From assembly GCA_050184475.1 (NCBI GenBank), contig JBFXAH010000001.1, positions 59,604-123,603 on the forward strand: DNA of 64,000 bases, read 5' to 3'. The notes under the pieces were generated by a model. That model saw only the letters and a list, made by a program, of their open reading frames with translations. It was not told where the DNA came from and made no database searches. Shown in pieces: positions 1 to 64,000 of this stretch (its first letter is position 1; the number at the start of each line of letters is the position of its first letter). Both the position numbers and the translations under genes were made by a program. This DNA is from Pirellulales bacterium (GTDB lineage: Bacteria > Planctomycetota > Planctomycetia > Pirellulales > JAEUIK01).

Positions 1-2
1 GG

Positions 3-197
3 AGCTCCAATCAGCATCAGTTGACTACCGTGTTGTTGGCCGCGGGCGATTCGTTCGCGGTTCGCGCGCGCAGACAGATCAACCTGATCGGTATTGCGAT
101 GCCGGCGATCGCCTTTCTCGTCGTCGTCTGGTGTGCGTCGTTTTTGTATTCGGCGGCGTTCGGTCCGCTCAGGATGCTGTTCAACAACCTCATATAA
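3..197 (+). CDS. C-terminal fragment of a type II secretion / type IV pilus platform protein (GspF/PilC family); 5' end lies outside the window
   Basis: Frame 3 is open from the window edge to TAA at 195-197. The translation ...RARRQINLIGIAMPAIAFLVVVWCASFLYSAAFGPLRMLFNNLI* looks like the last TM helix and tail of a T2SS-F protein. It is absent from the ORF track because it has no long start-to-stop ORF in the window. Confidence 0.45.
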   Translation, partial: SSNQHQLTTVLLAAGDSFAVRARRQINLIGIAMPAIAFLVVVWCASFLYSAAFGPLRMLFNNLI

Positions 198-232
198 AAG
201 TACGGACTCAAAGCGACTCGACGCTCAATCGC

Positions 233-1483
233 ATGCTGTACGTAAGGCTCATCTCAGCTCTGGCGATCGTGCTGTTTGGCATCTTGCTGCTGATCGTCGG
301 CGGCGTGCGCCGCTCGCGGCGGCCTGCCAATAGTGCGGCCCGCGATGCCTTGAGCGTGATCGGCTTGATGGTCACGGCCGCCGCCGGGCTGGTGGTGCTC
401 GCCTTTGGGTTGGCGGCCACCGCGCCCCCCGTGGCGTTTTTCCTCTTTTTTGCCGTGATCTTCGTGGGGTTGTTGATCTTCTTTCGCCGCTGGCGGCTGC
501 GGAACGACGCCTTGCTGGGGCTGATGGCGTCGACCGTCGCGCGCGGATTGCCGCTCGAGTCGATGCTCGGCGCGCTGGCCTGCGATCCACAGTCGGGACT
601 GGGCCGACGAACCGAGCGCCTGACCGCGCTCTTAAAGTCGGGAGTCCCCTTGCCCGACGCCTTGTGGCGCGTGCCCGGCCTGGTTCCCAACTATGCCGTG
701 CTGGCGGCCCGGTGCGGGCAGGTCACGGGGCGCTTGGGGCAGGCGCTGCACGATGCCGCCGACCAGCGGACGCGACGGGGGGAAATCTTCGGCCCGATTA
801 TCGGTCGATTGGCCGTGCTGGTCGGGACCGTCGTGGTGGGGATGACGATCAGCGTGCTGTGGGCCAGGTTTGTTGTGCCCAAGATCGAGCTTCTTTTCGA
901 GGACTTCGAAATCAGTTTGCCCGCCCTGGTCGAGTTTTGCCTGTGGGTGGGGGAGTCGGCCGCGGTGCTGCTGCCGGTGGTACCGCTGCTCTTGCTGGCT
1001 CTGCTGTATGGCCTGGCCGTGTATATCGGCATGCCGAATATCATTCCGCTCGGTCCGCTGCGGCGCAATTGGGAGACCGGTCCGCTGCTGCGCAACCTGG
1101 CGCTGTTTGCCGAGTCGGGTCAGTCGATGGTGACCGCGCTCGATCTGCTGGGGCACGAGCACTCCAGCCTTTGGATGCGCCGGCGGCTGATTGCCGCGGC
1201 GCAGCGCATGGATGCCGGACTGCCGCTGGGCGTCGCCCTGCGCAAGTCGCGATTGCTCAGTCGCACGAACGCCGCGCTCGTGGCGGCGGCCGAGCAGGCA
1301 GGCAATCTCGCTTGGGGGCTGCGCACCGTCGCCGAGAGCAGCGAGCGGCGGCTGGCCTATCGCTGGAACGCCGTGGCCCAAGTCTGTTTGCCGATCGCGA
1401 CCATCGCCGTCGGACTCTTCGTATTCATCGTCGCCATGGCCCAGTTTCTCCCGTTAGTGAAGCTCGTGGAGAGCTGTTTATGA
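233..1483 (+). CDS. Type II secretion system F family (GspF/PilC-like) inner-membrane platform protein
   Basis: Track ORF 131..1483. I prefer the ATG at 233, 36 nt after the upstream stop. Two T2SS-F-type helical domains (LLGLMASTVARGLPLESMLGAL... and LLRNLALFAESGQSMVTALDLL...) are each followed by hydrophobic TM segments. The C-terminal TM ends ...FIVAMAQFLPLVKLVES. Confidence 0.8.
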   Translation: MLYVRLISALAIVLFGILLLIVGGVRRSRRPANSAARDALSVIGLMVTAAAGLVVLAFGLAATAPPVAFFLFFAVIFVGLLIFFRRWRLRNDALLGLMASTVARGLPLESMLGALACDPQSGLGRRTERLTALLKSGVPLPDALWRVPGLVPNYAVLAARCGQVTGRLGQALHDAADQRTRRGEIFGPIIGRLAVLVGTVVVGMTISVLWARFVVPKIELLFEDFEISLPALVEFCLWVGESAAVLLPVVPLLLLALLYGLAVYIGMPNIIPLGPLRRNWETGPLLRNLALFAESGQSMVTALDLLGHEHSSLWMRRRLIAAAQRMDAGLPLGVALRKSRLLSRTNAALVAAAEQAGNLAWGLRTVAESSERRLAYRWNAVAQVCLPIATIAVGLFVFIVAMAQFLPLVKLVESCL

Positions 1484-1977
1484 ACGCGACGCGTACGCGT
1501 CTCTCGCGACATTTCCGCCACGCTCGGGCCCGCAGCGGCTATCTGCTGCTCGAGGTGGCCACGTCGGCCGTGTTGCTGACCACGCTCTTGCTGGTGGTCA
1601 CCAGCGCGGTGCGCATGCGGTTGGCGGCGCAGCGGCACGCCGACGAGCGCCAGGTTGCCCGCCAGGAAGCGGTCAATCTCATGGAGCGATTAACGGCCCA
1701 ATTGCCGGGCGGCGCCGTCGCGGCAACTGAGGCGGCCGAGAGCACCGCGGGCGAGCCGCCGTCGGACGCTGATCGCGCCGGCGAGGTGCAGCTTTCCGAC
1801 GTCGCCCGCCAGATGCTCCCCGATGCCCGGCTGCGCGTCGATATTTCTCCCGGCGACTACGGGCTGCAGCGGGTGTCGATCGAAATCGACTGGCAACTTC
1901 GCTCAGGGGATCGGAGTGGGCCCGTGCGACTAGTCTCGTGGCGTCGGGCCGCCACGGACAGCGAGGAGATGCCATGA
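1480..1977 (+). CDS. Pseudopilin-like protein with a prepilin-type N-terminal cleavage/methylation motif
   Basis: In-frame distal part of track ORF 664..1977. The ATG at 1480 overlaps the upstream TGA (ATGA at 1480-1483). The N-terminus ...RSG|YLLLEVATSAVLLTTLLLVV has Gly-aromatic, Glu at +5 and a hydrophobic helix. Confidence 0.6.
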   Translation: MNATRTRLSRHFRHARARSGYLLLEVATSAVLLTTLLLVVTSAVRMRLAAQRHADERQVARQEAVNLMERLTAQLPGGAVAATEAAESTAGEPPSDADRAGEVQLSDVARQMLPDARLRVDISPGDYGLQRVSIEIDWQLRSGDRSGPVRLVSWRRAATDSEEMP

Positions 1978-2621
1978 AGCTACATCTAGGAAGAAGCTGC
2001 CGCACTGGCCTCGGCCGCCGCCGGGGCATGTCGCTCGTCGAAGTGATCGTAGCCGCGGGAATGGGGGCGATCATCGCCAGCCTGGCGGTGACCGCGCTGG
2101 TCGTGGCCATCAAGAACAGCGACGCCGCGCACGAGCAACTGGCCCGGCAAGTCGAAGTCTCTCGGCTCGGTCGCCAGTTTCGTCGCGACGTGCATGCTGC
2201 CGTCGATGCGGCGCCGGGAACCGAGCCGCTGCTGGTAACGTTGACCGACGGAGAGCGGCGCATCGAGTACCAGCGCCGCGCGGATTCGCTCGAGCGTGTC
2301 GAATACGTCGACGACCAGCCGCGGCAGCGCGAAACCTATCGGATCGGGGCCGAAATGGCCGTGTTGATCGACACCGTGCCGTTGGGGTCTGGCCAACTGC
2401 TGCAGATGCACTTCGCGGCGCCGGCCCCCCAGGGTGTTGCTGATGTTCCCGCCGATCGAGTTGCCCTGTCGAGCGCCGTGGCGAAGAGCCTGGCGAGCGT
2501 TCGCTTCGAGGCCTGGCTGGGCCGCGATCGCCGGGGCGAGGGACACCCAGTTTTGGCGCGCGACCCGGCGCGCGAGCCCAGTTCGCCTGCCGATCAAGCG
2601 GCCACGGAGGAATCGCGATGA
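1974..2621 (+). CDS. Pseudopilin-like protein with a prepilin-type N-terminus
   Basis: Part of track ORF 1938..2621. The ATG at 1974 overlaps the preceding TGA (ATGA at 1974-1977). The N-terminus ...RRRG|[21 protein letters not shown] has Glu at +5. Confidence 0.6.
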
Positions 2622-3037
2622 AGGGGTCCCGGCAAACATTGCGTCGCCGCGGCGCGACGACGATCTTTCTGGTCGTCTCGCTGGCCGTTTTGGGGGTGGT
2701 CTGCGCGGCGACCTTTCAAGCGATTGCGCTGCGGCAGCGGCTCGCTCGTCACGAGCAGTATCGCGATCAGGCGTGGTGGCTGGCCGAAGCGGGATTGGAA
2801 CGAGCGTTAGCCCGGCTGCAAGTCGAGCCGAGCTACACCAGCGAAACCTGGCACATCTCGGCGACGGAGCTCGGTGGCGCGAGCGACGCCCTGGTGACTG
2901 TGCAAGTGCATGCCGTGGGCGAAGAATCCGGCCGCCGCGAGGTCGTGGCCGTGGCCGACTATCCAGTGGGGGCCGGGGCCGTGCGACAGACTCGGAGACT
3001 ATCCTTAAAACAACAGCCCGAAGGGAATCACCCATGA
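2618..3037 (+). CDS. Minor pseudopilin-like protein (GspK/PilX-like; N-terminal helix lacks Glu+5)
   Basis: Track ORF 2618..3037. Its ATG overlaps the preceding TGA (ATGA at 2618-2621). The N-terminus RRRG|[16 protein letters not shown] is followed by ...[17 protein letters not shown], as in PilX/GspK-type N-terminal regions. Confidence 0.5.
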
Positions 3038-4401
3038 GTAGCGGCCTCTGCTCCAATCGCGTCTCCGCGGCTTGCGGCGATCAACAAGAAAACCCGTGGC
3101 GCCCGCGGTGGGCGACGGCCAACGGTGGCTTTACGCTCGTCGAATTGCTGGTGGTGATCGCCATTATCGGGGTGCTCATCGCGCTGACCTTGCCGGCAGT
3201 CAACGCCGCCCGCGAGGCAGGCCGCCGCGTGGTGTGCCGCAATAACCTGATGCAAATCTCCATTGCCTTGCAGCACTACAGCTCGAATGTCGACGTGCTG
3301 CCGCCGGGAACCATCAATCCGACGGGGCCGATCAAGAACGAACCTCGGGGAAATCACATCAGCTGGATCGCCCAGATCCTGCCGCAGCTTGGTCAACAGG
3401 CGGTCGCCCGGCACGTCAATCTGAAGGCAGGCGCCTACGCGCCCGAGAATCTGCCGGCGGCCAAACTAGTGATTTCGACGTTGAACTGCCCTTCGGAGAT
3501 GTTGTCTTGGTCCGACGAAGGGCGGGCGCTATCGTCGTACGCCGGCTGCCACAACGACGTCGAAGCCCCCATCGACGTGACGAACAACGGCGTGATGTTT
3601 CTGAATAGCCACGTGCGCGATCAGGATCTTCTCGACGGCGCGTCGTACACGCTGTTCGTCGGCGAAAAGCGCAACGAGCCCAACGATCTGGGTTGGCTTT
3701 CCGGCACTCGCGCCACGCTGCGCAACACGGGCACCGTGATCAATGCCACGCCGGCCAGGGGGCCCGCGGCAGCGGGCGTCGAGCTGATTCTGCCGCCCCC
3801 TCCGCCGCTGCCAGGCACGAGCAAAGACGAGGCGCCCGCCGACGCTCCGGCAGAATCAAACGACTCGCCCGGCGACGAGCTCGACGAGCCGGCGACCGAT
3901 GACGAAGGTTCTGGCGACGTCTCGATCGCGCCAGAGGCCGACGACAGCGTGACCGACGAGGCCGATGCCACGACCGAGGGGGATGCCTCGACCGCGGGGG
4001 CCGAGACGCCCGCCGACACCGACACCGGTGCGAGCGACGAAGCGAGCGACGAAGCGAGTGACGAAGCGAGTGACGTAGGCGACGCCGCCGACGCCGCATT
4101 GGAAGAAGCCGACGAGCCGGCGGACGAAGATTTGCTCGACTGGTCGTCGCCGGCCGAGAATCGCGAGGCGCCCTTGCGCACGCCCGAGCAAATTGCCGCC
4201 GCCGAAGCGATCTGGGCCTTGCTCGAAGACCCGCTCTACGTGGGGGGCTTCGGCAGCCCGCACAGCGGCGGAGCCAACTTCGTGTTTGGCGACGGCTCGG
4301 TGCGGTTTCTGAGCGATTCGATCGACCATCGTGCCTTCGAGCAGCTCGGCAACCGCGCCGATGGCAAGTTGCCGCTGCCGGGCATGCAGAGCGAACACTG
4401 A
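3034..4401 (+). CDS. DUF1559 domain protein (planctomycete prepilin-like family) with an internal acidic low-complexity insertion
   Basis: Distal part of track ORF 2434..4401. The ATG at 3034 overlaps the preceding TGA (ATGA at 3034-3037). It has the N-terminal GG|[33 protein letters not shown] signature and the C-terminal [26 protein letters not shown] signature of the family. Confidence 0.85.
4030..4077 (+). repeat. 12-nt tandem repeat x4 (gcgagcgacgaa / gcgagtgacgaa) encoding (ASDE)n
   Basis: Read directly: gcgagcgacgaa gcgagcgacgaa gcgagtgacgaa gcgagtgacgta. It lies inside the acidic insertion of the DUF1559 CDS. Confidence 0.9.
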
Positions 4402-6330
4402 TTAGCGCTCGTCAGGCGACGGAGCGGCGGGCGTGTCGAGCAGTTCCACAAATCGGCCCGGCCCGGAGCCGTCGCGCAAGCGATTGGGCCGCGACCACTC
4501 GATGTGCGCGATAAAGACGCTCCCTTTGGCGCCGCGTCGGCGAGCATCTTCGTTCCAGACCCCTTCGCCGACGGTCACCCAACTTTCCTCGGGCGACACG
4601 GCATTGGCGCCGAAGTTGCCCAACTCGCCGCCGCGCTCGGGAATCACCACCTTCTCCGAGCCGCGGATCGCGCGCAAGGTCGCTGTATCGACTCGGGCCA
4701 AGAACAACGGTGCGCGATGCCGGACGATGTGGTCGTTGTTCGCTCCGCGCCGCGTGTAGACGAGGAACAGCCCATCGCTATGCACGAGCCAGTGCTGCTG
4801 CGTGTTGTAGCTGCCAAGCTCGCCGCCGTCGTCGAACAGCCAGGGGGTGATCGGCGCGTAATTCAGCCCGTCGTCACTGGTGGTCACATAGCCCCGCAAG
4901 TCGTTGCGCAAGGTGAGGTAATAACGGCCGCGATAGCGGGCCAGCGACGGCTCGCAGAGCCCGCGAACTTCCGATAATTCGAGCGTCGCCCCGGGTTCGA
5001 TCAAGGTCAGCTTCTGACCGTCGAACGCACAGCGCAGCACGCTTGCCGAATAGGCCTCACCGGCAGGGCCTTTGTGGTAGATCGGCAGCAGGATGTGGCC
5101 GTCGGTATCGTCGACGATCCACTGCGCGCAGCCGGGGGTCGCCAGATGGAACTTCTCCGGCTCGTCGGGCAAATCAAGGATTCGCCATTCGGACCATTCG
5201 CCCTGCTGCTTGGGCGAGTAGACGGCGTACGCGATCTGATGCGCATACGGTGCGCTGGTGAGTTGCTTGCCGGCGTCGTCGTAGAGAATCTTGGCGCCGA
5301 TGGCCAACACCTTGCCCGACGGGGCATGATAGCCGGGCGTGACGTCGCAAACGGCAATCGTCGCGCCGGAGTCGTCCTTGCGCCAGGCCAGCGAAGCCAC
5401 GGGCGATGGCGGCGACCATCCGGCGTCGGTCCGAGTCATCGTGCCCAACCCATCGTAGTGGTCGGAGACCATCAGGTGTTTTTGCAGGGTGATTAGCTGC
5501 ACGCAGGCCCGCGGGGTTTTCGGATCTGGAAACACCGTGGCCCGAGGGTGATACCACAAGAACTCGCCGTCGTCGTGCGAAAGTAGTTCTTCAAGGCGCA
5601 CTTCGAAATCAATCGAGGGACCTTTCGCGCGATCGACCGCGTCCGCGACCGAGTCGAACATTTCGGCCGCAATCCGGGCGTGTCCCGTCGGGTTGGGGTG
5701 ATATCCGTCGGTTGTCCAGGCTTCGATCGATTGCCCCGCTTGCATGGCGCGAAACCAATCGAAGTAATTGTCGACGAAGTCGACATCGTGCCGCGCGGCG
5801 ACGCCGAGGCAGTACGCCATAAACAACTCCAGCCGCACGTTGCCGTGCTCGCCGAGTCCGTTGGCTGGCGACTTCGCGGCGTAGCATGGTTCGGTCATCA
5901 GGATCGGCTCGGCGCCAGCCGCGCGGACGCGCCGCACGAGCTCCGTCAGGTTCCGTTCGTAGTCTTCGACCGAAAGTCGGCTGGCCTGCTTCCCGGCATC
6001 GACCCAGCAGTCGTTCGTGCCATACATGATGACGACGATTTGGGGATGCACGGGCAGCACGTCGCGATCGAGCCGCGCCAGCGCGCCGGCCGTGGTTTCG
6101 CCGCCAACGCCCTGGTTAACGACGCGGACATCGCGCCCCGAATCGATCAGCTTCTTCTCGAGCAGATGCGCAAAGGTCTGCTCGGCGGTGACCCCCGGGC
6201 GCGTGCCGCGAGTGATCGAATCGCCCAGCGCCACGATCGTGGTCGGCTTGTTCGTCGACGGCTCGTCGGCCGACACCACGAGCGGTGCCCAAAGCATTAG
6301 TAGAAACAGCAAGGGGCGACGGCAAACCAT
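4402..6330 (-). CDS. Secreted SGNH/GDSL hydrolase fused to a sialidase-like (BNR-poor beta-propeller) C-terminal domain
   Basis: Signal-peptide-like N-terminus MVCRRPLLFLLMLWAPLVVSADE. SGNH blocks are present: VALGDSITRG, MYGTNDC and DGYHPN. The ~400-aa C-terminal region is beta-rich and resembles exo-alpha-sialidase-like proteins; that call is from memory and is less certain. Confidence 0.7.
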   Translation of the reverse strand: MVCRRPLLFLLMLWAPLVVSADEPSTNKPTTIVALGDSITRGTRPGVTAEQTFAHLLEKKLIDSGRDVRVVNQGVGGETTAGALARLDRDVLPVHPQIVVIMYGTNDCWVDAGKQASRLSVEDYERNLTELVRRVRAAGAEPILMTEPCYAAKSPANGLGEHGNVRLELFMAYCLGVAARHDVDFVDNYFDWFRAMQAGQSIEAWTTDGYHPNPTGHARIAAEMFDSVADAVDRAKGPSIDFEVRLEELLSHDDGEFLWYHPRATVFPDPKTPRACVQLITLQKHLMVSDHYDGLGTMTRTDAGWSPPSPVASLAWRKDDSGATIAVCDVTPGYHAPSGKVLAIGAKILYDDAGKQLTSAPYAHQIAYAVYSPKQQGEWSEWRILDLPDEPEKFHLATPGCAQWIVDDTDGHILLPIYHKGPAGEAYSASVLRCAFDGQKLTLIEPGATLELSEVRGLCEPSLARYRGRYYLTLRNDLRGYVTTSDDGLNYAPITPWLFDDGGELGSYNTQQHWLVHSDGLFLVYTRRGANNDHIVRHRAPLFLARVDTATLRAIRGSEKVVIPERGGELGNFGANAVSPEESWVTVGEGVWNEDARRRGAKGSVFIAHIEWSRPNRLRDGSGPGRFVELLDTPAAPSPDER

Positions 6331-6351
6331 GGCGGGTGCTCCCCATGTTGT

Positions 6352-7728
6352 TCACGGATGGTCGGTCTGTTCGCCCAGGTGCACTCGATGTGTTTCGGCT
6401 GCCAGCCAGACCGAGACGAGCGTCACCGCGGCGAAACCTATCAGGTAGAGCGAAACGGGCCAGGGTCGCCCATCGGACCAATCGAGCAGCTTGACGCACA
6501 CCAGCGGGGCCAGCCCGCCCGCCAGCGGCGAGGCCAACTGGTAGCCGATCGACGCGCCGGTGTAGCGCACCTCGGTGCCGAACAGTTCCGAGAGAAACGC
6601 GGCCAACGGCGCGTACATCGCCGCATGGATCAACAACCCGATCACGATCGCCACGACCATCAAGGCGAGGTTTGTCGTATCGAACAACCAAAAGAAGGGA
6701 AAGGCGTATGCCGCCAGGGCGATCGCCCCCGCGAAAAAGACAGGTCTGCGGCCGACGCGGTCGGACAACAGGCCAAAGGCCGGAATCACGAAGAACTCGA
6801 TGCCCGAGGCCAGCAGCATGCCGTTGAGGATCGCATTGCGGCTCACGCCAAGCTGGTCGGTCGCGTAGCTGAGCACGAAGACCGTGAAGATGTAATAGCA
6901 ACCGTTTTCGGCGACGCGGGCGCCCATGGCCAGCAAGATGTTGCCCGGGTGCCGGCGGATGGCGGCCAAAAACGGGATGCCGGACTGCTGTTTCTGCACG
7001 CGCACCTTCTCGAACAGCGGACTTTCGAGCACCTGTAAGCGGATGAACATGCCGACCGCCAGTAGGGCGATCCCCACCAGAAACGGGATGCGCCAGCCCC
7101 AACTCATGAAGGCTGCTTCTGGCAGTTGACTGAAGAGCGTGAAGACGGCCGTAGCCAGCAACATGCCGGCCGGCACGCCCGCTTGCACCCAACTGGCGTA
7201 CAGGCCACGGCGTCCGCGATGGCCGTGCTCGACGACCATGAGCACGGCGCCACCCCACTCGCCGCCGACACCGAAACCTTGCACAAAGCGCAGGGCGATC
7301 AGCAATAGTGGCGCGGCGATGCCAATCTGCGAATAGGTCGGCAGCAGGCCGATCGAGAAAGTCGCCAGTCCCATCAACATCAGCGTGGTGACGAGCATCG
7401 ACTTGCGCCCGAGCCGATCGCCGAAGTGGCCGAACACCACGCCGCCGACTGGGCGGGCGAAGAAGCCGACGGCATAGGTCGCGAAGGCGGCGATCCGGCC
7501 GGCAGTCGGATCGAGCTCGGGAAAGAAAAGCTTGTCGAAGACCAGCGCCGCCGCGGTGCCGTACAGAAAAAAGTCGTACCACTCGATGGTCGTGCCCACC
7601 AGGCTGGCCAGCACGACGCGGTAGATCGACGTGTCGGAGACGGTTGTTGCGCTGCCGGCGGTGCCTGCGTCCGTCCGATTGCAACTCGGCGCGACGGTGG
7701 CACTCGGCGCAAGATCTTCGTTCAACAT
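6352..7728 (-). CDS. MFS transporter, metabolite:H+ symporter (MHS) family
   Basis: SLVGTTIEWYDFFLYGTAAALVFDKLFFP is the characteristic MHS N-terminal motif. GHFGDRLGRK is the MFS loop 2-3 motif. About 12 hydrophobic segments are present. The stop lies 21 nt upstream of the next gene's start on the same strand. Confidence 0.85.
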   Translation of the reverse strand: MLNEDLAPSATVAPSCNRTDAGTAGSATTVSDTSIYRVVLASLVGTTIEWYDFFLYGTAAALVFDKLFFPELDPTAGRIAAFATYAVGFFARPVGGVVFGHFGDRLGRKSMLVTTLMLMGLATFSIGLLPTYSQIGIAAPLLLIALRFVQGFGVGGEWGGAVLMVVEHGHRGRRGLYASWVQAGVPAGMLLATAVFTLFSQLPEAAFMSWGWRIPFLVGIALLAVGMFIRLQVLESPLFEKVRVQKQQSGIPFLAAIRRHPGNILLAMGARVAENGCYYIFTVFVLSYATDQLGVSRNAILNGMLLASGIEFFVIPAFGLLSDRVGRRPVFFAGAIALAAYAFPFFWLFDTTNLALMVVAIVIGLLIHAAMYAPLAAFLSELFGTEVRYTGASIGYQLASPLAGGLAPLVCVKLLDWSDGRPWPVSLYLIGFAAVTLVSVWLAAETHRVHLGEQTDHP

Positions 7729-7837
7729 GCCCCCGATTGTAGCGAGCCCGCTCTCGCAAAGCGCTGGCGGCCGGCAGCGCGGCGCGCGTGGAAGATTGCG
7801 GCACGTTGTCGCCGGCCCTCAGGAGAGCGCGGTGCTG

Positions 7838-10800
7838 CTAAGGGTCGGTCTTGGCGCTAGCCAGCTTGCCCGATGTCTGGATGAAACTCTTGGCGGCCAG
7901 GTTGGCGTCGGTGGCGCCATTGGCGGCCACGTGCGTGGCGATCAGCTTGTAAAGCTCATCGCACGAGAGGAACGCTGCCCGCGCGGCTTCTTCCTTGCCA
8001 TCGCCGCGCATGTTGGCGATCCAGTAAGCCAGCCCACCGGCATCGGCCGAACGACCGAGCACGTCTTGATAGAGCTCGTCTGCTTCGTTCTTCAGAGCTT
8101 CGTCGCTACCCAACACGGCCGTGGCCACGCTGCTGCGCTGCGAGCCGCGTGCCAACTGCGCGGTCCACCAGGTGGAGCCCGCGCCGTCGATCTCGCGCCC
8201 GAGCACATCGTGGTACAAGTCCTGCAAGAAGTCGGCGTTGCTGCCGCCGGCCTTCTTGAAGTACTCGTCCGATCCGAGGATCGAGGCAATCAACTGCCGT
8301 TCGGTGCCGCCGCGGGCAAACTGGCTGAGCCACCATTGTCGTCCGCCAGCGTCGGCCGCACGGCCCAGATATGTCTCGTAGACGTGGTCGATCGTGCGCG
8401 AGCGATACTCGGTGCTTTGCTGAATGCTCAGAATCACCTGCTGCCGCCCGACGCCACTGTCGAGTTGCTTGGTCCAGTAGGCCAGGCCGGCGCTGTCGGC
8501 GTCGCGCCCCAATTCGGAGTTGTAAACCGCGGAAACGAAGACCGAGTTGGCCGACAGGGCAGCGGCCGCGGCGGGCGAGGGCTCGTCGGGCTTGGTGCTC
8601 GAACTTCCGCCTGAACCGGAGCTGGAAACCACGGGTGGATCGAAATTGCCCACCAACGGCAGCGCCGGCAGGTTGCCGAACTGGGCCTGGATATCGTGCC
8701 CCAAGGGAGTCGGCGAATAGGGATGGGCCAGGGTGACGGCCGAGCCCACGACGCGCTTGGTCATCGCCAGGTCGTCGGAAATCAAGAAGCGCCATTCGGC
8801 GTCGCCTGTTACGGCGCCGCTTTGCGGGATCCAGATCCCCAGGTCGTCGATGCCGTCGCCGTCCATGTCGGCGGCGATCGGTCGGTCGAGCACGCCCGGC
8901 GCGCCAAAGGCGATCGTCTGATCGGTGCCGTTGAAGCCACCTGCGGCGAAGTCGATGAAGAAGGTGTCGTTCTGATAGGTGGCCAGATCGTCGAGGCCGT
9001 CGCCGTCGAAGTCGCCGACGATCGGATAGCCGCGTTGTCCGTTGTTGACGGTAACGGGCGCTCCGAGCACGTCGAGATACCAGGTGGTGCCGTCGAAGAT
9101 CCCGATTTCGTCGCGGCTGCCGGCGCCGCCGACGAAGTTGCCCGCCACGGCCAGGCCGTCGATCTGCAGCGGACTGGCGACGTAGTCGCCCGGATCAACG
9201 GCGCCGTTGAAGTTCCAGTCGATCAAGAAGCGGAACTGACCGCTCACTGGGTCACGCCCGTAGGCGGCGAGCATGTCGAACCGCAGCCCCATCGTCGAGG
9301 CGTCGCCAAACTTGCCGGCGAAACGCTGATCGTTCACGGTGCCGAACTGGAAGATCGCGTCGCGATTGGTGAAGTCGACGTTCGTGGGGTCAAAGTGGAA
9401 GTTGCCGTTCAAGTCGGTCGCCACATTCAGTCCGGCGTAAGTGGCGATTTCGGGGCGGCTGTCGACCGTGAAGCGGGCCACGAAATCGCCGCCAGGCGTG
9501 CCGTTGCCGCTGGGGAACGGTCCAGGGGGTCCGGCGGGCTGCGGCTCGGCGGCGTTACTTTCGCCGTCGAGCGGGTTGTCGGCCGGATCGGTCACGTGAT
9601 CGGAGAAGATCAGCGTGTAGCGATCGTCGGGCAAAGGCGTGAAGAAGTCGATCTCGAGCCGGCCCGTCGCCGCCAGACCGACCGTGGCCGGGTTGGGATC
9701 GGGAATGAACCGTACTTCCTTGATCGGAATCAAGCCGTTGGCATCGCCGCGCACCTGGACCAGGCCGGGGTTGAGCTCAATCAAGTGGTCTTCGATCGAG
9801 ACGTGCAGCGTGTAGTTCTGGCCGGCCAGCACCGGCGCGGGAGTGCCACCCATGTCGCGGCCGACGCGAATGGCGTACTTGCCAGGCACCGTGAAATTGA
9901 ACGACAAGAAGCTAATGCCCGAGGCCAGCAGCGTGCCCGCTTCGTTATACAGTTGCAGCGAGGCAGTGAAATTGGCGAAGTCGATATCGAAATTGCCGAG
10001 AATCGGCGAGGCAGGCGTGGCACTGCCGATCGTGAACGTGTAGTAGTCGAACGTGCCGTCGCCGGTGCCGACGATCGAAGCGTGCGGGATCGTCAGATCG
10101 TCGGCGATCGCGGCGTTTTCGTTCAGATTGAAGTACTGATCGATGTTCTGCCCGTCGGCGATCGAGTTGTTCTGCTCGACTTCGGCCACGGTGCCGCCGA
10201 TCAGGGCCGGATAGGTGAAGTCGAGCGCCCGGGCCGGCAGATCCTGGATATCGAGGGTCAGCCCGTTCACCAGCGGCGTCGGGCCCGGGGTGGCTCCGGG
10301 GAACGACTTGGTGGCCAACAAGTCGAACTGCGACTCGTCGGCGCCGGTATTGGGGTTGTCGGTGATGTAGAGGGCCGTCACCTGCGGGCCGATGACGTCG
10401 ACGTCGGTCAACTTGATTTGATAGGTGTTGATGGCGTCGTTGACTTCAACCTCGCCCTCACCGCCACCGACGAGTCGCGGATGCCCCTGCACGCGAATGT
10501 AGTAATGATTGCCTGCCTGGGCGCCGAACGAGAGCTGCTCGCCGATGGCTTGTTCTCCCAGGTCGACCAGGCCTTGCCCCGAAACATCGGTCCCCGTGAT
10601 GATGAGTTTGCCGTTGATGTCGTAGACCGAGATATCGAGGTTGCCGTCGCCGGGCAGCCCCGCACGGCCGCTATTGACTTGGGCGATCTGGTTGAAGATC
10701 AAGTCGAGGCGGTAAACCGAGGTCTTGGTCGGCTGGAAAACGTACCAGTCCTCGTCTCCGGGAATGGCGGGCAGACCAAAGGCCGTTGATTCGCCTGGAT

Positions 10801-13800
10801 CAATGGTCGGGTTGAGATTCGTCGTGGCCAGATCGCTGAACTCGGTGGGGATCAGGCGATTGTCGTTGAGCTCGAACGGATCGGCCTGGAAGACCACGAC
10901 GCGGCCGCCGCCGTCGTCGCCGCTGCCGCCGGTGATCGGGTTGACCGGGGTAACATCCAGACGCTCGATGTGCGTGTAAACGACGTCCCCCAACGCAGCG
11001 ATACCGGTGTTGATCGCTGGAGCCATCGTGACACGACCGCTGCCGGGTGTGGACGATTCGCGTACCAGCACCAGGTCGCCGGTGCCGATGTCGCGCACGA
11101 TGAGCCGGTCGCTGGCATCGGGCGCGCCGCCATCGACGGTGAACCGCAACATCTGCTGGTGAAATCCATTGGTCAGGATTTCGTCGTGCGGCGCCGTCAG
11201 CGCGGTGTCGGTGTACTCGTCGGCGTAGGCCACTCGGATGGTGTCGTTGCCGTCGCCGGCTTCGATCAGCAACTCCTCGACTGTCGGGCGATTGCTGGTG
11301 TCGCTCGGCGCGGTGCCATTGATCGGCACGATCGAGAAGGTCGAAATCGTCGTCTGGACCAAGCCATTGGCGAATGTGGCGAGCGTGCTCGAGATGGTGT
11401 AGTCGTCGCCGGCCACGGCGCTAGGGGCATTTTGCAGGACGTCGAAATTGTCGTTGCCCTTGGTGCCGCGGATGACCAACTGGTCGAAGCCGGTGCCACC
11501 GTCAAAGGTGTCGTTGGTGCGGCTCGAAACGAGCACGTCGTCGCCGGCGCCCCCTTCGAGCGTGTCGAGACCCGCGCCACCTGTCAGCGTGTCGTCGCCG
11601 TCGTTACCCTGCAACACGATGGGAGAAGACTGCATGACGGCGCCGGCGTCGAGCGTGTCGTCGCCGGTGCCACCGATCAGGTTTGTGATAAAGGCCCCAC
11701 CGCCCGGCAGGTTAAGTGCGGTGATATTGTCGTTGCCGGCTCCGCCGTCGGCGATGATCCTCGTCAGGCCGGTCGGCACGTTGGCGTTGTCGAGCACAAA
11801 GGTGTCTTCGCCACCAAGGCCGTTGATGAACAAGTTGGTCTTGTTTGCGAACTCGATCGTCTCGAATTCGTCGACGCGCACGATGCCGCGCGTGGCGGCG
11901 CTCCCCTCCTCGTAGTTGATCGTATTCGGCGAGTTCGTGCCGTTGACGATCAGGTCGGCGGCCACGACCAGGTCGACCACCGGCTCGAGGTTCAAGAAGT
12001 CGATCGTCATGTCGGTCAACGCACCGTCGTAGGCGAGCCGACCTTGATGCACGACCGGACCAGGGGTGTAGGTCACGGTGTTGACCGTGTTGTTCGCCGG
12101 CGGGGTACCCTGCACGGTGAGCAGATCGAAGCCAGTTCCGCCGTCGTAGAGAATCGGCACGGTGATCAGGTCGCTCGTGGCGGCGTCGACATCAACCGTC
12201 ACTTGGTCGTCGTTGCCCAGCGTGTTGAGTTGCAGCAATTTGAGCGAAGTGCCCGCGGTGACGACGACAGTTGAGATATCATCCCGCACTGCCACGAGCG
12301 GGGCACCTGCCGGGTTCGTGATCGTGTAGGAATCGTCGGCGATCCCGGGGCCCAGGCCGTCGGCGCCTTCGATAACGAGCGTATCCTGGGTGCCGCTGGT
12401 GTACAGGTAGTTCGTTGCGATGGCGCCGGCCAGACTTCCGGTCTTGAACGTGACGACGTCGGAGCCGCCATTATTTGACTGGATTTCGAACGTATCGATC
12501 GTGGTGAACGTGATCTTGGGCAGACTGCTCGAGGTCACCTCATCCATGTCATCGGTGCCGCGCTGCACGCGAGCCGTGGAGTCGCTGCTGCCGAGGTCGA
12601 CGATGAGCCGGTCGTTAATCGGGTCGTCGCTGCCGATGTAGCTGATCAGTTCAACGCCCGAAGTCTCGATCGGGTTGGAAGCCGCCGCGACGTCTCGGAA
12701 TCCAGAGATCAGTTGCTTCGTCTGGTTGCCGTCCAGGGGTGCGATGGTCACCGTTTGGGCAAACGTCGCCGGGGCAAACAAACTCACCACGTCGCTGTTG
12801 GAGGGGTTGCCGCCGTCGAGGAACAGGCCGCCGGTGAATGGGTTGTTATCTGCGATGAGGAATAAATCGTCGCCGTCGTGGCCGTCGAGCACAACTTCTT
12901 CGATCCCGGTGCTTGTCGAACTGATGGTGACGAAGGTATGCGACGGGTTGAAGAGCCGGATGGTGGCGTTGGCATCGAGCCCGAAAGTGTCGTTATTGTC
13001 GGTGCCATTGTAGACGACACGGTCGACGCCCCCGGCGCCGGCATGGATGACGAACGTGTTCAGGCCCTGGGCCGGCACCGGCGCGTTGAGCGTGATGATA
13101 TCGTCGACCGGGCCGGGGTCGTTCGCGCCGGTGTCGATCGTAAAGGTCGGGATGTCGAAGAACGTCACCGACTCGAAGGCCAGGCCATCGTTCGTGCCCG
13201 AGACAGTCATCCGGCCTGGCGACGGTCCGGTTTCGACCAGCACGTTGTCGACGCCGGCCGGCGTGGTCAGCGTGAAACTGGCGAGCGCGCTGACGGTCAT
13301 CGGCTCGAAGTTCGAGAAGGTGATCAGGTCGATGCCGACCAACAGCGTGCCGGCTCCCGGGAACGTGGCGTCGGGCGTGTACGTCGCGGCGTCCTCAGTG
13401 TCGCCGATGTACTCGAAGCTGTCGAAGCCGGTCCGGCCGTTGAGCGTGATGTTCTTGTCGAAATCACCGACGATGATGATGTTGTCGTCGTCTCCCGAAC
13501 CGTTGATCGTCAGCGACGTGACGTGCGAGAGCGAGTCGGACCAGACCTCTTCGCCGTTGACCAGCAGTTGCAATCGCGTGCTGTCGTTGGGATCGCGCTG
13601 CGCGATGATCTCGTCGGGGGTGCCGTCGTTCCCCAGCGGCTGGAAGTTCATGTCCAGCACAATGTCCGAGGTAAGGGCCAGCGTGTCGTCGATGAAGGTG
13701 GCGAACTGCGAGACACGCGTGTAGTAATCGAATGTTCCGAACTCACTGAAATCATCAAAGATGTCTCTGATCTCGATCGAGTAAACACCCGCGATCACCG

Positions 13801-14611
13801 GTCCGCTGCCATTGCTGATAAAGGCTGGTGCCCCACGGTCGACGAAGGTGCCGGCCCCGGCCTCACTGGCGCCTAAACTGCCCGGACCATCGTCGAAGAG
13901 GGCTTCGAGAAGTTCCCCGTTGTCCACATCTTCGATATCGTCGAAAAAGTTGTAGCCGATGCGTTTGATCCCTTCGCTGTGCAGCTGCTCGCCAAGGTCA
14001 CCCGTCCCCGTTTCGCCGTACCCCACCAGTGTGAACAGACTATTGATTTCCAACGGGTCTTCGTCGTCGGGGACGCGGAAGATGTCGTAGCGCTCGGCCG
14101 GAAACGGCGCGATGAACGGGAGCTCGATGATCGCCAGGTCGGCGCCTTCAAAAGGATCGCCGTCCCAATCCGGAGCCAGCACGATGTTGGCGTCCGCGGC
14201 GACAATCGAAACCACATAGTGTTGCTTGTTCATCTCGAAGACGACCTGGAAGTTGGGCAGGTCGTCGTCGACTTCGCCGTTGGCGTCCTGATCAAAGGCT
14301 TGTGCCGTGGTGAGGATATGCCGGCCGGTCGAAAGTAGCGCGCCGGTGAAGTCGGCATGTAAAGTCGTGTTCGTTGAAACACTGGAAAAATCCAACGCCA
14401 CGACACCGTCGAAACCGCCGCCCGGATTGACGATCGGCGCAACCTCGAAAGCGCCGACGACCAGCAGGCGACGGTCTTCGAGCCGCTCGCAACGCAGCCC
14501 GGTGCTTCGACGACGCGTGCTCGGATTAGCCCTCGAACCGCGTCGGCTCAATGCAGTTCGTCCAAGATGCCACGGCGATGAAAAGTTCACGGCGAGACCC
14601 CAGTCTGGCAA
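7838..14611 (-). CDS. Giant secreted multidomain protein (2257 aa): degenerate trypsin-like domain, RTX-type Ca-binding repeats, PPC-like domains, FG-GAP/VCBS repeats, and 4 C-terminal DUF4214 repeats
   Basis: N-terminal ...CERLEDRRLL motif, common in planctomycete extracellular proteins. RTX-like GGAGNDNI..GGTGDDTLDAG..GNDGDDTLTGGAGLDTLEGGAGDDVL. PPC-like GDEDWYVFQPTKTSVYRLDL. FG-GAP-like GDFDGDGLDDLATY and ADMDGDGIDDLGIW. DUF4214-like units such as VYNSELGRDADSAGLAYWTKQLDSG occur 4 times. The start is uncertain (TTG at 14611 or GTG at 14590). Confidence 0.85.
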   Translation of the reverse strand: MPDWGLAVNFSSPWHLGRTALSRRGSRANPSTRRRSTGLRCERLEDRRLLVVGAFEVAPIVNPGGGFDGVVALDFSSVSTNTTLHADFTGALLSTGRHILTTAQAFDQDANGEVDDDLPNFQVVFEMNKQHYVVSIVAADANIVLAPDWDGDPFEGADLAIIELPFIAPFPAERYDIFRVPDDEDPLEINSLFTLVGYGETGTGDLGEQLHSEGIKRIGYNFFDDIEDVDNGELLEALFDDGPGSLGASEAGAGTFVDRGAPAFISNGSGPVIAGVYSIEIRDIFDDFSEFGTFDYYTRVSQFATFIDDTLALTSDIVLDMNFQPLGNDGTPDEIIAQRDPNDSTRLQLLVNGEEVWSDSLSHVTSLTINGSGDDDNIIIVGDFDKNITLNGRTGFDSFEYIGDTEDAATYTPDATFPGAGTLLVGIDLITFSNFEPMTVSALASFTLTTPAGVDNVLVETGPSPGRMTVSGTNDGLAFESVTFFDIPTFTIDTGANDPGPVDDIITLNAPVPAQGLNTFVIHAGAGGVDRVVYNGTDNNDTFGLDANATIRLFNPSHTFVTISSTSTGIEEVVLDGHDGDDLFLIADNNPFTGGLFLDGGNPSNSDVVSLFAPATFAQTVTIAPLDGNQTKQLISGFRDVAAASNPIETSGVELISYIGSDDPINDRLIVDLGSSDSTARVQRGTDDMDEVTSSSLPKITFTTIDTFEIQSNNGGSDVVTFKTGSLAGAIATNYLYTSGTQDTLVIEGADGLGPGIADDSYTITNPAGAPLVAVRDDISTVVVTAGTSLKLLQLNTLGNDDQVTVDVDAATSDLITVPILYDGGTGFDLLTVQGTPPANNTVNTVTYTPGPVVHQGRLAYDGALTDMTIDFLNLEPVVDLVVAADLIVNGTNSPNTINYEEGSAATRGIVRVDEFETIEFANKTNLFINGLGGEDTFVLDNANVPTGLTRIIADGGAGNDNITALNLPGGGAFITNLIGGTGDDTLDAGAVMQSSPIVLQGNDGDDTLTGGAGLDTLEGGAGDDVLVSSRTNDTFDGGTGFDQLVIRGTKGNDNFDVLQNAPSAVAGDDYTISSTLATFANGLVQTTISTFSIVPINGTAPSDTSNRPTVEELLIEAGDGNDTIRVAYADEYTDTALTAPHDEILTNGFHQQMLRFTVDGGAPDASDRLIVRDIGTGDLVLVRESSTPGSGRVTMAPAINTGIAALGDVVYTHIERLDVTPVNPITGGSGDDGGGRVVVFQADPFELNDNRLIPTEFSDLATTNLNPTIDPGESTAFGLPAIPGDEDWYVFQPTKTSVYRLDLIFNQIAQVNSGRAGLPGDGNLDISVYDINGKLIITGTDVSGQGLVDLGEQAIGEQLSFGAQAGNHYYIRVQGHPRLVGGGEGEVEVNDAINTYQIKLTDVDVIGPQVTALYITDNPNTGADESQFDLLATKSFPGATPGPTPLVNGLTLDIQDLPARALDFTYPALIGGTVAEVEQNNSIADGQNIDQYFNLNENAAIADDLTIPHASIVGTGDGTFDYYTFTIGSATPASPILGNFDIDFANFTASLQLYNEAGTLLASGISFLSFNFTVPGKYAIRVGRDMGGTPAPVLAGQNYTLHVSIEDHLIELNPGLVQVRGDANGLIPIKEVRFIPDPNPATVGLAATGRLEIDFFTPLPDDRYTLIFSDHVTDPADNPLDGESNAAEPQPAGPPGPFPSGNGTPGGDFVARFTVDSRPEIATYAGLNVATDLNGNFHFDPTNVDFTNRDAIFQFGTVNDQRFAGKFGDASTMGLRFDMLAAYGRDPVSGQFRFLIDWNFNGAVDPGDYVASPLQIDGLAVAGNFVGGAGSRDEIGIFDGTTWYLDVLGAPVTVNNGQRGYPIVGDFDGDGLDDLATYQNDTFFIDFAAGGFNGTDQTIAFGAPGVLDRPIAADMDGDGIDDLGIWIPQSGAVTGDAEWRFLISDDLAMTKRVVGSAVTLAHPYSPTPLGHDIQAQFGNLPALPLVGNFDPPVVSSSGSGGSSSTKPDEPSPAAAAALSANSVFVSAVYNSELGRDADSAGLAYWTKQLDSGVGRQQVILSIQQSTEYRSRTIDHVYETYLGRAADAGGRQWWLSQFARGGTERQLIASILGSDEYFKKAGGSNADFLQDLYHDVLGREIDGAGSTWWTAQLARGSQRSSVATAVLGSDEALKNEADELYQDVLGRSADAGGLAYWIANMRGDGKEEAARAAFLSCDELYKLIATHVAANGATDANLAAKSFIQTSGKLASAKTDP

Positions 14612-14902
14612 AGCAGGAGCAGCACGGAGTAATTCAGATTGCCGCGCCAGGGGGAGGAGTGCGGCGCGTAACTCCCCCGGCGGAACGACTTGGCCGCGCG
14701 TATTGGCAGCGCGTACGACCTGTCCGCGTGCGAGCCTAATAGGGGGCTACGTGCCAGTCAAGGAATGAGGATTGCAAAGGATAGGCAAACTATCCAGGCC
14801 CCTGGCATCTGGCGGCCGTCCGTCGCACCCTCGCTGAAATCAAGCGGCGTCAAGAAGCCGTGCAAATCGCCCCGACCCAAGAGAGAGTTTGGTCCGGGCC
14901 CT

Positions 14903-14936
14903 CCGTGGCGGCCGCAGCCCGACATGGGCGCCACGG
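14903..14936 (-). terminator. Possible stem-loop downstream of the phosphoesterase gene
   Basis: ccgtggcg (14903-14910) and cgccacgg (14929-14936) form an 8-bp GC stem with an 18-nt loop. It begins 8 nt past the stop of the 14944..17622 gene. No clear U-tract follows. Confidence 0.3.
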
Positions 14937-14943
14937 CCGCCCC

Positions 14944-17622
14944 TCAATCGTCATCGTCTTTGCCGATCGCCCAGGACGGAAAGGGTGCGTCGGCCCCGCG
15001 CTGGGCATGCCACAAGATCCGGTTCAACAGCTCCTCGGGGCAGCGGTCGATCTCCTCCAGCGGCAGCTCGGCCGACGCTTCGGCGAGCTCGCGCAGCAGG
15101 GGCTCGCGAATCGCCTGCGGATCGGGGTTCATCTCGTCGAGCGGCACCTGGTTCGGCACGACGTCGTAGGGGGCGAAGTCGGGCCGGGCCGTAAAGCAGT
15201 CGCCGAGCGACGTGGCGCTGGCGTCCATGATGTTCATCGGCGGCAAGCCCAGCATCAGCTCGATCGTCTTCATCAGGCTGGTTTGGTTGTACTGCGTGTG
15301 GATGACCGCTCCGCGCTTCGTGTACGGACTGATCACGTAGGCAGTCGTGCGGTAGCCGCTGACGTGATCCCAGCCTGCCTGCGGATCGTCCTCGATCACC
15401 AAAATGCAAGTCTTCTTCCAGAACCTCGAGTGGCTGACCGCCTCGACAATTTGCCCGAGCGCCAGATCGTTGTCGGCGACTTGGGCCGCCGGCGTCGGCG
15501 CGCCGGCCTTGGTGCCCGAGGTATGATCGTTCGGCAGGCAGATCATCACCAGGTTCGGCAACTTCCCCTCGCGCTCGAACTGCGCGAGCTCTTTGACGAA
15601 TTGCGCCGCGCGAAAGACGTCGGGAATATCCATGTCCCAGCCGACCGTGGTCGTGCACAAGTAGGGGCGCAACGACTCGATCGCCGGCCGGCTGCGGATT
15701 TCGATCAGTCCGGTCTGATCAATGAAGTCGCGATAGTAGTCGAGAAAACTGGGCGCCGCCGTGCGGCTTTTGTCCTTCCAAGCGGCCTCGGTGATGGCAA
15801 ACTCGCCGTAGACGCGCAGCGACTTCTTATGGGCGATGGCGTTGTCCCAGATGAAGCCGGCCGGCGAATAGGCCAACGCGTCGATGTCCTCGTCGGACAT
15901 GCCGTCGGGATAGCTGCGCGGAAAGCCGGCGAACGATTTCTCCATGTAATCGGTCGTGATCGCGCTGTCGCTCCACTGGTGGCCGTCGGCGCTGAGGATG
16001 CCCGAGCAATAGGTGTTGTCCAGCAGCACGAACTGCCGCGCCAAGCGATGCTGGTTGGGCGTGACCCGCTCGCCGAACACGCACAAGTCTGGATCGCCGT
16101 TCCCCTCGGGCATGTCGCCGAGTACCTGGTCGTAGGTGCGATTTTCCTTGATGATGTAGATCACGTGCTCAAAGACGCTCGGCTCGCCATGCCGCTGGGG
16201 CACGGGGCGCGCCGGCTGGTTCGGCCGCGGCGGCTCGAGCGCCGCGACGATCGCCGCAAATCGGCAATTGCGCATCACGGTCTTAGTCGTTTCAGGCAGC
16301 TCGTCGGCGGCCGGCACCTCGAAGAGCGACAGCGAGCCGTAGTATTGATGCGTGTTGAACTCGGTCCGGCCGGTCTTCTCGCTGGCGCGCCCCGGGCTGA
16401 GCCCCTTGATGTTGGCCGCATAGAGCGAGCGCCGCGCCGCGTCGAACACGATGGCGCCGGGATACCAGCCGACGGGCAACAGCCCTTCGAGTTCCAGTTC
16501 CGCCGGATCGAATTCGATCGCCGCCACGCAGTTCATCGAGCCATTGCAGACATAGAGCCAGCGCCCGGAGTCGTCGAACGTCAGGGCGTTGGGGCCGGCG
16601 CCGAAAGGCAGCGCGGGGCTCTCCTTGGTACAGATGGTGCGCGCGATATTGTTGGTCCGCGTCTCGATCACGCTGACCGTGTCCGAGCCGGCGTTGGCCA
16701 CGGCCAGGTATTGGCCGTCGGGCGACAACGCCAAGCCCGACGGGTGCAATCCGGCACGGATTGACGCCACGACCTGATTCGCGGCCAGGTCGATCACCGA
16801 CACCGAACCGTGATTGGCGATGTGCCGCACAGGGTCGACCCGCACGACCGTCCCCACGCCGGCCGGACCGACGGTCGAGTCGGCGGCCGGGCGATCGCCT
16901 CCCCAGTTGCTGACGAACGCCTTGTCGCCGGCCAGCGCCACACCATAAGGAGCGACACCCACGTCCCAGGCGCGCAGCAGCTTGCCGCTGGCGGCGTCGA
17001 GCTCGGCCAGCCGGTTCGACAGATTCAAGCAGACGTACAGCCGGGCGCCATCGGCCGACAGCGCCAGGCCTGCCGGAATCTCCTCCTTGCGGCGGGGCGC
17101 GTTGGCCGCCGCAAGTGGGATCGAGAACGCGGGCGAAACCCGCGCGTCGTCGACGCGAAACACCTTCACGTCGCCGCGGACGTTCGACAGATAGATGCGG
17201 TCGCCGCGCGGCGAGAAGATCAAACCCGTGTAGCTGAGCTGCCCCTTCTCGTCGATCGCCGACGCTTCGCCCGGCTTGGCCGGCGCCGCGGCCGTCAGCG
17301 TGTCGGCCGGAAGCTTCACGCGCTGGCGAATCTCGCCAGACGCCGGATCGACGACGACCAGTTCGTTCGTCAATCCCGCGGTCACAAGCAGCTTGCCGTC
17401 GGGACTGAGCGCCAGCGCCTGCGGGCGCATGCCGGGCAGCTCGACTTGTCTGCCCAGTGGCGTGACGCGCTGATTGACCGGCGTGACCAGCGAGTGGTCG
17501 TCGCCGCGGCCGACCGGTTCGTCGGTTGGCTCGTCGGCGGGCTCGTCGGCGGCAGCCACCAGGCACGAAGCGCTCAACACCGCCAGCAACGTGATCGAAG
17601 GTAGAAGTCGATGTAGCCGCAT
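14944..17622 (-). CDS. Secreted bifunctional beta-propeller (YncE/YVTN-like) / phosphoesterase (phospholipase C-acid phosphatase family) protein
   Basis: Signal peptide MRLHRLLPSITLLAVLSASCLVAAA. The N-terminal half has repeated ...LALSPDG..LYV.N.... blades. The C-terminal half starts with FEHVIYIIKENRTYDQVLGDM and contains ICLPNDHTSG, both typical of the phosphoesterase family. Confidence 0.85.
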   Translation of the reverse strand: MRLHRLLPSITLLAVLSASCLVAAADEPADEPTDEPVGRGDDHSLVTPVNQRVTPLGRQVELPGMRPQALALSPDGKLLVTAGLTNELVVVDPASGEIRQRVKLPADTLTAAAPAKPGEASAIDEKGQLSYTGLIFSPRGDRIYLSNVRGDVKVFRVDDARVSPAFSIPLAAANAPRRKEEIPAGLALSADGARLYVCLNLSNRLAELDAASGKLLRAWDVGVAPYGVALAGDKAFVSNWGGDRPAADSTVGPAGVGTVVRVDPVRHIANHGSVSVIDLAANQVVASIRAGLHPSGLALSPDGQYLAVANAGSDTVSVIETRTNNIARTICTKESPALPFGAGPNALTFDDSGRWLYVCNGSMNCVAAIEFDPAELELEGLLPVGWYPGAIVFDAARRSLYAANIKGLSPGRASEKTGRTEFNTHQYYGSLSLFEVPAADELPETTKTVMRNCRFAAIVAALEPPRPNQPARPVPQRHGEPSVFEHVIYIIKENRTYDQVLGDMPEGNGDPDLCVFGERVTPNQHRLARQFVLLDNTYCSGILSADGHQWSDSAITTDYMEKSFAGFPRSYPDGMSDEDIDALAYSPAGFIWDNAIAHKKSLRVYGEFAITEAAWKDKSRTAAPSFLDYYRDFIDQTGLIEIRSRPAIESLRPYLCTTTVGWDMDIPDVFRAAQFVKELAQFEREGKLPNLVMICLPNDHTSGTKAGAPTPAAQVADNDLALGQIVEAVSHSRFWKKTCILVIEDDPQAGWDHVSGYRTTAYVISPYTKRGAVIHTQYNQTSLMKTIELMLGLPPMNIMDASATSLGDCFTARPDFAPYDVVPNQVPLDEMNPDPQAIREPLLRELAEASAELPLEEIDRCPEELLNRILWHAQRGADAPFPSWAIGKDDDD

Positions 17623-17642
17623 CGCGTCTGGTCACCTCGGGT

Positions 17643-17715
17643 AGGGGGCAGGGGGCAGGGGTTAGAGATCAGGGGGCAGGGACTAGGGGGCAGAGGTCAG
17701 GGATTAGGGATCAGC
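17643..17715. repeat. G-tract / 'cagggggcagg' degenerate tandem repeat (potential G-quadruplex on the + strand)
   Basis: agggggcagggggcaggggttagagatcagggggcagggactagggggcagaggtcagggattagggatcag contains at least 6 runs of G3-G5. It lies 20-95 nt upstream of the start codon (17622) of the minus-strand phosphoesterase gene. Confidence 0.8.
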
Positions 17716-17775
17716 GGACAAAGATTCGGGACCCGGTATATACACCCCCCACGGACTAAAGTGTTCCGTAATTTT

Positions 17776-17915
17776 GCGTCCGGGTGCGTCCGGGTGTGTT
17801 ACTATTGCACCGTAAATCGATTAGACGGCACAGTTTGGGGCGTGTAACACCGGCGCGGTTTTGCGTCCGGGTGACCGTCCGGTTTGCGTCCGGGTGCCCG
17901 GTTTGCGTCCGGGTG
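17776..17915. repeat. Five copies of the 11-mer GCGTCCGGGTG (often TTTGCGTCCGGGTG) in a non-coding region
   Basis: Exact copies at 17776-17786, 17786-17796, 17863-17873, 17886-17896 and 17905-17915. Confidence 0.85.
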
Positions 17916-18195
17916 TTTTGGAGTCGGAGCGGCAAACCTTTGCAACGGACCCAGCCAGGAAAGAGCGACTGCCCGCTCAAGGCGTCGATCCAAAGAAAGG
18001 TCTCCAAACTATCAACGGCGCGCTACCAGTCACCCTCTCTTGAACGCGCCCAGAGAGGTGAGGAGCAATTTGGTTGCGAATAGCGATGCGCCCGATTGGG
18101 TTCCTCGTCGTGCCGTTGGTCGATTTGACCGACGAGTAGCGAACCGAGCGACGCACTTCGTTTAGTTGCCCGGCCACGCTGTTATCCTGGACGGC

Positions 18196-18468
18196 ATGGA
18201 CGAGAGCGAGAACCCATATCGTGCGCCGGCTGGAGTCCTGGAGCGGAGTCCGTCAGCGGGCATTCTACGAACATCGCGATTCTGGCGGCGTATATGCGTG
18301 ATCAGCGCCACAGTCGCCGGCGCGATTGCCTTATCTGAGTTTTCTATACCAACTGGAGTTTACCTGTCTCCAGCCAACAGGCTGGCCAATGAGGTCATAA
18401 CGGACCTCGGAGTAGTGGCAATCATCAGCACGATTGTCGGTGCTACGCTGTGGTCCCGATATCGCTGA
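18196..18468 (+). CDS. Small hypothetical membrane protein (N-terminal ENPYRAP motif, two hydrophobic segments)
   Basis: Track ORF 18166..18468, with the ATG at 18196 preferred (MDESENPYRAPAGV...). Hydrophobic stretches ICVISATVAGAIAL and LGVVAIISTIVGATLW. No family recognised. Confidence 0.4.
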   Translation: MDESENPYRAPAGVLERSPSAGILRTSRFWRRICVISATVAGAIALSEFSIPTGVYLSPANRLANEVITDLGVVAIISTIVGATLWSRYR

Positions 18469-18544
18469 GCGACACACCGCTTCGACACTACCCGGCGCTT
18501 GGGCGCGCAGGGAGTTGAAAGCGTCCCTCGGCTAGAATGGCCTT

Positions 18545-19096
18545 ATGCACTGGTTCCGGTTCAAGCTCTCGACGGTCCTGATTTTGACCGCGATTGCGGC
18601 GTGGGCGATGACTATGCTCGTGCGTTTGCCAGTACTTGTTCTCACCTCTCCGACGACCGCAGACTATGTTGAGATTGACCATTTCGGCGATTCGAAGGGA
18701 GTCGAGAGGATGCGACAGCAGTTTCCCGGCTGGCAGCCCTCAATTGAACGTCGTCTCGTGATTGGCGCGCGTATGATTCAGCCAGCGCTTGCTCTTGTCG
18801 CCTTCCTCGCCTGGAAAGCCGCCTGGGCCGCGATCGCACGTCGACGGAGAACTCGCCCCGACGGGGCGGAAGTCAATAGCCAGGCGGCGCAAGCCCCTGG
18901 AACGCGAGTTCGCGCCAAAGGTTGCTCGACTCCCATGAGCCCTGAAGGGGCGATAGGTTTTCTTCGTGGCCTGATGGGCGGACTGTCGCCCCCGTGGGGC
19001 TATCTCGCGCTCGAAGGTCATCGCTCGTGGCGCGCCGATCTCCAGGGGCTGCCGCCCCTGGCTATTGACTGGGGCCGCGTTGCGGCCCACGGGTGA
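18545..19096 (+). CDS. Small membrane protein, paralog family 1 of 3 (N-terminal WFRFKLSTVLILTAIAAW anchor); the 3' third reads through a palindromic repeat element
   Basis: Track ORF. The N-terminus MHWFRFKLSTVLILTAIAAWAM is shared with 19226.. and 19789... A second hydrophobic segment is PALALVAFLAWKAAWAAIARRRR. The last ~75 codons coincide with repeat 18872-19069, so the true C-terminus is doubtful. Confidence 0.5.
   Translation: MHWFRFKLSTVLILTAIAAWAMTMLVRLPVLVLTSPTTADYVEIDHFGDSKGVERMRQQFPGWQPSIERRLVIGARMIQPALALVAFLAWKAAWAAIARRRRTRPDGAEVNSQAAQAPGTRVRAKGCSTPMSPEGAIGFLRGLMGGLSPPWGYLALEGHRSWRADLQGLPPLAIDWGRVAAHG
18872..19069 (+). repeat. Palindromic ~200-bp repeat element, copy 1 (13-bp terminal inverted repeats gtcaatagccagg / cctggctattgac)
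   Basis: Direct repeat of 20189-20389, about 80-90% identical by eye. Similarity extends into the flanks (about 18815-19115 vs 20110-20445). Terminal inverted repeats and internal GC hairpins are readable directly. Confidence 0.8.
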
Positions 19097-19225
19097 CCGC
19101 GCACCCAAGAGCGAAGGGTACAGTCCCCCTCGGCACTGCTTCTGCGAAGAAGTGGTACACTCTGACTGACGCCATCTGGCGTCGCAGAGACGCAAGGTTC
19201 GGCGCCGCGACGCTCGCGCGGCAGA

Positions 19226-19708
19226 ATGAATGGCATGGCCGAGCAGCCCAAGCGCCGCTGGTTCCAATTCCGGCTGAGCACGTGGTTCGTGCTGGTGGCG
19301 ATCGTAGCCTGCGCGATGACTCCACTCCCGCACTATTTCCTAACGACGACATTGCTGTTCGCCGCCATCACGGTGGCGGTAATCGCCTGCGAAAACATGA
19401 GCGCGAATCCCAAGATTGAAACGGGTCTCGCGTCGATGTCAACCGGTCTGATGCTGGTCCAATTCTCCGCGTATGCAGCGCTCGTCGTTTATACTCGTGT
19501 TGTTCGCATCGCGCGGCTGGAATGGTTGATAGCGTTCGTCAGCCTGGAATTGATCCTGTTCGTCTGGTCGACATTGCTGCTGTTCGCAACGGCTAGCGAA
19601 CCGACCAGCGACAGGCGGTCTACAGTACAAATCGCCAATCTTGCAGTGCTCGCCACAACATCTCGAGTTATGTTCGAGTTCTTAACAATGCGGTCTATCG
19701 ATTTGTAG
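19226..19708 (+). CDS. Multi-pass small membrane protein, paralog family 2 of 3 (N-terminal RRWFQFRLSTWFVLVAIVA)
   Basis: Track ORF with the same N-terminal motif class as 18545 and 19789. About 4-5 hydrophobic segments. No family recognised. Confidence 0.5.
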   Translation: MNGMAEQPKRRWFQFRLSTWFVLVAIVACAMTPLPHYFLTTTLLFAAITVAVIACENMSANPKIETGLASMSTGLMLVQFSAYAALVVYTRVVRIARLEWLIAFVSLELILFVWSTLLLFATASEPTSDRRSTVQIANLAVLATTSRVMFEFLTMRSIDL

Positions 19709-19788
19709 TCGCATCGGAGTCAGGTGGGGAGCCAGACGTGCGCGGGCTTATTCGACGCTGCGAGGCCCGCGCGGCAGAGTAGATAGCA

Positions 19789-20209
19789 ATGCACGAGCAG
19801 CCCCCACGCCGCTGGTTCCGCTTCAAGCTGTCGACGGTCTTGATTCTGACGGCGATCGCGGCCTGGGGGATGGCGTGCCGGCCGTGGGGACAATACAAGC
19901 ACGACGCACTGTCGATACCGGCGCTGACCAAGACTATCCATTTCGAAGTCCGCTGGGACATCCCGAACGTGTCTTCCGAACGTCCGTTCCCGACGCCGTC
20001 AAACAAACATTGGCTTCGCATTAAGCGCAAGCTTCGCGTCGGCAGCTCCAGTCCATTTTTTTTCGCTCGTCATTGGGCCACGACGAGTAATTTGGCCCGC
20101 GATTGCCCTGGCCGTCTTCCTCAACTGGAAAGCCGCGTGGGTTGTGGTCGCACGGCGACGTCGCAACACTTGCCCCGACGGGGCGATCGTCAATAGCCAG
20201 GGGTGCTAA
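19789..20209 (+). pseudogene. Frameshifted paralog of the 18545 gene (frame switches at a T8 run, 20056-20063)
   Basis: The N-terminal part (frame of 19789) reads MHEQPPRRWFRFKLSTVLILTAIAAWGM.... After the T8 run, the frame of position 20063 reads SLVIGPRRVIWPAIALAVFLNWKAAWVVVARRRRNTCPDGAIVNSQGC*, with TAA at 20207-20209. That aligns with RRLVIGARMIQPALALVAFLAWKAAWAAIARRRRTRPDGAEVNSQ of the 18545 product. Confidence 0.55.
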
Positions 20210-20389
20210 CCCCTGGAACGCGAGTTCGCGCCCGGTGTTTATTCCTCAACGCCCACGAGCCCTGAAGGGGCGGCAGGTTTTCTTCGTGGTCTGCCTGGCA
20301 GACTGTCGCCCCGGTGGGGCTAACACGCGCTCGAAGGTCAGGGCTCGTGGCGCGCCGATCTCCAGGGGCTGCCGCCCCTGGCTATTGAC
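20189..20389 (+). repeat. Palindromic ~200-bp repeat element, copy 2
   Basis: Same 13-bp terminal inverted repeats as copy 1. Perfect internal 13-bp stem ccacgagccctga (20253-20265) / tcagggctcgtgg (20338-20350). End hairpins ccagggg-tgctaa-cccctgg and ccagggg-ctgccg-cccctgg. Confidence 0.8.
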
Positions 20390-20435
20390 TGGGGCCGCGT
20401 TGCGGCCCATTGGTGGCCGCGCAGGCAAGAGCGAC

Positions 20436-20508
20436 GGGGACGGGAGTTGTTTCCGGCCTTCGTTGTTGAATCATTCTTGGTCGCTGCCCGGAAACGACTC
20501 CCGTCCCC
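20436..20508. terminator. Long stem-loop (21-bp stem, 31-nt loop) between convergent genes; candidate bidirectional terminator
   Basis: ggggacgggagttgtttccgg (20436-20456) pairs with ccggaaacgactcccgtcccc (20488-20508), with a single G.U position. It lies 42 nt beyond the sulfatase stop (20550, minus strand) and downstream of the plus-strand paralog locus. No obvious U-tract. Confidence 0.45.
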
Positions 20509-20549
20509 TTGGGGCTACAGCGGATAGGGCTAGTTAACCCCCTCTCCGG

Positions 20550-21869
20550 CTACTTGGCCACGGCCGCGTCGAAGTCGACCGGGTCGGCGTACTCGCGGCG
20601 CGCTTCGCGCAGCAGCTTCTCGAGACGTGCGCGCTCTTCGGCCAGCTTGGGATCGTCGGCCAGGTTCTGGACCTCGTCGGGATCGTGGGCCAGATCGAAG
20701 AGTTGCGTGTGCCGTCCGTCAGCGGCGCGGTATTCGATCAGCTTCCAGTGCTCGTCGCGGATCATCCGCTGGCAACCGCGATAGCCGCAGAGGAGCCAGT
20801 CGCGGATCTTGGTCTGTTGACCGGAGATGATCGGCATCAGGCTCGCGCCTTCGGTCGTCGCCGGAAGAGGCGCACCGGCCAGCTCGCAGATCGTGGGGTA
20901 CAAGTCGAACAAATAGACGAGGGCCGCCGACTGACCGTGCGGGATGCCGGGCCCGGCGAAGACCAGCGGCGACTTGAAGTGCTCGTACAAGTTCTGCTTG
21001 CCCATCAGCCCGTGGCGGCCGCCGACCGCCAGCCCCTGATCGCTGGAGAAGATGACGACGGTGTTGTCGGTCCAGCCGCGGTCGTCGATGGCCGCCAGCA
21101 CGCGGCCGATTTCGTGATCGAGGTGCGAAATCGTGGCGTAGTAGTCGGCCAGGTGTTGTCGCATCTCGGCCGGCGTGCGCGGGTGCGCGGCGAGCTTCTC
21201 GTCGCGGACGGCCAGTTCGCCGTTGTCGAAGGGGTGCTCGGGGAGAAAGTTCTTGGAAAGCGTGACGCGCTCGGGGTCGTAAAGCTCCATGAACTCCGGC
21301 GGAGCGATGCGGGGATCGTGCGGCACAGGAGGGGCCAGATACATGAAGAAGGGGCGCTGGCCGTCGTGTCGCTTGAGGAACTCGACGGCGCGATCGGCGT
21401 GCTCGGTGGCCGAGGCGGCGGTGCGGCCGTCGTTTTCGATGTTCGTCTCGAAGGCGGCGTGGGCGAACGTGCAGGAGTTGCCCCGCTTGCCGCAATGCCA
21501 GGTGGCGTAGCCGGCGCGGCCGATCACGGTCGGCAGCAGATCGACGCCGCTGGGAGCGGTGCGGGCGCGGGGATTCTCCGGGATGCGCCAGAGCGAGCGG
21601 CCGGTCAGCAACATGGTGCGGCTCGGGGTGCAGACCGCCGGAACCATCGAGCCCATGCAGTAAGCGTTGGTGAAGTGGAAGCCGCGCTCGACCAGCCGGT
21701 CGAGGTGCGGCGTGTGGATTTCGGGGTTGCCCAGCGCGGCGATGGTGTCGAACCGCTGGTCGTCGGCGTAGACAAGGAGGATGTTCGGCCGATCAGGCGA
21801 CTGGTCGCCCGCGTGCAGCAGGGGAACAAGCCAGAGCGAGGCCGCGACTAGCAGCACAGCGCGCAGCAT
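20550..21869 (-). CDS. Sulfatase (arylsulfatase A-type, formylglycine-dependent)
   Basis: PNILLVYADDQRFD and the CTPSRTMLLTGR (C-x-P-x-R) motifs. Signal peptide MLRAVLLVAASLWLVPLLHA from the ATG at 21869. The track ORF extends to 22022 through an upstream duplicated copy of the start region. Confidence 0.9.
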   Translation of the reverse strand: MLRAVLLVAASLWLVPLLHAGDQSPDRPNILLVYADDQRFDTIAALGNPEIHTPHLDRLVERGFHFTNAYCMGSMVPAVCTPSRTMLLTGRSLWRIPENPRARTAPSGVDLLPTVIGRAGYATWHCGKRGNSCTFAHAAFETNIENDGRTAASATEHADRAVEFLKRHDGQRPFFMYLAPPVPHDPRIAPPEFMELYDPERVTLSKNFLPEHPFDNGELAVRDEKLAAHPRTPAEMRQHLADYYATISHLDHEIGRVLAAIDDRGWTDNTVVIFSSDQGLAVGGRHGLMGKQNLYEHFKSPLVFAGPGIPHGQSAALVYLFDLYPTICELAGAPLPATTEGASLMPIISGQQTKIRDWLLCGYRGCQRMIRDEHWKLIEYRAADGRHTQLFDLAHDPDEVQNLADDPKLAEERARLEKLLREARREYADPVDFDAAVAK

Positions 21870-22068
21870 GATCGCTCGCCACAGCACTGCTAGACGAGCT
21901 AGCAGTGGCACCCAACGTCGGTTCAATGCAGGTATTGAAACTGCTTCCAGCAGCGCAGCGCGTAGCATGATCGCTCGCCCAGTGGTGCGTGCCGGGGAGG
22001 AAAGCAGGCGAGCATTTTGCATGGGAAGACTCGCGAGTTGGTGTGAAACGTTGACACTTCGCTCGACG

Positions 22069-23394
22069 CTACGGCACGGCTGTTGGGGCCGGCGGGGGCG
22101 CGGCGAAGTGGTCCGCCAAGATTTTGGCCAGCACTGCCGCGCCCTGCTCGTTTGGATGATAGTCGTCGTAAAAAAAGGGCTCGGTACCGCTCATCGCGGC
22201 GGCCGCATCGACGACCTCGACATCGTTCTCGTGGCACACTTCCAGGAGTTTGAGGTTGTACAAGTCCATCAGTTCGCGCATGGGGCCGCGCCGCAATAGT
22301 TCCCAGGGCCGGGGCTCGGGATCGGTCCGGGCGATCCACATCCGTTTGTCGGCCTCGCCACTGAGGTAATCATCCCACAGAGTCGGTTCGGTCACGCACA
22401 CGAGCCGCACGCCGCGGCGTTTGGCGGCGGCGCACAGTCGCGCCAGCCGCTGGCCGTAGGCGTCGAGTAGCTTGTCGGGCTGCCAGGGGCTCGCTGGCGC
22501 TGGGATCTCGCGGCCGCGGCGGCTTTGCACGAGACGTCGCCCCTCGCGATCGATTACCAAGCCCCGGCCGAGTCTTACGTTCCAGATTTGCTTGAGGAGC
22601 TCGCAGGAGTTCAGCTGCAGCAATTTCGGTGGTGGCGGCCAACCGTTGTCGATACCTAATACGTCGCGGACGAGGTCGTTTGCGCCGACCAGGACGACGA
22701 CGCAATCGACCTCGCTCACCAGCGGCGAGCTCTCCAGCCAGCGCAAGTGATGGCCGCTATCGAAATCGCAGACCGCGGCCGACGCGATCCAAACCGGGCG
22801 CTGCGCGTCTGGCCAACACTGTGCGAGTTGTGCGGGCCAGGTTTCGCCGTCGTCGAGATAACAGCCTTCAGTCGTGCCTCCGCCGAGGCAGACGATGCGA
22901 TAGGCGGCCGATCTCGGGGGGGGCTCGCTGCCGCGCAGGCCCCAAGAATTGATCGACTCGGAAGCGGTGCCCTGCACGCCCGGTAGCAGGACGAAGTCGG
23001 GGGCGAACTCGTAGCGCGCTCCGGGAGGACGGCCATGAAATGGCGCCCAGTCGCGCGACCAGCGCAAGGCGACCTCGGCGATGACAAGCCCCACGAGGGC
23101 CGCCATCGACATCAGCCAGAGCTGCGCGGCACGTCGTGCCAACCAGCGCCGAACCACGCCGCTGGCGGCCAGCAACTGCAGCAGGGCCAGCATCGCCACG
23201 GCCGGCCAGGCGAGCTTTCCCCAGGGACCTTCTCCGGCGCCGGACCAGCCGCGGGCGCGAGCCAGCAGCCAATCGACCGTTACGATCGCCGGCAGGAGCG
23301 AGGCCCCCCACCAGCCGATGACCCAGCGCCAACCAGCGATGCGCGACGCCAGGACTCGAGACGGGAGATCGACCCGGGCAGCCACGCTTGTCAC
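22069..23394 (-). CDS. Membrane-anchored SGNH-hydrolase-like protein
   Basis: The N-terminal ~110 aa contain 3 hydrophobic segments. The C-terminal domain has SGNH-like blocks VCLGGGTTEG (block I with Thr in place of Ser), LVGANDL and YDDYHPNEQG. Confidence 0.6.
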   Translation of the reverse strand: MTSVAARVDLPSRVLASRIAGWRWVIGWWGASLLPAIVTVDWLLARARGWSGAGEGPWGKLAWPAVAMLALLQLLAASGVVRRWLARRAAQLWLMSMAALVGLVIAEVALRWSRDWAPFHGRPPGARYEFAPDFVLLPGVQGTASESINSWGLRGSEPPPRSAAYRIVCLGGGTTEGCYLDDGETWPAQLAQCWPDAQRPVWIASAAVCDFDSGHHLRWLESSPLVSEVDCVVVLVGANDLVRDVLGIDNGWPPPPKLLQLNSCELLKQIWNVRLGRGLVIDREGRRLVQSRRGREIPAPASPWQPDKLLDAYGQRLARLCAAAKRRGVRLVCVTEPTLWDDYLSGEADKRMWIARTDPEPRPWELLRRGPMRELMDLYNLKLLEVCHENDVEVVDAAAAMSGTEPFFYDDYHPNEQGAAVLAKILADHFAAPPPAPTAVP

Positions 23395-23409
23395 CGCGCC
23401 ATCCCGCGA

Positions 23410-24822
23410 TCAGGCCAATAGGTCGTGCACGACTCGCCCATAGACATCGGTCAACCGGAAATCGCGGCCGCTGTACTGGAAGGTAAGCTGCGTATGGTCG
23501 ATCCCCAGCAAGTGGAGCAACGTGGCATGCAGATCGTGCACGTGCACCGGGTTTTCGACCGCATGGTAGCCGTATTCGTCGGTAGTGCCATAACGAATTC
23601 CACCTCGGACTCCGCCGCCGGCCATCCACATCGTAAACCCGTATGGGTTGTGCTCGCGTCCTGGAGCCTGGCCGTCCTGGAACTCCGCCGTGGGCGTGCG
23701 CCCGAATTCTCCCCCCCACAACACAATGGTCTGCGACAACAAACCACGGCGCTTGAGGTCGCTGAGCAGGCCGGCAATCGGCTTGTCGGTGGCCAGAGTA
23801 TTGCGGCGATGGCCGTCTTCGAGATTCGAATGCTGATCCCAGCGGTCGGCATCGACCACCGGCGGCACGAGAACAACGAACCGCACTTGCTTCTCCACAA
23901 GCTTGCGCGCGATCAGGCACTGTCGACCATAGGTCTCGGTCGCCGGGTCGTCGAGCCCGTATAGTCGGTGCGTCTCGGCGGTCTCATCGCTGCAATCCAG
24001 CAGCATGGGGAGCGAGGTTTGCATGCGGAAGGCCAACTCGTAGTTGCCCGCCAACGCATCTAATTCAGTCAGCTCGCCGCGTGCCTGTTGCGCCAAGCGA
24101 TTGAGCTGGTCGCGAGCCGCCAACTTCGACACTTGGAGCTCGGGGGTCGGCTCCCACCTTTCGATCGATCCAAACGGCTTCGACTCGACCGTCGAGAAAA
24201 TCGAACTGCGGAACTCAGGTGGGAGGAAGGCGCTATCAAACACTTGCACGCCGCCGTGCGGCAGCTTGCCGCCATGCATGACGACGTAGCCCGGCAGATC
24301 TTCGCAGATATTGCCCAGTCCATAGGAGATCCACGAGCCCATACTGGGGCGGCCCCCCAGCGGGGAGCCGGTATGCATGATCAGATTCGAGGTAGCGTGT
24401 TCCATGCTGTCGCTGACCATCGAGCGGATGATGCACAGGTCGTCCACGCACGAAGCTAGATTAGGCAGCAGCTCGCTGACGTCGGCCCCCGACTCGCCAT
24501 AACGCGCGAACTTGAACGGCGACTTGAAGACCGTGTCGCTCGACATGCGATGGACGATGGGAATCTTGATCTGCTGTCCATGCTCGCGCGCCAGACGCGG
24601 CTTGGGATCGAACAAATCGATTTGCGAGGGGCCGCCATCCATGTAGAGAAAGATGACACTCTTGGCGGGGTTTCGCGGCCCGGCCGCAGGGGCTGCCAGG
24701 GCGTCGGGCTGCTCCCGTTTGGCCGAGCACGAAGCCAAGCCCAGCAGCGCCAGGCCACCAAAGCCGTTGGCCCAGCGATACAGGAGCTGGCGGCGATCGA
24801 GAGTCGGGTTGGCGATCGGCAT
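23410..24822 (-). CDS. DUF1501 domain protein (sulfatase-fold, Tat signal)
   Basis: MPIANPTLDRRQLLYRWANGFGGLALLGLAS is a Tat-like signal. The conserved FLYMDGGPSQIDLFDPKP and WGGEFGRTP motifs are typical of DUF1501. I prefer the ATG at 24822 to the track start at 24891. Confidence 0.9.
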   Translation of the reverse strand: MPIANPTLDRRQLLYRWANGFGGLALLGLASCSAKREQPDALAAPAAGPRNPAKSVIFLYMDGGPSQIDLFDPKPRLAREHGQQIKIPIVHRMSSDTVFKSPFKFARYGESGADVSELLPNLASCVDDLCIIRSMVSDSMEHATSNLIMHTGSPLGGRPSMGSWISYGLGNICEDLPGYVVMHGGKLPHGGVQVFDSAFLPPEFRSSIFSTVESKPFGSIERWEPTPELQVSKLAARDQLNRLAQQARGELTELDALAGNYELAFRMQTSLPMLLDCSDETAETHRLYGLDDPATETYGRQCLIARKLVEKQVRFVVLVPPVVDADRWDQHSNLEDGHRRNTLATDKPIAGLLSDLKRRGLLSQTIVLWGGEFGRTPTAEFQDGQAPGREHNPYGFTMWMAGGGVRGGIRYGTTDEYGYHAVENPVHVHDLHATLLHLLGIDHTQLTFQYSGRDFRLTDVYGRVVHDLLA

Positions 24823-24958
24823 GGCGGCTAGGACGAGTGACGATGACTTGGGCTGGTGCGTGGCCCCGCGACACTCCCTCCAGCTTCCCACCCACGCGCC
24901 GGTTTGGCAACACTATCGCACGGTTGAATCGGCCGAGGTCGGCAGAATTCGGGACAAT

Positions 24959-27900
24959 TCAGCGCGTGTAGATGAACTCGTCCAGATTGATAATCAAATG
25001 GCACAGATCAACCCAGGCCTGGTGGCGGGCATTGGCCGGCTGCTCGTCGAGTGCCCGGTGATGCTCGGTCTGAGAATCGAGGAACGCCAGCGCGCCGGCG
25101 GTCTCCGCGGCCGAGGGGGGCCGCCCCAGGGCGGACAAATACAGCCGCTGAATCTGCCTGGCATCGGGTGCTGAGTTCCGCATTACCCGTTCTGCCCAAC
25201 CGCGCGCTTGCAGCACGACGAAAGGGTCGTTCAGCATATTCAACGCCTGCAACGGCAGGGCCGCCGTATTGCGACACCCGACACACGTTTCGGGCTGTGG
25301 GAAGTCGAACAATGTGAGGAAGCGCGAGATCGCACCGCGGCGGACTTCGAGATAAATCGTCCGCCGCTGCGGTCCTGCGACCACGACTTCGCTGGGCAAC
25401 CCCGACTCGGTGCGGAACTCCTTCACCGGAGCTGGCACGCTGGGACCCAGCGTGGTCGTATCCAAGTTGCCGGCCAAGCTCAGCAAGCAATCGCGAATGC
25501 ATTCGGCCTCGATGCGCTGGGCGTTCATACGATGCAGCAAACGATTATCGGCATCGACCTCATTGGCTTCTGGCCGATTGATACTCGATTGCTGATAGGT
25601 GCTCGTCAGGAGCAACAAACGATGCAGGGCTTTGATCGACCAGCCACTGGCGATGAATCGTCGCGCTAGATAGTCCAGGAGCTCGGGATGCGAGGGCAGC
25701 TCGCCACGCGTGCCGAAATCGTCGGGCGTGGCCACCAACCCCTTGCCGAACGTGTGTTGCCAGATGCGGTTCACCATGACGCGCGACGTCAGCGGATTGT
25801 CCGCCGACACGATCCACTCGGCCAGTTCGCGACGGCCGCTCCCGGCCGTGATCCGCGGCGCGTCGTCCCCGACAATCGCCCGAAGGTACCCCCGCGGTAC
25901 TTTCTTGCCTGGCGTATGCGGATTCCCTCGTTTTTGCACGCAGGTGTCGTGGGGTTCGAAATCCATCGCCACCAGACCCAAACTGGCGCGCGGGCATTGC
26001 CGCTCCAACTCGACGCGCTCAGCGCGGAGGCGCGCCAAGGCCTGGCAATCCTCCTCGGCCAGGCATTGTTCGGCGTCGCGTTGGTCGGCCAGCAACGACT
26101 CGTCGTTGAGCAACCAACCGAGTAGCTCGCGACGCTCTTGGTCATCGATCGCCGCATGCAACTCGGCGAGGATCGGCGGTGCGGGCTCCGCAGATGGCGG
26201 GCCGCTTCGATACGCTTCGAGTTGTTTCCACCAGGCCTCTAGTTGCTCGGTCAGCGAAGCCTGAAAGCCCTCGGCCAGGGCTTGCGGAGTGCTGGCCTGC
26301 GGAGCGGCCAAGATATCGAGGATCAAGCGATTGGTGCCGAAGTCGCGGTTGTCGGCGAAATACGCTGGATCGGGAACGCTTTCCTCCAACAACATGAAAT
26401 GGTCCGCGGCGATATACCCACCCGGTTCGGTCGACTCATCCATGAGTTCGATTCGCACATCCCGGTCTTTCCAGGGCGGGGCCAACTGCACGATGCGAAA
26501 CTCGAAGCGATCGGATGCAGGCCCCGGCTCGACCATAACGTTCGCCAGCGGCTCGACCTGGCTGTGCGTGACGAAGTTGACGCAGCACTTGCGCGGCGTG
26601 CCGTTACCGGCGATGAAAAAGCCGACAGCGAAATGCGGCCCGCTGACGCGGAACGGCGGGCTCAACAGCCGGCCCGTCTGGGAGTCGCCGCCATTGCGGC
26701 TACTGGCGAATCGTTGGCCCCGAAAGCCGCTGACAATCTGCGCGGCAGGTTTTGCGGGGCCGCCGCGAAACGCCGGGCCCTCGACGATCCAGTCGCCGTA
26801 GTCGTCCGCCTCGAAGTCGGCGAACAATTGCGCACCCGATTCTCGCTCGGCCGCGCGTCGCGTGGTCTCGTGAAGCTGGCTGGCTACCGCTTGGCGCCGA
26901 TAGCCAAAAACGGCGTCGCTGGCGCGGGCCAGCCGCGCCCAGCCGCGCAGAAACCGATCGCGCCGCGAAATCGACTCGGCCAATTCGTCGCACCATCGCT
27001 GGAGCCGCTCGGGCCGCAAGCCATGCCGCGCGGCGATCGATTCCAGGTTGACGTCAGCAGCAGCGGGGCCGGCCGCCAGCCACTCGCGAGCGGCCAGCAG
27101 GTACGCGGCGATCCGTCCCGCTTCGGCACGTTGCAGTCGAATGAATTCCGCGCTTTGCTCGGCTTTGGCCAGCAGCGCGTCGATCTGGCGTTGATTCTCG
27201 ACCAACAGATCGACTTGCCGCTCGATACGCGCCTTCTGCTCGGGCGAGTCGATCCAGCGTTGGACATCGGTCGTGCTCTCGAGCACCCCGGCCAACGAAT
27301 AGTAGTCTTCCGTCGAAATGGGATCGAACTTGTGGTCATGACATCGGGCGCAGGCCAGCGTCATCCCGAGCAGGCTCTTGCCCAGAACGTCGAGTTGATT
27401 CTCGAGCTCCTCGGCATGGGCCTTGGGCCAGTCGACGACGAACTCGGTAATCTCCTGAAAAAACAATTGCCCGGTACCTAGCGGCGAAGCCAAGCGTTCG
27501 CCGTCGGCCGTCAACCGCGGCGACTCGAGCAGGTCGCCGGCGATCTGCTCGCGAACGAATTGATCGTACGGCACGTCGGCGTTGAACGCCTCGATCACGT
27601 AGTCGCGGTAGCGATAGGCGTTGTCCTTTGGCATATTCTCATCACTGCCGTTGGACTCCGCGAAACGCACCAGGTCGAGCCAGTGACGCCCCCAGCGTTC
27701 GCCGTAGTGTGGGCTGGCCAGCAGCGTTTCGACCACGCGCGCCACGGCATCCGGGCTGTCGTCGGCCACGAACGCTTCGATTTCTTCGATCGTCGGAGGC
27801 AAGCCAATCAGGTGGAAATACAGACGGCGCAGCAAGGCGTGCTTTTCGGCCGGCGGCGAAGGGGTCAACCCCGCCTGTTCGAGCCGCGCTAAAATGAACT

Positions 27901-28414
27901 GATCGATCTGGGCGGCGGGCCACGACGCGTCTTTAACCGCAGGTACGGCAGGATCGGCCAACGGCTGCAACGACCATAGTCCTGCGGCGGTGCGCTGGGC
28001 GGCCACGGCCGCGGCCTCGGCGTCGAGCGCGCCGGCCGGCCAGACGGCTCCTTCGGCGATCCAGCGAGCCAGGTCGGCCACCTCGTCCTGAGTCAACGAA
28101 CCGTCGGGGGGCATCTGCAACTCGCTGTCCGGGTCCTGGCGGACAGCCGCGATCAATAAGCTCTCGGCGGGCTTGCCGGGCAGAATGGCCGGTCCCCGGT
28201 CTCCACCGCGCAGCAGTGCCTCTCGCGAAACGAGCTGCAGATTGCCCTCGCTATCGTCTCCCCGAGCATGGCACTCGAAGCAGCGCTCGACCAGGATGGG
28301 GCGAATGCGCGTCTCGAAGAAGTCGCGCGCAGCGTGCGAGGGCTCGCCGGCGAACATGGCTGCGGGCCAGGCGAGCACCCACAGCGAAGCGCATAAGATT
28401 CTGATGCGATGCAT
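24959..28414 (-). CDS. PSCyt (planctomycete cytochrome c) / DUF1549 / LamG-like / DUF1553 domain protein
   Basis: CFECHARGDD heme-binding motif (CxxCH). DUF1549-like LLRRLYFHLIGLPPTIEEIEAF. CARCHDHKFDPISTEDYY. C-terminal DUF1553-like region. I prefer the ATG at 28414 (MHRIRILCASLWVLAWPAAMFA signal). Confidence 0.9.
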   Translation of the reverse strand: MHRIRILCASLWVLAWPAAMFAGEPSHAARDFFETRIRPILVERCFECHARGDDSEGNLQLVSREALLRGGDRGPAILPGKPAESLLIAAVRQDPDSELQMPPDGSLTQDEVADLARWIAEGAVWPAGALDAEAAAVAAQRTAAGLWSLQPLADPAVPAVKDASWPAAQIDQFILARLEQAGLTPSPPAEKHALLRRLYFHLIGLPPTIEEIEAFVADDSPDAVARVVETLLASPHYGERWGRHWLDLVRFAESNGSDENMPKDNAYRYRDYVIEAFNADVPYDQFVREQIAGDLLESPRLTADGERLASPLGTGQLFFQEITEFVVDWPKAHAEELENQLDVLGKSLLGMTLACARCHDHKFDPISTEDYYSLAGVLESTTDVQRWIDSPEQKARIERQVDLLVENQRQIDALLAKAEQSAEFIRLQRAEAGRIAAYLLAAREWLAAGPAAADVNLESIAARHGLRPERLQRWCDELAESISRRDRFLRGWARLARASDAVFGYRRQAVASQLHETTRRAAERESGAQLFADFEADDYGDWIVEGPAFRGGPAKPAAQIVSGFRGQRFASSRNGGDSQTGRLLSPPFRVSGPHFAVGFFIAGNGTPRKCCVNFVTHSQVEPLANVMVEPGPASDRFEFRIVQLAPPWKDRDVRIELMDESTEPGGYIAADHFMLLEESVPDPAYFADNRDFGTNRLILDILAAPQASTPQALAEGFQASLTEQLEAWWKQLEAYRSGPPSAEPAPPILAELHAAIDDQERRELLGWLLNDESLLADQRDAEQCLAEEDCQALARLRAERVELERQCPRASLGLVAMDFEPHDTCVQKRGNPHTPGKKVPRGYLRAIVGDDAPRITAGSGRRELAEWIVSADNPLTSRVMVNRIWQHTFGKGLVATPDDFGTRGELPSHPELLDYLARRFIASGWSIKALHRLLLLTSTYQQSSINRPEANEVDADNRLLHRMNAQRIEAECIRDCLLSLAGNLDTTTLGPSVPAPVKEFRTESGLPSEVVVAGPQRRTIYLEVRRGAISRFLTLFDFPQPETCVGCRNTAALPLQALNMLNDPFVVLQARGWAERVMRNSAPDARQIQRLYLSALGRPPSAAETAGALAFLDSQTEHHRALDEQPANARHQAWVDLCHLIINLDEFIYTR

Positions 28415-28614
28415 GACGTGCCCTACGAACCGCACATCTTGCGCGCGCTCGGACCACGGGCAATTTCGAGAGGCGCCGCCCCTCAATTGCCGGAAAAAAC
28501 TGTGATTGTCCCGCTCGAAACCCCCATATCAGGCTATGCGAAAGGTGCCGCTGGTTCAAGCAACTTCCAGCGCGCAACACCAAGCGGAACAGGCCGAACA
28601 ACGACTAGGTTGCA

Positions 28615-31200
28615 TTAGGGCGTCAGCTTTGCGGGAGCGTTCGGGCGCCAGTGATTCTTCCAGCCGGTGAACAACTCGCTTTCGAACTCGTCCCATTCGC
28701 GCTCGCCGCGGGAATCGGGGAACGGCCTGGGAAGGATCGGCTCGGGCGACATCCAGACGGTCTCGTACTCCAGGTCCGGGGTCACGCGGCCGATTCGTGC
28801 TCCGCGCACGGCGTGACGCGTGGCGGGGTCGATTCGCACCAGCCCTTCGGGTCCATCGAACTGCTGATCGACGATCGCTTCGCGAATCGCGCGGACGTCG
28901 GTGGTGCCGGCCGCTTCGACGGCCGCCGCCCACAAGTGGACGCCGGTGTAGGCGGCCACCATCGGGTCATTCACCACCCGACTGGCGCCGAACCGCTGGC
29001 GAAAACGCCCGACGAACGCCTGGTTGGCGGGCGTCGCCAGGCTCTGAAAGTAACTCAGCGCGGCGTAATCTCCGGCGATGTCCTCCGCCTGCACGGCGAA
29101 GGTTCGCAGTTCTTCCTCGGTCACGTGAAACGAGATGGTCGGGACTTTCGCCGCGTCGACCCCTGCTTCGCGCAGGCAGCGAAACAAGCCGCTGTTGCCG
29201 ATGCCGCAGGCGGTGTTGATCACCAGGTCGGCTCCCGACTGGCGGACCTTGTCGACAATCTCGGCGAAGTCGGAGTCGCCCAGAAAGCGGTACTCGTCTC
29301 CGACAACCTGCCCCCCCAGCGACCGCAGCTCGTCCTTGACGATCTCATGAACGCCACGCGAATAGACGCCATCGGTCCCGATCAAGAAGAACTTGCGCTT
29401 ATTCAGGAAGGCGAATGCCCATTTCACCGCCGGGAGCACCTGTTGATTCGGCACTCCTCCCAGATAGATCACGTAGGGAGACTGTTCGAGCCCTTCGTAG
29501 GCTGTCGGATACAGGAGCAAGTGATCGTGCCGATGACAGACTTGCTCCATCATTTTGCGGCAGGGAGACCGCCAGCCGCCGAAGAGCGTGACCACCTGCT
29601 GCTCGACGATCAGGTCCTCGGCCTCGCGGGCGAACTCGTACTCGTTTGAGCGGCCGTCGCGGATGACCGGCTCGATGCGTCGGCCCCCCAGCAGGCCGCC
29701 GGCTTCGTTCAACTCGTCGATCGCCAGTTGAACGGCATCGACGATACAACGCTCGCTCGTGGCCATCGGGCCCGACAGCGAATGGATGATGCCGACTTTG
29801 ATTGGAGTGGTCGCGGGTGTGGCCGCCGCGGCGCTGCTGTCGGGGGCGACTTGGGCCGGGTTAACCGGGGCCGCCGAGGGGGGCCCAACGATTCCCGTGT
29901 TCGCCGGCGGCAACGCAGCTTCACTGCCGCTACCGAGCACACTGGCAGTGGTTGCCGGGGAAGCGATGCGGGCGTGATGCGATGCGTCGCGGGCCTTGTC
30001 GACGATTTGCTCGCTTCCGCGCCACAGGCAGGAAAGCGCGGCCGCGACGATCGCGGCGGCGCCGATCGCCGCGCTCCAGGTCAATTTGGCGCGCCGCGAA
30101 AGTCCGCTCTCCTCGGGGGCCTTGGAGCTGGCGTCGCTGCCGGCGGCTGGCGACTCGTAAAGCTCCGTTCCCCGTTCGATGTCGCGGAGGGCGTTGACAA
30201 CTTCGCCCGCGGTGGCGGGCCGCTCGTCGGGACGTTTGGCCAGCAGTCGATCGACCAACCGTACTAGCGCCGGCGGCAGCCCGGGCACGCAACCTCCAAT
30301 GCTCTCGGGTTCGACGTTGACGACCGCGTGCAACGAGGCCACGGCCGAGGCCCGCGCAAATGGCGAATCGCCGGCCAACATGGCGTAGAGCACGCAACCC
30401 AGCGAGAACAAGTCGGCGCGCTGATCGACTGGCAGTGCGCAGGCTTGCTCGGGAGCCATGAACATGGGGGTGCCGACAACACGGCCGACAACGGTAAAGT
30501 GATCTTCGACAATCAGCGGACGCGCGATACCGAAATCGAGGAGCGTGACGTGACGGCACGCGTCCCCCCGCGTGCCGCTCTTGAGCCAGACGTTCGCCGG
30601 CTTGATGTCGCGATGAATCAATTGCTGCTCGTGCGCGGCCGCGAGTCCTTCGGCGATCTCGCGGGCGATCCGCAGTGCTTCGCTCAGGGGCAGCGTGCGG
30701 TCGCGCTCGAGTCGATTTTCGAGCGACTCTCCTGGCAAGAGCTCCATGACGATGTAGAGGACGTCGCCGCACTGCCCAACTCGATAGATCTGTACGACGC
30801 GCTCGGTCGCCAGCGCCGCGGCCAGACGGGCTTCCTGTCGAAACCGCTTTTGCAGCGTGGCGTCGGCTTCGTCGGGGCGCAGAACTTTGATTGCCACGCG
30901 CCGCGCGAGCACGGTGTCCTCGGCCTCGAAGACAATGCCCATCCCCCCTTCGCCGAGCACGCGCAGGACGCGATACTCTTCGAGCCGTCCCAATTCGTCG
31001 GGGCGCTGGGCGGGCGAAAGAAAAGTGAACTCCGCGGTGCGCGTCGTCGTCTCGACTTCAGCGGCGGCGAGCCGGTTGTTCGTGAGCCGCGAGCTTTCGG
31101 GCTCGGCCTGGCCGATATCGACCGTGTCTCCCGGTGTTTCGTTAATTGCTTGAGGCTCGTCGGGTGCGATCGTCACTCCCGAATCGGTGCTGGTGGTCAT
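28615..31200 (-). CDS. Ser/Thr protein kinase fused through one TM segment to a type-1 periplasmic binding domain (AmiC/UrtA/LivK-like)
   Basis: Kinase motifs [28 protein letters not shown], DFGIA and [10 protein letters not shown]. TM segment [19 protein letters not shown]. The C-terminal [43 protein letters not shown] resembles amide/urea-binding proteins. Confidence 0.85.
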   Translation of the reverse strand: [861 protein letters not shown]

Positions 31201-31548
31201 GACGTTTCCCTCAGACGGTGCGCGAATTGGCCTGGTGCCCGACGGGCTTCACGACGACCGCCGCATGGATTGCGGCAAATCACGGCGATCGACAAGACGA
31301 GTAAAGCGGCGTCGCGATGGCTACCGCCGCAACGAAGAAGCGCCCCGGCGCCGGTGAATCGCGGCGAGGGACGCCAAGCTCCGCCTGAAACGTAGTTCGC
31401 GATCTGCCGTTGTTGCCGGCGCGCGACCGTCCGCGGGGAAACGTCGACTTCCGCGAAAACAGGCACGCAGCATTGCCGTTGGGATTAATGACGGCCGATC
31501 GTTAGCGCGTAAAGCTTTTTATAGATTGATGTTCAGAGGTGGCGGCTG

Positions 31549-31577
31549 TTGACAGGCTGCTGGCGTCGATTTAGCAT
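31549..31577 (+). promoter_or_regulatory. Candidate sigma70-type promoter for the TetR-MFP-RND operon
   Basis: TTGACA (31549-31554), a 17-nt spacer, then TAGCAT (31572-31577). An AT-rich patch aaagctttttatagattgat precedes it. It lies ~110 nt upstream of the TetR ORF. Confidence 0.4.
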
Positions 31578-31583
31578 ACGCCA

Positions 31584-31607
31584 AGCGGACTGACTGGTCC
31601 GTCCGCT
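31584..31607 (+). promoter_or_regulatory. Inverted repeat AGCGGAC-N10-GTCCGCT just downstream of the candidate -10; possible TetR operator
   Basis: agcggac (31584-31590) and gtccgct (31601-31607) are exact reverse complements. The position matches autoregulated TetR operators. This is purely positional inference. Confidence 0.3.
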
Positions 31608-31686
31608 ACATTCCTGCCTACCTCGTTCGCTCAACCGGCGACTCCCCGTCGACCGAAAATCCACCTTCAAACGAAAGCGCATTGCC

Positions 31687-32367
31687 TTGGCAACGTCACC
31701 GCTGAGCAAGACGCCCGCGCGCCGTAGTCCTGAGACCGAAGCAGCCGACACGGCAGCGGGCACCGCCGCGTGCGACCGCCGCGAACAGATTCTCGTCGCC
31801 GCTACGAAGCTGTTTGCCGAGCGCGGCTTCGCCGACACCGATACCCAGCGCCTGGCCGACGAACTGGGGGTCGGCAAAGGGACGCTCTATCGATATTTTC
31901 CCAGCAAGCGCGAGTTGTTCCTGGCGGCCACCGATCGCGGCATGCGGATGCTGGTCGAAACGATCGACGCCAGTATTGCCGACATCGAGGACCCGCCCGC
32001 TCGAATCGCGCAAGTGGTCCGTTCGTACCTGAACTTCTTCGCGAACCATCCCGAGCTATGCGAGTTGCTGATAAGCGAGCGGGCGTTGTTCAAGGATCGC
32101 AAGAAACCAACGTATTTCGAGCATCGCGAAGCGAACCGCGAGCGGTTGCGCCTGCTCTATCGAGGGTACATCGTCGAGGGGCAGATCCGTGATATGCCGG
32201 TCGATCGCATCCTCGATGTGCTCGGCGACTTGATGTATGGCACGATGTTCACCAACCATTTTTCGCAGCGGCAGGTGTCGGTCGAATCGCAAGCGCGGGA
32301 CATCATCGATGTCGTGTTTCACGGCATTTTGAGCGACAAGGGGCGGCAGCGTAATCCGCCTCGCTAG
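31687..32367 (+). CDS. TetR/AcrR family transcriptional regulator
   Basis: N-terminal HTH ILVAATKLFAERGFADTDTQRLADELGVGKGTLYRYFPSKRELF. The start (TTG at 31687) is uncertain. Confidence 0.85.
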   Translation: MATSPLSKTPARRSPETEAADTAAGTAACDRREQILVAATKLFAERGFADTDTQRLADELGVGKGTLYRYFPSKRELFLAATDRGMRMLVETIDASIADIEDPPARIAQVVRSYLNFFANHPELCELLISERALFKDRKKPTYFEHREANRERLRLLYRGYIVEGQIRDMPVDRILDVLGDLMYGTMFTNHFSQRQVSVESQARDIIDVVFHGILSDKGRQRNPPR

Positions 32368-32503
32368 GGCCTCGTAATCGGTCACGCTTACGGAGTGATT
32401 ACTCCGCCGCCGACCAAGAAGCCACTCAGCGAACTGACCAATCGACAGGGATCGCATTGCAGTGCGGAAGTCACAGATACATAGCGTGGGGCGGCCTGCA
32501 ACC

Positions 32504-33841
32504 ATGGTTGGGGTTGCGTTATTGATGGTTGCGGCCGGTTGTGGGCATGCGCCGCCAACTCTTCCCCCGGCCGGACCACCGCAAGTTGAGGTCTGCCTGC
32601 CCGTACATCAGGAAATCCGCGACTATGAGGATTTCTCCGGCCAGACCGAGGCCGTGGCCAGCATCGAAATTCGCGCGCGAGTGACCGGTTACTTGAGCGC
32701 GGTTCACTTCGCGCACGGCGCGGAGGTCGAAGAAGGTGACATCCTGTTCGAAATTGATCCTCCCTACTACGAGGCCGAGCTGGCGCGGGCCGAAGGGGGA
32801 GTCGCCCAGGCCGAGTCGCGATTGAATCGACTGCGCGCCGACTACGAGCGGACCGTCACCCTGCACAAGCAGAACGTAATTACCGACGCCCAGTTCGACA
32901 TGGCCACCAGCGACGTCACCGAGGCCGAAGGGACCCTCAAAGCAGCTCGCGCCTTGCTCAAGATCGCCCAGGTCAATATGGGCTACACCAAGGTCAAAGC
33001 ACCCGTCTCGGGGCGCGTTAGTCGTCCGTTCATCGATCCAGGCAACCTGGTCAAGGCCGACGACACGATCCTGACGCGCATCGTCGCCCAAGATCCGATG
33101 TGGGTGTACTTCGATCTCGATGAGCGGACGATGCTGCGCTTGCGGCGGCTCGACGTGCAGGATCACGAATTGGACGCCGACAGCCGCAACGTGATTACGA
33201 CGGCCCATGCCGAGGCGCCGGCCGTGTTCGACGGCGAGCGGGACGAGCCCCCCGGTTCGCCGCCAACTTCACCATCCGCCGACGGCGATCGCGCGGACGA
33301 CCAGGCGCCGCGCCCAAGCGATCCGACTTCCGAAGATGTTGAAAGCGTCGACGCGACCCCGTCGCTAGCGCTGTCTTCACAAGATCGACCAGCCGGAGTC
33401 TTGATGGGGCTGGCGGACGAACAAGATTATTCGCGCCGCGGTACGCTCGATTTCGAAGATAACCGGGTCGATCCCAGCACCGGCACGCTGCGCGTGCGCG
33501 CCGTGTTTTCCAATGCCGATCGATTGCTGTCGCCCGGACTATTCGTGCGAATCCGCATTCCGATCGGCGACCCGTATCGCGCCTTGCTCGTGCCCGAGGC
33601 GGCGCTCGGGACCGATCAGGGGCAGAGGTTCGTCTACGTCGTCGACGACCAAGATGAGGTCTCGTACAGGCGAGTGACCGTCGGCAAGCTGCACGAAGGG
33701 TTGCGCGTGATTACGTCGGGGCTCGAGCCCGGCGAACGCGTCGTTGTCACCGGGCTGCAGCGCGTGGTGCCCGGCGGGAAAGTTGAAGCCAAGCTGACCG
33801 AGATAACCAACGTGGCCTCGTCCTCGACGGGTTCGCTGTGA
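32504..33841 (+). CDS. Efflux RND transporter periplasmic adaptor (membrane fusion protein, HlyD family), probable lipoprotein, with an acidic/proline-rich insertion
   Basis: MVGVALLMVAAGC is lipobox-like. Typical MFP segments VTGYLSAVHFAHGAEVEEGDILFEID, GYTKVKAPVSGRVS and FVYVVDDQDEVSYRRVTVGK. The stop overlaps the next gene's GTG (GTGA at 33838-33841). Confidence 0.85.
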   Translation: MVGVALLMVAAGCGHAPPTLPPAGPPQVEVCLPVHQEIRDYEDFSGQTEAVASIEIRARVTGYLSAVHFAHGAEVEEGDILFEIDPPYYEAELARAEGGVAQAESRLNRLRADYERTVTLHKQNVITDAQFDMATSDVTEAEGTLKAARALLKIAQVNMGYTKVKAPVSGRVSRPFIDPGNLVKADDTILTRIVAQDPMWVYFDLDERTMLRLRRLDVQDHELDADSRNVITTAHAEAPAVFDGERDEPPGSPPTSPSADGDRADDQAPRPSDPTSEDVESVDATPSLALSSQDRPAGVLMGLADEQDYSRRGTLDFEDNRVDPSTGTLRVRAVFSNADRLLSPGLFVRIRIPIGDPYRALLVPEAALGTDQGQRFVYVVDDQDEVSYRRVTVGKLHEGLRVITSGLEPGERVVVTGLQRVVPGGKVEAKLTEITNVASSSTGSL

Positions 33842-36800
33842 TCTCGAAGTTCTTTATCGATCGACCGATCTTCGCGGCCGTGCTGTCGATCGTCATCACC
33901 CTCGCCGGCGGCATTGCCGGCTTTACGCTGCCGATCGCGCAGTTTCCGCAAGTATCGCCACCGAACGTGACGGTTTCTTGCAGCTATCCGGGGGCCAGTG
34001 CCAAGGATGTCGCCCAGGCGGTTGCCGCGCCGATCGAGGAGAAGGTCAACGGCGTCGAAGGCATGATGTACATGTCGTCGTCGTGCACCAACGACGGTCA
34101 GTACAACCTCTCGGTGACCTTCCAGCACGGCGTCGACGTCGACATGGCGCAGGTCCTCGTGCAGAACCGCGTCAGCCTGGCGGTTCCCTCGCTCCCAGAC
34201 GTGATCAAGCAAACCGGCGTGACCACCCGCAAGCGTTCGCCCGACATCCTGATGGGCGTCGCCTTGATATCGCCCGATCGTCGCTACGACCAGCTTTATC
34301 TGAGCAATTTCGGCGTGTTGCAGGTCAAGGACGAACTGGCCCGCGTCGAAGGCGTGGGCGACGTGCATGTCTTCGGCCAACGCGACTACAGCATGCGGAT
34401 TTGGATCGATCCGCAGATGCTGGCCGCCCGCAATTTGACCCCGGCCGACGTCGCCAACGCCATTCGCGAACAGAACGCGCCAGTGGCCAGCGGCGGCATC
34501 GGGCAATCGCCCACACTCGACACGCAGCCGATCCAGATCACCTTGGACACGCTGGGCCGGCTGGAAGATGTCGAACAGTTCGAGCAGATCGTGCTCAAGG
34601 CCACGCCCGAGGGTCGCATCATCCGGCTGGGTGACGTGGCCCGGATCGAGTTGGGCGCCAAGAGCATGGACGTCAACAACAGTTTGGACGGGCAGCCAAC
34701 GGTGTTCCTGGCGATCTTTCAATTGCCCGACGCCAATGCCCTTGAAACGCACGACCGGGTGCTGGCCAAGATGGCCGAATTGTCGGAGAGCTTCCCCGAA
34801 GGACTGACCTTTGACGTCGGCTTCACGACAATCCCTTACACGCGCGAATCGATCAAGGAAGTCTTCAAGACGCTGCGCGATGCCATCGTGCTGGTGGCCA
34901 TCGTCGTGCTGTTGTTCCTGCAGAACTGGCGTTCGGCCATGATTCCGCTGGTGGCCGTGCCCGTGGCGATCGTCGGCACGTTCGCGGCCATGGCGCTGTT
35001 CGGTTTCAGCCTCAACAATCTGACGCTGTTCGGGCTAGTGCTGGCGATCGGCATCGTGGTCGACGACGCGATCGTGGTCGTCGAAGCAGTCGAGCACCAT
35101 ATCGAAAGCGGATTGGCGCCGCGCGAGGCCACGATCCGCGCCATGCAGCAAGTGTCGGGGGCGGTGATCGCGGTGGGCCTGGTGCTCAGCGCGGTCTTCG
35201 TACCGTGTGCCTTCATCAGCGGCTTGACCGGGCAGTTTTTTCGTCAATTCGCGATGACGATTGCCGTGTCGACGATCATTTCGGCATTCAACAGTCTGAC
35301 GTTGAGCCCGGCGCTCACCGCGCTGTTGCTGCGCAAGCACGATAAGACGATGGCGCCCCCCTTGCCTTGGTTGGCGTTTCCGCTATTGGGTGGGTGGCTC
35401 GGCTGGTTGCTGGCGGCCGAGCGGTTGGCGCCGGCGCTCGACGGGTTGGCGGTATTCGGTCCCTGGGGTGCGCCGGTGCTGGCGACCATGCTAGGGGCGA
35501 TCGCCGGCGGATTGCTCGGTAAGTGGCTGAACATGGCCTTGGGCGCGCTGTTTGGATGGTTCAATCGCGGCTTTGCGCGGCTGACAGGTGCCTACACACG
35601 CGTGGTCGGCGGGCTGGTGCGCGTGAGCGTGCTCACGCTGGTCGTTTACGGCGGTTTGCTGGGCCTCACCTACTGGCGGTTCATGGTCACGCCCAAGGGG
35701 TTCATACCGTCGCAGGATATGGGCTACCTGATGGTCAGCGTGCAACTTCCCGATTCCGCATCGCTCGAACGCACGCAGGCGGTGATCGATCGCATCGTGC
35801 AGATCGCGGTCGCGCATCCGGCCGTCAAGCACTGCTCGGGCATTACCGGTCAGTCGTTCGTGCTCAATGCCTACGGATCGAACTTCGGTTCGCTGTTTGT
35901 GAATCTCAAGGAGTACCATCTGCGGCGTAGCGCCGACCTGGCGAGCGACACGGTGGCCAACGACTTGCGGGCGGCCTTTGGCCGCGAGATCAAGGAAGCC
36001 AGCGTGCAAGTGTTTCCGCCGCCGCCGATCCGTGGCGTAGGGCGCGCCGGCGGCTTCATGATCATGATCGAAGACCGGGGAGACGTAGGGCCTCAGGTCT
36101 TGCAAGAAGAGACGGAGCGGCTCGTGGCCGAGGGCAACGAAACGCCCGGGCTGTCCATGTTGTCGTCGTCGTTTCGGGCGAACGTGCCGCAATTGTACGT
36201 GCGTCATAACGGCCGGCAGAGTGTGCTGCGCAAGGTGACCTCACAAGACTATGCCAACACGTTGCGGATGTATCAGGGCTCGCTCTATGTCAACGACTTC
36301 AACAAGTTCGGCCGCACCTGGCAGGTCATTATTCAGGCCGAGCCCGAGTTTCGCGATCGCCCCGAGTACATTTCGCGGCTCAAGGTCCGCAACGCCGAGG
36401 GCCTGATGGTGCCGCTCGGTTCGATCGCCAGCGTGCAGGAAGTGAACGGCCCGCTGGTCCTCACGCGGTACAACATGCGCCCCGCCGCCTCGCTCAATGG
36501 CATGGCGGCCCCTGGCACCAGCTCGCATCGAGCCATCGAGATCATGGAGCACCTGGCCAGGCAGAATCTGCCGCGAAACTTGGGCTTCGAGTGGACCGAC
36601 ATGTCATATCTCGAATTGCTGGCGGGCAATACCGCCACGGTCATTTTCGGATTCGCGGTCGTAATGGTCTTTCTGGTGCTGGCCGCTCAGTACGAGAGCT
36701 GGTCGCTGCCGTTGGCGGTAATTCTCGTGGTGCCGATGTGCCTGCTCAGTGCGCTGGTGGGCGTCAGCATCGCCGGCAAAGACGTGAACATCTTCACCCG

Positions 36801-37356
36801 CATCGGTTTCGTGGTGCTGGTCGGGCTGGCGAGCAAGAACGCCATCTTGATCGTGGAGTTCGCCAAGCAGCAGCGGGCGGCCGGCGTGCCGCGGCGCGAG
36901 GCGACGCTGGCCGCTTGCGGCCTGCGCCTGCGGCCGATCGTGATGACCTCGCTGGCGTTCATTCTGGGGGTCGTGCCGCTGATCGCTTCGCATGGCGCCG
37001 GGGCCGAAATGCGCCGCGCGCTGGGGGTCGCCGTGTTCAGCGGCATGTTGGGCGTGACGATGTTCGGCCTGGCGCTGACCCCGGTCTTCTTCTACACGAT
37101 CGACCGGGCCGGAGAAGCAAAACTGCTGTCGGCGGGATGGCTGCGGCACATCGGCGACCTGGTGTTGGCCGTGCTGAGCTTGCGCCCATTGCGCCGGGCG
37201 ACCGTCGACATGGCGCGCCGCATGCGTCGGCCGGCCGTCGATCGAGGGGCTGAAGACGCTTCCGTAGCGTCGGCCACGGATCAGCCGAACAACTTCGCAG
37301 GCAATGGCGGCCTGCCGCTTCCGCATCGTCCGCCACGCGATCGTCAGCCGAGGTAA
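33838..37356 (+). CDS. Efflux RND transporter permease (HAE1-type, AcrB/MdtB-like), paralog 1
   Basis: MISKFFIDRPIFAAVLSIVITLAGG... and 12-TM RND architecture. 1172 aa, with an extended loop after TM6 and a basic C-terminal tail. Confidence 0.9.
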   Translation: MISKFFIDRPIFAAVLSIVITLAGGIAGFTLPIAQFPQVSPPNVTVSCSYPGASAKDVAQAVAAPIEEKVNGVEGMMYMSSSCTNDGQYNLSVTFQHGVDVDMAQVLVQNRVSLAVPSLPDVIKQTGVTTRKRSPDILMGVALISPDRRYDQLYLSNFGVLQVKDELARVEGVGDVHVFGQRDYSMRIWIDPQMLAARNLTPADVANAIREQNAPVASGGIGQSPTLDTQPIQITLDTLGRLEDVEQFEQIVLKATPEGRIIRLGDVARIELGAKSMDVNNSLDGQPTVFLAIFQLPDANALETHDRVLAKMAELSESFPEGLTFDVGFTTIPYTRESIKEVFKTLRDAIVLVAIVVLLFLQNWRSAMIPLVAVPVAIVGTFAAMALFGFSLNNLTLFGLVLAIGIVVDDAIVVVEAVEHHIESGLAPREATIRAMQQVSGAVIAVGLVLSAVFVPCAFISGLTGQFFRQFAMTIAVSTIISAFNSLTLSPALTALLLRKHDKTMAPPLPWLAFPLLGGWLGWLLAAERLAPALDGLAVFGPWGAPVLATMLGAIAGGLLGKWLNMALGALFGWFNRGFARLTGAYTRVVGGLVRVSVLTLVVYGGLLGLTYWRFMVTPKGFIPSQDMGYLMVSVQLPDSASLERTQAVIDRIVQIAVAHPAVKHCSGITGQSFVLNAYGSNFGSLFVNLKEYHLRRSADLASDTVANDLRAAFGREIKEASVQVFPPPPIRGVGRAGGFMIMIEDRGDVGPQVLQEETERLVAEGNETPGLSMLSSSFRANVPQLYVRHNGRQSVLRKVTSQDYANTLRMYQGSLYVNDFNKFGRTWQVIIQAEPEFRDRPEYISRLKVRNAEGLMVPLGSIASVQEVNGPLVLTRYNMRPAASLNGMAAPGTSSHRAIEIMEHLARQNLPRNLGFEWTDMSYLELLAGNTATVIFGFAVVMVFLVLAAQYESWSLPLAVILVVPMCLLSALVGVSIAGKDVNIFTRIGFVVLVGLASKNAILIVEFAKQQRAAGVPRREATLAACGLRLRPIVMTSLAFILGVVPLIASHGAGAEMRRALGVAVFSGMLGVTMFGLALTPVFFYTIDRAGEAKLLSAGWLRHIGDLVLAVLSLRPLRRATVDMARRMRRPAVDRGAEDASVASATDQPNNFAGNGGLPLPHRPPRDRQPR

Positions 37357-37365
37357 GGATCTGCC

Positions 37366-40300
37366 GTGTTCTCGCAGTTCTTCATCAACCGACCGATCTT
37401 TGCCTCGGTGTTGTCGATCATGGTGACGCTGGCCGGCGGAGTGTCGTTGCTGACGCTGCCGATCGCCCAGTATCCCGAAATCACTCCGCCGACGGTTGAG
37501 GTCTCGGCCGTCTATCCCGGAGCCAACGCCCAGGTGCTGGCCGACACGGTCGCGGCGCCGATCGAGCAGTACGTCAATGGCGTCGAAAAGATGCTCTACA
37601 TGTCGTCGCAATGCACCAACGACGGCACCTATACGTTGACCGTGACTTTCCAGCACGGCGTCGATCTGAACATGGCGCAAGTGCTCGTGCAAAACCGCGT
37701 GTCGCTGGCGCAACCGACCTTGCCGCCGCTCGTGCAGCGGCGCGGCATCTCGGTCAAGAAGAAGTCGCCCAGCGTGCTGTTGATCGTCAACCTGTTTTCT
37801 CCCGAAGGGACGCGCGACGATCTGTACTTGAGCAACTACGCGACCATCCAGCTCAAGGACGAACTATCGCGCATCGACGGGGTCGGCGACATCACCTATA
37901 TCGGTCAGCGCGACTACAGCATGCGCCTCTGGCTCGATCCCGAGAAGATGGCCTATCGCGGACTGAGCACCACCGACGTCGTCGAGGCCATCGAGCAACA
38001 GAACACCCAGGTGGCGGCCGGGCAAATCGGCCAGCCGCCGATCGCCGATGGCCAGGTCTTTCAGTTCACCATGAGCACGATGGGGCGCTTGCTCGACGTC
38101 GAGCAGTTCGGCGAGATCATTCTCAAGGCCGACGCCGAGGGGCGCTTCGTTCGCCTCAAGGACGTTGGCAATCTTGAACTGGGGGCGCTGGTCTACAACC
38201 AGTTGTGCACGCTCGATGGCAAACCGTCGGTCGCGCTGTCGGTTTACCAGTTGCCCGGCTCCAACGCGCTCGAAGTGGCCCGCGACGTTCGCGCCAAAAT
38301 GGCCGAGTTGCGCGGCCGCTTCCCCAGGGGGATCGACTATTCGATCGTCTACGACACGACGCCGTTCATCGAGGAATCGATCCAAGAAGTTTTTCACACG
38401 CTGCGCGACGCCGTGATATTGGTGGCGCTGGTCGTGCTCGTCTTTTTGCAGAATTGGCGTTCGGCCATTATTCCGCTGGTCGCCGTGCCCGTGGCGATCG
38501 TCGGCACGTTCGCGGCGATGGCCCTGATCGGCTTCAGCCTGAATAACCTGACGTTGTTCGGCCTGGTGTTGGCCATCGGCATCGTCGTCGACGACGCCAT
38601 CGTGGTCGTCGAGGCGGTCGAGCATCATATTGAACGAGGGCTGTCGCCGCGCGACGCCACGCTCAAAGCGATGCAGCAAGTCTCGGGGCCGGTGATCGCC
38701 GTGGGGCTCGTCCTCAGCGCGGTGTTCGTACCGTGCGCGTTCATCACCGGCATCACGGGGCAGTTCTTTCGGCAGTTCGCGCTGACGATCGCAGTCTCGA
38801 CCGTGATTTCGGCGTTCAACAGCCTGACGCTCAGCCCGGCGCTTACGGCTCTGCTGTTGCGGCCGCGCGAGAAGGGAGCCGCCCCGCCGTTGCCGCGCTG
38901 GGTGGTGCCGCTGGCGGCCGGCTGGATCGGCTGGGCCTTCACGGGCCCCTGGCTCGCGGCGGCGACTCAGGGCCGGCTCGGCGAAACATTCGGCAACTGG
39001 CTGCACGACAACGACTGGTTTCTGCCGGCTCTCGCAGCGGTCGCGATGGCGCTCTTGGGGTGGCTGGCCAGCCATCGCGTTAACGCTCTGCTGGGAGGCG
39101 CATTCCGCGCGTTCAACCGAGGCTTCGACCGCGCCACCGGAGTCTACACGCGCGCTGTCGGCGGCTTGCTGCGCGTGAGCGTGCTGGTGCTGGTCGTCTA
39201 CGGCGGACTGTTGGCGCTCGCCTATCAGAGTTTCATAATCGCGCCCAAGGGCTTCATCCCATCGCAAGACAAGGGCTACTTGCTCGTCAACGTGCAACTG
39301 CCCGATTCGGCGTCCCTCGCCCGCACGCAAGGCACGGTGCGCGAGATCGAACAAGCCGCGGCTGGGATCGAGGGCGTGCATCATACCGTGGCGATTGCCG
39401 GTCACTCGATCCTGCTGAACGCGGCCGCGCCGAATTTTGGCGCCCTGTACGTGATGCTCGACGAATTCGACGCCCGTGTCGAGCGGGGCCTCACGAGCGA
39501 AGCGATCGCCTTGCGACTACAGCGAGTGCTCGATGGCAGAGTCGGCGAAGGAGTCATACACGTCTTTGGTGCTCCGCCAGTCGATGGATTGGGGACCGCC
39601 GGCGGCTTCAAGCTCGTCGTCGAAGACCGTGGCGATTTGGGAACCGACGCTTTGCAAGCGGTCTCCGAGAAGATCGTCCACGACGGCAACGAAGCCGGCG
39701 AGCTGCGCGAACTGTTCTCGAGCTTTCGGGCCAACAGCCCTTGGCTATATCTCGATATCGACCGCGTGGCGGCCAAGCGAATGGGCCTGAACATGGCCGA
39801 CGTGTTCAATACCCTGCAGGTCTATCTGGGCTCGCTGTACGTCAACGACTTCAACCGCTTCGGCCGCACGTGGCAAGTCAATCTGCAGGCCGGGGCCGAT
39901 TTCCGCAATCAGGTCGACGATCTCAAGCAGCTCAAGATTCGCAATCACGATGGGCTGATGGTTCCGCTGGCGGCTTTCAGCGAAGTGCGCGACGTCGAGG
40001 GACCGACGATGATCACGCGCTACAACTTGTATCGCGCCGCTCCCATCAACTTGAGCGTCGAGCCGGGCGTCAGCTCGGGCGAGGCGCTGGCCAAGATGGA
40101 GCGTATCGCGCGCCAGGATCTGCCGCGGGCGATGCGCGTCGAATGGACCGAGTTGGCGCTTTTGCAGTTGCAAACCGGCAACACGGCGATGCTCGTCTTC
40201 GTGTTGGCCGTGGTGCTGGTGTTTCTGGTGCTGGCCGCGCAGTACGAGAGCTGGTCGCTGCCGTTGGCCGTAATTCTTGTGGTGCCGATGTGCTTGCTCT

Positions 40301-40695
40301 GCTCAGTCGCGGCGGTGCTTGTCGGGCGATTGGATGTGAACATCTTCACTCAGGTCGGTTTCGTGGTATTGATCGGCCTGGCTTGCAAAAACGCGATCTT
40401 GATCGTCGAATTCGCCAAGGCCCAGCGCGAAGCGGGAGCGTCGCGCCGCGACGCCACGCTGGCGGCTTGCCAGTTGCGCTTGCGGCCGATCGTGATGACG
40501 TCGCTGGCGTTTATTCTGGGGGTCGTGCCGCTGGTTTTGTCGGCGGGAGCCGGAGCCGAGATGCGACGCACCCTGGGGACCGCGGTCTTCGGCGGCATGC
40601 TCGGCGTGACGCTGTTCGGCATCTTCTTGACGCCGGTTTTCTACTTCGTGATCGACTGGATCGGCGGGCGGTATGCCGGCGATGACTCGGCATAA
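37366..40695 (+). CDS. Efflux RND transporter permease (HAE1-type), paralog 2
   Basis: MFSQFFINRPIFASVLSIMVTLAGG.... About 60-65% identical by eye to the upstream paralog over the N-terminal 200 aa. GTG start 9 nt after the preceding stop. Confidence 0.9.
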   Translation: MFSQFFINRPIFASVLSIMVTLAGGVSLLTLPIAQYPEITPPTVEVSAVYPGANAQVLADTVAAPIEQYVNGVEKMLYMSSQCTNDGTYTLTVTFQHGVDLNMAQVLVQNRVSLAQPTLPPLVQRRGISVKKKSPSVLLIVNLFSPEGTRDDLYLSNYATIQLKDELSRIDGVGDITYIGQRDYSMRLWLDPEKMAYRGLSTTDVVEAIEQQNTQVAAGQIGQPPIADGQVFQFTMSTMGRLLDVEQFGEIILKADAEGRFVRLKDVGNLELGALVYNQLCTLDGKPSVALSVYQLPGSNALEVARDVRAKMAELRGRFPRGIDYSIVYDTTPFIEESIQEVFHTLRDAVILVALVVLVFLQNWRSAIIPLVAVPVAIVGTFAAMALIGFSLNNLTLFGLVLAIGIVVDDAIVVVEAVEHHIERGLSPRDATLKAMQQVSGPVIAVGLVLSAVFVPCAFITGITGQFFRQFALTIAVSTVISAFNSLTLSPALTALLLRPREKGAAPPLPRWVVPLAAGWIGWAFTGPWLAAATQGRLGETFGNWLHDNDWFLPALAAVAMALLGWLASHRVNALLGGAFRAFNRGFDRATGVYTRAVGGLLRVSVLVLVVYGGLLALAYQSFIIAPKGFIPSQDKGYLLVNVQLPDSASLARTQGTVREIEQAAAGIEGVHHTVAIAGHSILLNAAAPNFGALYVMLDEFDARVERGLTSEAIALRLQRVLDGRVGEGVIHVFGAPPVDGLGTAGGFKLVVEDRGDLGTDALQAVSEKIVHDGNEAGELRELFSSFRANSPWLYLDIDRVAAKRMGLNMADVFNTLQVYLGSLYVNDFNRFGRTWQVNLQAGADFRNQVDDLKQLKIRNHDGLMVPLAAFSEVRDVEGPTMITRYNLYRAAPINLSVEPGVSSGEALAKMERIARQDLPRAMRVEWTELALLQLQTGNTAMLVFVLAVVLVFLVLAAQYESWSLPLAVILVVPMCLLCSVAAVLVGRLDVNIFTQVGFVVLIGLACKNAILIVEFAKAQREAGASRRDATLAACQLRLRPIVMTSLAFILGVVPLVLSAGAGAEMRRTLGTAVFGGMLGVTLFGIFLTPVFYFVIDWIGGRYAGDDSA

Positions 40696-40775
40696 ACCTT
40701 CTTTATAAGCGCATGGCGCTCCACACGCTTTCGCGAGAGAGCGATCGCGCCGCGCCACGCTGAAACTTCGACGAC

Positions 40776-41138
40776 TTAGCCGTCGGTCGTCGGTTTGGGC
40801 GGCTTCTTGCCGTATTTGGCCTCGTACTGCGCGGCGAATTGCGCTTCGTATTCCGGATGGCAGACAAAGCACTGCGAGTCGGGGCGATCGTGTTCGCCGC
40901 ACCAGTCTCCCTGGGCTTTCATCTCCGCGGCGACTTTGCGGTCGCACAGCCCACACACTTCTTCGGGCACGCCATGCTCGTCGCACCACCAGGCGCCATG
41001 CGTGTGGCCGGTCTTCGCCGAACTAGCGGGGCTAGCGTCGGTCGCCGTTTCGCCGGCCCCCTGACTGCAGCCGGCGATCGCCACGAGCGCACCTAATCCA
41101 CTCGCCAACCAAATCGAGCGTCGCAACAACATGAGCAA
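40776..41138 (-). CDS. Small Cys/His-rich lipoprotein (two W-C-x-E-H-x-x-P-x-x-x-C-x-x-C motifs), last gene of the metal-efflux operon
   Basis: Lipobox LVAIAGC. Motifs WWCDEHGVPEEVCGLC and DWCGEHDRPDSQCFVCHPE. It lies 30 nt downstream of czcA on the same strand. Confidence 0.6.
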   Translation of the reverse strand: MLMLLRRSIWLASGLGALVAIAGCSQGAGETATDASPASSAKTGHTHGAWWCDEHGVPEEVCGLCDRKVAAEMKAQGDWCGEHDRPDSQCFVCHPEYEAQFAAQYEAKYGKKPPKPTTDG

Positions 41139-41168
41139 TTCCTTTCCTTTGTGAATATCCGCAGATCC

Positions 41169-44100
41169 TTAAGTAGAACTCGCCGTCAGCAACTCGCGCT
41201 GTTCGGGGCGCGCTTGATCTGGCCCACGCTTTTCAAACGGCGAGCTGAAGACCAGATACAACACGCGCAGCACCAGGAGCGACATGATCATCGACCCGAT
41301 CACGCCGCCGATGACCACGGTGGCCAAAGGCCGCTGCACTTCGGCTCCCATGCCGGTGCTGAAGGCCATGGGCAAGAAGCCCAAACTGGCGACGAGCGTC
41401 GTCATCAGCACGGGCCGGAGGCGCGTGACCGCCGCCTGCACGACCGCATCGTCGAGCGGCATCCCCTTCTGCCGCAGTTGCCGCACGTAAGAAACCAAAA
41501 TCATGTCATCCAGCACGGCGACGCCCGAGAGCGCGATGAAGCCGATCGCCGCCGAAATCGAGAAGGGCATGTCGCGCAGCCACAACGCGAAGATCCCGCC
41601 GACCAGACCGAACGGCACTCCCGTGAACACGCGCAGCGCGTCGACGATGTTGTTGTAGGTGAAGTACAGCAGCCCGAAGATCAGGGCCCCGGCCACGGGG
41701 ACGACAACGAGCAGCCGGGCCCGGGCGCGCTGGAGGTGCTCGAACTGCCCACCGAACTCGTAGAAATAGCGACCGGGGGGAAGCGCCAACTCGGTCTTCA
41801 GGCGCCGCTGCGCCTCGGCGACGAAACTCCCCATGTCTCGTCCACGCACGTTGCACGAAATGGTGAGGCGCCGCTGCCCCCATTCGCGGGTGATGGTCGC
41901 TGGGCCCTCGATCACGCGGATATCGGCCAGTCGCGAGAGGGGGAGCCGCTCGCCGGCAGCGGTCGGAATCAAAATCGAGCCGATGCCGGCCGTGCCAGCG
42001 CGCAGCGGTTCGGGTAACCTCGCCACCAATGGAAACCGCAACTGTCCTTCGATCACTTCGCCCAGCGGCAAACTGCCGACCGACTCGATCACGTCGGTTA
42101 CCACCTTGGCGGGTACTCCGTAGCGGGCGAGTTGTTCCTGATCGAGTTTGATCTGCAGGACGGGTTGACCGGTGATCTGTTCGACATTGACGTCGGCACT
42201 GCCGGGTACTCGACTGAGGATCGCTTCGATTTCTCGCCCCGTGGCCGCCAGCACGTCGAGGTCGTCGCCATAGAGCTGCACGGCGACGTCGGCGCGAACG
42301 CCACTGACCATTTCGTTCATCCGCATTTCGATCGGCTGCAAGAAGACAAGCCGCTGCCCGGGCATGTCGCGCAATTGGGCCTCGATGAGCGAGGTGAGCT
42401 CTTCCTGCGTGCCTGCGCGCTTCCACTGGCTGCGCGGCGTGAGCGACATGAACATGTCGGTCAGCTCGATACCCATCGGGTCGGTGGCGATCTCGGCGGT
42501 GCCAATCCGGCTCCAGACGTGTTTGACTTCGTCGGGAAACTTGGCCAGCACGACCTTTTCCATCTGCGTGTTGTACTTAATCGAATCTTCGAGATCGGTG
42601 CCGGTCAGCCGGACGACGCTGACGGCGATCGCCCCCTCGGAGAGCCGCGGCACGAACTCCGATCCCAGGTTCGGGGCGATCAGTGCGAAAGCCACGAACA
42701 TGACGATCAAGGCGAACCCGATGACCAACACCTTGTGGTTCATCGAGAACCGTAGAATCGGCGCGTGAATGCGATGTGCCAGGCGCATCAACAGCGGCTC
42801 GCGCTCCTGGACATTGCGCGGCAACAAGATGCTCGCCAACACCGGCATCAAGGTCAGCGAGAGGGCCATCGAACCGAGCAGGGCGAAAATGACCGTGAGC
42901 GCCATCGGCCGGAAGAGCTTGCCCTCGGTTCCTTCCAGCGTCAAGATCGGCAGATAAACGATCATGATGATCAGCTCGCCGAACATCGTCGGTTTGCGAA
43001 CTTCGACGGCGGCGTCGCGAACCATATCGACCATCGAACGCCGCCGATGATCGCCGTGGGCAATGTGCCGGACGCAGTTCTCGACCATGACCACCGAGCT
43101 GTCGACAATCATGCCGAAGTCGATGGCTCCCAAACTGAGCAGACTGGCCGAGATGCCGAATCGCAGCATGCCGGCGAATGCGAACAGCATCGACAGCGGA
43201 ATAGCCAGGGCCACGATCAGGGCCGCGCGCAAATTGCCCAGAAAGGCGAAGAGCACCGCGATGACAAGCAGTCCGCCTTCGAACAGGTTGTTCTTCACCG
43301 TGTCGATGACATGATTGACCAGTTCGGTGCGATCGTAGAGCGGTGCGACCTCGACGTTCGGCGGCAAGGTCGGCCGAATCTCGTCGAGCCGCCGCTTCAT
43401 CGCCCAGGTAACCTCGTGGGTGTTCTCTCCCATGAGCATGAAGCCCAAGCCCAGGACGACTTCACCCTGGCCGTCGGCGGTGACGGCTCCGCGGCGAATC
43501 TCGGAGCCGATCGTGACCTCGGCTACGTCGGCTACGCGGACCGGCACGCCGTCGCGGGCAGTGATCACGATGTTCTCGATCTGCTCGGAGTTGGTCGTGC
43601 GGCCGACCCCTTGCACTAGCACCGCCTGCGTTCCCTGGCGGATCGTTCCGGCGCCGACGTTGCGATTGTTGTCGCGCACGGCCTGGACCACCTGGTCGAA
43701 AGTGAGGTGGAACTTGATGAGCTGATCGGGATCGATTCGCACCTGGTACTGCTTTTCGTACCCCCCCCAGCTATTGATCTCGGCCGTGCCGGGCACCGTG
43801 CGCATTTTGGGCCGAATGAACCAGTCGTGGATCGTGCGCAATTCGGTAACGTCGTCGCCAGTGCCCGTGACGACGTAATGGAAGACTTCGCCGAGCCCCG
43901 TGGCGACGGGCCCCATCTTGGGGCGGCCGATCCCCTCGGACAGTTCGACCGTGGCCAAGCGTTCGTTGATCAGTTGGCGGGCGAAGTAGATATCGGTGCC
44001 GTCGGCGAATGTGACGACCACCTGCGAGAAGCCGAATTTCGAGACCGAGCGCATGGCTTCGAGACCGGGGAGTCCGCCGATCGATTGCTCGATCGGATAG

Positions 44101-44297
44101 GTAATCTGCCGCTCGACCTCCTCGGGCCCTAAGGCGGGGGCAATCGTGTTGATCTGCACCTGCACCGGCGTTGTGTCGGGGAAGGCGTCGATATCCAGGT
44201 AGCGCAACGAGAGGCCACCCACGATGGCCAACACCACCGTTGCCAGAATCACCGCGGCGCGGTGATGCAGCGAGAAGTTGATGATCCAGTTGAGCAC
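41169..44297 (-). CDS. czcA: Heavy-metal efflux RND pump, CzcA/CusA (HME) family
   Basis: MLNWIINFSLHHRAAVILATVVLAIVGGLSLRYLDIDAFPDTTPVQVQINT matches the CzcA-type N-terminus. 1042 aa, 12-TM RND layout. Confidence 0.9.
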   Translation of the reverse strand: MLNWIINFSLHHRAAVILATVVLAIVGGLSLRYLDIDAFPDTTPVQVQINTIAPALGPEEVERQITYPIEQSIGGLPGLEAMRSVSKFGFSQVVVTFADGTDIYFARQLINERLATVELSEGIGRPKMGPVATGLGEVFHYVVTGTGDDVTELRTIHDWFIRPKMRTVPGTAEINSWGGYEKQYQVRIDPDQLIKFHLTFDQVVQAVRDNNRNVGAGTIRQGTQAVLVQGVGRTTNSEQIENIVITARDGVPVRVADVAEVTIGSEIRRGAVTADGQGEVVLGLGFMLMGENTHEVTWAMKRRLDEIRPTLPPNVEVAPLYDRTELVNHVIDTVKNNLFEGGLLVIAVLFAFLGNLRAALIVALAIPLSMLFAFAGMLRFGISASLLSLGAIDFGMIVDSSVVMVENCVRHIAHGDHRRRSMVDMVRDAAVEVRKPTMFGELIIMIVYLPILTLEGTEGKLFRPMALTVIFALLGSMALSLTLMPVLASILLPRNVQEREPLLMRLAHRIHAPILRFSMNHKVLVIGFALIVMFVAFALIAPNLGSEFVPRLSEGAIAVSVVRLTGTDLEDSIKYNTQMEKVVLAKFPDEVKHVWSRIGTAEIATDPMGIELTDMFMSLTPRSQWKRAGTQEELTSLIEAQLRDMPGQRLVFLQPIEMRMNEMVSGVRADVAVQLYGDDLDVLAATGREIEAILSRVPGSADVNVEQITGQPVLQIKLDQEQLARYGVPAKVVTDVIESVGSLPLGEVIEGQLRFPLVARLPEPLRAGTAGIGSILIPTAAGERLPLSRLADIRVIEGPATITREWGQRRLTISCNVRGRDMGSFVAEAQRRLKTELALPPGRYFYEFGGQFEHLQRARARLLVVVPVAGALIFGLLYFTYNNIVDALRVFTGVPFGLVGGIFALWLRDMPFSISAAIGFIALSGVAVLDDMILVSYVRQLRQKGMPLDDAVVQAAVTRLRPVLMTTLVASLGFLPMAFSTGMGAEVQRPLATVVIGGVIGSMIMSLLVLRVLYLVFSSPFEKRGPDQARPEQRELLTASST

Positions 44298-44345
44298 GTC
44301 GCAGCGCTTGTATCTGGTGAAGTGTTCAGGCCCCAGAACGTTCGA

Positions 44346-45995
44346 TTACTGGCCGTGCGTGCATCCGCACCCAGCCCCCAAGTTGCTTTTGAGAAGCTGG
44401 GCTTCGAGCACCACGCTGTTCTTGCTGGCGATGACCTCGCCGGGAAGCAACCCGGCGATGATCTCCGTATCATCGCCATCTTGCACGCCGACACGCACGG
44501 TGCGCACGTGAAAGAACTTGGGGGCGCCGGGCTGGAGATAGTTGCGGTCGCGCACGAATACCACGGAGCAAGCCCCGTCGCGATGCACGGCCTCGGTCGG
44601 CACAAGCATCGGTGCCGCTTCGTCGCGCAAGATGATGCGCCCGGTCCCAAACGTGTTGGCTCGCAATAAGCGATCGGCGTTGGGCAGATCGACGCGCACC
44701 TTCACGGTGCGCGTTTCATCGTCGGCCGCCGTGCTGATCCAGGCCACGGTGCCCTCGAGTGTGCTGCGGTCATCTCGATCGTCAGGCTGGAAACTCACCG
44801 CCTGGCCCAATGCCACGTGCGGCGCATCTTCTTGCCGGACGTTGAGCATCAACCACAAGCGGCTGATGTCCGCCACGGTGAACAGCACGTTCGTGGTCGC
44901 GACGACTTCGCCCGGCACCAGGTCGCGCTGTACGACGATGCCGTCGAGCGGCGCCCGCATCGGCAACAGGTTCGAGGTAATCGAGCGAGTAGCGAATTCG
45001 CTCTGCATCTCCGCGGGTAATCCCAGAAATTGAATGCGCCGCGCGATTTCATCGGTCGGCAGCTCGGCCAAGGCCTGATACTCGACGGCCAGCCCAAGAT
45101 TCACCAAACCCTGCTGCGCGCCCAGCCGGCGGATTTGAGCCTCTTGGAACGCAGACTCGGCTTCGCGGGCCTGGCGTTCGGGAATCGAACCATCGGCCAA
45201 GAGCGCGGCGAGCCGTTCGTAATTCGTCTGTCGCAGCCGGAACTGGGCGATCGCTTGCAAGAACTCGCTCTTCAGCCGCCCGACGTCGGCGGCATCGATC
45301 AACGCCAGGATGTCGCCGGCCTTGACCCGATCGCCTACCTGACGATCGACGCGCCAGACCGTGCCGGGCACGCGCGCCGAAAGGTGCGCCATCCGCGTTT
45401 CGTCGTAGATCACTTCGCCGTTGGCGGTGACCGCCTCGACGAGCGGTCGCTCGCGCACGACGTCGATATCCACCCCCGCCTTGTCGAGCGCTTCGGTCGA
45501 GGCAAACTGGATGCGGTGCGTGTGCAACGTGCAGCGGCTGTCGTTTTCCGGACGCGGCTTCAGATCGAGCGCGCGCTGTGCCTGGGCGAGCATCGCCGGC
45601 GTTACCGTCGGCGTTTCGGGCAGCTCGGCGACGTCGGGGTGCTCGAACGGACATTGCGCAACGCCATGCAGTTTGCACCAGCCGTAGTCGGGGCCACGCG
45701 GTACGAGTTGCGGGTTGCATTCGATGCACTCGGCATCGGGAACATTGTGTTCGTTGCACCAGGCCGGCGCGGCGGCGGCGGTCCCGCTGCCGAATAAGGC
45801 CGAGAACTTCGGTACCGTCCAATGCGTGTAATGCCCCCACAGGCCAATCCCGGCCAGCGCGCAAATCACGGCGAGCGTGGGGACTGCGGATAACAACTTG
45901 CGACCAGCACCACGACGGCGATCCTGCCGAGCGGCGGACGGGGCGGTGCCGGCGGGTAACTCGGTCGAGTAGTTCGGATGCGAGATAGCGGACAT
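44346..45995 (-). CDS. Efflux RND periplasmic adaptor (CzcB/CusB-like) with an N-terminal Cys/His motif domain
   Basis: I prefer the ATG at 45995 (MSAISHPNY...) to the track start at 46091. One TM segment. Motifs PAWCNEHNVPDAECIECNP and YGWCKLHGVAQCPFEHPD. The MFP core includes RVPGTVWRVDRQVGDRVKAGDILALID and APLDGIVVQRDLVPGEVV. Confidence 0.85.
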   Translation of the reverse strand: MSAISHPNYSTELPAGTAPSAARQDRRRGAGRKLLSAVPTLAVICALAGIGLWGHYTHWTVPKFSALFGSGTAAAAPAWCNEHNVPDAECIECNPQLVPRGPDYGWCKLHGVAQCPFEHPDVAELPETPTVTPAMLAQAQRALDLKPRPENDSRCTLHTHRIQFASTEALDKAGVDIDVVRERPLVEAVTANGEVIYDETRMAHLSARVPGTVWRVDRQVGDRVKAGDILALIDAADVGRLKSEFLQAIAQFRLRQTNYERLAALLADGSIPERQAREAESAFQEAQIRRLGAQQGLVNLGLAVEYQALAELPTDEIARRIQFLGLPAEMQSEFATRSITSNLLPMRAPLDGIVVQRDLVPGEVVATTNVLFTVADISRLWLMLNVRQEDAPHVALGQAVSFQPDDRDDRSTLEGTVAWISTAADDETRTVKVRVDLPNADRLLRANTFGTGRIILRDEAAPMLVPTEAVHRDGACSVVFVRDRNYLQPGAPKFFHVRTVRVGVQDGDDTEIIAGLLPGEVIASKNSVVLEAQLLKSNLGAGCGCTHGQ

Positions 45996-46140
45996 CGCGA
46001 GTATTCCTAGCCAGGAACTTCGGAGTATTGAACGACAGCGAGAACAAGCAGGCGTAGCGGCAGGCGCGCAAAAGCACGCGTGTGCCAACACGAGAATGGA
46101 CCGCGCAACAGGTGCTACCTACGCGCGATCTGGCTAGCCG

Positions 46141-46569
46141 TCAAATCAGCAGAACCTGCTGGGCTAGATGGAGCCGCACAGGCGGCGGTGCGGCGGTACA
46201 GAAGAGGGCGTCGAGCCAGGATGGCACCGCGGCGCTGCTGCAATCCGCCAAGGGGTCGATCGAGGCAACGATCGCCAACGGAGTGACCGTCAGCGGAATC
46301 TCGAACGAGGTCTTCTGGGGGGGCAAATAAGTGCAAACCCCCTGGCAATGCGAGTCGCCGGGGCACGGTTCCTCGGATTCGTGCTGGCCACCAGATTGAT
46401 GATTGCAGCCGCAGCCATGGTCGGCGTCAGCAGGATGCCGGTGCGAGCCAACCACGTTGTTAGCCGATTGACAGCCGACAGCCGGCACGTGTTCGTGGTG
46501 CCAACAGCACCCCAATACCGCGTGCAGCAGCAGGGTCGCCGAGATCAAACTGGATACGAACGCATGCAT
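46141..46569 (-). CDS. Small His/Cys-rich hypothetical protein upstream of czcB (possible metal-binding accessory or sensor)
   Basis: MHAFVSSLISATLLLHAVLGCCWHHEHVP...HRHPADADHGCGCNHQSGGQHESEEPCPGDSHCQGVC.... N-terminal hydrophobic segment. Same strand as czcB, 145 nt upstream of it. No family recognised. Confidence 0.5.
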   Translation of the reverse strand: MHAFVSSLISATLLLHAVLGCCWHHEHVPAVGCQSANNVVGSHRHPADADHGCGCNHQSGGQHESEEPCPGDSHCQGVCTYLPPQKTSFEIPLTVTPLAIVASIDPLADCSSAAVPSWLDALFCTAAPPPVRLHLAQQVLLI

Positions 46570-46728
46570 GCCAAGCCCTTCTCACAGTATCATTACGGTG
46601 TTTCGACCTGGAAGCAAGACGGGTTCTTTCGCCAGCCGAGCTGTCGCATTGTCTTTGCCGGCCGCGGCTTAGGTCGAAATTGCCAGGGGTGTGACGAGGG
46701 TTCGTGTTCAAATCTGGGGGGATGCCAA

Positions 46729-48192
46729 GTGGCACAGTCGATCCTCGTGGGCAAAGGGGCCCAATCGTGTCATCTGCTGGCACCCATGTGTAATCGCCAC
46801 GGACTGGTGGCCGGCGCCACGGGGACCGGCAAGACCGTCACCTTGCGCATCCTGGCCGAGGGACTGAGCAGAATCGGAGTGCCGGTCTTTCTGGCCGACG
46901 TCAAGGGAGACCTGGCTGGCATGTCGCTGCCGGGCGAAGCGAACGAGAAGTTCGCTACGCGAGCCCTGGAGCTTGGTGTGCCCGACTACGAGCCCCGCGC
47001 CGTGCCGGTCGAGTATTGGGATCTGTTCGGCCAGCAAGGGCATCCCGTGCGGGCGACGGTATCGGATATCGGTCCACTGCTGCTGTCTCGGCTGCTGAAT
47101 CTGAACGACACGCAGACCGGGGTGTTGAACGTGGCCTTCCGAGCTGCCGACGATCAAGGTCTGCTGCTGTTGGATCTGAAGGACCTGCAGGCGGTTCTCA
47201 AGCACGTTGGCGAAAACTCGCGGGAGTACTCGACCAGCTACGGCAACGTCTCGGGAGCCAGCGTCGCCGCGATCCAGCGCGCACTCTTGTCGCTCGAACA
47301 ACAGGGGCTCGATGGTTTTCTCGGCGAGCCGGCTCTCGACATCGACGATTTCCTGCGCGTCGATGCCGCGGGCCAGGGCGTGGTCAACATCCTGGCTGCC
47401 GACCGCTTGATGACGACGCCCAAGCTCTACGCGACGTTTCTCCTGTGGCTGTTGGCCGAGTTGTTCGAGCAACTTCCCGAAGTCGGCGATCCGGATCAGC
47501 CCCGGCTGGTCTTCTTCTTCGACGAGGCACATCTGTTGTTTGACGAAGCACCCAAGGTGGTGCTCGACAAGATCGAGCAAGTCGTGCGCCTGATTCGCTC
47601 CAAAGGGGTCGGCGTCTTCTTCGTCACGCAGAATCCGCTCGACGTGCCCGACGACGTGCTCGGGCAACTCGGCAATCGCGTGCAGCACGCCCTGCGGGCT
47701 TTCACGCCCAAGGATCGCAAACGGGTGCGGGCGGCCGCCGAGACCTTTCGCAGCGACGGTTCGTTCGACGTCGAGCAGGCAATCGGCGAGCTGGCGGTCG
47801 GCGAAGCACTGGTCTCGCTGCTGGACGAACAAGGAGTGCCCCAACCCGTCGAACGCGCGCGAATCGTTCCACCCGCCAGCCGCTTGGGTACGATCTCGCC
47901 GGCGGAGCGCCGCGCGATAGTCGACATTTCGCCGCTGACCGCGCGGTATGCTCGCTCGATCGACCGCGAATCGGCCTACGAACTGTTGAAGGCCCGCGCC
48001 GAGGCCGAGGAGCGCGCCGCCGAGTCGGACGATCAAGACCCCATCAAGTCGCCGAGCAGTCGCTCGCGCCGGCAGTCGCCGTTGGAGGCAATGCTCACCA
48101 GCACGGCCCGTTCGTTCGGAACTCAGCTCGGTCGCCAGATCGTGCGCGGGATTCTCGGCTCGCTGCCGGGGCGAAAGCGCCGCCGGCGGTAG
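46729..48192 (+). CDS. HerA-like helicase domain ATPase (DUF853 / YjgR family)
   Basis: ILVGKGAQSCHLLAPMCNRHGLVAGATGTGKTVTL (Walker A) and RLVFFFDEAHLLF (Walker B). I prefer the GTG at 46729. The track start at 46168 would run antisense through the neighbouring gene. Confidence 0.85.
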   Translation: MAQSILVGKGAQSCHLLAPMCNRHGLVAGATGTGKTVTLRILAEGLSRIGVPVFLADVKGDLAGMSLPGEANEKFATRALELGVPDYEPRAVPVEYWDLFGQQGHPVRATVSDIGPLLLSRLLNLNDTQTGVLNVAFRAADDQGLLLLDLKDLQAVLKHVGENSREYSTSYGNVSGASVAAIQRALLSLEQQGLDGFLGEPALDIDDFLRVDAAGQGVVNILAADRLMTTPKLYATFLLWLLAELFEQLPEVGDPDQPRLVFFFDEAHLLFDEAPKVVLDKIEQVVRLIRSKGVGVFFVTQNPLDVPDDVLGQLGNRVQHALRAFTPKDRKRVRAAAETFRSDGSFDVEQAIGELAVGEALVSLLDEQGVPQPVERARIVPPASRLGTISPAERRAIVDISPLTARYARSIDRESAYELLKARAEAEERAAESDDQDPIKSPSSRSRRQSPLEAMLTSTARSFGTQLGRQIVRGILGSLPGRKRRRR

Positions 48193-48356
48193 ATCCTGCC
48201 ACCGCCCGGACCTAGTCGTTCGGTTATTAGTGGTTAGCACGGCTCTGCGGGGGCACGAGTTGGCCAATTTGACAGCGATGTCGCCGCCACCTACTAGTTT
48301 GGTGGAGATTCAAATTCGTTGCCGAGACGGCGGCCACGGCCGCGGGAGTGTGCGTC

Positions 48357-48941
48357 ATGTCCAGCGATTTTCGTTCTGGGCCGGTCGAGGCCTTGCGTCA
48401 CGAGCTCGAGGCGCTGCGCGCCGGCTGGTGGTGGTTCTTGCTGTTGGGCATTCTGCTGATTGTCGTGGGCACGACGGCCATCACCTACTCAGTGCTGGCG
48501 ACCGTCATGGCCGTGGCCTTCATCGGGGTGCTGTTGGTGATGGCGGGCGGAGCCCAACTCGTGGCTGCATTCTGGGCGGGCAATTGGAGCGGATTCTTGC
48601 TCTCCGTGTTGGCTGCCATCTTGCACCTGGTTGTGGGGGCAATGCTCATCGCTCGCCCCGTGGCTGCGGGTGAAGCCTTGGCGCTGTTGATCGGCGCCTT
48701 CTTTCTCGTCGGAGGTTTGTTCCGCATCATCGCCGCGATGGCTCTACGCGTACATCACTGGGGCTGGCTGCTGCTCAACGGTGCGGTCACGGCGCTATTG
48801 GGCCTATTGGTGCTCGGCGACTGGCCTGGCTCGAGCCTGTGGGTCATCGGCACGCTGATCGGAGTCGATCTGTTGTTCCATGGCTGGGTCTGGGTGATGT
48901 TGGCGTTTGGACTGCGCAACGTCCCTGAACGAGCCCAGTGA
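48357..48941 (+). CDS. HdeD-family (DUF308) membrane protein
   Basis: Repeated GxxxG-rich TM pairs: WWWFLLLGILLIVVGTTAI, GVLLVMAGGAQLVAAFWAGNWSGFLL, GAFFLVGGLFRIIAA, LLNGAVTALLGLLVL. Confidence 0.75.
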   Translation: MSSDFRSGPVEALRHELEALRAGWWWFLLLGILLIVVGTTAITYSVLATVMAVAFIGVLLVMAGGAQLVAAFWAGNWSGFLLSVLAAILHLVVGAMLIARPVAAGEALALLIGAFFLVGGLFRIIAAMALRVHHWGWLLLNGAVTALLGLLVLGDWPGSSLWVIGTLIGVDLLFHGWVWVMLAFGLRNVPERAQ

Positions 48942-49017
48942 CTTAGTCGCCTAGTTGCTTGGCAGCCTGCGACGATCGTATCCTGCGGATTGGCTTGTCG
49001 CCCTGCAGGAGATCGTC

Positions 49018-50199
49018 ATGACGCTTGGCTATCGGATTATCGCGCTTCGAGCTGTTCATTCGGCGCTTTGGTTGACAAGTGCGCTCTGCGTATTGCAATA
49101 CGCGCCGGAAGTGTTGCCCTGCCGAGCGACAGGCAGCACCTTGCGAGCCGACGAACCAGCGCCGCCCGACCCCGTTGAAGCGCCGTTCTACGCCGACAAG
49201 TCGCGGCTGCTCGTGTTGCTCGACGAGCAGTTGCGCGAGCAGCCCATTCGCACGGTCGAAGAGTGGGCCCAGCGGCGTGCTCATATCTTGGCCAGCATGC
49301 AACAGGTCATGGGACCACTTCCCGGTCCCGAGCGCCGCTGTCCGCTCGACGTGCAGGTAATTGAAGAGGTCCAGGCCGACGGCCTCCGGCGGCGCAAACT
49401 CACGTTTGCCGCCGAGCCCGGCGATCGCGTGCCGGCGTATCTGTTGCTGCCGTCGGGCGAACCGCGGCGACGGCCGGCGATCTTGTGTTTGCACCAGACG
49501 CATCCGCTGGGAAAAGGAGAACCGGCCGGCCTGGGGGACAACCCCAATAAGCAGTACGCGCTGGAGCTGGCGCGCCGCGGCTACGTGACGTTGGCAGTCG
49601 ATTATCCAAACTTTGGCGAGTATCGCTTCGATCCGTATGCGCACGGCTACGCCAGCGCCACGATGAAGGGAATTTGGAACCACATCCGCGCGATCGATCT
49701 GCTGTGTGCGCTGGATGAAGTCGACCCCCAGCGGGTTGGCGCAATCGGCCATTCGTTGGGGGGTCACAATAGCCTGTTCGTCGCGGTCTTCGACGAGCGG
49801 ATCAAGGCCGTGGTATCGAGTTGTGGGTTCTGCAGCTTTCCGCGCTACTACGAGGGGAACCTGGCCGGCTGGAGCCACAACGGGTACATGCCGCGGATTC
49901 GCGAGGTCTACGAGCTCGATCCGGCCAAGATGCCGTTCGATTTTACCGAACTGCTCGCGGCGCTGGCTCCGCGGGCCTGCCTGGCCATCGCGCCGCTCGA
50001 CGATGCCAACTTCGCCGTGGAGGGGGTGCGTGAATGCATCGCGGCCGCGCGGCCAGTGTATGAGCTGTACGGCGCGGGTGAACATTTGGTCGCCAGCTAT
50101 CCCGACGGCAAGCACGATTTTCCGCCCGCCGAACGCGAGCGAGCGTACGCCTGGTTCGATCGCTGGCTCGCTGATACCGCGCACCGCCAGGCGGAGTAA
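49018..50199 (+). CDS. Secreted alpha/beta hydrolase (dienelactone hydrolase / esterase-like)
   Basis: Nucleophile elbow GHSLGG. Also CLHQTHPLGK and HDFP near the C-terminus. I prefer the ATG at 49018 (MTLGYRIIALRAV...). Confidence 0.7.
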   Translation: MTLGYRIIALRAVHSALWLTSALCVLQYAPEVLPCRATGSTLRADEPAPPDPVEAPFYADKSRLLVLLDEQLREQPIRTVEEWAQRRAHILASMQQVMGPLPGPERRCPLDVQVIEEVQADGLRRRKLTFAAEPGDRVPAYLLLPSGEPRRRPAILCLHQTHPLGKGEPAGLGDNPNKQYALELARRGYVTLAVDYPNFGEYRFDPYAHGYASATMKGIWNHIRAIDLLCALDEVDPQRVGAIGHSLGGHNSLFVAVFDERIKAVVSSCGFCSFPRYYEGNLAGWSHNGYMPRIREVYELDPAKMPFDFTELLAALAPRACLAIAPLDDANFAVEGVRECIAAARPVYELYGAGEHLVASYPDGKHDFPPAERERAYAWFDRWLADTAHRQAE

Positions 50200-50227
50200 A
50201 CACTGGCCGGCCAGTCGCGGCGCGCCG

Positions 50228-51787
50228 CTAACTTCCGGTCGCCGCTTCCTTGGTGCGGCCCGCGGGCGCGCGATCGCGGTTCCATTGGCTCCATTGATCG
50301 CGTAGTTCGCGCTTCAGGATCTTGCCAGTTGGTCCCTTGGGCAACTCAGGGCGGAAGACGACCTCTTGCGGCAATTTGTATTTGGCCAAATGTCGCTCGA
50401 GATGCGCCATTACCTCGGCCGCCGACAAGTGTTGATTCGGCTTGCAGGCCACGATGGCGACGACGTTCTCCCCCTTAGCTTCGTCGAACGCGCCGATCAC
50501 CGCCGCCTCGGCCACTTGCGGCAACTGGAACAGGGCTTCTTCGATCTCGCGGGGATAGATGTTGAAGCCCCCCTTGATGATCATGTCTTTCTTGCGATCG
50601 ACGATATAGAAGAAGTCTTCGTCGTCGCGATAGCCCAGATCGCCGGTGTGGAACCAGCCGCTGCGCATCGCCTCGGCGGTTTCCTCGGGCTTGTTGAGGT
50701 ACCCGAGCATGACGTTGGGGGCCTTGATGACGACCTCGCCCACCTCGCCATTGGGGAGCTCGCGGTCGTTTTCGTCGAAGATTTTCATCTCGACCCCCGC
50801 GAACGGCTGGCCGATCGAACCGATCTTGCGTCGCTCGGGGCGATTGATCGAAACGCTGACAGTCGTTTCGGTGAGGCCGAACCCTTCGTAGATCGGCACG
50901 CCGGTGACTTTCTCGAATTGCCCGAGCACCTCGACCGGCATGGCGGCCCCGCCCGAAATGCAATACCGCAGGGCCGCGAACTTGGTCTCGCCGATCTTGG
51001 GATGCTTGAGCAGGTAGAAGTACATCGTCGGCACGCCGGCGAACGACGTGATGCCGTCGACGGCCAGGCTGTTGAAGCAGGCTTCCAGCTCGAACTTGGG
51101 CTGCAGCACCACGGTGGTGCGGCTGCGAATCGACGAGTTCAAAATGCCGTTGAGCGCGAAGACATGGAACAAGGGGAGCACGCACAGCCACTTGTCGCCA
51201 GGTTGCGTCGGCACGATCGACTCGAACATGTCGAGATTGGCGATCACATTGGCGTCGGTGATCTGAGCCCCCTTGGGCCGGCCCGTCGTGCCCGAAGTGT
51301 AGAGCGTAAGAATCGGCAGCCCGGGATCGACCTCGGCGGGCTGGAAACTCGGATCGTCCTTGAGCAATTCCTGGAACGAGCGCTGGCCGGCGGTGTTCTG
51401 CCCGACGACGAAGATCTGGGGGGGGTTCGGCAAATGCTGCGTGCCGCGGACCACCTGCTCGGCGAACATTTCGTAGGTGACGATCAAGCGGATGTTGCTG
51501 TCGGTCACGAGATACTCGATCTCGTCGGCCTGCAGCATGACGTTGAAGGGGACCATGACTCCGCCGGCCAGCAGCGTGCCGAAATAGGCGCTGGCGAACT
51601 GCGGAATGTTCGGCAGCATCACGCCGACCGAGTCGCCGGGGCGAATGCCTTCGGACCGCAGGCCCGCCGCTGCTTGGCGCGCCTGGTGGGCCAGCGCCGC
51701 GTACGGAACCTTGTTGCCCATGAACTCCAGGGCGATCGCCTCGGGTTGCTCCTGCGCCGCTGTGAGCAAGTATTCGTACAACCGCAT
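50228..51787 (-). CDS. Long-chain fatty acid--CoA ligase (AMP-binding / ANL superfamily)
   Basis: LYTSGTTGRPKGA (AMP-binding motif I), YGLTET-like EGFGLTETT, GWFHTGDLGY and IVDRKKDMIIKGGFNIYPREIE. Confidence 0.9.
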   Translation of the reverse strand: MRLYEYLLTAAQEQPEAIALEFMGNKVPYAALAHQARQAAAGLRSEGIRPGDSVGVMLPNIPQFASAYFGTLLAGGVMVPFNVMLQADEIEYLVTDSNIRLIVTYEMFAEQVVRGTQHLPNPPQIFVVGQNTAGQRSFQELLKDDPSFQPAEVDPGLPILTLYTSGTTGRPKGAQITDANVIANLDMFESIVPTQPGDKWLCVLPLFHVFALNGILNSSIRSRTTVVLQPKFELEACFNSLAVDGITSFAGVPTMYFYLLKHPKIGETKFAALRYCISGGAAMPVEVLGQFEKVTGVPIYEGFGLTETTVSVSINRPERRKIGSIGQPFAGVEMKIFDENDRELPNGEVGEVVIKAPNVMLGYLNKPEETAEAMRSGWFHTGDLGYRDDEDFFYIVDRKKDMIIKGGFNIYPREIEEALFQLPQVAEAAVIGAFDEAKGENVVAIVACKPNQHLSAAEVMAHLERHLAKYKLPQEVVFRPELPKGPTGKILKRELRDQWSQWNRDRAPAGRTKEAATGS

Positions 51788-51858
51788 GTAAACCGTCCCC
51801 CCAACGACAAACCGAGAACTCTTCGAGCTGCCCAGCGACCGTCACGCCGGCGACGCCT

Positions 51859-52170
51859 TTAGCCCCCTTTGATCTGCTTGATGGCCGACTCCATCATGGT
51901 TTTGACGGCCGGCTTCTTCTCTTTCTTGACCGCCGCTTCGAGCGCCGGCAGCGCGTCTTGCGCTTCGGCCCCCATCTGACCGAGCCGGCCGGCGGCGATA
52001 CCGCGCGCACCCTGGTCCTTGCTGCTGAGGTCCGCGATCAACGCGGCCTTGTCGTTCATGGGATTGGGCCCCTCGGGGACCCTTTCGTAGCTCTTTCCGC
52101 AGCCGGCCAGCCACGGGAGCGCGCAGACGGCCAACAGGATCATGAATTTCAATCGGGGTGCTTTCATCAT
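51859..52170 (-). CDS. Small lipoprotein with a HEAT-like repeat
   Basis: I prefer the start MMKAPRLKFMILLAVCALPWLAGC (lipobox LAGC) at 52170. ARGIAAGRLGQMGAEAQDALPALEAAVKKEKKPAV resembles a HEAT/PBS-lyase repeat. Confidence 0.5.
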   Translation of the reverse strand: MMKAPRLKFMILLAVCALPWLAGCGKSYERVPEGPNPMNDKAALIADLSSKDQGARGIAAGRLGQMGAEAQDALPALEAAVKKEKKPAVKTMMESAIKQIKGG

Positions 52171-52230
52171 CGATTCCAAATACGAACTTGCAGCCAGCCG
52201 CCACCGGCTGGCGCTGGGACCAGGACCTTG

Positions 52231-52279
52231 AACCAATAAAATAGCCCGAGCGAAGCCCAGAGAACAGGCGTCGCTCGGG
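52231..52279 (-). terminator. Candidate intrinsic terminator of the DUF1559 gene
   Basis: On the minus strand, cccgagcga (from 52279-52271) pairs with tcgctcggg (from 52253-52245). The stem is 9 bp with a 17-nt loop and is followed by ctattttattgg (T-rich). It starts 54 nt after the stop at 52333. Confidence 0.5.
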
Positions 52280-52332
52280 CGGGTTGCTTCAGGCAACGTC
52301 GATCGTCGGCCGACGACGATGCGGTTTAATGT

Positions 52333-53667
52333 TTACTGCTGCGAAGTCGCCCCGAACGGCTCCTCGCCCTGGATCGTCGACATGGCTCGGTAGATAGGGC
52401 CGTCGATGTTGTCGGCCACATAGTGGACCGAGGCATCGCCATACACGAAGTGTCCGCCGCCATCGTGAGCGCTACGAAAGTTGCTAGTGCGGGCCGCGGT
52501 GCCGCTGGTGTGCGTGCCGGGCGTGAAGGGCAAATTCGCCGTCGGGTAAGGGGCGGTCGAATCACTGTCCCACGGCTGGCTGGGGCGGCACGTCGTCAGG
52601 TTCGTGGCGTCGACAGCGACCAAGGTTTGCGTAACCGGAACCTTGTTGAGCTTTTCGAGCGTGCAGCCGAAGACACTCCCCAGGTAAATCTTCTTGGCGG
52701 CCAACTGGGTAATGCTCGGCGGCGCGTGCCACGACTGATAGGTCGGGAACAGCAACGTCGGATCGTTGGGGTGCAACTCGGCCTGGGGAGGCGTGGGCGG
52801 ATTCCAAGGAGCCGAGTTCTGGGTAATGGGGAAATCGGGGCCTTGTGCCCCTTCGCCGGCCATGAAGGTGTTGCTGGTCCCATCGCCGATCATGGCGATG
52901 GTGCAGGCGAACGAACCGCCGGGGACGTCAAACTCCTTGGGGAGCGAGACGTCGAACATGCCGCGCTCCCAAGTCGAAAAGACGCCCAGGTTGGCGACCG
53001 CATTGGCGGCCAGGTTCTGCGGCGTCTCGATGCGGTAGGGGAAACCGCACCAGGCATCCGACACCCCCTTGCAGAGGATGTAGTCGATCAGGCCGAATTT
53101 GGGGTCGTTGATCAAAGTCGGATCGACACCGGCACTGCCGCCGAACTCGCTGACCACCGCGGCGACGAAGTCCTTGATGAACGGCTCCTCGACCGGATTG
53201 GTTTTGTTACCGTTCGACGGGCAGATGAAAGCTTCGAGCGTGGCCCGCATGAAGGCCGGCGGCTGCGTCTGCCACGATTGTCCCTTGAGCATCACGTTGG
53301 TGATGGCGCTGGCTTCCATGTAGGGGAGAATCGAGGTGAAGGCCGTGTTGTAGACGCCGACGCCACCCAAGGTCAGATTGGTGAAGCTCGGCGGATCCCA
53401 GTATTGGCCGAAGCAGACGCCGGCCGGAAAGCAACCGAGGTTCGAGTTGTAGTTGTGCATGGCCTTTCCGATGTTGGAAAGGTTGTTCTTGCACTTCACC
53501 TTGTTCCCTGCCTCGCGTGCCTTTTGGATCGCCGGCAGCAAGAGGGCGATCAACACGCCGATGATGGCAATCACCACCAGCAGCTCCACGAGCGTAAAGC
53601 CACCCCTGCCTCGGGACACCTGCGACGATCGGGACCGTGCGCGAAAACCTAGCAGACGAGCGTGCAT
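52333..53667 (-). CDS. DUF1559 domain protein (prepilin-like N-terminus)
   Basis: GG|[40 protein letters not shown] and the C-terminal [21 protein letters not shown]. Confidence 0.85.
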
Positions 53668-54000
53668 CGAAACCTCCTTCGAGCCTTATCGAGAGCTTTT
53701 CAGTCGTAAGGCCCGAGCCTCTTCGGCGCCTCTTTCCGGAACGACACCCGAGAACTTGCCCGCGTGGACCCACCTCCGCGAGCCGGACGACGGAGAACCC
53801 GTCGCCTGATCAAGCTTTGACCGACGCGCCATGCCAGGGGGGCGCGCGGCAACGCTCGAGACGTTCCCGCAGTCTACCGCTGCTGGCCGGTGTGTCAAGG
53901 AATTTCGAGACTTACGCGAATTCGAAGGTCAATGGCTAAGGGTGCGGGGCCAGGGGTCAGGTCCGGGGGCCCGGGTGGCTTTCGCCATGAATTCGTTAAC

Positions 54001-54025
54001 CACGGATAGCACGGATGACACGGAT
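54001..54025. repeat. 9-nt tandem repeat CACGGAT(nn) x3
   Basis: cacggatag cacggatga cacggat, read directly. It is part of a composite low-complexity intergenic region. Confidence 0.85.
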
Positions 54026-54309
54026 CAAGAACGCGGAACTCATATACGCAAAATCGACTGTTTGCGTCCTAACGAACCGTCTTGCGTCCTCAGGCAGACT
54101 GAGGTCTCAGCGGATCGCAGAGAGTTCTGTTCTCCGTCCTCCGCGTCCGTCGGCGGCCTCCGCGGTTCAACATCAAACGGTGGATTGGCTTCGTGCGCGG
54201 CGCGCACCTTTCCCGTCCCTCTCCCACCGGCTCTGACAAACGATCGCGCTCCGATCGCGAAGCCCCCAGGGGAGATGCGTGCTGATCAAGAGAAACCTGG
54301 CCACTAGCC

Positions 54310-54366
54310 CCCTCACCCGCCAGCGACGATTGCCTCGTCGCTGGCACCCTCCCACAGGGGTGAGGG
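54310..54366. other. Two-tier hairpin in the intergenic region
   Basis: Outer stem ccctcaccc (54310-54318) / gggtgaggg (54358-54366). Inner perfect 11-bp stem gccagcgacga (54319-54329) / tcgtcgctggc (54335-54345) with loop ttgcc. Confidence 0.7.
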
Positions 54367-54710
54367 TATCCGCACGCCGGCAAAATTTGTGGCCGGGGTC
54401 TGCGACGTCTGCGACCCCGGACCGGCCTCGCAGAGGCTGGTCCGGGGAAACCATTTTCGACACCCCGGCGTCGAATTATTGTTAGCTACGCGGCGATGGT
54501 CCCGAGTCGAACGCGTTTGAGCTGGGTGTCCGGCCCTGGGCCGGTCGGCCGGTTCCTGCTCGGTGCAGCCACGAATAAGCTCAATTTGCGGCCGCGACGA
54601 CGAATAACCTTTAACCATGGCGGGGTGGCGGGCGGCCTGATGCCGCGCCACAGCGACTGCGCTGGGGGCCGTCGCGGCTCGGCGAACGATCCAGGATCAG
54701 AAATGGGGTC

Positions 54711-57700
54711 ATGGTGATGCTCCACCAAGAACATGGCTTCGAGGCAGCTTCCGGTTCTGGATTTGGTGCCACTGCTGGCTTGCCCAGCAGTAAGAAGTGC
54801 GAACCAGCACTGCTCGACGTGCTTACCGCGGCACCAAGCGTCGTCTCGAGTTCAGATTTGCAACCGCGGCTGCGCACGGCACGAACCGCCAGCCTGTTGT
54901 GCTGCCTGTGGTTGTCGCTGCTGGGCGTGGCGCGGGCCGACGATCAACCGATCGCCGACGACGACATCCCCGCGGTGCTGCAACCGTGGAAAGCGTGGGT
55001 CACCTGGCCCGACCATGAGGTGCCCTGCCCGCGGCCGTTCAACGCGGCCGATCAGCGGATTTGTTTCTGGCCGTCGCAGTTGTCGCTCGTGGTCGAGCAG
55101 GGGAAAGCGAACTGGACGATCGACGTCAACGTCTTCGACGACACGTGGGTGCCGCTGCCGGGGAGCGCGGAGACCTGGCCGCAAAACGTGCGCGTCGATG
55201 GCCAACCGATCGCGGTGCTGCCGCGCGACGGCAAGCCGTTTGTGCGGCTGCCGGCCGGCAAGCAACAGTTGGCCGGCGAGTTTCAGTGGAACGAAATGCC
55301 GCAGCGCATCGCGATCCCCCAGCAGGTCGGCATCTTGTCGCTGACCGTCGACGGCCAGGCGATCGAGCAGCCTAACTGGGACGCCAGCGGCGACGTGTGG
55401 CTGAAACGGCAGCGCGCCGAGGCCGAGCAGAAAGACTTGCTGGCAGCCCGCGTCTATCGGGTCATCGAAGATGGCGTGCCGATCTGGCTGCGGACGCGGA
55501 TCGAGCTGGCGGTGTCGGGCAAGAGTCGCGAAGAATCGCTCGGCTGGATTCTGCCCGAGGGGTGGGAACTGTCGTATGTCGAAAGCCCGATTCCCGTGGC
55601 GGTCGATCAGCAAGGGCGCGTCAAAGCGCAAGTCCGCGCTGGCAAGTGGACGATCGCGATCGACGCCTTTCGCACGACCGACCTGGAGGAGTTTCGCTAT
55701 CCGCCCGACGCCGAGCCGATCGCGCCGGTGGAACTGATCGGCTGGCGAGCCCGGCCCAAGTTGCGTTCGGCCGAGTTGACCGGCATTCAGGCCGTCGACG
55801 TGACGCAAACGACCTTTCCCGACGATTGGCGCGCGCTGCCGGTTTACGAATGGCCGACCGACACCTCATTCAAGCTCGTCGAAAAGTTGCGCGGCATGGG
55901 GGACCTGCACCCACCGGGCTTGACCATCGAGCGACGCTTCTGGCTCGACGACGATGGCGATGGGCTGACTTATCGCGATTCGCTGAGCGGACCGATGCAG
56001 CAGATCTGGCGATTGGATGTCGCCGACGGCGTCGAGCTGGGCGCGGTGCGCATCGACGGTCAAGGGCAGTTGGTGACGATCAATCCGCAGACCGGCGCGC
56101 ACGGCGTCGAGATTCGCAATCGCAATCTGCAAATGGACGCCATCGGCCGCATCGGCCAAACGCAGCAATGGTTGGCCACGGGCTGGAACACACCCGCCGA
56201 TTCGCTGCAGTTGACGATGAATCTGCCGCCGGGCTGGCGCGTACTGGCGGTGTTGGGGGCCGACCAGGTCGACGGCGACTGGCTCACCGCCTGGACACTG
56301 CTCGACCTGTTCGTGCTGTTGATCTTTTCGATGGCGCTGGTGCGCCTGCTGGGCTGGTCCGCCGGGCTGTTGGCGCTGTTGGCGCTGGGGCTGGCGTATC
56401 ACGAACCGGGTGCGCCGCGCTATACATGGCTGTTTCTGCTGCTACCCGTGGCGCTGTTGCGAGTGATGCCCGCGGGGGTTGGCCGGCGGATTGTCGCCGC
56501 CTGGAAGTACGCGGCGCTGTTGCTGTTGGCGCTGCTGTTGGTGCCGTTTTTGGCCCAGCAGGTGCAGACGGCGATCTATCCGCAACTGGAGCGCCCGGGG
56601 ACGCCATACAGCCGCTGGTTTGTATTTCCCGCGCTGCATGCGGACGTGCGCACCGAACTCTCGCAGGTCGGTGGGGCGACGGAAGACTTTCTTGCCAGCT
56701 CCATGGGCGGTCAAGAAGCACCGGCCGCCAATGAGCGCGGGCGGGTTGCCGCCGTTAAGGAGAACCTGAAGTACGACGCGACCGCCAAGATTCAAACGGG
56801 GCCGGCCGAACCAGATTGGACCTGGAACCAGGTTTCCTGCCGGTGGAATGGCCCGGTGGGGGCCGATCAACAGATTCGGCCGATCTTGATTTCGTTGTTC
56901 TGGCATCGCGTGCTGACCGTGGCCCGCGTGGTGTTGCTGTTGGCGCTGGTGGCGACGCTGTTGCGTGGCGGGCGCGGCGATGGCAGCAAGCCAGGCGGAT
57001 CGCGAGGCTGGATCGGCTGGTTTTCCCGGCGCGGTTCCGCTACTGCCGCCGGCGCGCTGGTCGCGATCTGTTTGCTGGTGCCGGCGACATGCCGCGCGCA
57101 AGAGGCCACCCCGCCGGTAGCGCCGATCCCCGACGCCCAACTGCTCGACACCTTGCGCCAGCGGCTGCAAGCGACATCCGACGCGTTTCCGCACGCCGCC
57201 GAAATCGCGACGACCAAGCTGCAGGTTCGCGAGGGGCGGATCACCATCGAGTCGGAAGTTCACGCCGCGGTCGAAGTCGCGGTGCCGCTGCCGGGGCGAT
57301 TGCCGACCTGGTCGCCCGTGTCGGTGCAGCTCGACGGCGAAACGAACAACGTGGCAGTCTGCCGCCGCGATGGCTACCTGTGGGCCATCGTCCCCTCGGG
57401 CGTGCATCGCGTGGTCGTCGAAGGATTGCTGGCCGAGAGCAGCGAGTGGGAGTGGACCTTCTTGCTGCAGCCGCGCCACGTGACGATCGACGCTCCGGAT
57501 TGGAACGTCACCGGCGTGGGGAACAACGGCGTTCCCGAGAAGCAAGTCTTCTTCGCGCGCAAACAGCAGGCCGACGACAGCCAGGCCGCTTACGACCGCA
57601 AAGATTTTCACGCCGTCGTGGCGGTCGAGCGGCAACTCGAAGTGGGGTTGGTGTGGCGCGTGCACAACACCGTGACGCGGCTATCGTCGCCGGGCAAGGC

Positions 57701-58988
57701 GATCTCGTTGAAGCTGCCGCTCCTCGAAGGAGAGAGCGTGCTGACGGCGAACCTCGACGAGCAAGCCGGGCAGATCGAAGTGCGGTTGGCCGCCGGCGAA
57801 ACGAGCTTCGAGTGGGATAGCGAGTTGTCGGCCGCGGCGCAGATTCGGCTCGTCGCGCAAAACAACGAGCAGTGGGTCGAGCGCTGGCAATTGATCGCCT
57901 CGCCGGTGTGGGACGTCGCCCTGGCAGGCTTGCCGCCGGTGTTCGATGCCGAGCAGCCGTTGTTGATTCCGACGTGGCAGCCCTGGCCGGGCGAAGAGGT
58001 GACGCTGGCGTTCAAGCAGCCGTTGGCCGTCGCCGGCGAAACCGTGACCGTGCAGAACGTCTACCACGAAACGTCGCTGGGAGACCGACAACGCACGGGG
58101 CGCCTGCAACTGAGCCTGGAGTGCAGCCTGGGGAGCGACTTCGCCATCGCGCTTAACCCCAAGGCCGAGATCACGTCGCTGAAACTCGACGGCCGTGAAC
58201 TGCCGGTGCGGCGCGACGGCGAGCATTTGATCGTTTCGGTCCATCCGGGGAAACAAGTGGTGGAAGCCGCCTGGCGCGAAGCCGACGTGCTCGACACGGT
58301 CGCCCAGGCCGACGCGATCGAACTGCCGGTCGACGGCGCCAACATCAACACCACGATCTATGTGCCGGAGAACCGCTGGGTGCTATGGGCCGAGGGACCG
58401 CAGCGCGGCCCGGCGGTTCGCTTTTGGGTGGTGCTGGCCGTGGCCTTGCTGGCGGCGCTGGTTTTGGGGAGCGTGAGCTTGTCCCCCTTGGGGCGCATCG
58501 AGTGGGTCTTGCTGGCCATCGGCTTGACGCAGGTGAACGTGGCGGCGGCGATCGTCGTGGTCGTCTGGCTGTTTTTGCTGGCATGGCGCGGCAGCCGGAG
58601 CCCCGACGATCTGCCGACGGTGGGCTTCAACCTGCTGCAAATGGCGTTGGTGCTGTTGACCGTGGCCTCGCTGGTGATCTTCGTCGTCGTGGCCAGCAAA
58701 GGCCTGCTCGGTCAGCCGGAGATGTTCATCGTCGGCAACTATTCGACGCGGACGAATTTGCAGTGGTTTCAGCCGCGGTCGGGGGAGTCGCTCCCCCAAC
58801 CGTACGTGGTTTCGATTTCGGTGTGGTTCTATCGCTACGCCATGCTGGCCTGGGCGCTCTGGCTGACCGCCGCGCTCTTGAAGTGGCTGGCGCGGGGGTG
58901 GCGCCATTTCACGCACGACGGCGCCTGGAAGCACGCGCCCGAGCCGGCGAAGGTCTCTCCGCCGCCGCTGGCAACGCCCGACAAGTGA
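54711..58988 (+). CDS. Large hypothetical membrane protein (1425 aa) made of two similar modules, each a beta-rich exoplasmic region plus a TM cluster
   Basis: Long ORF with coding-like composition. Signal-like LRTARTASLLCCLWLSLLGVARA|DD; an alternative TTG start at 54858 would place it at the N-terminus. TM clusters at about aa 515-640 and 1260-1400. A second signal-like segment is AAGALVAICLLVPATCRAQE. No family recognised. Confidence 0.7.
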   Translation: MVMLHQEHGFEAASGSGFGATAGLPSSKKCEPALLDVLTAAPSVVSSSDLQPRLRTARTASLLCCLWLSLLGVARADDQPIADDDIPAVLQPWKAWVTWPDHEVPCPRPFNAADQRICFWPSQLSLVVEQGKANWTIDVNVFDDTWVPLPGSAETWPQNVRVDGQPIAVLPRDGKPFVRLPAGKQQLAGEFQWNEMPQRIAIPQQVGILSLTVDGQAIEQPNWDASGDVWLKRQRAEAEQKDLLAARVYRVIEDGVPIWLRTRIELAVSGKSREESLGWILPEGWELSYVESPIPVAVDQQGRVKAQVRAGKWTIAIDAFRTTDLEEFRYPPDAEPIAPVELIGWRARPKLRSAELTGIQAVDVTQTTFPDDWRALPVYEWPTDTSFKLVEKLRGMGDLHPPGLTIERRFWLDDDGDGLTYRDSLSGPMQQIWRLDVADGVELGAVRIDGQGQLVTINPQTGAHGVEIRNRNLQMDAIGRIGQTQQWLATGWNTPADSLQLTMNLPPGWRVLAVLGADQVDGDWLTAWTLLDLFVLLIFSMALVRLLGWSAGLLALLALGLAYHEPGAPRYTWLFLLLPVALLRVMPAGVGRRIVAAWKYAALLLLALLLVPFLAQQVQTAIYPQLERPGTPYSRWFVFPALHADVRTELSQVGGATEDFLASSMGGQEAPAANERGRVAAVKENLKYDATAKIQTGPAEPDWTWNQVSCRWNGPVGADQQIRPILISLFWHRVLTVARVVLLLALVATLLRGGRGDGSKPGGSRGWIGWFSRRGSATAAGALVAICLLVPATCRAQEATPPVAPIPDAQLLDTLRQRLQATSDAFPHAAEIATTKLQVREGRITIESEVHAAVEVAVPLPGRLPTWSPVSVQLDGETNNVAVCRRDGYLWAIVPSGVHRVVVEGLLAESSEWEWTFLLQPRHVTIDAPDWNVTGVGNNGVPEKQVFFARKQQADDSQAAYDRKDFHAVVAVERQLEVGLVWRVHNTVTRLSSPGKAISLKLPLLEGESVLTANLDEQAGQIEVRLAAGETSFEWDSELSAAAQIRLVAQNNEQWVERWQLIASPVWDVALAGLPPVFDAEQPLLIPTWQPWPGEEVTLAFKQPLAVAGETVTVQNVYHETSLGDRQRTGRLQLSLECSLGSDFAIALNPKAEITSLKLDGRELPVRRDGEHLIVSVHPGKQVVEAAWREADVLDTVAQADAIELPVDGANINTTIYVPENRWVLWAEGPQRGPAVRFWVVLAVALLAALVLGSVSLSPLGRIEWVLLAIGLTQVNVAAAIVVVVWLFLLAWRGSRSPDDLPTVGFNLLQMALVLLTVASLVIFVVVASKGLLGQPEMFIVGNYSTRTNLQWFQPRSGESLPQPYVVSISVWFYRYAMLAWALWLTAALLKWLARGWRHFTHDGAWKHAPEPAKVSPPPLATPDK

Positions 58989-59061
58989 CGCGACGCACGG
59001 TACCGAGTCGTTGCTCCTCGCCGCAGCGCCGCGGCGGCGGCACCCGCCGCGTCGACAACGC

Positions 59062-61668
59062 CTAGCGCGGCCGCCGAGAGAAGACGAACCACTTACCGTC
59101 GGGAGACCACGTCGGCTCGCGGCAGTTCACGTTCCCCCCGGGGAGCAACTGGGGAGGCGACGTTCCTTCCACGTCGAGCAGATAGATCAAGCCATCGATG
59201 GTGATTGCCAATTGCGTTCCATCGGGCGACCAGTTGATGTGCTTCGCGAGGCCGCTGTCGTGCGCGTAGCGGACCCTCGCTGTGGCAGGCACCTGATTCA
59301 TGTCGACGATGAACAGTTCACGCACCTGTGCCCCGCTGCGCCGGGCAGTGAAAGCGATGTGATTGCCATCGCGCGACCAATCGAAGCCGTGCGGGAATTC
59401 GTCGAACGACAGGTCCACGAGCTCCTGTTCCGTACTGTCAGCCAGCTTGAAGATCTTGATCGTCCGACGGTCGGTAAACACGAATCTCGTGCCGTCGGGC
59501 GACCAACGTGCGCAACCCCCCGCGGTGAGCCGCTTGCGTCCCGCGCCGTCCTGAAGCCAGATGCTGCCTTGATCCTGAAAGATCAACTGCTCGTCGTCGG
59601 GCGACCAGTCGGGCATGGCTTCGGCGCCCAACTCCTGAAGTCCGCTGCCGTCGACATTGACGACGAAGAAGCGGCGCTTTCGCTCATCGGGCGTCACCGC
59701 GTCGAAAACCAGTCGCTGGCCGTCGTGCGACCAGCGTGGCGAGCCGTGAAACGCGTAACCGTCGACCGAAACGACTTTTCGCGCCTCGGTCCCGTCGGCT
59801 TTCATGACGTAAATGCCTGTTTCGCCGGCCTGCCCCGACGCCTTGCCCGAGGTCTCGTTCGGCAGGGGGGCGGCGAATGGAGCCGTAAGTTTCAGGTGCT
59901 CGAATTTCGCGGCAAATTCCTCGGCGGTGGTATTGATGGCCAGCACGCCCACTTTCAAGGTTTCGGCCAGATTCAATTCTTCGCGATGAATCCGCTCCCA
60001 ATTCTCGCCATCCTCGCTGGCCTCGAACGTGAAGAGGTTTTCCGTTCGCGTCACTCGCAGATGGACGGCCCGGTTGGAGATATCGTGGTGGGCAAACGGC
60101 GTGGACTTCCCATCCGCGAACCGCTCTACCCAGATGAACAGCGATTTGTCGTAGGCGGCTCGTTCCAGGCGAATGAAGTTCTTGTCGTCCTGCCAGAGCA
60201 ACAGGCCGGCGCTCACATAGCTGTAGGCGCCCCCCGAGCTCCGCTTGCCGGTCGGCAACGCAAACACGTCGACCTGGCCCTCCAGGGAGAAGCTGCCCGT
60301 TACGTCTTGGAGAATCCGGGGAGCGTTTCGCTTGCTGTAGCTTTCCGTATAGGTCAGGTCATGCCAGGTGTTGGGGACCGTGATCGTCACGCCATCGGCG
60401 TGCTCCTTGAACTGGCAATCGCCGTCGGGGTCGACCACGGTTCCAAAGCCCTTGATCTGCCTGGCTGCGTCCTGCTTGGCCTCGCCGGGTTCGGGGGCGG
60501 CGTCGCTCGGCCGGGGGGCTTCGTCACTCGCTTCGACCTCGACCGGGGTGCTGGCCGCCGGAGGGGCGGGCAACGTCGGCTCGCTGGCCGGTGGTTCGGC
60601 TCGTGCCGGCACCAGCACCGACGTGGCGGCGCCCAGCAACAACAAAACCCAGCACCAGTGGGAGACCCGCGACGTGCTGCGCGGGTCGGCGAGCATTTCG
60701 AAGCGCCGCCGGAGCGACCGCGACTCATCGAAGGTCACGGCCACGGCGAGTCGGCGGGGCTTGTGGTCGGCCACGAAATCGACGACGCGCAGCAAGGTTT
60801 GCGCGTATTGTTTGCGCAATCCCGAGAGCCGTTCGACGACCAGCGCGTCGCAACTCAGTTCGGCGGCGGCCGTCAATCGACGCCGCGCCAGCCAGGCCAG
60901 CGGATTCCACCACACGAGCATCGTGACACAGAATGCAAACGTGTTGGACCAATGATCGCGACGCGCGAAGTGGGCTAATTCGTGGGCCAGAATGCTGCGC
61001 ACTTCGTCGTCGTCGAGCACTTCGACCAGTGGCCCCGGCAGGATGATCACCGCTTGGCGCGGCGCGCCCCACAACATCGGCGTCACGTTCGCGTCGACCA
61101 CGATCACGGCCGGAGGATTCTTGACTCCTAGGGAGTCGGCAGCCTGTTTCAACAAGCTGGCAGCGCGATCCGCGTCGGGCGCGCAGCGCCGCACCTGCCG
61201 ATAAACGTCGCGACACCGCAGCAGCGCGACGAGCCCGAGCAGCCCCGACACGCCCAGGCTCAAGGCGATCGAACCCCACAGCCAGACGTTACCCGTCGGG
61301 GCCGCAACCGTCGGCGGCCCGGCAAGCGTTGGCGAGGCTCCCTGCTGGTCGTCCGGCGCTGGGGGCGCTACTCCGGCGGCGATCGGTGCATCATCGACCG
61401 CCAGCGCCGGGTAATCCGCCGGGTTGGCGAGCGCGGCGGCCGCGGGCGCGACCATGGCATCGCTGGGACCCGGCGCCGCTGGCGCCGGCAGTACCGCCAC
61501 GGAAACGAACGACGGCACGACGAGCTTCGCGAGCACGAGCAGCCACAGCAAATGGCCCAAAGCGGGCCGCTGCCTTAGCCAGTTCGTGCGATCGAGCAAC
61601 CCGACCGCCAGGTACAGCACCACGGCAACGGCAAGGCTCCACCCGACGAGCGTCATGGCGTTTGACAT
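59062..61668 (-). CDS. BlaR1/M56-family membrane metalloprotease-type signal transducer with C-terminal LamG/DUF1349-like and TolB-like (PD40) beta-propeller domains
   Basis: HELAHFARRDHW (M56 HExxH motif) after 3-4 TM segments. A beta-sandwich-like region follows (DPDGDCQFKEHADGVTITVP...NFIRLERAA...). Then repeated ..WSPDG..(L/I)(V/A)F.. blades: PRWSHDGQRLVF, ARWSPDGTRFVF, FDWSRDGNHIAF, INWSPDGTQLAI, PTWSPDGKWFVF. Confidence 0.85.
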   Translation of the reverse strand: MSNAMTLVGWSLAVAVVLYLAVGLLDRTNWLRQRPALGHLLWLLVLAKLVVPSFVSVAVLPAPAAPGPSDAMVAPAAAALANPADYPALAVDDAPIAAGVAPPAPDDQQGASPTLAGPPTVAAPTGNVWLWGSIALSLGVSGLLGLVALLRCRDVYRQVRRCAPDADRAASLLKQAADSLGVKNPPAVIVVDANVTPMLWGAPRQAVIILPGPLVEVLDDDEVRSILAHELAHFARRDHWSNTFAFCVTMLVWWNPLAWLARRRLTAAAELSCDALVVERLSGLRKQYAQTLLRVVDFVADHKPRRLAVAVTFDESRSLRRRFEMLADPRSTSRVSHWCWVLLLLGAATSVLVPARAEPPASEPTLPAPPAASTPVEVEASDEAPRPSDAAPEPGEAKQDAARQIKGFGTVVDPDGDCQFKEHADGVTITVPNTWHDLTYTESYSKRNAPRILQDVTGSFSLEGQVDVFALPTGKRSSGGAYSYVSAGLLLWQDDKNFIRLERAAYDKSLFIWVERFADGKSTPFAHHDISNRAVHLRVTRTENLFTFEASEDGENWERIHREELNLAETLKVGVLAINTTAEEFAAKFEHLKLTAPFAAPLPNETSGKASGQAGETGIYVMKADGTEARKVVSVDGYAFHGSPRWSHDGQRLVFDAVTPDERKRRFFVVNVDGSGLQELGAEAMPDWSPDDEQLIFQDQGSIWLQDGAGRKRLTAGGCARWSPDGTRFVFTDRRTIKIFKLADSTEQELVDLSFDEFPHGFDWSRDGNHIAFTARRSGAQVRELFIVDMNQVPATARVRYAHDSGLAKHINWSPDGTQLAITIDGLIYLLDVEGTSPPQLLPGGNVNCREPTWSPDGKWFVFSRRPR

Positions 61669-61676
61669 GTGATCCC

Positions 61677-62057
61677 TTACTGGCGAATGTTGGCGATCAG
61701 TTTTTCAATCGCGGCACGGTCCGCCTTGCTCAATTTCGCCTGACTCACAAGCGACATCAGCATGGGGACGAACGAGCCGTTGAAGTGGCTGGCCGCGATC
61801 CCTTGGAGTTGAAAGCCCACGAATTCCTCGCGAGACACGACGGCAAAGAACTGGTGAGCAAAGCCGGACTTGTCGACCTTGATGTACTGCTTTTCGATCA
61901 AACGATCGAGAAAGCTCTTCACCCCGCCGTGCAACGAGTGTTCGTGCCGGCCGTACATGGCCAGCACGATCTGGCGAACCGTGGCGCCATCCTGGCGGTC
62001 CCACAACACCTCCATGACCGATCGCTCGGCCGCGGTAATGTCTTCGCGAGGTTTCAC
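61677..62057 (-). CDS. BlaI/MecI/CopY family transcriptional repressor
   Basis: ITAAERSVMEVLWDRQDGATVRQIV...SFLDRLIEKQYIKVDKSG is a winged-helix penicillinase-repressor pattern. I prefer the GTG at 62057 (VKPREDITAAE...); the track ORF extends to 62135. The stop lies 8 nt before the BlaR1-like start. Confidence 0.75.
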   Translation of the reverse strand: MKPREDITAAERSVMEVLWDRQDGATVRQIVLAMYGRHEHSLHGGVKSFLDRLIEKQYIKVDKSGFAHQFFAVVSREEFVGFQLQGIAASHFNGSFVPMLMSLVSQAKLSKADRAAIEKLIANIRQ

Positions 62058-62127
62058 GTTTCGTCCCGTTTCCACAGCTCTTGGTCGAGGCATTCCACGA
62101 CACGGTCGACTCGCAGGCCGGTGTCTG

Positions 62128-62166
62128 TCATGCAAGTTGCCTGAGATTGTAATGCATCGTGCATGA
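62128..62166 (-). promoter_or_regulatory. Cluster of ATGCA/TGCAT half-sites upstream of the BlaI-like gene; possible operator
   Basis: tcatgca (62128-62134) and tgcatga (62160-62166) are reverse complements. The palindrome atgcat sits at 62152-57. The cluster is 70-110 nt upstream of the proposed start. Confidence 0.3.
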
Positions 62167-62213
62167 GAGTCAAGCGCGTTTTTATCGCCCGCTTGCGCGC
62201 ACCTTGGGGACGG

Positions 62214-62561
62214 CTATTGGGCGTCCGATTGTCGGCGCGAAAGCACGATCGTGACCAGCAACGACGAGCTCTCCAAAGCATGCAGCGAATGCTCGCTGCC
62301 CCCTGCGAGGTAGAGGAACGAGCCGCTCGTCAGCAGATGCTGCACCGAGCCCACTCCGAACTCGACCTGGCCTTCGAGGCATTGGACCGTGATCTCGCCC
62401 GCAACGGCATGCGGGGGAATCTGCTTGCCGGCGCTCATAACGACGCGAATGACCTCGAGCGACTGGGTCTTCACAATCGTCTGCGTCTTGGCGTCGACGA
62501 GTTGCGCGCCCAAGGGGCGCACGTCGATCACTTGTCCGGCTTGGGCATGAGGGATCGCCAT
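62214..62561 (-). CDS. Cupin domain protein
   Basis: 115-aa product MAIPHAQAGQVIDVRPL...GKQIPPHAVAGEITVQCLEGQVEF...LYLAGGSEHSLHA, with cupin motifs (PxH...G...E and H near the end). Its ATG shares one nt with the TGA of the upstream qNOR gene. Confidence 0.7.
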   Translation of the reverse strand: MAIPHAQAGQVIDVRPLGAQLVDAKTQTIVKTQSLEVIRVVMSAGKQIPPHAVAGEITVQCLEGQVEFGVGSVQHLLTSGSFLYLAGGSEHSLHALESSSLLVTIVLSRRQSDAQ

Positions 62562-64000
62562 CAGTCGGTCCTCCGATACGAGTGCCCGGTCTTCAGGCCG
62601 GCGACAAACACCACCAGCGCCACCGCGCCGAGAAAGAAGATCGTGTCCCCGGGAATTCGCAGCCAGCGGAGCGTCTGCATGACGGGCAACTGCATCAATT
62701 CGCTGCTGCGCGCGTACCAGTAACCCTGGTCGACCGAGGCCCAGGTTTGCATCAGCCCGACCGGCAACAGGCTCAGCACGCACATGGCAAACAGCCCGAC
62801 GTTCATCGACCAGAACGAGAAGCGCAGCAGCCCGTCTTTCCATTCTCGACCGGGGATGAGCGCCCGCAGGCAGACCAGCATCAGTCCGATGCCGAGCAGG
62901 CCGTAAACGCCGAAGAGCGCGGCGTGACCGTGTACGGGAGTCGTGTTCAGCCCTTGCATGTAGTACAGGGCAATCGGCGGATTGATCATGAACCCGAACA
63001 GGCCGGCCCCCACCATGTTCCAGAAGGCGACCGCCACGAAGAAATAGATCGGCCACTTATAGTGTCGCACCCAGGGGGTGACCCCCGTGCGGCGCAGTTC
63101 TTCCATGGCGTCGAAGCCGACCAAGGCGAGCGGCACCACTTCGAGCGCGCTGAACACCGACCCCCAGGCCAGGGCCACGGTGGGCGTGCCTGCGAAATAC
63201 AGGTGATGGCAAGTGCCGATGATGCCGCCGGAGAGAAAGATCGTCGCCGACAACAGCGCCGAGGCCGCCGCGACACCTGGCCGCACCAGGCCCAATCGCA
63301 TGAAGAAAAAGGCGATCACCGTGGTGGCGAAGACTTCGAAGAAACCTTCGACCCACAGATGCACGACCCACCATCGCCAGTATTCGACCATCGACAGGTG
63401 GGTGTGCTGCCCCCAAGTCAGGCCTGCCCCGTAGAACAGCGCGATCGCGGCGGTCGCGACCAGCAGCAGCGTGACGAGTTGACGTTCGTTGCCCTGCGCC
63501 CGGGTGGCCGGCCAGATGACGCGGAGCATAAGCCCGAGCCAGAACAGCAGGCCGACAAATAGCGCGATCTGCCAGATGCGCCCCAGATCGACGTATTCGT
63601 AACCCTGATGACCGAGATAGAACGCGACCGTGTCGGACAACTGATTGTGGACGCTCAACAGCTCGCCGGTCAGCGAACCGACCACCACGACCAGCAGCGC
63701 CAGAAACAACAGGTTGACGCCCAGGGCCTGCCCTTTGGGCTCGACGTTGCTGACCAGTGGGCCAATGAACAACCCTGCGCCCAGCCAGGCCGTGGCGATC
63801 CAGAACAGGCCGATCTGCACGTGCCAGGTACGGGCGACGCTGTAGGGCAACCACCGCGACAGCGGGATGCCGTAGAAGCCATCTCCTTCGACACCGTAGT
63901 GGGCCGTGATCACACCCAGCAGCATCTGCACCAGGATGAGCGCCGCCACGATCCAGAAGAACTTGGTCGTGGCGCGCTGCGAAGGGGTCGACTGCCAGGA
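62561..64000 (-). CDS. norB: Nitric-oxide reductase large subunit, quinol-dependent type (qNOR, NorB/NorZ-like); N-terminus lies outside the window
   Basis: The frame is open to the window edge (…SWQSTPSQRATTKFFWIVAALILVQMLLGVITAHYGVEGDGFYGIPLSRWLPYSVARTWHVQIGLFWIATAW). Heme-copper oxidase His ligands occur in HLWVEGFFEVF, GTCHHLYF and HGHAALFGVYG. Confidence 0.85.
   Translation of the reverse strand, partial: SWQSTPSQRATTKFFWIVAALILVQMLLGVITAHYGVEGDGFYGIPLSRWLPYSVARTWHVQIGLFWIATAWLGAGLFIGPLVSNVEPKGQALGVNLLFLALLVVVVGSLTGELLSVHNQLSDTVAFYLGHQGYEYVDLGRIWQIALFVGLLFWLGLMLRVIWPATRAQGNERQLVTLLLVATAAIALFYGAGLTWGQHTHLSMVEYWRWWVVHLWVEGFFEVFATTVIAFFFMRLGLVRPGVAAASALLSATIFLSGGIIGTCHHLYFAGTPTVALAWGSVFSALEVVPLALVGFDAMEELRRTGVTPWVRHYKWPIYFFVAVAFWNMVGAGLFGFMINPPIALYYMQGLNTTPVHGHAALFGVYGLLGIGLMLVCLRALIPGREWKDGLLRFSFWSMNVGLFAMCVLSLLPVGLMQTWASVDQGYWYARSSELMQLPVMQTLRWLRIPGDTIFFLGAVALVVFVAGLKTGHSYRRTD

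Follow-up and report, generated by a model that had tools for sequence, protein, structure and literature searches.

In classical insertion sequences of the IS200/IS605 family, the left and right subterminal hairpins differ and lie on one strand, terminal inverted repeats are lacking, and insertion takes place 3′ of a fixed tetra- or pentanucleotide; Y1 single-strand transposition in this family is not expected to leave a target-site duplication. In the REP/REPIN and RAYT systems, or REPtrons (Nunvar 2010; Bertels and Rainey 2011; PMC3733652), the repeat is a single 20–40-nt hairpin unit with a single-stranded 5′ tag, GTAG, and the Y1 HUH gene that it brackets encodes the tyrosine motif Y-x3-NP. 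The TnpA-Y1 proteins of subclass 1.2 (Quentin et al. 2018, PMC6006769) have low copy numbers, generally lack terminal secondary structures and occur mostly in Cyanobacteria and Bacteroidetes. TIRtron/TIRYT repeats are described by Di Nocera et al. (2013, PMC3733652) as moderately abundant families whose members are often dimeric or clustered, with Koribacter versatilis as an example. On the RNA side, Weinberg et al. 2010 (PMC2864571) judged the Acido-Lenti-1 motif (Rfam RF01687) to be "probably RNA" from its covariation, and both Rfam and that paper, which mention no transposase, assign it to Acidobacteria and Lentisphaerae as a probable sRNA acting in trans. Literature searches on the exact motif, on REP, REPIN or RAYT in Planctomycetes and on palindromic repeats in Gemmata and Rhodopirellula did not find the repeat family analyzed here described, and the Rhodopirellula baltica REP families GTAG-20 and GTAG-21 (Di Nocera 2013, PMC3733652) proved to be different sequences, also when translated.

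The window, the whole 64-kb stretch of DNA that we analyzed, contains the following features.

18545–19096, plus strand: host ORF, 183 aa
18851–19090, no strand assigned: copy 1, transposase-less palindromic element of 240 nt (model R1 and fold z)
18851–18957, plus strand: left half of copy 1 (R1 54.8 bits, E 1.9e-11)
18855–18867, plus strand: outer hairpin A1 of copy 1, GCCCC-GAC-GGGGC (sequence; covariation of helix 1)
18872–18900, plus strand: tail GTCAATAG and hairpin B of copy 1, CCAGGCGGC-GCAA-GCCCCTGG (sequence, R1)
18939–18951, plus strand: inner hairpin A2 of copy 1, GCCCT-GAA-GGGGC (sequence, R1)
18958–18981: center of copy 1, 24 nt between the inward-facing halves
18982–19090, minus strand: right half of copy 1 (R1 57.8 bits, E 3.5e-12)
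18988–19000, minus strand: inner hairpin A2′ in the right half of copy 1, with ACTGTC before it on the plus strand
19042–19069, minus strand: hairpin B′ and tail of copy 1, plus-strand CCAGGGGCTGCCGCCCCTGG CTATTGAC (sequence, R1)
19072–19088, minus strand: outer hairpin A1′ of copy 1, GGGCCGC-GTT-GCGGCCC (inverted repeat I3, R1)
19226–19708, plus strand: middle paralogue, 160 aa, with the N-terminal motif in common and no element (repeats D2 and D3)
19789–20209, plus strand: third paralogue, frameshifted near a T-run at 20053–20062
20168–20410, no strand assigned: copy 2 of the element, 243 nt, same order of parts (R1 and fold z)
20168–20277, plus strand: left half of copy 2 (R1 58.7 bits)
20172–20184: hairpin A1 of copy 2
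20189–20216: tail and hairpin B of copy 2
20207–20209, plus strand: TAA stop of the WKAAW frame of the third paralogue, in the loop of copy 2 hairpin B
20259–20271: hairpin A2 of copy 2
20278–20301: center of copy 2
20302–20410, minus strand: right half of copy 2 (R1 61.0 bits)
20308–20320: hairpin A2′ of copy 2
20362–20389: hairpin B′ and tail of copy 2
20392–20408: hairpin A1′ of copy 2

Sequence comparison within the window placed the two copies as direct repeats 1320 nt apart, in agreement with a sequence-only reading of this DNA that had described two copies in the same orientation. That reading had put the palindrome at about 200 bp; the palindrome itself stands, whereas its length is nearer 240 nt per copy (18851–19090 and 20168–20410 by the boundaries of the family model R1), since the outer hairpins, GCCCCGACGGGGC at 18855–18867 and 20172–20184 and, opposite, GGGCCGCGTTGCGGCCC at 19072–19088 and 20392–20408, lie inside the element. 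Each copy is composed of two inverted half elements with the order hairpin A1, tail GTCAATAG, hairpin B, spacer, hairpin A2 and GACAG. Model R1, a covariance model built from 81 half elements of relatives, matched the window exactly four times, at 55–61 bits (E about 1e-12) and over its full length, and neither R1 nor blastn found further copies in the 64 kb. The shared start that returns as its exact reverse complement at the end, GTCAATAGCCAGG, is indeed present exactly four times, on the plus strand at 18872 and 20189 and on the minus strand at 19057–19069 and 20377–20389; in a shuffle control allowing up to 2 mismatches, five matches were obtained in only 1 of 100 shuffles. The inverted arms measure 42–46 nt and are 74–76% complementary, with a perfect terminal 13 nt. 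The internal stems reported earlier, including the 13-bp stem of copy 2 (20253–20265/20338–20350) and its counterpart with 3 mismatches in copy 1, are found in the sequence, and RNA folding bears out the strong structure ascribed to the element: z was −4.96 in copy 1 and −6.67 in copy 2, and for neither did any of 200 shuffles fold as well. Relative to the family consensus, copy 1 has a 1-nt insertion in hairpin B, whose loop holds no stop codon, and GATAGG instead of GACAG after A2. The copies (240 and 243 nt) are thus small, non-coding and bounded by terminal inverted repeats, as MITEs are.

An end-motif pattern scan recovered at least 120 stretches from at least 66 assemblies, and 63 of the 66 assemblies among the matches listed were labeled Planctomycetota. 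The relatives, which occur in both orientations, have the same order of parts as the window copies (A1-B-spacer-A2-GACAG...CTGTC-A2′-spacer-B′-A1′). On the first 100 related loci R1 gave 216 matches. They include 57 inward-facing pairs separated by 70 nt or less, which are gene-less elements of 122–250 nt. Elements sharing a genome elsewhere are 81–88% identical while their flanks are about 50–59% identical, near chance, which indicates dispersal; in the Gemmataceae assembly MFD01633.bin.2.60, for example, the elements at five sites are 81–85% identical and their flanks about 50%. The same 81–88% identity argues against recent bursts. Tandem arrays were also present, one of them (locus L053) with an 80-nt period, and the array spacings are irregular (80, 156, 157 and 203 nt). 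The ends of 52 elements, like those of the window copies, showed neither a conserved target nor a target-site duplication. A metagenome scan with the left spacer of the window subfamily, CCCTGGAACGCGAGTTCGCGCC, returned 3 contigs, which we treated as chance because they matched over 22–24 nt only and were not recognized by R1; it yielded no further copies of the subfamily.

The hairpins of the family covary. Compensatory changes altered 62 cells on both sides, compared with 9.0 in shuffles (0 of 500), and 95% of the cells were paired, compared with 28–58% when the partners were slid. In helix 1 of the family model, corresponding to A1, such changes were present at all 5 of 5 pairs. The A1 stems differ between the two arms yet each pairs locally in 17 of 28 elements, showing that the local hairpins are conserved, not arm-to-arm complementarity; a single long hairpin as the selected structure is thereby ruled out.

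No transposase gene was found in the 64-kb window, as the earlier reading had correctly noted. Among the relatives, however, 11 loci carry an ORF of 149–150 aa that matches Pfam PF01797 at 80–93 bits and passes the NCBIfam IS200/IS605 model NF033573 (58–67 bits, cut-off 55), and in 10 of the 11 the ORF is enclosed by inward-facing halves 486–629 nt apart, that is, by the same ends as those of the gene-less elements. The RAYT model NF047646 (REP_Tyr_transpos) was failed, with 22.8–27.3 bits against a cut-off of 80 and one protein giving no match. The product is a single-domain Y1 HUH transposase with the motifs DHVH and Y-x3-Q-x2-HH. Its core is short and its C-terminal extension conserved (...FQEEF..LL..H....DERY.WD), and Y114, Q118, H121 and H122, as well as the C-terminal R145, Y146 and W148, are invariant in alignment A4. 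Its nearest solved structures are the TnpA proteins of ISDra2 and IS608. The protein family comprises at least 7,996 clusters at E ≤ 1e-10, and most contigs carrying the family transposase are short. JGI names many of the homologues "RayT".

Among the described systems, REPtrons resemble the family in several respects. Here too a hairpin carries a single-stranded 5′ tag, most copies are gene-less inverted dimers as in REPINs, the Y1 HUH gene is bracketed by the repeats, and, as with REPs, there are BIME-like tandem clusters and copies that overlap the 3′ ends of genes. The four bases of the tag GTCAATAG beside the stem are ATAG, in contrast to GTAG in REPs, and some seed sequences of RF01687 carry GTAG on the strand read here. 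Unlike in REPtrons, the transposase is not a RAYT, its tyrosine motif being Y-x3-Q-x2-HH and not Y-x3-NP, and the ends are composites of three hairpins (~92 nt) in place of a single short repeat. With IS200/IS605 the family has in common the Y1_Tnp transposase, hairpins at the ends and the absence of any target-site duplication seen; it differs in that its ends are ~92-nt inverted repeats and that no conserved flanking target accompanies the 52 elements. The transposase resembles TnpA-Y1 subclass 1.2 in its Y-x3-Q-x2-HH motif, short core and conserved C-terminal extension, an assignment made by the motif only. In contrast to the description of that subclass, the genes here reside in Planctomycetota, have three-hairpin ends and are accompanied by many gene-less copies of these ends. 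TIRtrons, as described, are alike in their dimers and clusters; Koribacter versatilis also contributes sequences to the RF01687 seed.

Taken together, these data make it probable that the window copies are non-autonomous palindromic derivatives, MITE- or REPIN-like, of a transposon-like unit found throughout Planctomycetota, and that one insertion was copied along with a gene. Of the two characters proposed from the sequence alone, MITE-like or structured RNA, the former is upheld by the occurrence of the same ends in at least 66 assemblies, mostly as gene-less dimers, and around a Y1 transposase gene. In themselves the copies would then be ordinary, being gene-less forms of a hairpin-rich mobile repeat common across Planctomycetota. 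The complete unit would consist of a 150-aa IS200-like Y1 HUH transposase gene between two inward-facing composite ends of ~92 nt, each with A1, the 8-nt tail GTCAATAG, hairpin B (CCAGGGGC-GNNA-GCCCCTGG), a spacer of ~22–40 nt, A2 and GACAG, and the window elements would be two such ends in head-to-head arrangement with no gene between them. In single-stranded DNA the hairpins would fold, and a transposase supplied in trans would recognize and cut them; mobilization by the transposase in this manner is presumed by analogy with the IS200/IS605 and REP/RAYT systems.

We considered whether the conserved module might instead act as RNA. A search of the whole window at the Rfam gathering thresholds gave no match. 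In E-value mode, RF01687 matched four times over the full model (1–46) at 33.2, 30.6, 27.3 and 27.3 bits, below its gathering score of 37: A1 with tail and hairpin B of copy 1 scored 30.6 bits on the minus strand, 19042–19087 of copy 1 scored 27.3 bits on the plus strand, and copy 2 gave 33.2 and 27.3 bits. In the relatives there were 48 matches at 37.6–57.8 bits in 18 loci. Since the relatives exceed the gathering score and the window modules fall below it, the family belongs to RF01687 and the window copies are diverged members. RF01687 and A1+B follow one plan of 46 nt: an 8-bp hairpin whose loop has 4 nt, then a linker of 12 nt starting with GCUA, then a 5-bp hairpin whose loop has 3 nt. 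In the window, CCAGGGGCTGCCGCCCCTGG CTATTGACTGG GGCCGCGTTGCGGCC conforms to this two-hairpin plan with the GCUA linker. The RF01687 seed likewise contains clustered copies 70–200 nt apart, and two Rhodopirellula baltica sequences are included in it. RF01687 models A1+B alone, whereas the repeat unit here adds the spacer, A2 and GACAG and, unlike the motif as described, forms inverted dimers and flanks a transposase gene.

A rival reading is that the module is a functional RNA, either the Acido-Lenti-1 sRNA or, as for REP sequences, a cis-acting 3′ stabilizer or terminator on the upstream mRNA, with the repeats persisting through their RNA role. In addition to the match over the whole model and the covariation-based rating by Weinberg et al. 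2010 (PMC2864571), each of the window copies is found where a gene ends, hairpin B has G-N-N-A loops, and a T-rich stretch after A2 of copy 1 was picked up by a terminator scan. However, that scan found 3 sites compared with 2.9 in shuffles, and DNA hairpins recognized by a Y1 transposase would covary equally. Each element carries the module on both strands; around the transposase gene, one side has it on one strand and the other side on the opposite one. G·T and A·C mismatches are equally frequent (5 vs 5), so that no RNA-like wobble tolerance is evident on either strand. The tandem arrays of 80-nt period (L053) and the association with a transposase are, moreover, typical of repeat elements. 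We therefore regard a role as RNA as unlikely; the data can be explained without a structured RNA, and strand asymmetry in its favor is absent.

A mobile-repeat origin leaves the question of how two copies came to occupy the same position in two genes, for which the earlier reading had offered duplication with the gene or targeting of the site. The flanks of the copies are homologous on both sides, being 73% identical in the 75 nt upstream and 74% in the 35 nt downstream, and the copies therefore probably derive from a tandem duplication together with the host gene, which is favored over site targeting. As both known copies in this genome are accounted for by duplication, there is no sign of mobility in this genome. 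The right halves of the two copies are 94.5% identical, and this excess over the 74% in the flanks may reflect constraint or gene conversion. Could the copies, then, be nothing but a local segmental duplication, with a private palindrome that has neither a family nor a conserved structure? The homologous flanks and the mere two copies in 64 kb would fit such an account, which the sequence-only reading had itself named as the contrary case; we consider it highly improbable in view of the same architecture in at least 66 other assemblies, the compensatory changes (62 double-sided against 9.0, 0 of 500) and the association with a transposase gene. An empty site was sought behind the host gene's nearest homologue (P0002, 68% identity, locus L126), but the site there is not an orthologous one, because its genomic context differs and the homologue is followed by other hairpins, with a weak R1 match of 20.8 bits.

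Residues 1 to ~102 of the host ORF belong to a small membrane-protein family, and the remainder of the ORF, from ~18851, is element sequence read as protein. Homologous proteins are mostly 107–135 aa long, at ~55% query coverage, and stop 3–12 residues past FLAWKAAWAVVERRRR; the 80-aa read-through tail was found in none of them. The conserved C-terminus WKAAW..ARRRR..PDGA.VNSQ described earlier accordingly divides in two: WKAAW..ARRRR is the share of the protein family, while PDGA.VNSQ is element sequence, encoded by hairpin A1, which in copy 1 translates within the host ORF as P-D-G-A, and by the tail of hairpin B. In the third paralogue, the N-terminal frame spans 19789–20196 and the C-terminal, WKAAW-containing frame runs from at least 20018 to 20209, ending within copy 2. 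The position of its TAA in the loop of the first B hairpin, and the read-through in copy 1, were confirmed in the sequence: the copy 1 loop, through the 1-nt insertion and substitutions, has lost the stop, and the ORF at 18545–19096 consequently runs through the whole element.

These features would be explained if one element landed 1–2 codons past ...ARRRR of the small membrane-protein gene, replacing the native tail and stop, and a later tandem duplication copied gene and element together, so that the element would now supply C-terminal codons; the stop in the hairpin B loop would end the frame in copy 2, and its loss in copy 1 would give the 80-codon read-through. The opposite view, in which the sequence is a conserved protein-coding C-terminal domain or coding repeat and the palindrome is incidental, could appeal to the ORF that stays open through copy 1 and to the gene with exactly the 183-aa product that is called in two public assemblies. 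It has very little to commend it: the tail is absent from every homologue of the host protein, copy 2 is read in the same frame only as far as the hairpin B stop, the relatives lie in both orientations, the 80-nt array period is not a multiple of 3, and the stems covary at the nucleotide level. That the elements are integron attC sites or CRISPR repeats after small gene cassettes, as might be suggested by three consecutive small same-strand ORFs, two of which are followed by structured palindromes, is the least credible reading, because the three ORFs are mutual paralogues outside the element and not unrelated cassettes, there is neither an integrase nor a cas gene nearby, the element measures 240 nt, has four to six hairpins and in relatives comes with a transposase of its own, and the spacing of the arrays is irregular.

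For the annotation of this locus, the last 80 residues of the 183-aa "hypothetical protein" given in public assemblies are repeat sequence read as protein, and the two palindromes probably represent one old insertion followed by gene duplication, with part of the apparent C-terminal motif belonging to the repeat. More broadly, the family gives rise to spurious ORFs and to assembly breaks in Planctomycetota MAGs. We further propose, tentatively and with somewhat less than even confidence, that RF01687, filed since 2010 as a probable trans-acting sRNA, may not be an RNA gene but the hairpin module at the ends of a very widespread repeat system, one driven by a Y1 transposase with the subclass 1.2 motif and kept across Planctomycetota orders with an almost invariant 28-nt recognition hairpin; our literature search found no paper linking RF01687 with a Y1 transposase repeat system. 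If this also holds in the original Acidobacteria and Lentisphaerae genomes, RF01687 would be re-annotated as a repeat end, and the subclass 1.2 transposases would gain a DNA substrate that can be tested in vitro.

The two palindromic sites that the sequence-only reading had described were confirmed by inspection of the sequence: GTCAATAGCCAGG starts at 18872 and 20189 on the forward strand, its reverse complement ends at 19069 and 20389, and the 64 kb contain no further exact match beyond those four. A repeat finder returned a direct repeat of 200 nt with 89% identity and a spacing of 1320 nt. The limits drawn from GTCAATAGCCAGG to its reverse complement were too short, as inverted arms of 42–46 nt extend outside them and take in GCCCCGACGGGGC at the left end and GGGCCGCGTTGCGGCCC at the right. 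Both copies outfold shuffled sequence (z = −4.96 for copy 1, −6.67 for copy 2), in line with their description as highly structured. The window falls within contig JBFWND010000004.1 of a Pirellulales MAG, the same locus is also present in a second assembly, and blastn detected no third copy in the 64 kb. We built a covariance model with three hairpins, R1, from an alignment of 81 half elements; with filters off, it matched the window exactly four times, the next best match scoring 13 bits.

Half elements in the window (R1 matches, all to the full model)
18851–18957, forward strand: left half of copy 1, 54.8 bits
18982–19090, reverse strand: right half of copy 1, 57.8 bits
20168–20277, forward strand: left half of copy 2, 58.7 bits
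20302–20410, reverse strand: right half of copy 2, 61.0 bits

In each copy, a 24-nt centre thus separates two halves that face inward, and the match boundaries give lengths of 240 nt (copy 1) and 243 nt (copy 2).

Scanning one genome per species with the pattern GTCAATAGCCAGG-N8-11-CCCCTGG yielded at least 120 stretches in at least 66 assemblies. Among the matches listed, 63 of the 66 assemblies are labelled Planctomycetota, with carriers including Pirellulales, Gemmatales, Isosphaeraceae, Planctomycetaceae, Thermoguttaceae, Singulisphaera acidiphila and Bythopirellula polymerisocia, and three bear other labels. Exact end motifs under such labels occur at L002 and L062 (Acidobacteriota; a complete gene-bearing unit in L062), L026 (a beta proteobacterium, on a 1.7-Mb contig) and L067 (Bacillota), for which horizontal transfer, mis-binning or mislabelling could account. 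Around the matches, the order of parts is fixed among the relatives.

Parts of the half element, from the outer end inward
1: hairpin A1, consensus cAGCCCC-raa-GGGGCg
2: three or four bases after A1
3: tail GTCAATAG
4: hairpin B, CCAGGGGC-GNNA-GCCCCTGG
5: variable spacer, 20–29 nt in most copies
6: hairpin A2
7: GACAG

Most often, GACAG is followed by a short centre and a mirror-image repeat of the entire series. The window copies belong to this family and show exactly the same order, with spacers of ~40 nt, longer than those of most relatives. In the first 100 loci, R1 gave 216 matches, including 57 inward-facing pairs with gaps of at most 70 nt, which are gene-less elements of 122–250 nt (mostly 177–250 nt); such dimers are the commonest form of the family.

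In some loci, an ORF follows the half element in place of the mirror image, and the family is associated with a Y1 transposase gene. By tblastn, a transposase ORF of 149–150 aa occurs in 11 of the 120 loci listed, and the window lacks one, as had been noted before. The proteins match Pfam Y1_Tnp (PF01797) with 80–93 bits and pass the NCBIfam IS200/IS605 equivalog model (58–67 bits, cut-off 55), and fail the REP-associated tyrosine transposase model (23–27 bits, cut-off 80). Their nearest solved structures are IS200/IS605-family transposases of Deinococcus, Helicobacter and Sulfolobus, and a profile search returned at least 7,996 protein clusters at E ≤ 1e-10, named IS200/IS605 family transposase by NCBI and RayT by JGI. 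Y114, Q118, H121 and H122 are invariant, and three of the genes contain in-frame stops. The proteins carry the Y---Q--HH signature of TnpA subclass 1.2, which is defined by this motif and a conserved C-terminal domain and was described as having a low copy number, lacking IS200-like terminal structures and occurring mostly in Cyanobacteria and Bacteroidetes (Quentin et al. 2018, PMC6006769). In 10 of the 11 loci, the gene is bracketed by inward-facing halves 486–629 nt apart, with GACAG 2–60 nt before the start codon and CTGTC shortly 3′ of the stop; in the exception, L098 (2279–3182), the gene has a complete gene-less element on either side, the halves facing outward. The gene-less dimers correspond to the gene-bearing unit with its two ends fused and the gene missing, which by definition makes them non-autonomous transposon derivatives. 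At L053, at least ten half elements in tandem (period ~80 nt; 2763–3668) lie on one side of the transposase gene and four more (4194–4539) on the other, resembling BIME-type clusters of REP sequences. According to Di Nocera et al. (2013, PMC3733652), long inverted repeats flank tyrosine-transposase genes in several species, including Koribacter versatilis; these repeats make up families of moderate abundance in which dimers are frequent.

The Rfam model RF01687 (Acido-Lenti-1) corresponds to the two outermost hairpins of each repeat end. In E-value mode, each of the window's four A1+B modules is matched by its full 46-position model on the opposite strand (18854–18900, 19042–19087, 20171–20216 and 20362–20407), with 27–33 bits, under the gathering score of 37. 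Canonical relatives pass this threshold (48 matches of 38–58 bits in 18 loci), and at L031, L053, L062, L076 and L103 the motif flanks the transposase gene on both sides, on opposite strands. Acido-Lenti-1 was described on the basis of 89 sequences from Acidobacteria and Lentisphaerae and rated as probably RNA and not cis-regulatory, the only remark being that it is sometimes near group II introns; its seed alignment holds clustered copies at distances of 70–200 nt, with Koribacter versatilis, Lentisphaera araneosa, Rhodopirellula baltica and a Geobacter among its sources (Weinberg et al. 2010, PMC2864571). The Rfam entry, filed as sRNA, mentions neither repeats nor transposases, and our literature search found no paper linking RF01687 to a transposase or describing the Planctomycetota repeat family.

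We evaluated pairing in the alignment of 81 half elements. Standard pairs fill 95.4% of cells, versus 28–58% with slid partners, and the call for a covariation check was answered by ten pairs with two-sided changes (62 cells, versus 9.0 in shuffles; 0/500). The innermost pair of hairpin B is C-G in 72 sequences and T-A in 8; its outer pairs were fixed by the scan pattern and unable to vary. A strand-specific RNA is not needed to explain these data, and the wobble tolerance expected of one is absent on both strands, G·T and A·C mismatches being equally rare (5 each). One long hairpin as the conserved structure is ruled out, since in 17 of 28 elements the two arms have different A1 stems, such as GTCCC versus GCCGC. 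Local pairing within each such arm remains perfect, indicating that the conserved feature is the local hairpins of each arm.

The elements have dispersed in other genomes. At five sites in one Gemmataceae MAG, they are 81–85% identical to each other, whereas the 120-nt flanks are ~50% identical, and element pairs in one Pirellulales MAG and one Isosphaeraceae MAG show the same contrast. Conservation starts abruptly at AGCCCC, and comparison of element ends revealed no conserved target or target-site duplication outside it. Four elements have unusual flanks (L058 550–770, L077 7596–7798, L090 2130–2331 and L026 2176–2403): three are nested in a larger palindrome, with inverted repeats of 10–12 nt as flanks, and a 17-nt direct repeat brackets the remaining one.

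In the window, the elements lie in a small membrane-protein gene present as three tandem paralogues (18545–20209), with at least one more elsewhere in the same genome (P0010). The protein family has strongly conserved N-terminal (RRWFRFRLSTVLILTAIAAWAMA) and C-terminal (FLAWKAAWAVVERRRR) motifs, a variable middle and no Pfam match except one weak entry. Its members are mostly 107–135 aa, covering ~55% of the 183-aa query, and homologues P0002–P0043 end 3–12 residues past RRRR; the window element starts one to two codons past it. PDGA.VNSQ, previously taken as a conserved C-terminus, is instead translated repeat, PDGA from hairpin A1 and VNSQ from GTCAATAGCCAG. The two other coding observations were borne out: the first large hairpin of copy 2 has a TAA (20207–20209) in its loop, and in the same loop of copy 1 a 1-nt insertion and substitutions abolish the stop, so that the ORF 18545–19096 crosses the element. 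The resulting tail is absent from every homologue found and is foreign in origin. The middle paralogue lacks an element. The third is frameshifted near a T-run (20053–20062; N-terminal frame 19789–20196, C-terminal frame from at least 20018 to 20209), reflecting either a pseudogene or a homopolymer sequencing error.

Identity between copy 1 and copy 2
75 nt upstream: 73%
Left half: 80%
Centre: 79%
Right half: 94.5%
35 nt downstream: 74%
Beyond 35 nt downstream: chance level

The flanks are homologous on both sides, which bears out the suggestion that element and gene were duplicated together; by this comparison, the simplest history is one old ancestral insertion followed by tandem duplication of both. 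Constraint and gene conversion are candidates for the higher identity of the right half. In the closest host-gene homologue, from another Pirellulales MAG (L126, 1674–1800), a GGCCCC-TGC-GGGGCC hairpin directly follows the stop codon, with two further GC-rich hairpins after it and a weak R1 match (20.8 bits); the equivalent position may here be occupied by a decayed repeat or by one of another kind.

Other repeats lie nearby. A G-rich tandem repeat (17639–17714; ~3.5 copies; units of 7 and 21 nt, GGGCAGG / TAGGGATCAGGGGGCAGGGAT) is directly upstream of the start (17622) of an 892-aa gene on the reverse strand, and four to five intergenic copies of TTTGCGTCCGGGTG (17772–17915), between this gene and the small-gene cluster, could be a candidate set of protein-binding sites. 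Between copy 2 and a convergent sulfatase gene, a 21-bp inverted repeat (20436–20508; 95% complementary, 31-nt loop, RNA fold z = −5.15) is terminator-like without a T-run and unrelated to the repeat family (R1, 13 bits).

The window elements are nothing out of the ordinary: very probably they are non-autonomous palindromic repeats belonging to a Y1 transposon-like system. By analogy with IS200/IS605 and REP/RAYT, the hairpins would fold when the DNA is single-stranded, recognition or cleavage may depend on the invariant GTCAATAG tail beside hairpin B, and a transposase encoded elsewhere would move the gene-less copies. Long spurious ORFs cross the window elements (18740–19333 and 20246–20428, reverse strand; 20103–20537, forward strand), and the translated repeat (...SPEGA.VNSQGREPL..., ...RPFRA...) is a likely source of Planctomycetota 'hypothetical proteins'. 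The main by-product is a candidate re-reading of the Rfam sRNA family RF01687 as a transposon end.

Follow-up and report, generated by a model that had tools for sequence, protein, structure and literature searches.

A CzcB-like adaptor and a small lipoprotein encoded in one heavy-metal efflux operon of a Pirellulales bacterium carry similar Cys/His motifs. Are these motifs related to each other, and what could they do for the pump? A preliminary description of the locus counted four copies of a Cys3-His-type motif in the two proteins and proposed a metal hand-off, chaperone or sensing module with a logic like that of CusF. We analyzed the window, i.e., the whole 64-kb stretch of DNA in which the operon lies. 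ORF reading of the window gave the minus-strand gene order 142-aa ORF, CzcB-like adaptor, CzcA and 120-aa lipoprotein (Table 1; adaptor residue numbers are counted from the longer GTG ORF with its start at 46091). The NCBI model of the lipoprotein starts at the ATG at 41132.

Table 1. Coordinates of the features of the operon in the window, with the evidence for each
Feature	Position	Strand	Evidence
Cys/His-rich 142-aa small ORF, upstream	46141..46569	-	no family match
CzcB-like periplasmic adaptor (membrane fusion protein), 549 aa from ATG	44346..45995	-	HlyD_D23, TIGR01730
Adaptor membrane anchor L66-W85 (LLSAVPTLAVICALAGIGLW)	45837..45896	-	read from translation
Adaptor N-terminal Cys/His module W111-P152	45636..45761	-	DNA pattern + module HMM
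Adaptor C-terminal Cys/His tail G572-Q581 (GAGCGCTHGQ)	44349..44378	-	
CzcA/ZneA-like HME-RND inner-membrane pump, 1042 aa	41169..44297	-	TIGR00914
120-aa lipoprotein	40776..41138	-	lipobox LVAIAG-C24
Lipoprotein Cys/His module W50-P95	40854..40991	-	DNA pattern + module HMM
Lipoprotein C-terminal helix + basic Pro-Pro tail (EYEAQFAAQYEAKYGKKPPKPTTDG)	40779..40853	-	

All four peptides quoted in the preliminary description were present in the translations where it had placed them. The strict motif W-C-x-E-H-x2-P-x3-C-x2-C gave exactly three DNA-pattern matches (45717-45761, 40944-40988, and 40860-40904, all on the minus strand), and none of 100 dinucleotide-preserving shuffles matched the degenerate DNA pattern. 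The count of four Cys3-His copies holds for these three; the fourth half-motif, GWCKLHGVAQCPFEHP in the adaptor, is a Cys2-His-(Glu/His) variant that reads C-x2-H-x4-C-x2-E-H vs. C-x2-H-x6-C-x2-C. The four motifs are better seen as two copies of one two-knuckle module of ∼48 aa, in which two Cys3His knuckles are separated by a linker of ∼13 residues. The ligands of the adaptor module are C112, H115, C122, and C125 at site 1 and C139, H142, C147, then E150 or H151 at site 2. In the lipoprotein, site 1 consists of C52, H55, C62, and C65 and site 2 of C80, H83, C90, and C93, with H94 coming next.

Against an HMM built from modules of several phyla, the adaptor module scored 35.9 bits and the lipoprotein module 77.7 bits. 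Alignment of the lipoprotein family with the adaptor N-termini by hhalign gave 97.9% probability (E 3.2e-13) over 45 collinear columns, and an HMM built from the lipoproteins alone also detected the adaptor module. These profile comparisons make the lipoprotein a free-standing homologue of the N-terminal module of the adaptor. The ∼48-residue Cys/His module is previously undescribed: we found no match to it in Pfam, NCBIfam, PDB, or the literature. The heavy-metal domains HMBD (PF19335) and HMA (PF00403) were absent from the lipoprotein and adaptor of the window (Pfam, E<=1), from 71 small module ORFs (E<=1e-3), and from the best 150 of ∼900 cluster representatives (E<=1e-4). A B-box zinc-finger model (PF25287) matched weakly (∼1e-5) in two of the 71 small proteins and in one of those best 150 representatives.

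The lipoprotein has, from its N-terminus, a signal peptide, a lipobox with C24, a low-complexity linker of ∼25 aa, and GHTHG; the module comes next, then a helix and finally a KKPPKP tail. It is 100% identical to a protein named "RND transporter" in a Pirellulales MAG (P0001) and has 1406 homologues. Lipidation at the lipobox is predicted; among 78 homologues, conservation of G23 reaches at least 90%, and C24, W50, W51, C52, H55, C62, C65, W79, C80, H83, C90, and C93 are invariant. Identity across the best 120 of the 1406 homologues is ∼60%, and surface residues other than the ligands are very highly conserved. Within the same 120, a PP-containing tail occurs in 117, a His-rich lead-in (H.H..WWC) in 108, and a His-rich C-terminal end in 31; free-standing Myxococcota proteins carry a related tail, LKIxRPPK. 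In the AlphaFold2 model, 10-residue blocks over residues 51-110 average pLDDT 95-98. The metal-free model, read by its confidence and secondary structure, predicts a short beta-hairpin in each half followed by a helix that starts just past C-x2-C, and a helix at residues 95-109 in the C-terminal part.

The eight ligand columns read C/H/C/C/C/H/C/C in 194 unique module instances, with 11 exceptions, all Asp, His, or Glu; the genome-scan pattern demanded one intact half-motif, which in part guarantees the conservation of that half. Each site thus has the four conserved Cys/His ligands expected of a zinc-finger-like site. Loss of the cysteines in orthologues, named beforehand as an observation that would speak against the idea, was not seen, and the Cys and His residues are invariant or nearly so both in orthologues and across phyla. 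The last ligand position ranges over C, H, D, and E in Planctomycete adaptors. Such swaps fit metal ligands, not disulfides.

The module formed 900 clusters at 50% identity (E<=1e-3) and occurs in Planctomycetota, Myxococcota, Acidobacteriota, Zixibacteria, and other phyla. It is almost confined to HME-RND adaptors (one to three copies), adjoining small proteins, and rare thioredoxin fusions. Adaptor domains (53 members) were the sole recurrent Pfam families in the best 150 of the ∼900 representatives. At least 118 genome loci have the module in a real ORF, and an adaptor or CzcA homologue lies in the same block (<=8 kb) at 101 of those listed; 14 of the 17 listed loci lacking one are at a block edge. 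The scan for co-occurrence with HME-RND operons that the preliminary description had called for therefore found a near-exclusive association among the loci listed, and the spread into proteins unrelated to metal efflux, which it had regarded as damaging, was not seen. Loci found via lipoprotein homologues had the order czcB (with module), czcA, lipoprotein in seven out of seven cases. The small protein is encoded directly upstream of the adaptor, not after czcA, in Myxococcota, Acidobacteriota, and Rokubacteria.

The adaptor scored 140.3 bits against TIGR01730 (RND_mfp, cut-off 94.9) and 139.9 against HlyD_D23 (cut-off 30, E 9e-41), which places it among RND adaptors; its score against the CzcB/NccB subfamily model TIGR00999 was 147 bits, under the cut-off of 319. 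The closest solved relative is ZneB (3lnn, 92.9 bits), with coverage limited to the C-terminal two thirds, and structure prediction for the adaptor N-terminus gave no usable model (pLDDT 38.8). The module sits between the membrane anchor and the membrane-proximal domain. A basic stretch, RQDRRRGAGRK, lies just ahead of the anchor, and this positive-inside arrangement would place the module in the periplasm. The C-terminus of the adaptor provides a third Cys motif. Two or more Cys/His were found in the last 14 residues of 46 of the 61 complete module-bearing adaptors, from several phyla, most commonly as GAGCC(E/D), GAGCGCH, or GEGCACH. Classical CzcB controls had no Cys (six out of six); four of the six are rich in His/Glu at the N-terminus, and the last residues of five are AEHGH, ATHSH, AAHGH, AGHEH, or AEHSH, at the same place as the Cys tail. 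The Cys module and the GAGCC-type tail thus stand where classical CzcBs have His-rich segments.

The inner-membrane protein matched the HME-RND model TIGR00914 over its full length (1197 bits, cut-off 701.45) and ACR_tran at E 1e-280; the best solved match was ZneA (4k0e, 654 bits), with CusA at 575. Its TM IV reads DFGMIVDSSVVMVEN (DFG-x3-DSS-x3-VEN) and conforms to the signature D-F-G-x3-D-(G/S)-(A/S)-x3-(V/M)-E-N of the divalent-cation groups HME1/HME3a (CzcA, ZneA, ZniA). A published table of TM IV patterns lists that of the window for ZniA, and DFG-x3-DGA-x3-(V/M)EN for CzcA and ZneA (PMC7060636, supplement file 9). At the single column of the ZneA Zn site that was mapped, the window has E, ZneA D, CzcA/NccA E, and CusA M. 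We concluded from the solved matches and TM IV that the pump is of the divalent-cation (Zn/Cd/Co-type) HME-RND kind. An HME4 Cu(I)/Ag(I) pump (CusA/SilA) was ruled out: M573, M623, and M672 of CusA align to S, L, and E, and the DFG-type TM IV departs from the HME4 signature A-V-G-x3-D-A-A-x3-I-E-N. Adjacent P1B-ATPases score as Zn/Cd/Pb type (TIGR01512, 508-518 bits, cut-off 313.5), and on plasmid pK2D_1 the cluster is located between merA and cadA.

The product of the 142-aa ORF contains a hydrophobic segment at its N-terminus, the stretches HAVLGCCWHH and CQGVCTY, and RLHLAQQVLLI at its C-terminus; Pfam and NCBIfam searches gave zero family matches, and its 23 homologues are all named hypothetical or unnamed. 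Homologues lie immediately upstream of the adaptor at three loci (L001, L004, L042), and a differently built Cys-rich ORF takes this position at L006 and on pK2D_1. In this subgroup of Pirellulales, the operon probably starts with this ORF. The statement that the operon lacks an outer-membrane factor gene stands for the 64-kb window, where no OEP-type factor was detected by tblastn with three OEP queries or by Pfam analysis of the neighbours, but it does not extend to orthologous loci elsewhere, which have an outer-membrane factor nearby. The absence is a trait of this locus, not of the system.

In the reading that we propose, the product of the operon is a divalent-cation HME-RND pump with a thiolate-based layer that handles metal in the periplasm and hands it from chaperone to adaptor; we give this reading a probability of about 0.5. 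The module is probably a periplasmic metal-binding relay, as judged from its sequence; both metal binding and hand-off are what we infer from the conserved ligands and gene context. Each of the two Cys3His knuckle-plus-helix units would probably hold one soft or borderline divalent ion. One copy would stand close to the periplasmic face of the inner membrane, flanked by the anchor and the membrane-proximal domain of the adaptor, and the homologous copy on the flexible tether (∼25 residues) of a lipid-anchored small protein. The tethered lipoprotein would take up periplasmic metal and pass it by ligand exchange to the homologous module of the adaptor, from which, with the Cys-x-Cys-x-His tail of the adaptor, it may enter CzcA or turn the pump on. 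Tentatively, and with some doubt, the double Cys3His knuckle could be a new class of periplasmic metallochaperone domain, by which the lipoprotein hands soft divalent metals (Zn/Cd, perhaps Co/Pb) to the homologous domain on the adaptor of a ZneA/CzcA-type pump. If true, divalent-cation HME-RND systems would thereby have their first dedicated chaperone-to-adaptor relay, one that offers thiolates as an alternative to the His-rich termini of CzcB and tunes selectivity by the C/H/D/E swaps.

Typically, a Cys3His site holds structural Zn with high affinity, so the module is not obviously suited to a hand-off role, and in the oxidizing periplasm its thiols might form disulfides unless metal-loaded or actively reduced. 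The knuckles could be structural zinc (or disulfide) mini-domains for docking or assembly, the lipoprotein being an accessory subunit on the adaptor hexamer or CzcA that stabilizes or positions the pump, with any bound metal distinct from the transported substrate. The non-ligand surface conservation of the lipoprotein would fit pure protein docking equally well, including the helix EAxFAAQYEAKYGKKPPKP and the Pro-Pro tail common to distant free-standing forms; the rigid predicted core, the resemblance of the knuckle-plus-helix to structural zinc fingers, and the weak B-box matches point the same way. We nevertheless consider docking unlikely: the His-rich CzcB segments that the module and Cys tail replace are low-complexity metal-binding stretches, not docking domains, one to three copies per adaptor suit capacity or avidity above a fixed interface, and the ligand variation suggests tuned metal chemistry.

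A role for the module as a metal-dependent switch or sensor, whose occupancy reports periplasmic metal and controls whether the pump assembles or works, or informs a regulator, with no substrate carried in, appears quite improbable. The membrane-adjacent position of the module would suit it, the N-terminus of CusB has been put forward as a switch, and at L006 the upstream genes include a histidine kinase and a sigma-54 regulator. However, no regulator gene was consistently linked to the loci and none adjoins the operon in the window, where the nearest, a TetR, is part of a convergent operon; a tethered free copy plus up to three tandem adaptor copies also fit capture above sensing. Very unlikely, in our estimate, is a metallothionein-like periplasmic buffer or sequestration protein merely located in the operon, or a thiol-redox element working with periplasmic oxidoreductases. 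The richness in Cys, the His-rich lead-in and ends, and thioredoxin-fused variants agree with it, but these fusions are rare (three of 71 small ORFs: L056, L071, L100), two sites per small protein mean low capacity for a buffer, and the same module recurs at a conserved position inside the adaptor.

The metal-relay reading can be compared with known systems. The module shares with zinc-knuckle, treble-clef, and B-box fingers the order C-x2-H...C-x2-C and, in the model, a knuckle in a hairpin with the second pair at a helix N-terminus; it differs from them in its periplasmic location and in having no significant Pfam match and no PDB structural neighbour or solved-fold match. The HMBD domain of CusB-like proteins is grouped with finger types of the same C-x2-H...C-x2-C order.

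The proposed logic is that of CusF/CusB or SilF/SilB, with a different fold. As in E. coli CusCFBA and SilF/SilB, where the accepted route is chaperone to adaptor to pump, a small periplasmic carrier is encoded in the HME-RND operon, and, as in CusB, the (here putative) adaptor site lies between membrane anchor and membrane-proximal domain. The lipoprotein is not a CusF-type metallochaperone, matching CusF in neither sequence nor fold, as anticipated by the phrase "analogous in logic but unrelated in sequence", and no Pfam or NCBIfam family was matched. CusF is a soluble OB-fold protein with a Met2His site for Cu(I)/Ag(I), and the CusB N-terminus uses three Met and is non-homologous to CusF; here the same Cys3His module is on both partners, a lipid anchor is predicted for the carrier, and the pump belongs to the divalent ZneA/CzcA type. 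The N-terminal region of CusB binds metal and exchanges it with CusF, and SilB of Cupriavidus metallidurans CH34 bears a SilF/CusF-like metallochaperone domain (PDB 2L55), i.e., like the present adaptor, a domain homologous to the free-standing chaperone of its system (PMC10407283). The SilB domain is C-terminal, whereas the module is usually N-terminal and rarely C-terminal (P0200, P0212); fold, ligands, and metal class differ as well.

Free-standing and transporter-fused homologues, with a variable number of fused copies, are also known from CopZ/Atx1 and the N-terminal HMA domains of P1B-ATPases, which exchange metal by thiolate ligand swapping. Those domains are found in the cytoplasm, have a ferredoxin-like fold, and carry a single CxxC each, and the module here has no HMA match. 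In classical CzcB, the segment that follows the anchor and the one at the very C-terminal end are low-complexity, rich in His, Glu, and Asp, and free of Cys. In the adaptors described here, a folded Cys3His module stands at the first of these positions and a Cys-Cys or Cys-x-Cys tail at the second.

The four ORFs of the operon lie close together on the minus strand (40776-46569), with gaps of 48 and 30 bp between the last three genes (adaptor, pump and lipoprotein). Families were assigned with Pfam and NCBIfam, neither of which has a match to the lipoprotein, the 142-aa ORF upstream of the adaptor, or the N-terminal ~170 residues of the adaptor.

Features of the operon in the window and thioredoxin-fused lipoproteins at other genome loci
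Feature	Sequence	Positions	Strand	Remarks
Cys/His-rich ORF, 142 aa	window	46141-46569	-	directly upstream of adaptor; HAVLGCCWHH, GCGCNH, CQGVCTY, C-terminal RLHLAQQVLLI
CzcB-like adaptor	window	44346-45995	-	ATG start; longer GTG ORF reaches 46091; HlyD_D23 E 9e-41; TIGR01730 140 bits (cut-off 94.9)
Adaptor C-terminal Cys tail GAGCGCTHGQ	window	44349-44378	-	not noticed in the preliminary description
CzcA-like RND pump	window	41169-44297	-	CusA/CzcA family: TIGR00914 1197 bits (cut-off 701)
Lipoprotein, 120 aa	window	40776-41138	-	signal peptide and lipobox LVAIAG-C24
Thioredoxin-fused lipoprotein	locus L056	4634-5245	-	~205-225 aa, one module plus WCAPC domain
Thioredoxin-fused lipoprotein	locus L071	4474-5106	+	same architecture
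Thioredoxin-fused lipoprotein	locus L100	5465-6136	-	same architecture; OEP, adaptor and CzcA homologues nearby

All four Cys/His peptides quoted in the preliminary description were found in translations of the window. Its claim of four copies of one motif holds for three, which are exactly the three sites in 64 kb matched by a degenerate DNA pattern for W-C-x-E-H-x2-P-x3-C-x2-C (zero in shuffles); the fourth, a variant (GWCKLHGVAQCPFEHP), has a shortened spacer and carries Glu-His instead of the last Cys. The reported lack of an outer-membrane factor gene was confirmed, no OEP homologue being detected across the whole 64-kb window. A convergent operon of MdtABC-like layout at 31687-40695 (+), comprising TetR, a 459-aa adaptor and RND pumps of 1172 and 1109 aa in tandem, likewise carries no outer-membrane factor gene. 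The idea that the lipoprotein substitutes for this factor was rejected because orthologous loci have OEP genes.

The motifs are paired, with a linker of ~13 residues between the members of a pair. An HMM built from lipoproteins alone aligned collinearly over both adaptor motifs (20.2 bits). With an HMM that models the 48-residue unit across phyla (consensus EDWCKEHGVPESECTKCNPELAAKFKAKGDWCAEHGLPESQCTLCNPE), the score was 77.7 bits for the lipoprotein and 35.9 bits for the adaptor. Aligned profile to profile, 78 lipoprotein homologues and 26 Planctomycete adaptor N-termini matched with 97.9% probability (E 3.2e-13, 45 columns), a match that identifies the lipoprotein, at the level of sequence profiles, as a free-standing homologue of the adaptor N-terminal module. 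With a family alignment, AlphaFold2 gave a confident lipoprotein core (mean pLDDT 95-98 for 10-residue blocks over residues 51-110), preceded by a low-confidence tether (residues 24-44). Each half forms a short hairpin with C-x2-H followed by a helix that begins just past C-x2-C, the longer C-terminal helix spanning residues 95-109. Judged from secondary structure and confidence values rather than coordinates, the predicted layout is that of a knuckle-plus-helix zinc finger. The adaptor N-terminus gave no confident model from a 5-sequence alignment (mean pLDDT 38.8). No counterpart of the module was found in Pfam (2025), NCBIfam (2026) or the PDB, and no trace of it in the searchable literature.

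A search for lipoprotein homologues returned 1406 at E<=1e-3; the best 120 of these were 100-140 aa long and 119 of them carried both motifs. The preliminary description had allowed that the cysteines might vary among orthologs. In 78 of the best 120, the lipobox Cys and all eight ligands are invariant, as are both Trp pairs, and conservation reaches at least 90% at H45 and H47 just upstream of the motifs, at H94 and in the tail YEAKYGKKPPKP. Tat export or an Fe-S cluster, prompted by 'LLRRS' in the signal peptide, was discarded since the RR is not conserved among the lipoprotein homologues. Among 194 unique instances of the module, 11 deviations were seen in the eight ligand columns, all to Asp, His or Glu; the instances were collected by a pattern needing one intact half-motif, which leaves the other half alone as an unbiased sample. 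At the final ligand position of the second half, Planctomycete adaptors have C, H, D or E (CPLCHP, CPLHHP, CVIDHP, CPFEHP), and the window adaptor has Glu. The cysteine count of such variants is odd, which speaks against a domain held together purely by disulfides.

The DNA pattern, run against a single genome for each species, matched at least 120 loci, or at least 118 after removal of two matches, to an 18-aa and a 23-aa ORF, that look like chance. Among the 118 matches listed, 69 are from Planctomycetota, 26 from Myxococcota and other 'Deltaproteobacteria', 4 from Acidobacteriota and 3 from Zixibacteria; Rokubacteria, Ignavibacteriales, Gemmatimonadota, Aegiribacteria, a Bacteroidales bin and an unclassified proteobacterium contribute single loci, and 10 matches are in bins without a taxon name. 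The motif-bearing ORFs among the matches listed comprised 74 adaptors, 69 ORFs of <300 aa (the two chance ORFs included) and 4 longer ones without an adaptor-core match. On the proposed co-occurrence with HME-RND operons, we found an adaptor-core or CzcA homologue within the same block (<=8 kb) for 101 of the 118 matches listed; 14 of the other 17 sit at a block edge. A profile search of 1.84 billion cluster representatives gave 900 hits at E<=1e-3, of which 505 reach E<=1e-10. The best 150 of the 900 included 53 adaptors and one CzcA C-terminus fused to the module, the remainder lacking a Pfam domain, and no unrelated domain recurs among these 150. The suggestion that the motif might be widespread in proteins unrelated to metal efflux is therefore not borne out.

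Two layouts recur. The Planctomycete layout, that of the window, places the small-protein gene downstream of czcA at a distance of 8-211 bp; the other, with this gene directly upstream of the adaptor, occurs in Myxococcota, Acidobacteriota, Rokubacteria and some Phycisphaerae. Loci reached via the lipoprotein had the order czcB (with module), czcA, lipoprotein in 7/7 cases. Adaptors carry one to three modules, placed at the C-terminus in two of them. The thioredoxin-fused lipoproteins belong to Archangiaceae and an unclassified proteobacterium. A 1722-aa ORF at locus L026 (533-5698, +) apparently joins a module-bearing adaptor to CzcA, and the 270-aa protein P0273 joins a CzcA C-terminus to the module; these fusions are either real or assembly/frame errors. 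On a contig binned as Bacteroidales (L080, 4200-4625, +), a tightly conserved Planctomycete-type lipoprotein follows a CzcA; its blocks (WWC.EHGVPE, GDWCKEHDRP.SQCF.CHPE, YEAKYG..PPKP) suggest either mis-binning of the contig or horizontal transfer. Source records name the lipoprotein 'RND transporter', 'hypothetical protein' or 'cobalt-zinc-cadmium efflux system membrane fusion protein', the last because the module is shared with the adaptor.

The 142-aa upstream ORF has 23 homologues, none functionally named, and is kept upstream of czcB in a Pirellulales subgroup. HMM matches are confined to this close subgroup, and we rejected the ORF as a universal part of the system. In other lineages this position is taken by Cys-rich ORFs of different build (locus L006; K2D_46980).

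The closest solved relative of the pump is ZneA (654 bits; CusA, 575 bits). Its TM helix IV, DFGMIVDSSVVMVEN, follows the divalent pattern that is listed for CzcA, ZneA and ZniA, CusA and SilA having AVG-x3-DAA-x3-IEN (PMC7060636 supplement file 9). The CusA triad M573/M623/M672 is replaced by S, L and E in the alignment. With the Met triad absent and TM IV of divalent type, assignment as a Cu/Ag (CusA-type) pump was rejected. We sought an acceptor site in 50 CzcA sequences, all module-associated, and found no conserved Cys; periplasmic-loop His and Met residues at >=70% were H140, M287, M289, H294, M608, M658 and M663 (numbered as in the CzcA of the window). Orthologous clusters extend with a MacB-like ABC system, OEP and a P1B-ATPase scoring as Zn/Cd/Pb type. 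At several loci (L128 7397-10189, L129 7456-10171, L004 10609-13136) an unannotated protein of 200-290 aa and a MacB-like ABC transporter (FtsX + ABC_tran) are encoded after the lipoprotein; the Zn/Cd/Pb-type P1B-ATPase and OEP come next at L128 and L129. At locus L001 the ATPase directly follows the lipoprotein gene, and OEP lies beyond on the opposite strand. Our best guess from these sequence features is a Zn/Cd(/Co/Pb) role; Cu(I) is possible for the module itself.

Plasmid pK2D_1 (CP036351.1, locus L131) of the cultured Planctomycetes bacterium K2D has the order czcC, Cys-rich ORF, czcB with module, czcA, lipoprotein K2D_47010, 83-aa Cys-rich ORF, HMA-domain protein and cadA, adjoining merA and xerD. 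The plasmid is mobilizable, and carriage of the whole cluster on it indicates that the system is mobile. A Ca. Manganitrophus plasmid has a P-II family gene between adaptor and CzcA (L133 1951-2292). In Geobacter the P-II gene GSU2134 adjoins czcA, with the Co-induced lipoprotein GSU2133 beside czcCBA (PMC7726332).

As controls we took six classical CzcB-like adaptors from plasmid and chromid records (Ralstonia insidiosa CzcB, Ca. Manganitrophus, Marinobacter, Acinetobacter, Pseudanabaena and the C. metallidurans CH34 chromid, the last a partial ORF missing its N-terminus). None of the six has a cysteine or a module match. A His/Glu/Asp-rich stretch follows the anchor directly in 4/6, and five end in xEHxH-type sequences (AEHGH, ATHSH, AAHGH, AGHEH, AEHSH). 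Module-bearing adaptors (L007-L126), in contrast, end in GAGCC(E/D), GAGCGCH or GEGCACH, and 46 of 61 have at least two Cys/His in the last 14 residues. The Cys module and Cys tail thus occupy the two positions of the classical His-rich segments, and this is the strongest indirect argument that they may handle metal.

The best-supported model, to which we assign a probability of roughly 0.5, is a periplasmic thiolate/imidazole relay with putative metal binding. The tethered, lipid-anchored module would capture metal and exchange it with the homologous adaptor module, which would feed or activate the pump jointly with the Cys tail at the C-terminus, close to the membrane-proximal domain. The modules might instead have a structural or docking role, which we consider unlikely; that they act as a switch or sensor is quite doubtful, and a buffering or redox function seems improbable. 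For the relay, CopZ with the CopA metal-binding domains is one precedent. Others are CusF with the CusB N-terminus, and the SilF-like domain of SilB (PMC10407283).

A homologous free-standing and fused pair is a hallmark of known metallochaperone systems. As a periplasmic metal site built on Cys, the module would also be unusual, and it raises the question of how the thiols stay reduced, to which the thioredoxin-fused variants may be a clue. Experimental hosts exist among cultured carriers: Planctomycete strain K2D (pK2D_1), Sorangium cellulosum So ceGT47, Corallococcus terminator and Stieleria marina K23_9. The periplasmic route of Cu/Ag pumps, which runs from CusF through the CusB N-terminus to CusA, has been studied in detail. 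For the far more widespread Zn/Co/Cd-type pumps we know of no established equivalent periplasmic carrier; the module, in ~900 protein clusters from at least 8 phyla, is a concrete candidate. The proposed analogy to CusF in logic but not in sequence stands: the pairing of a chaperone with an adaptor metal site is already known from Cu/Ag systems, and what is new is the domain, its periplasmic Cys chemistry with predicted metal binding, the homologous fused and free pair, and the link to divalent-type pumps.
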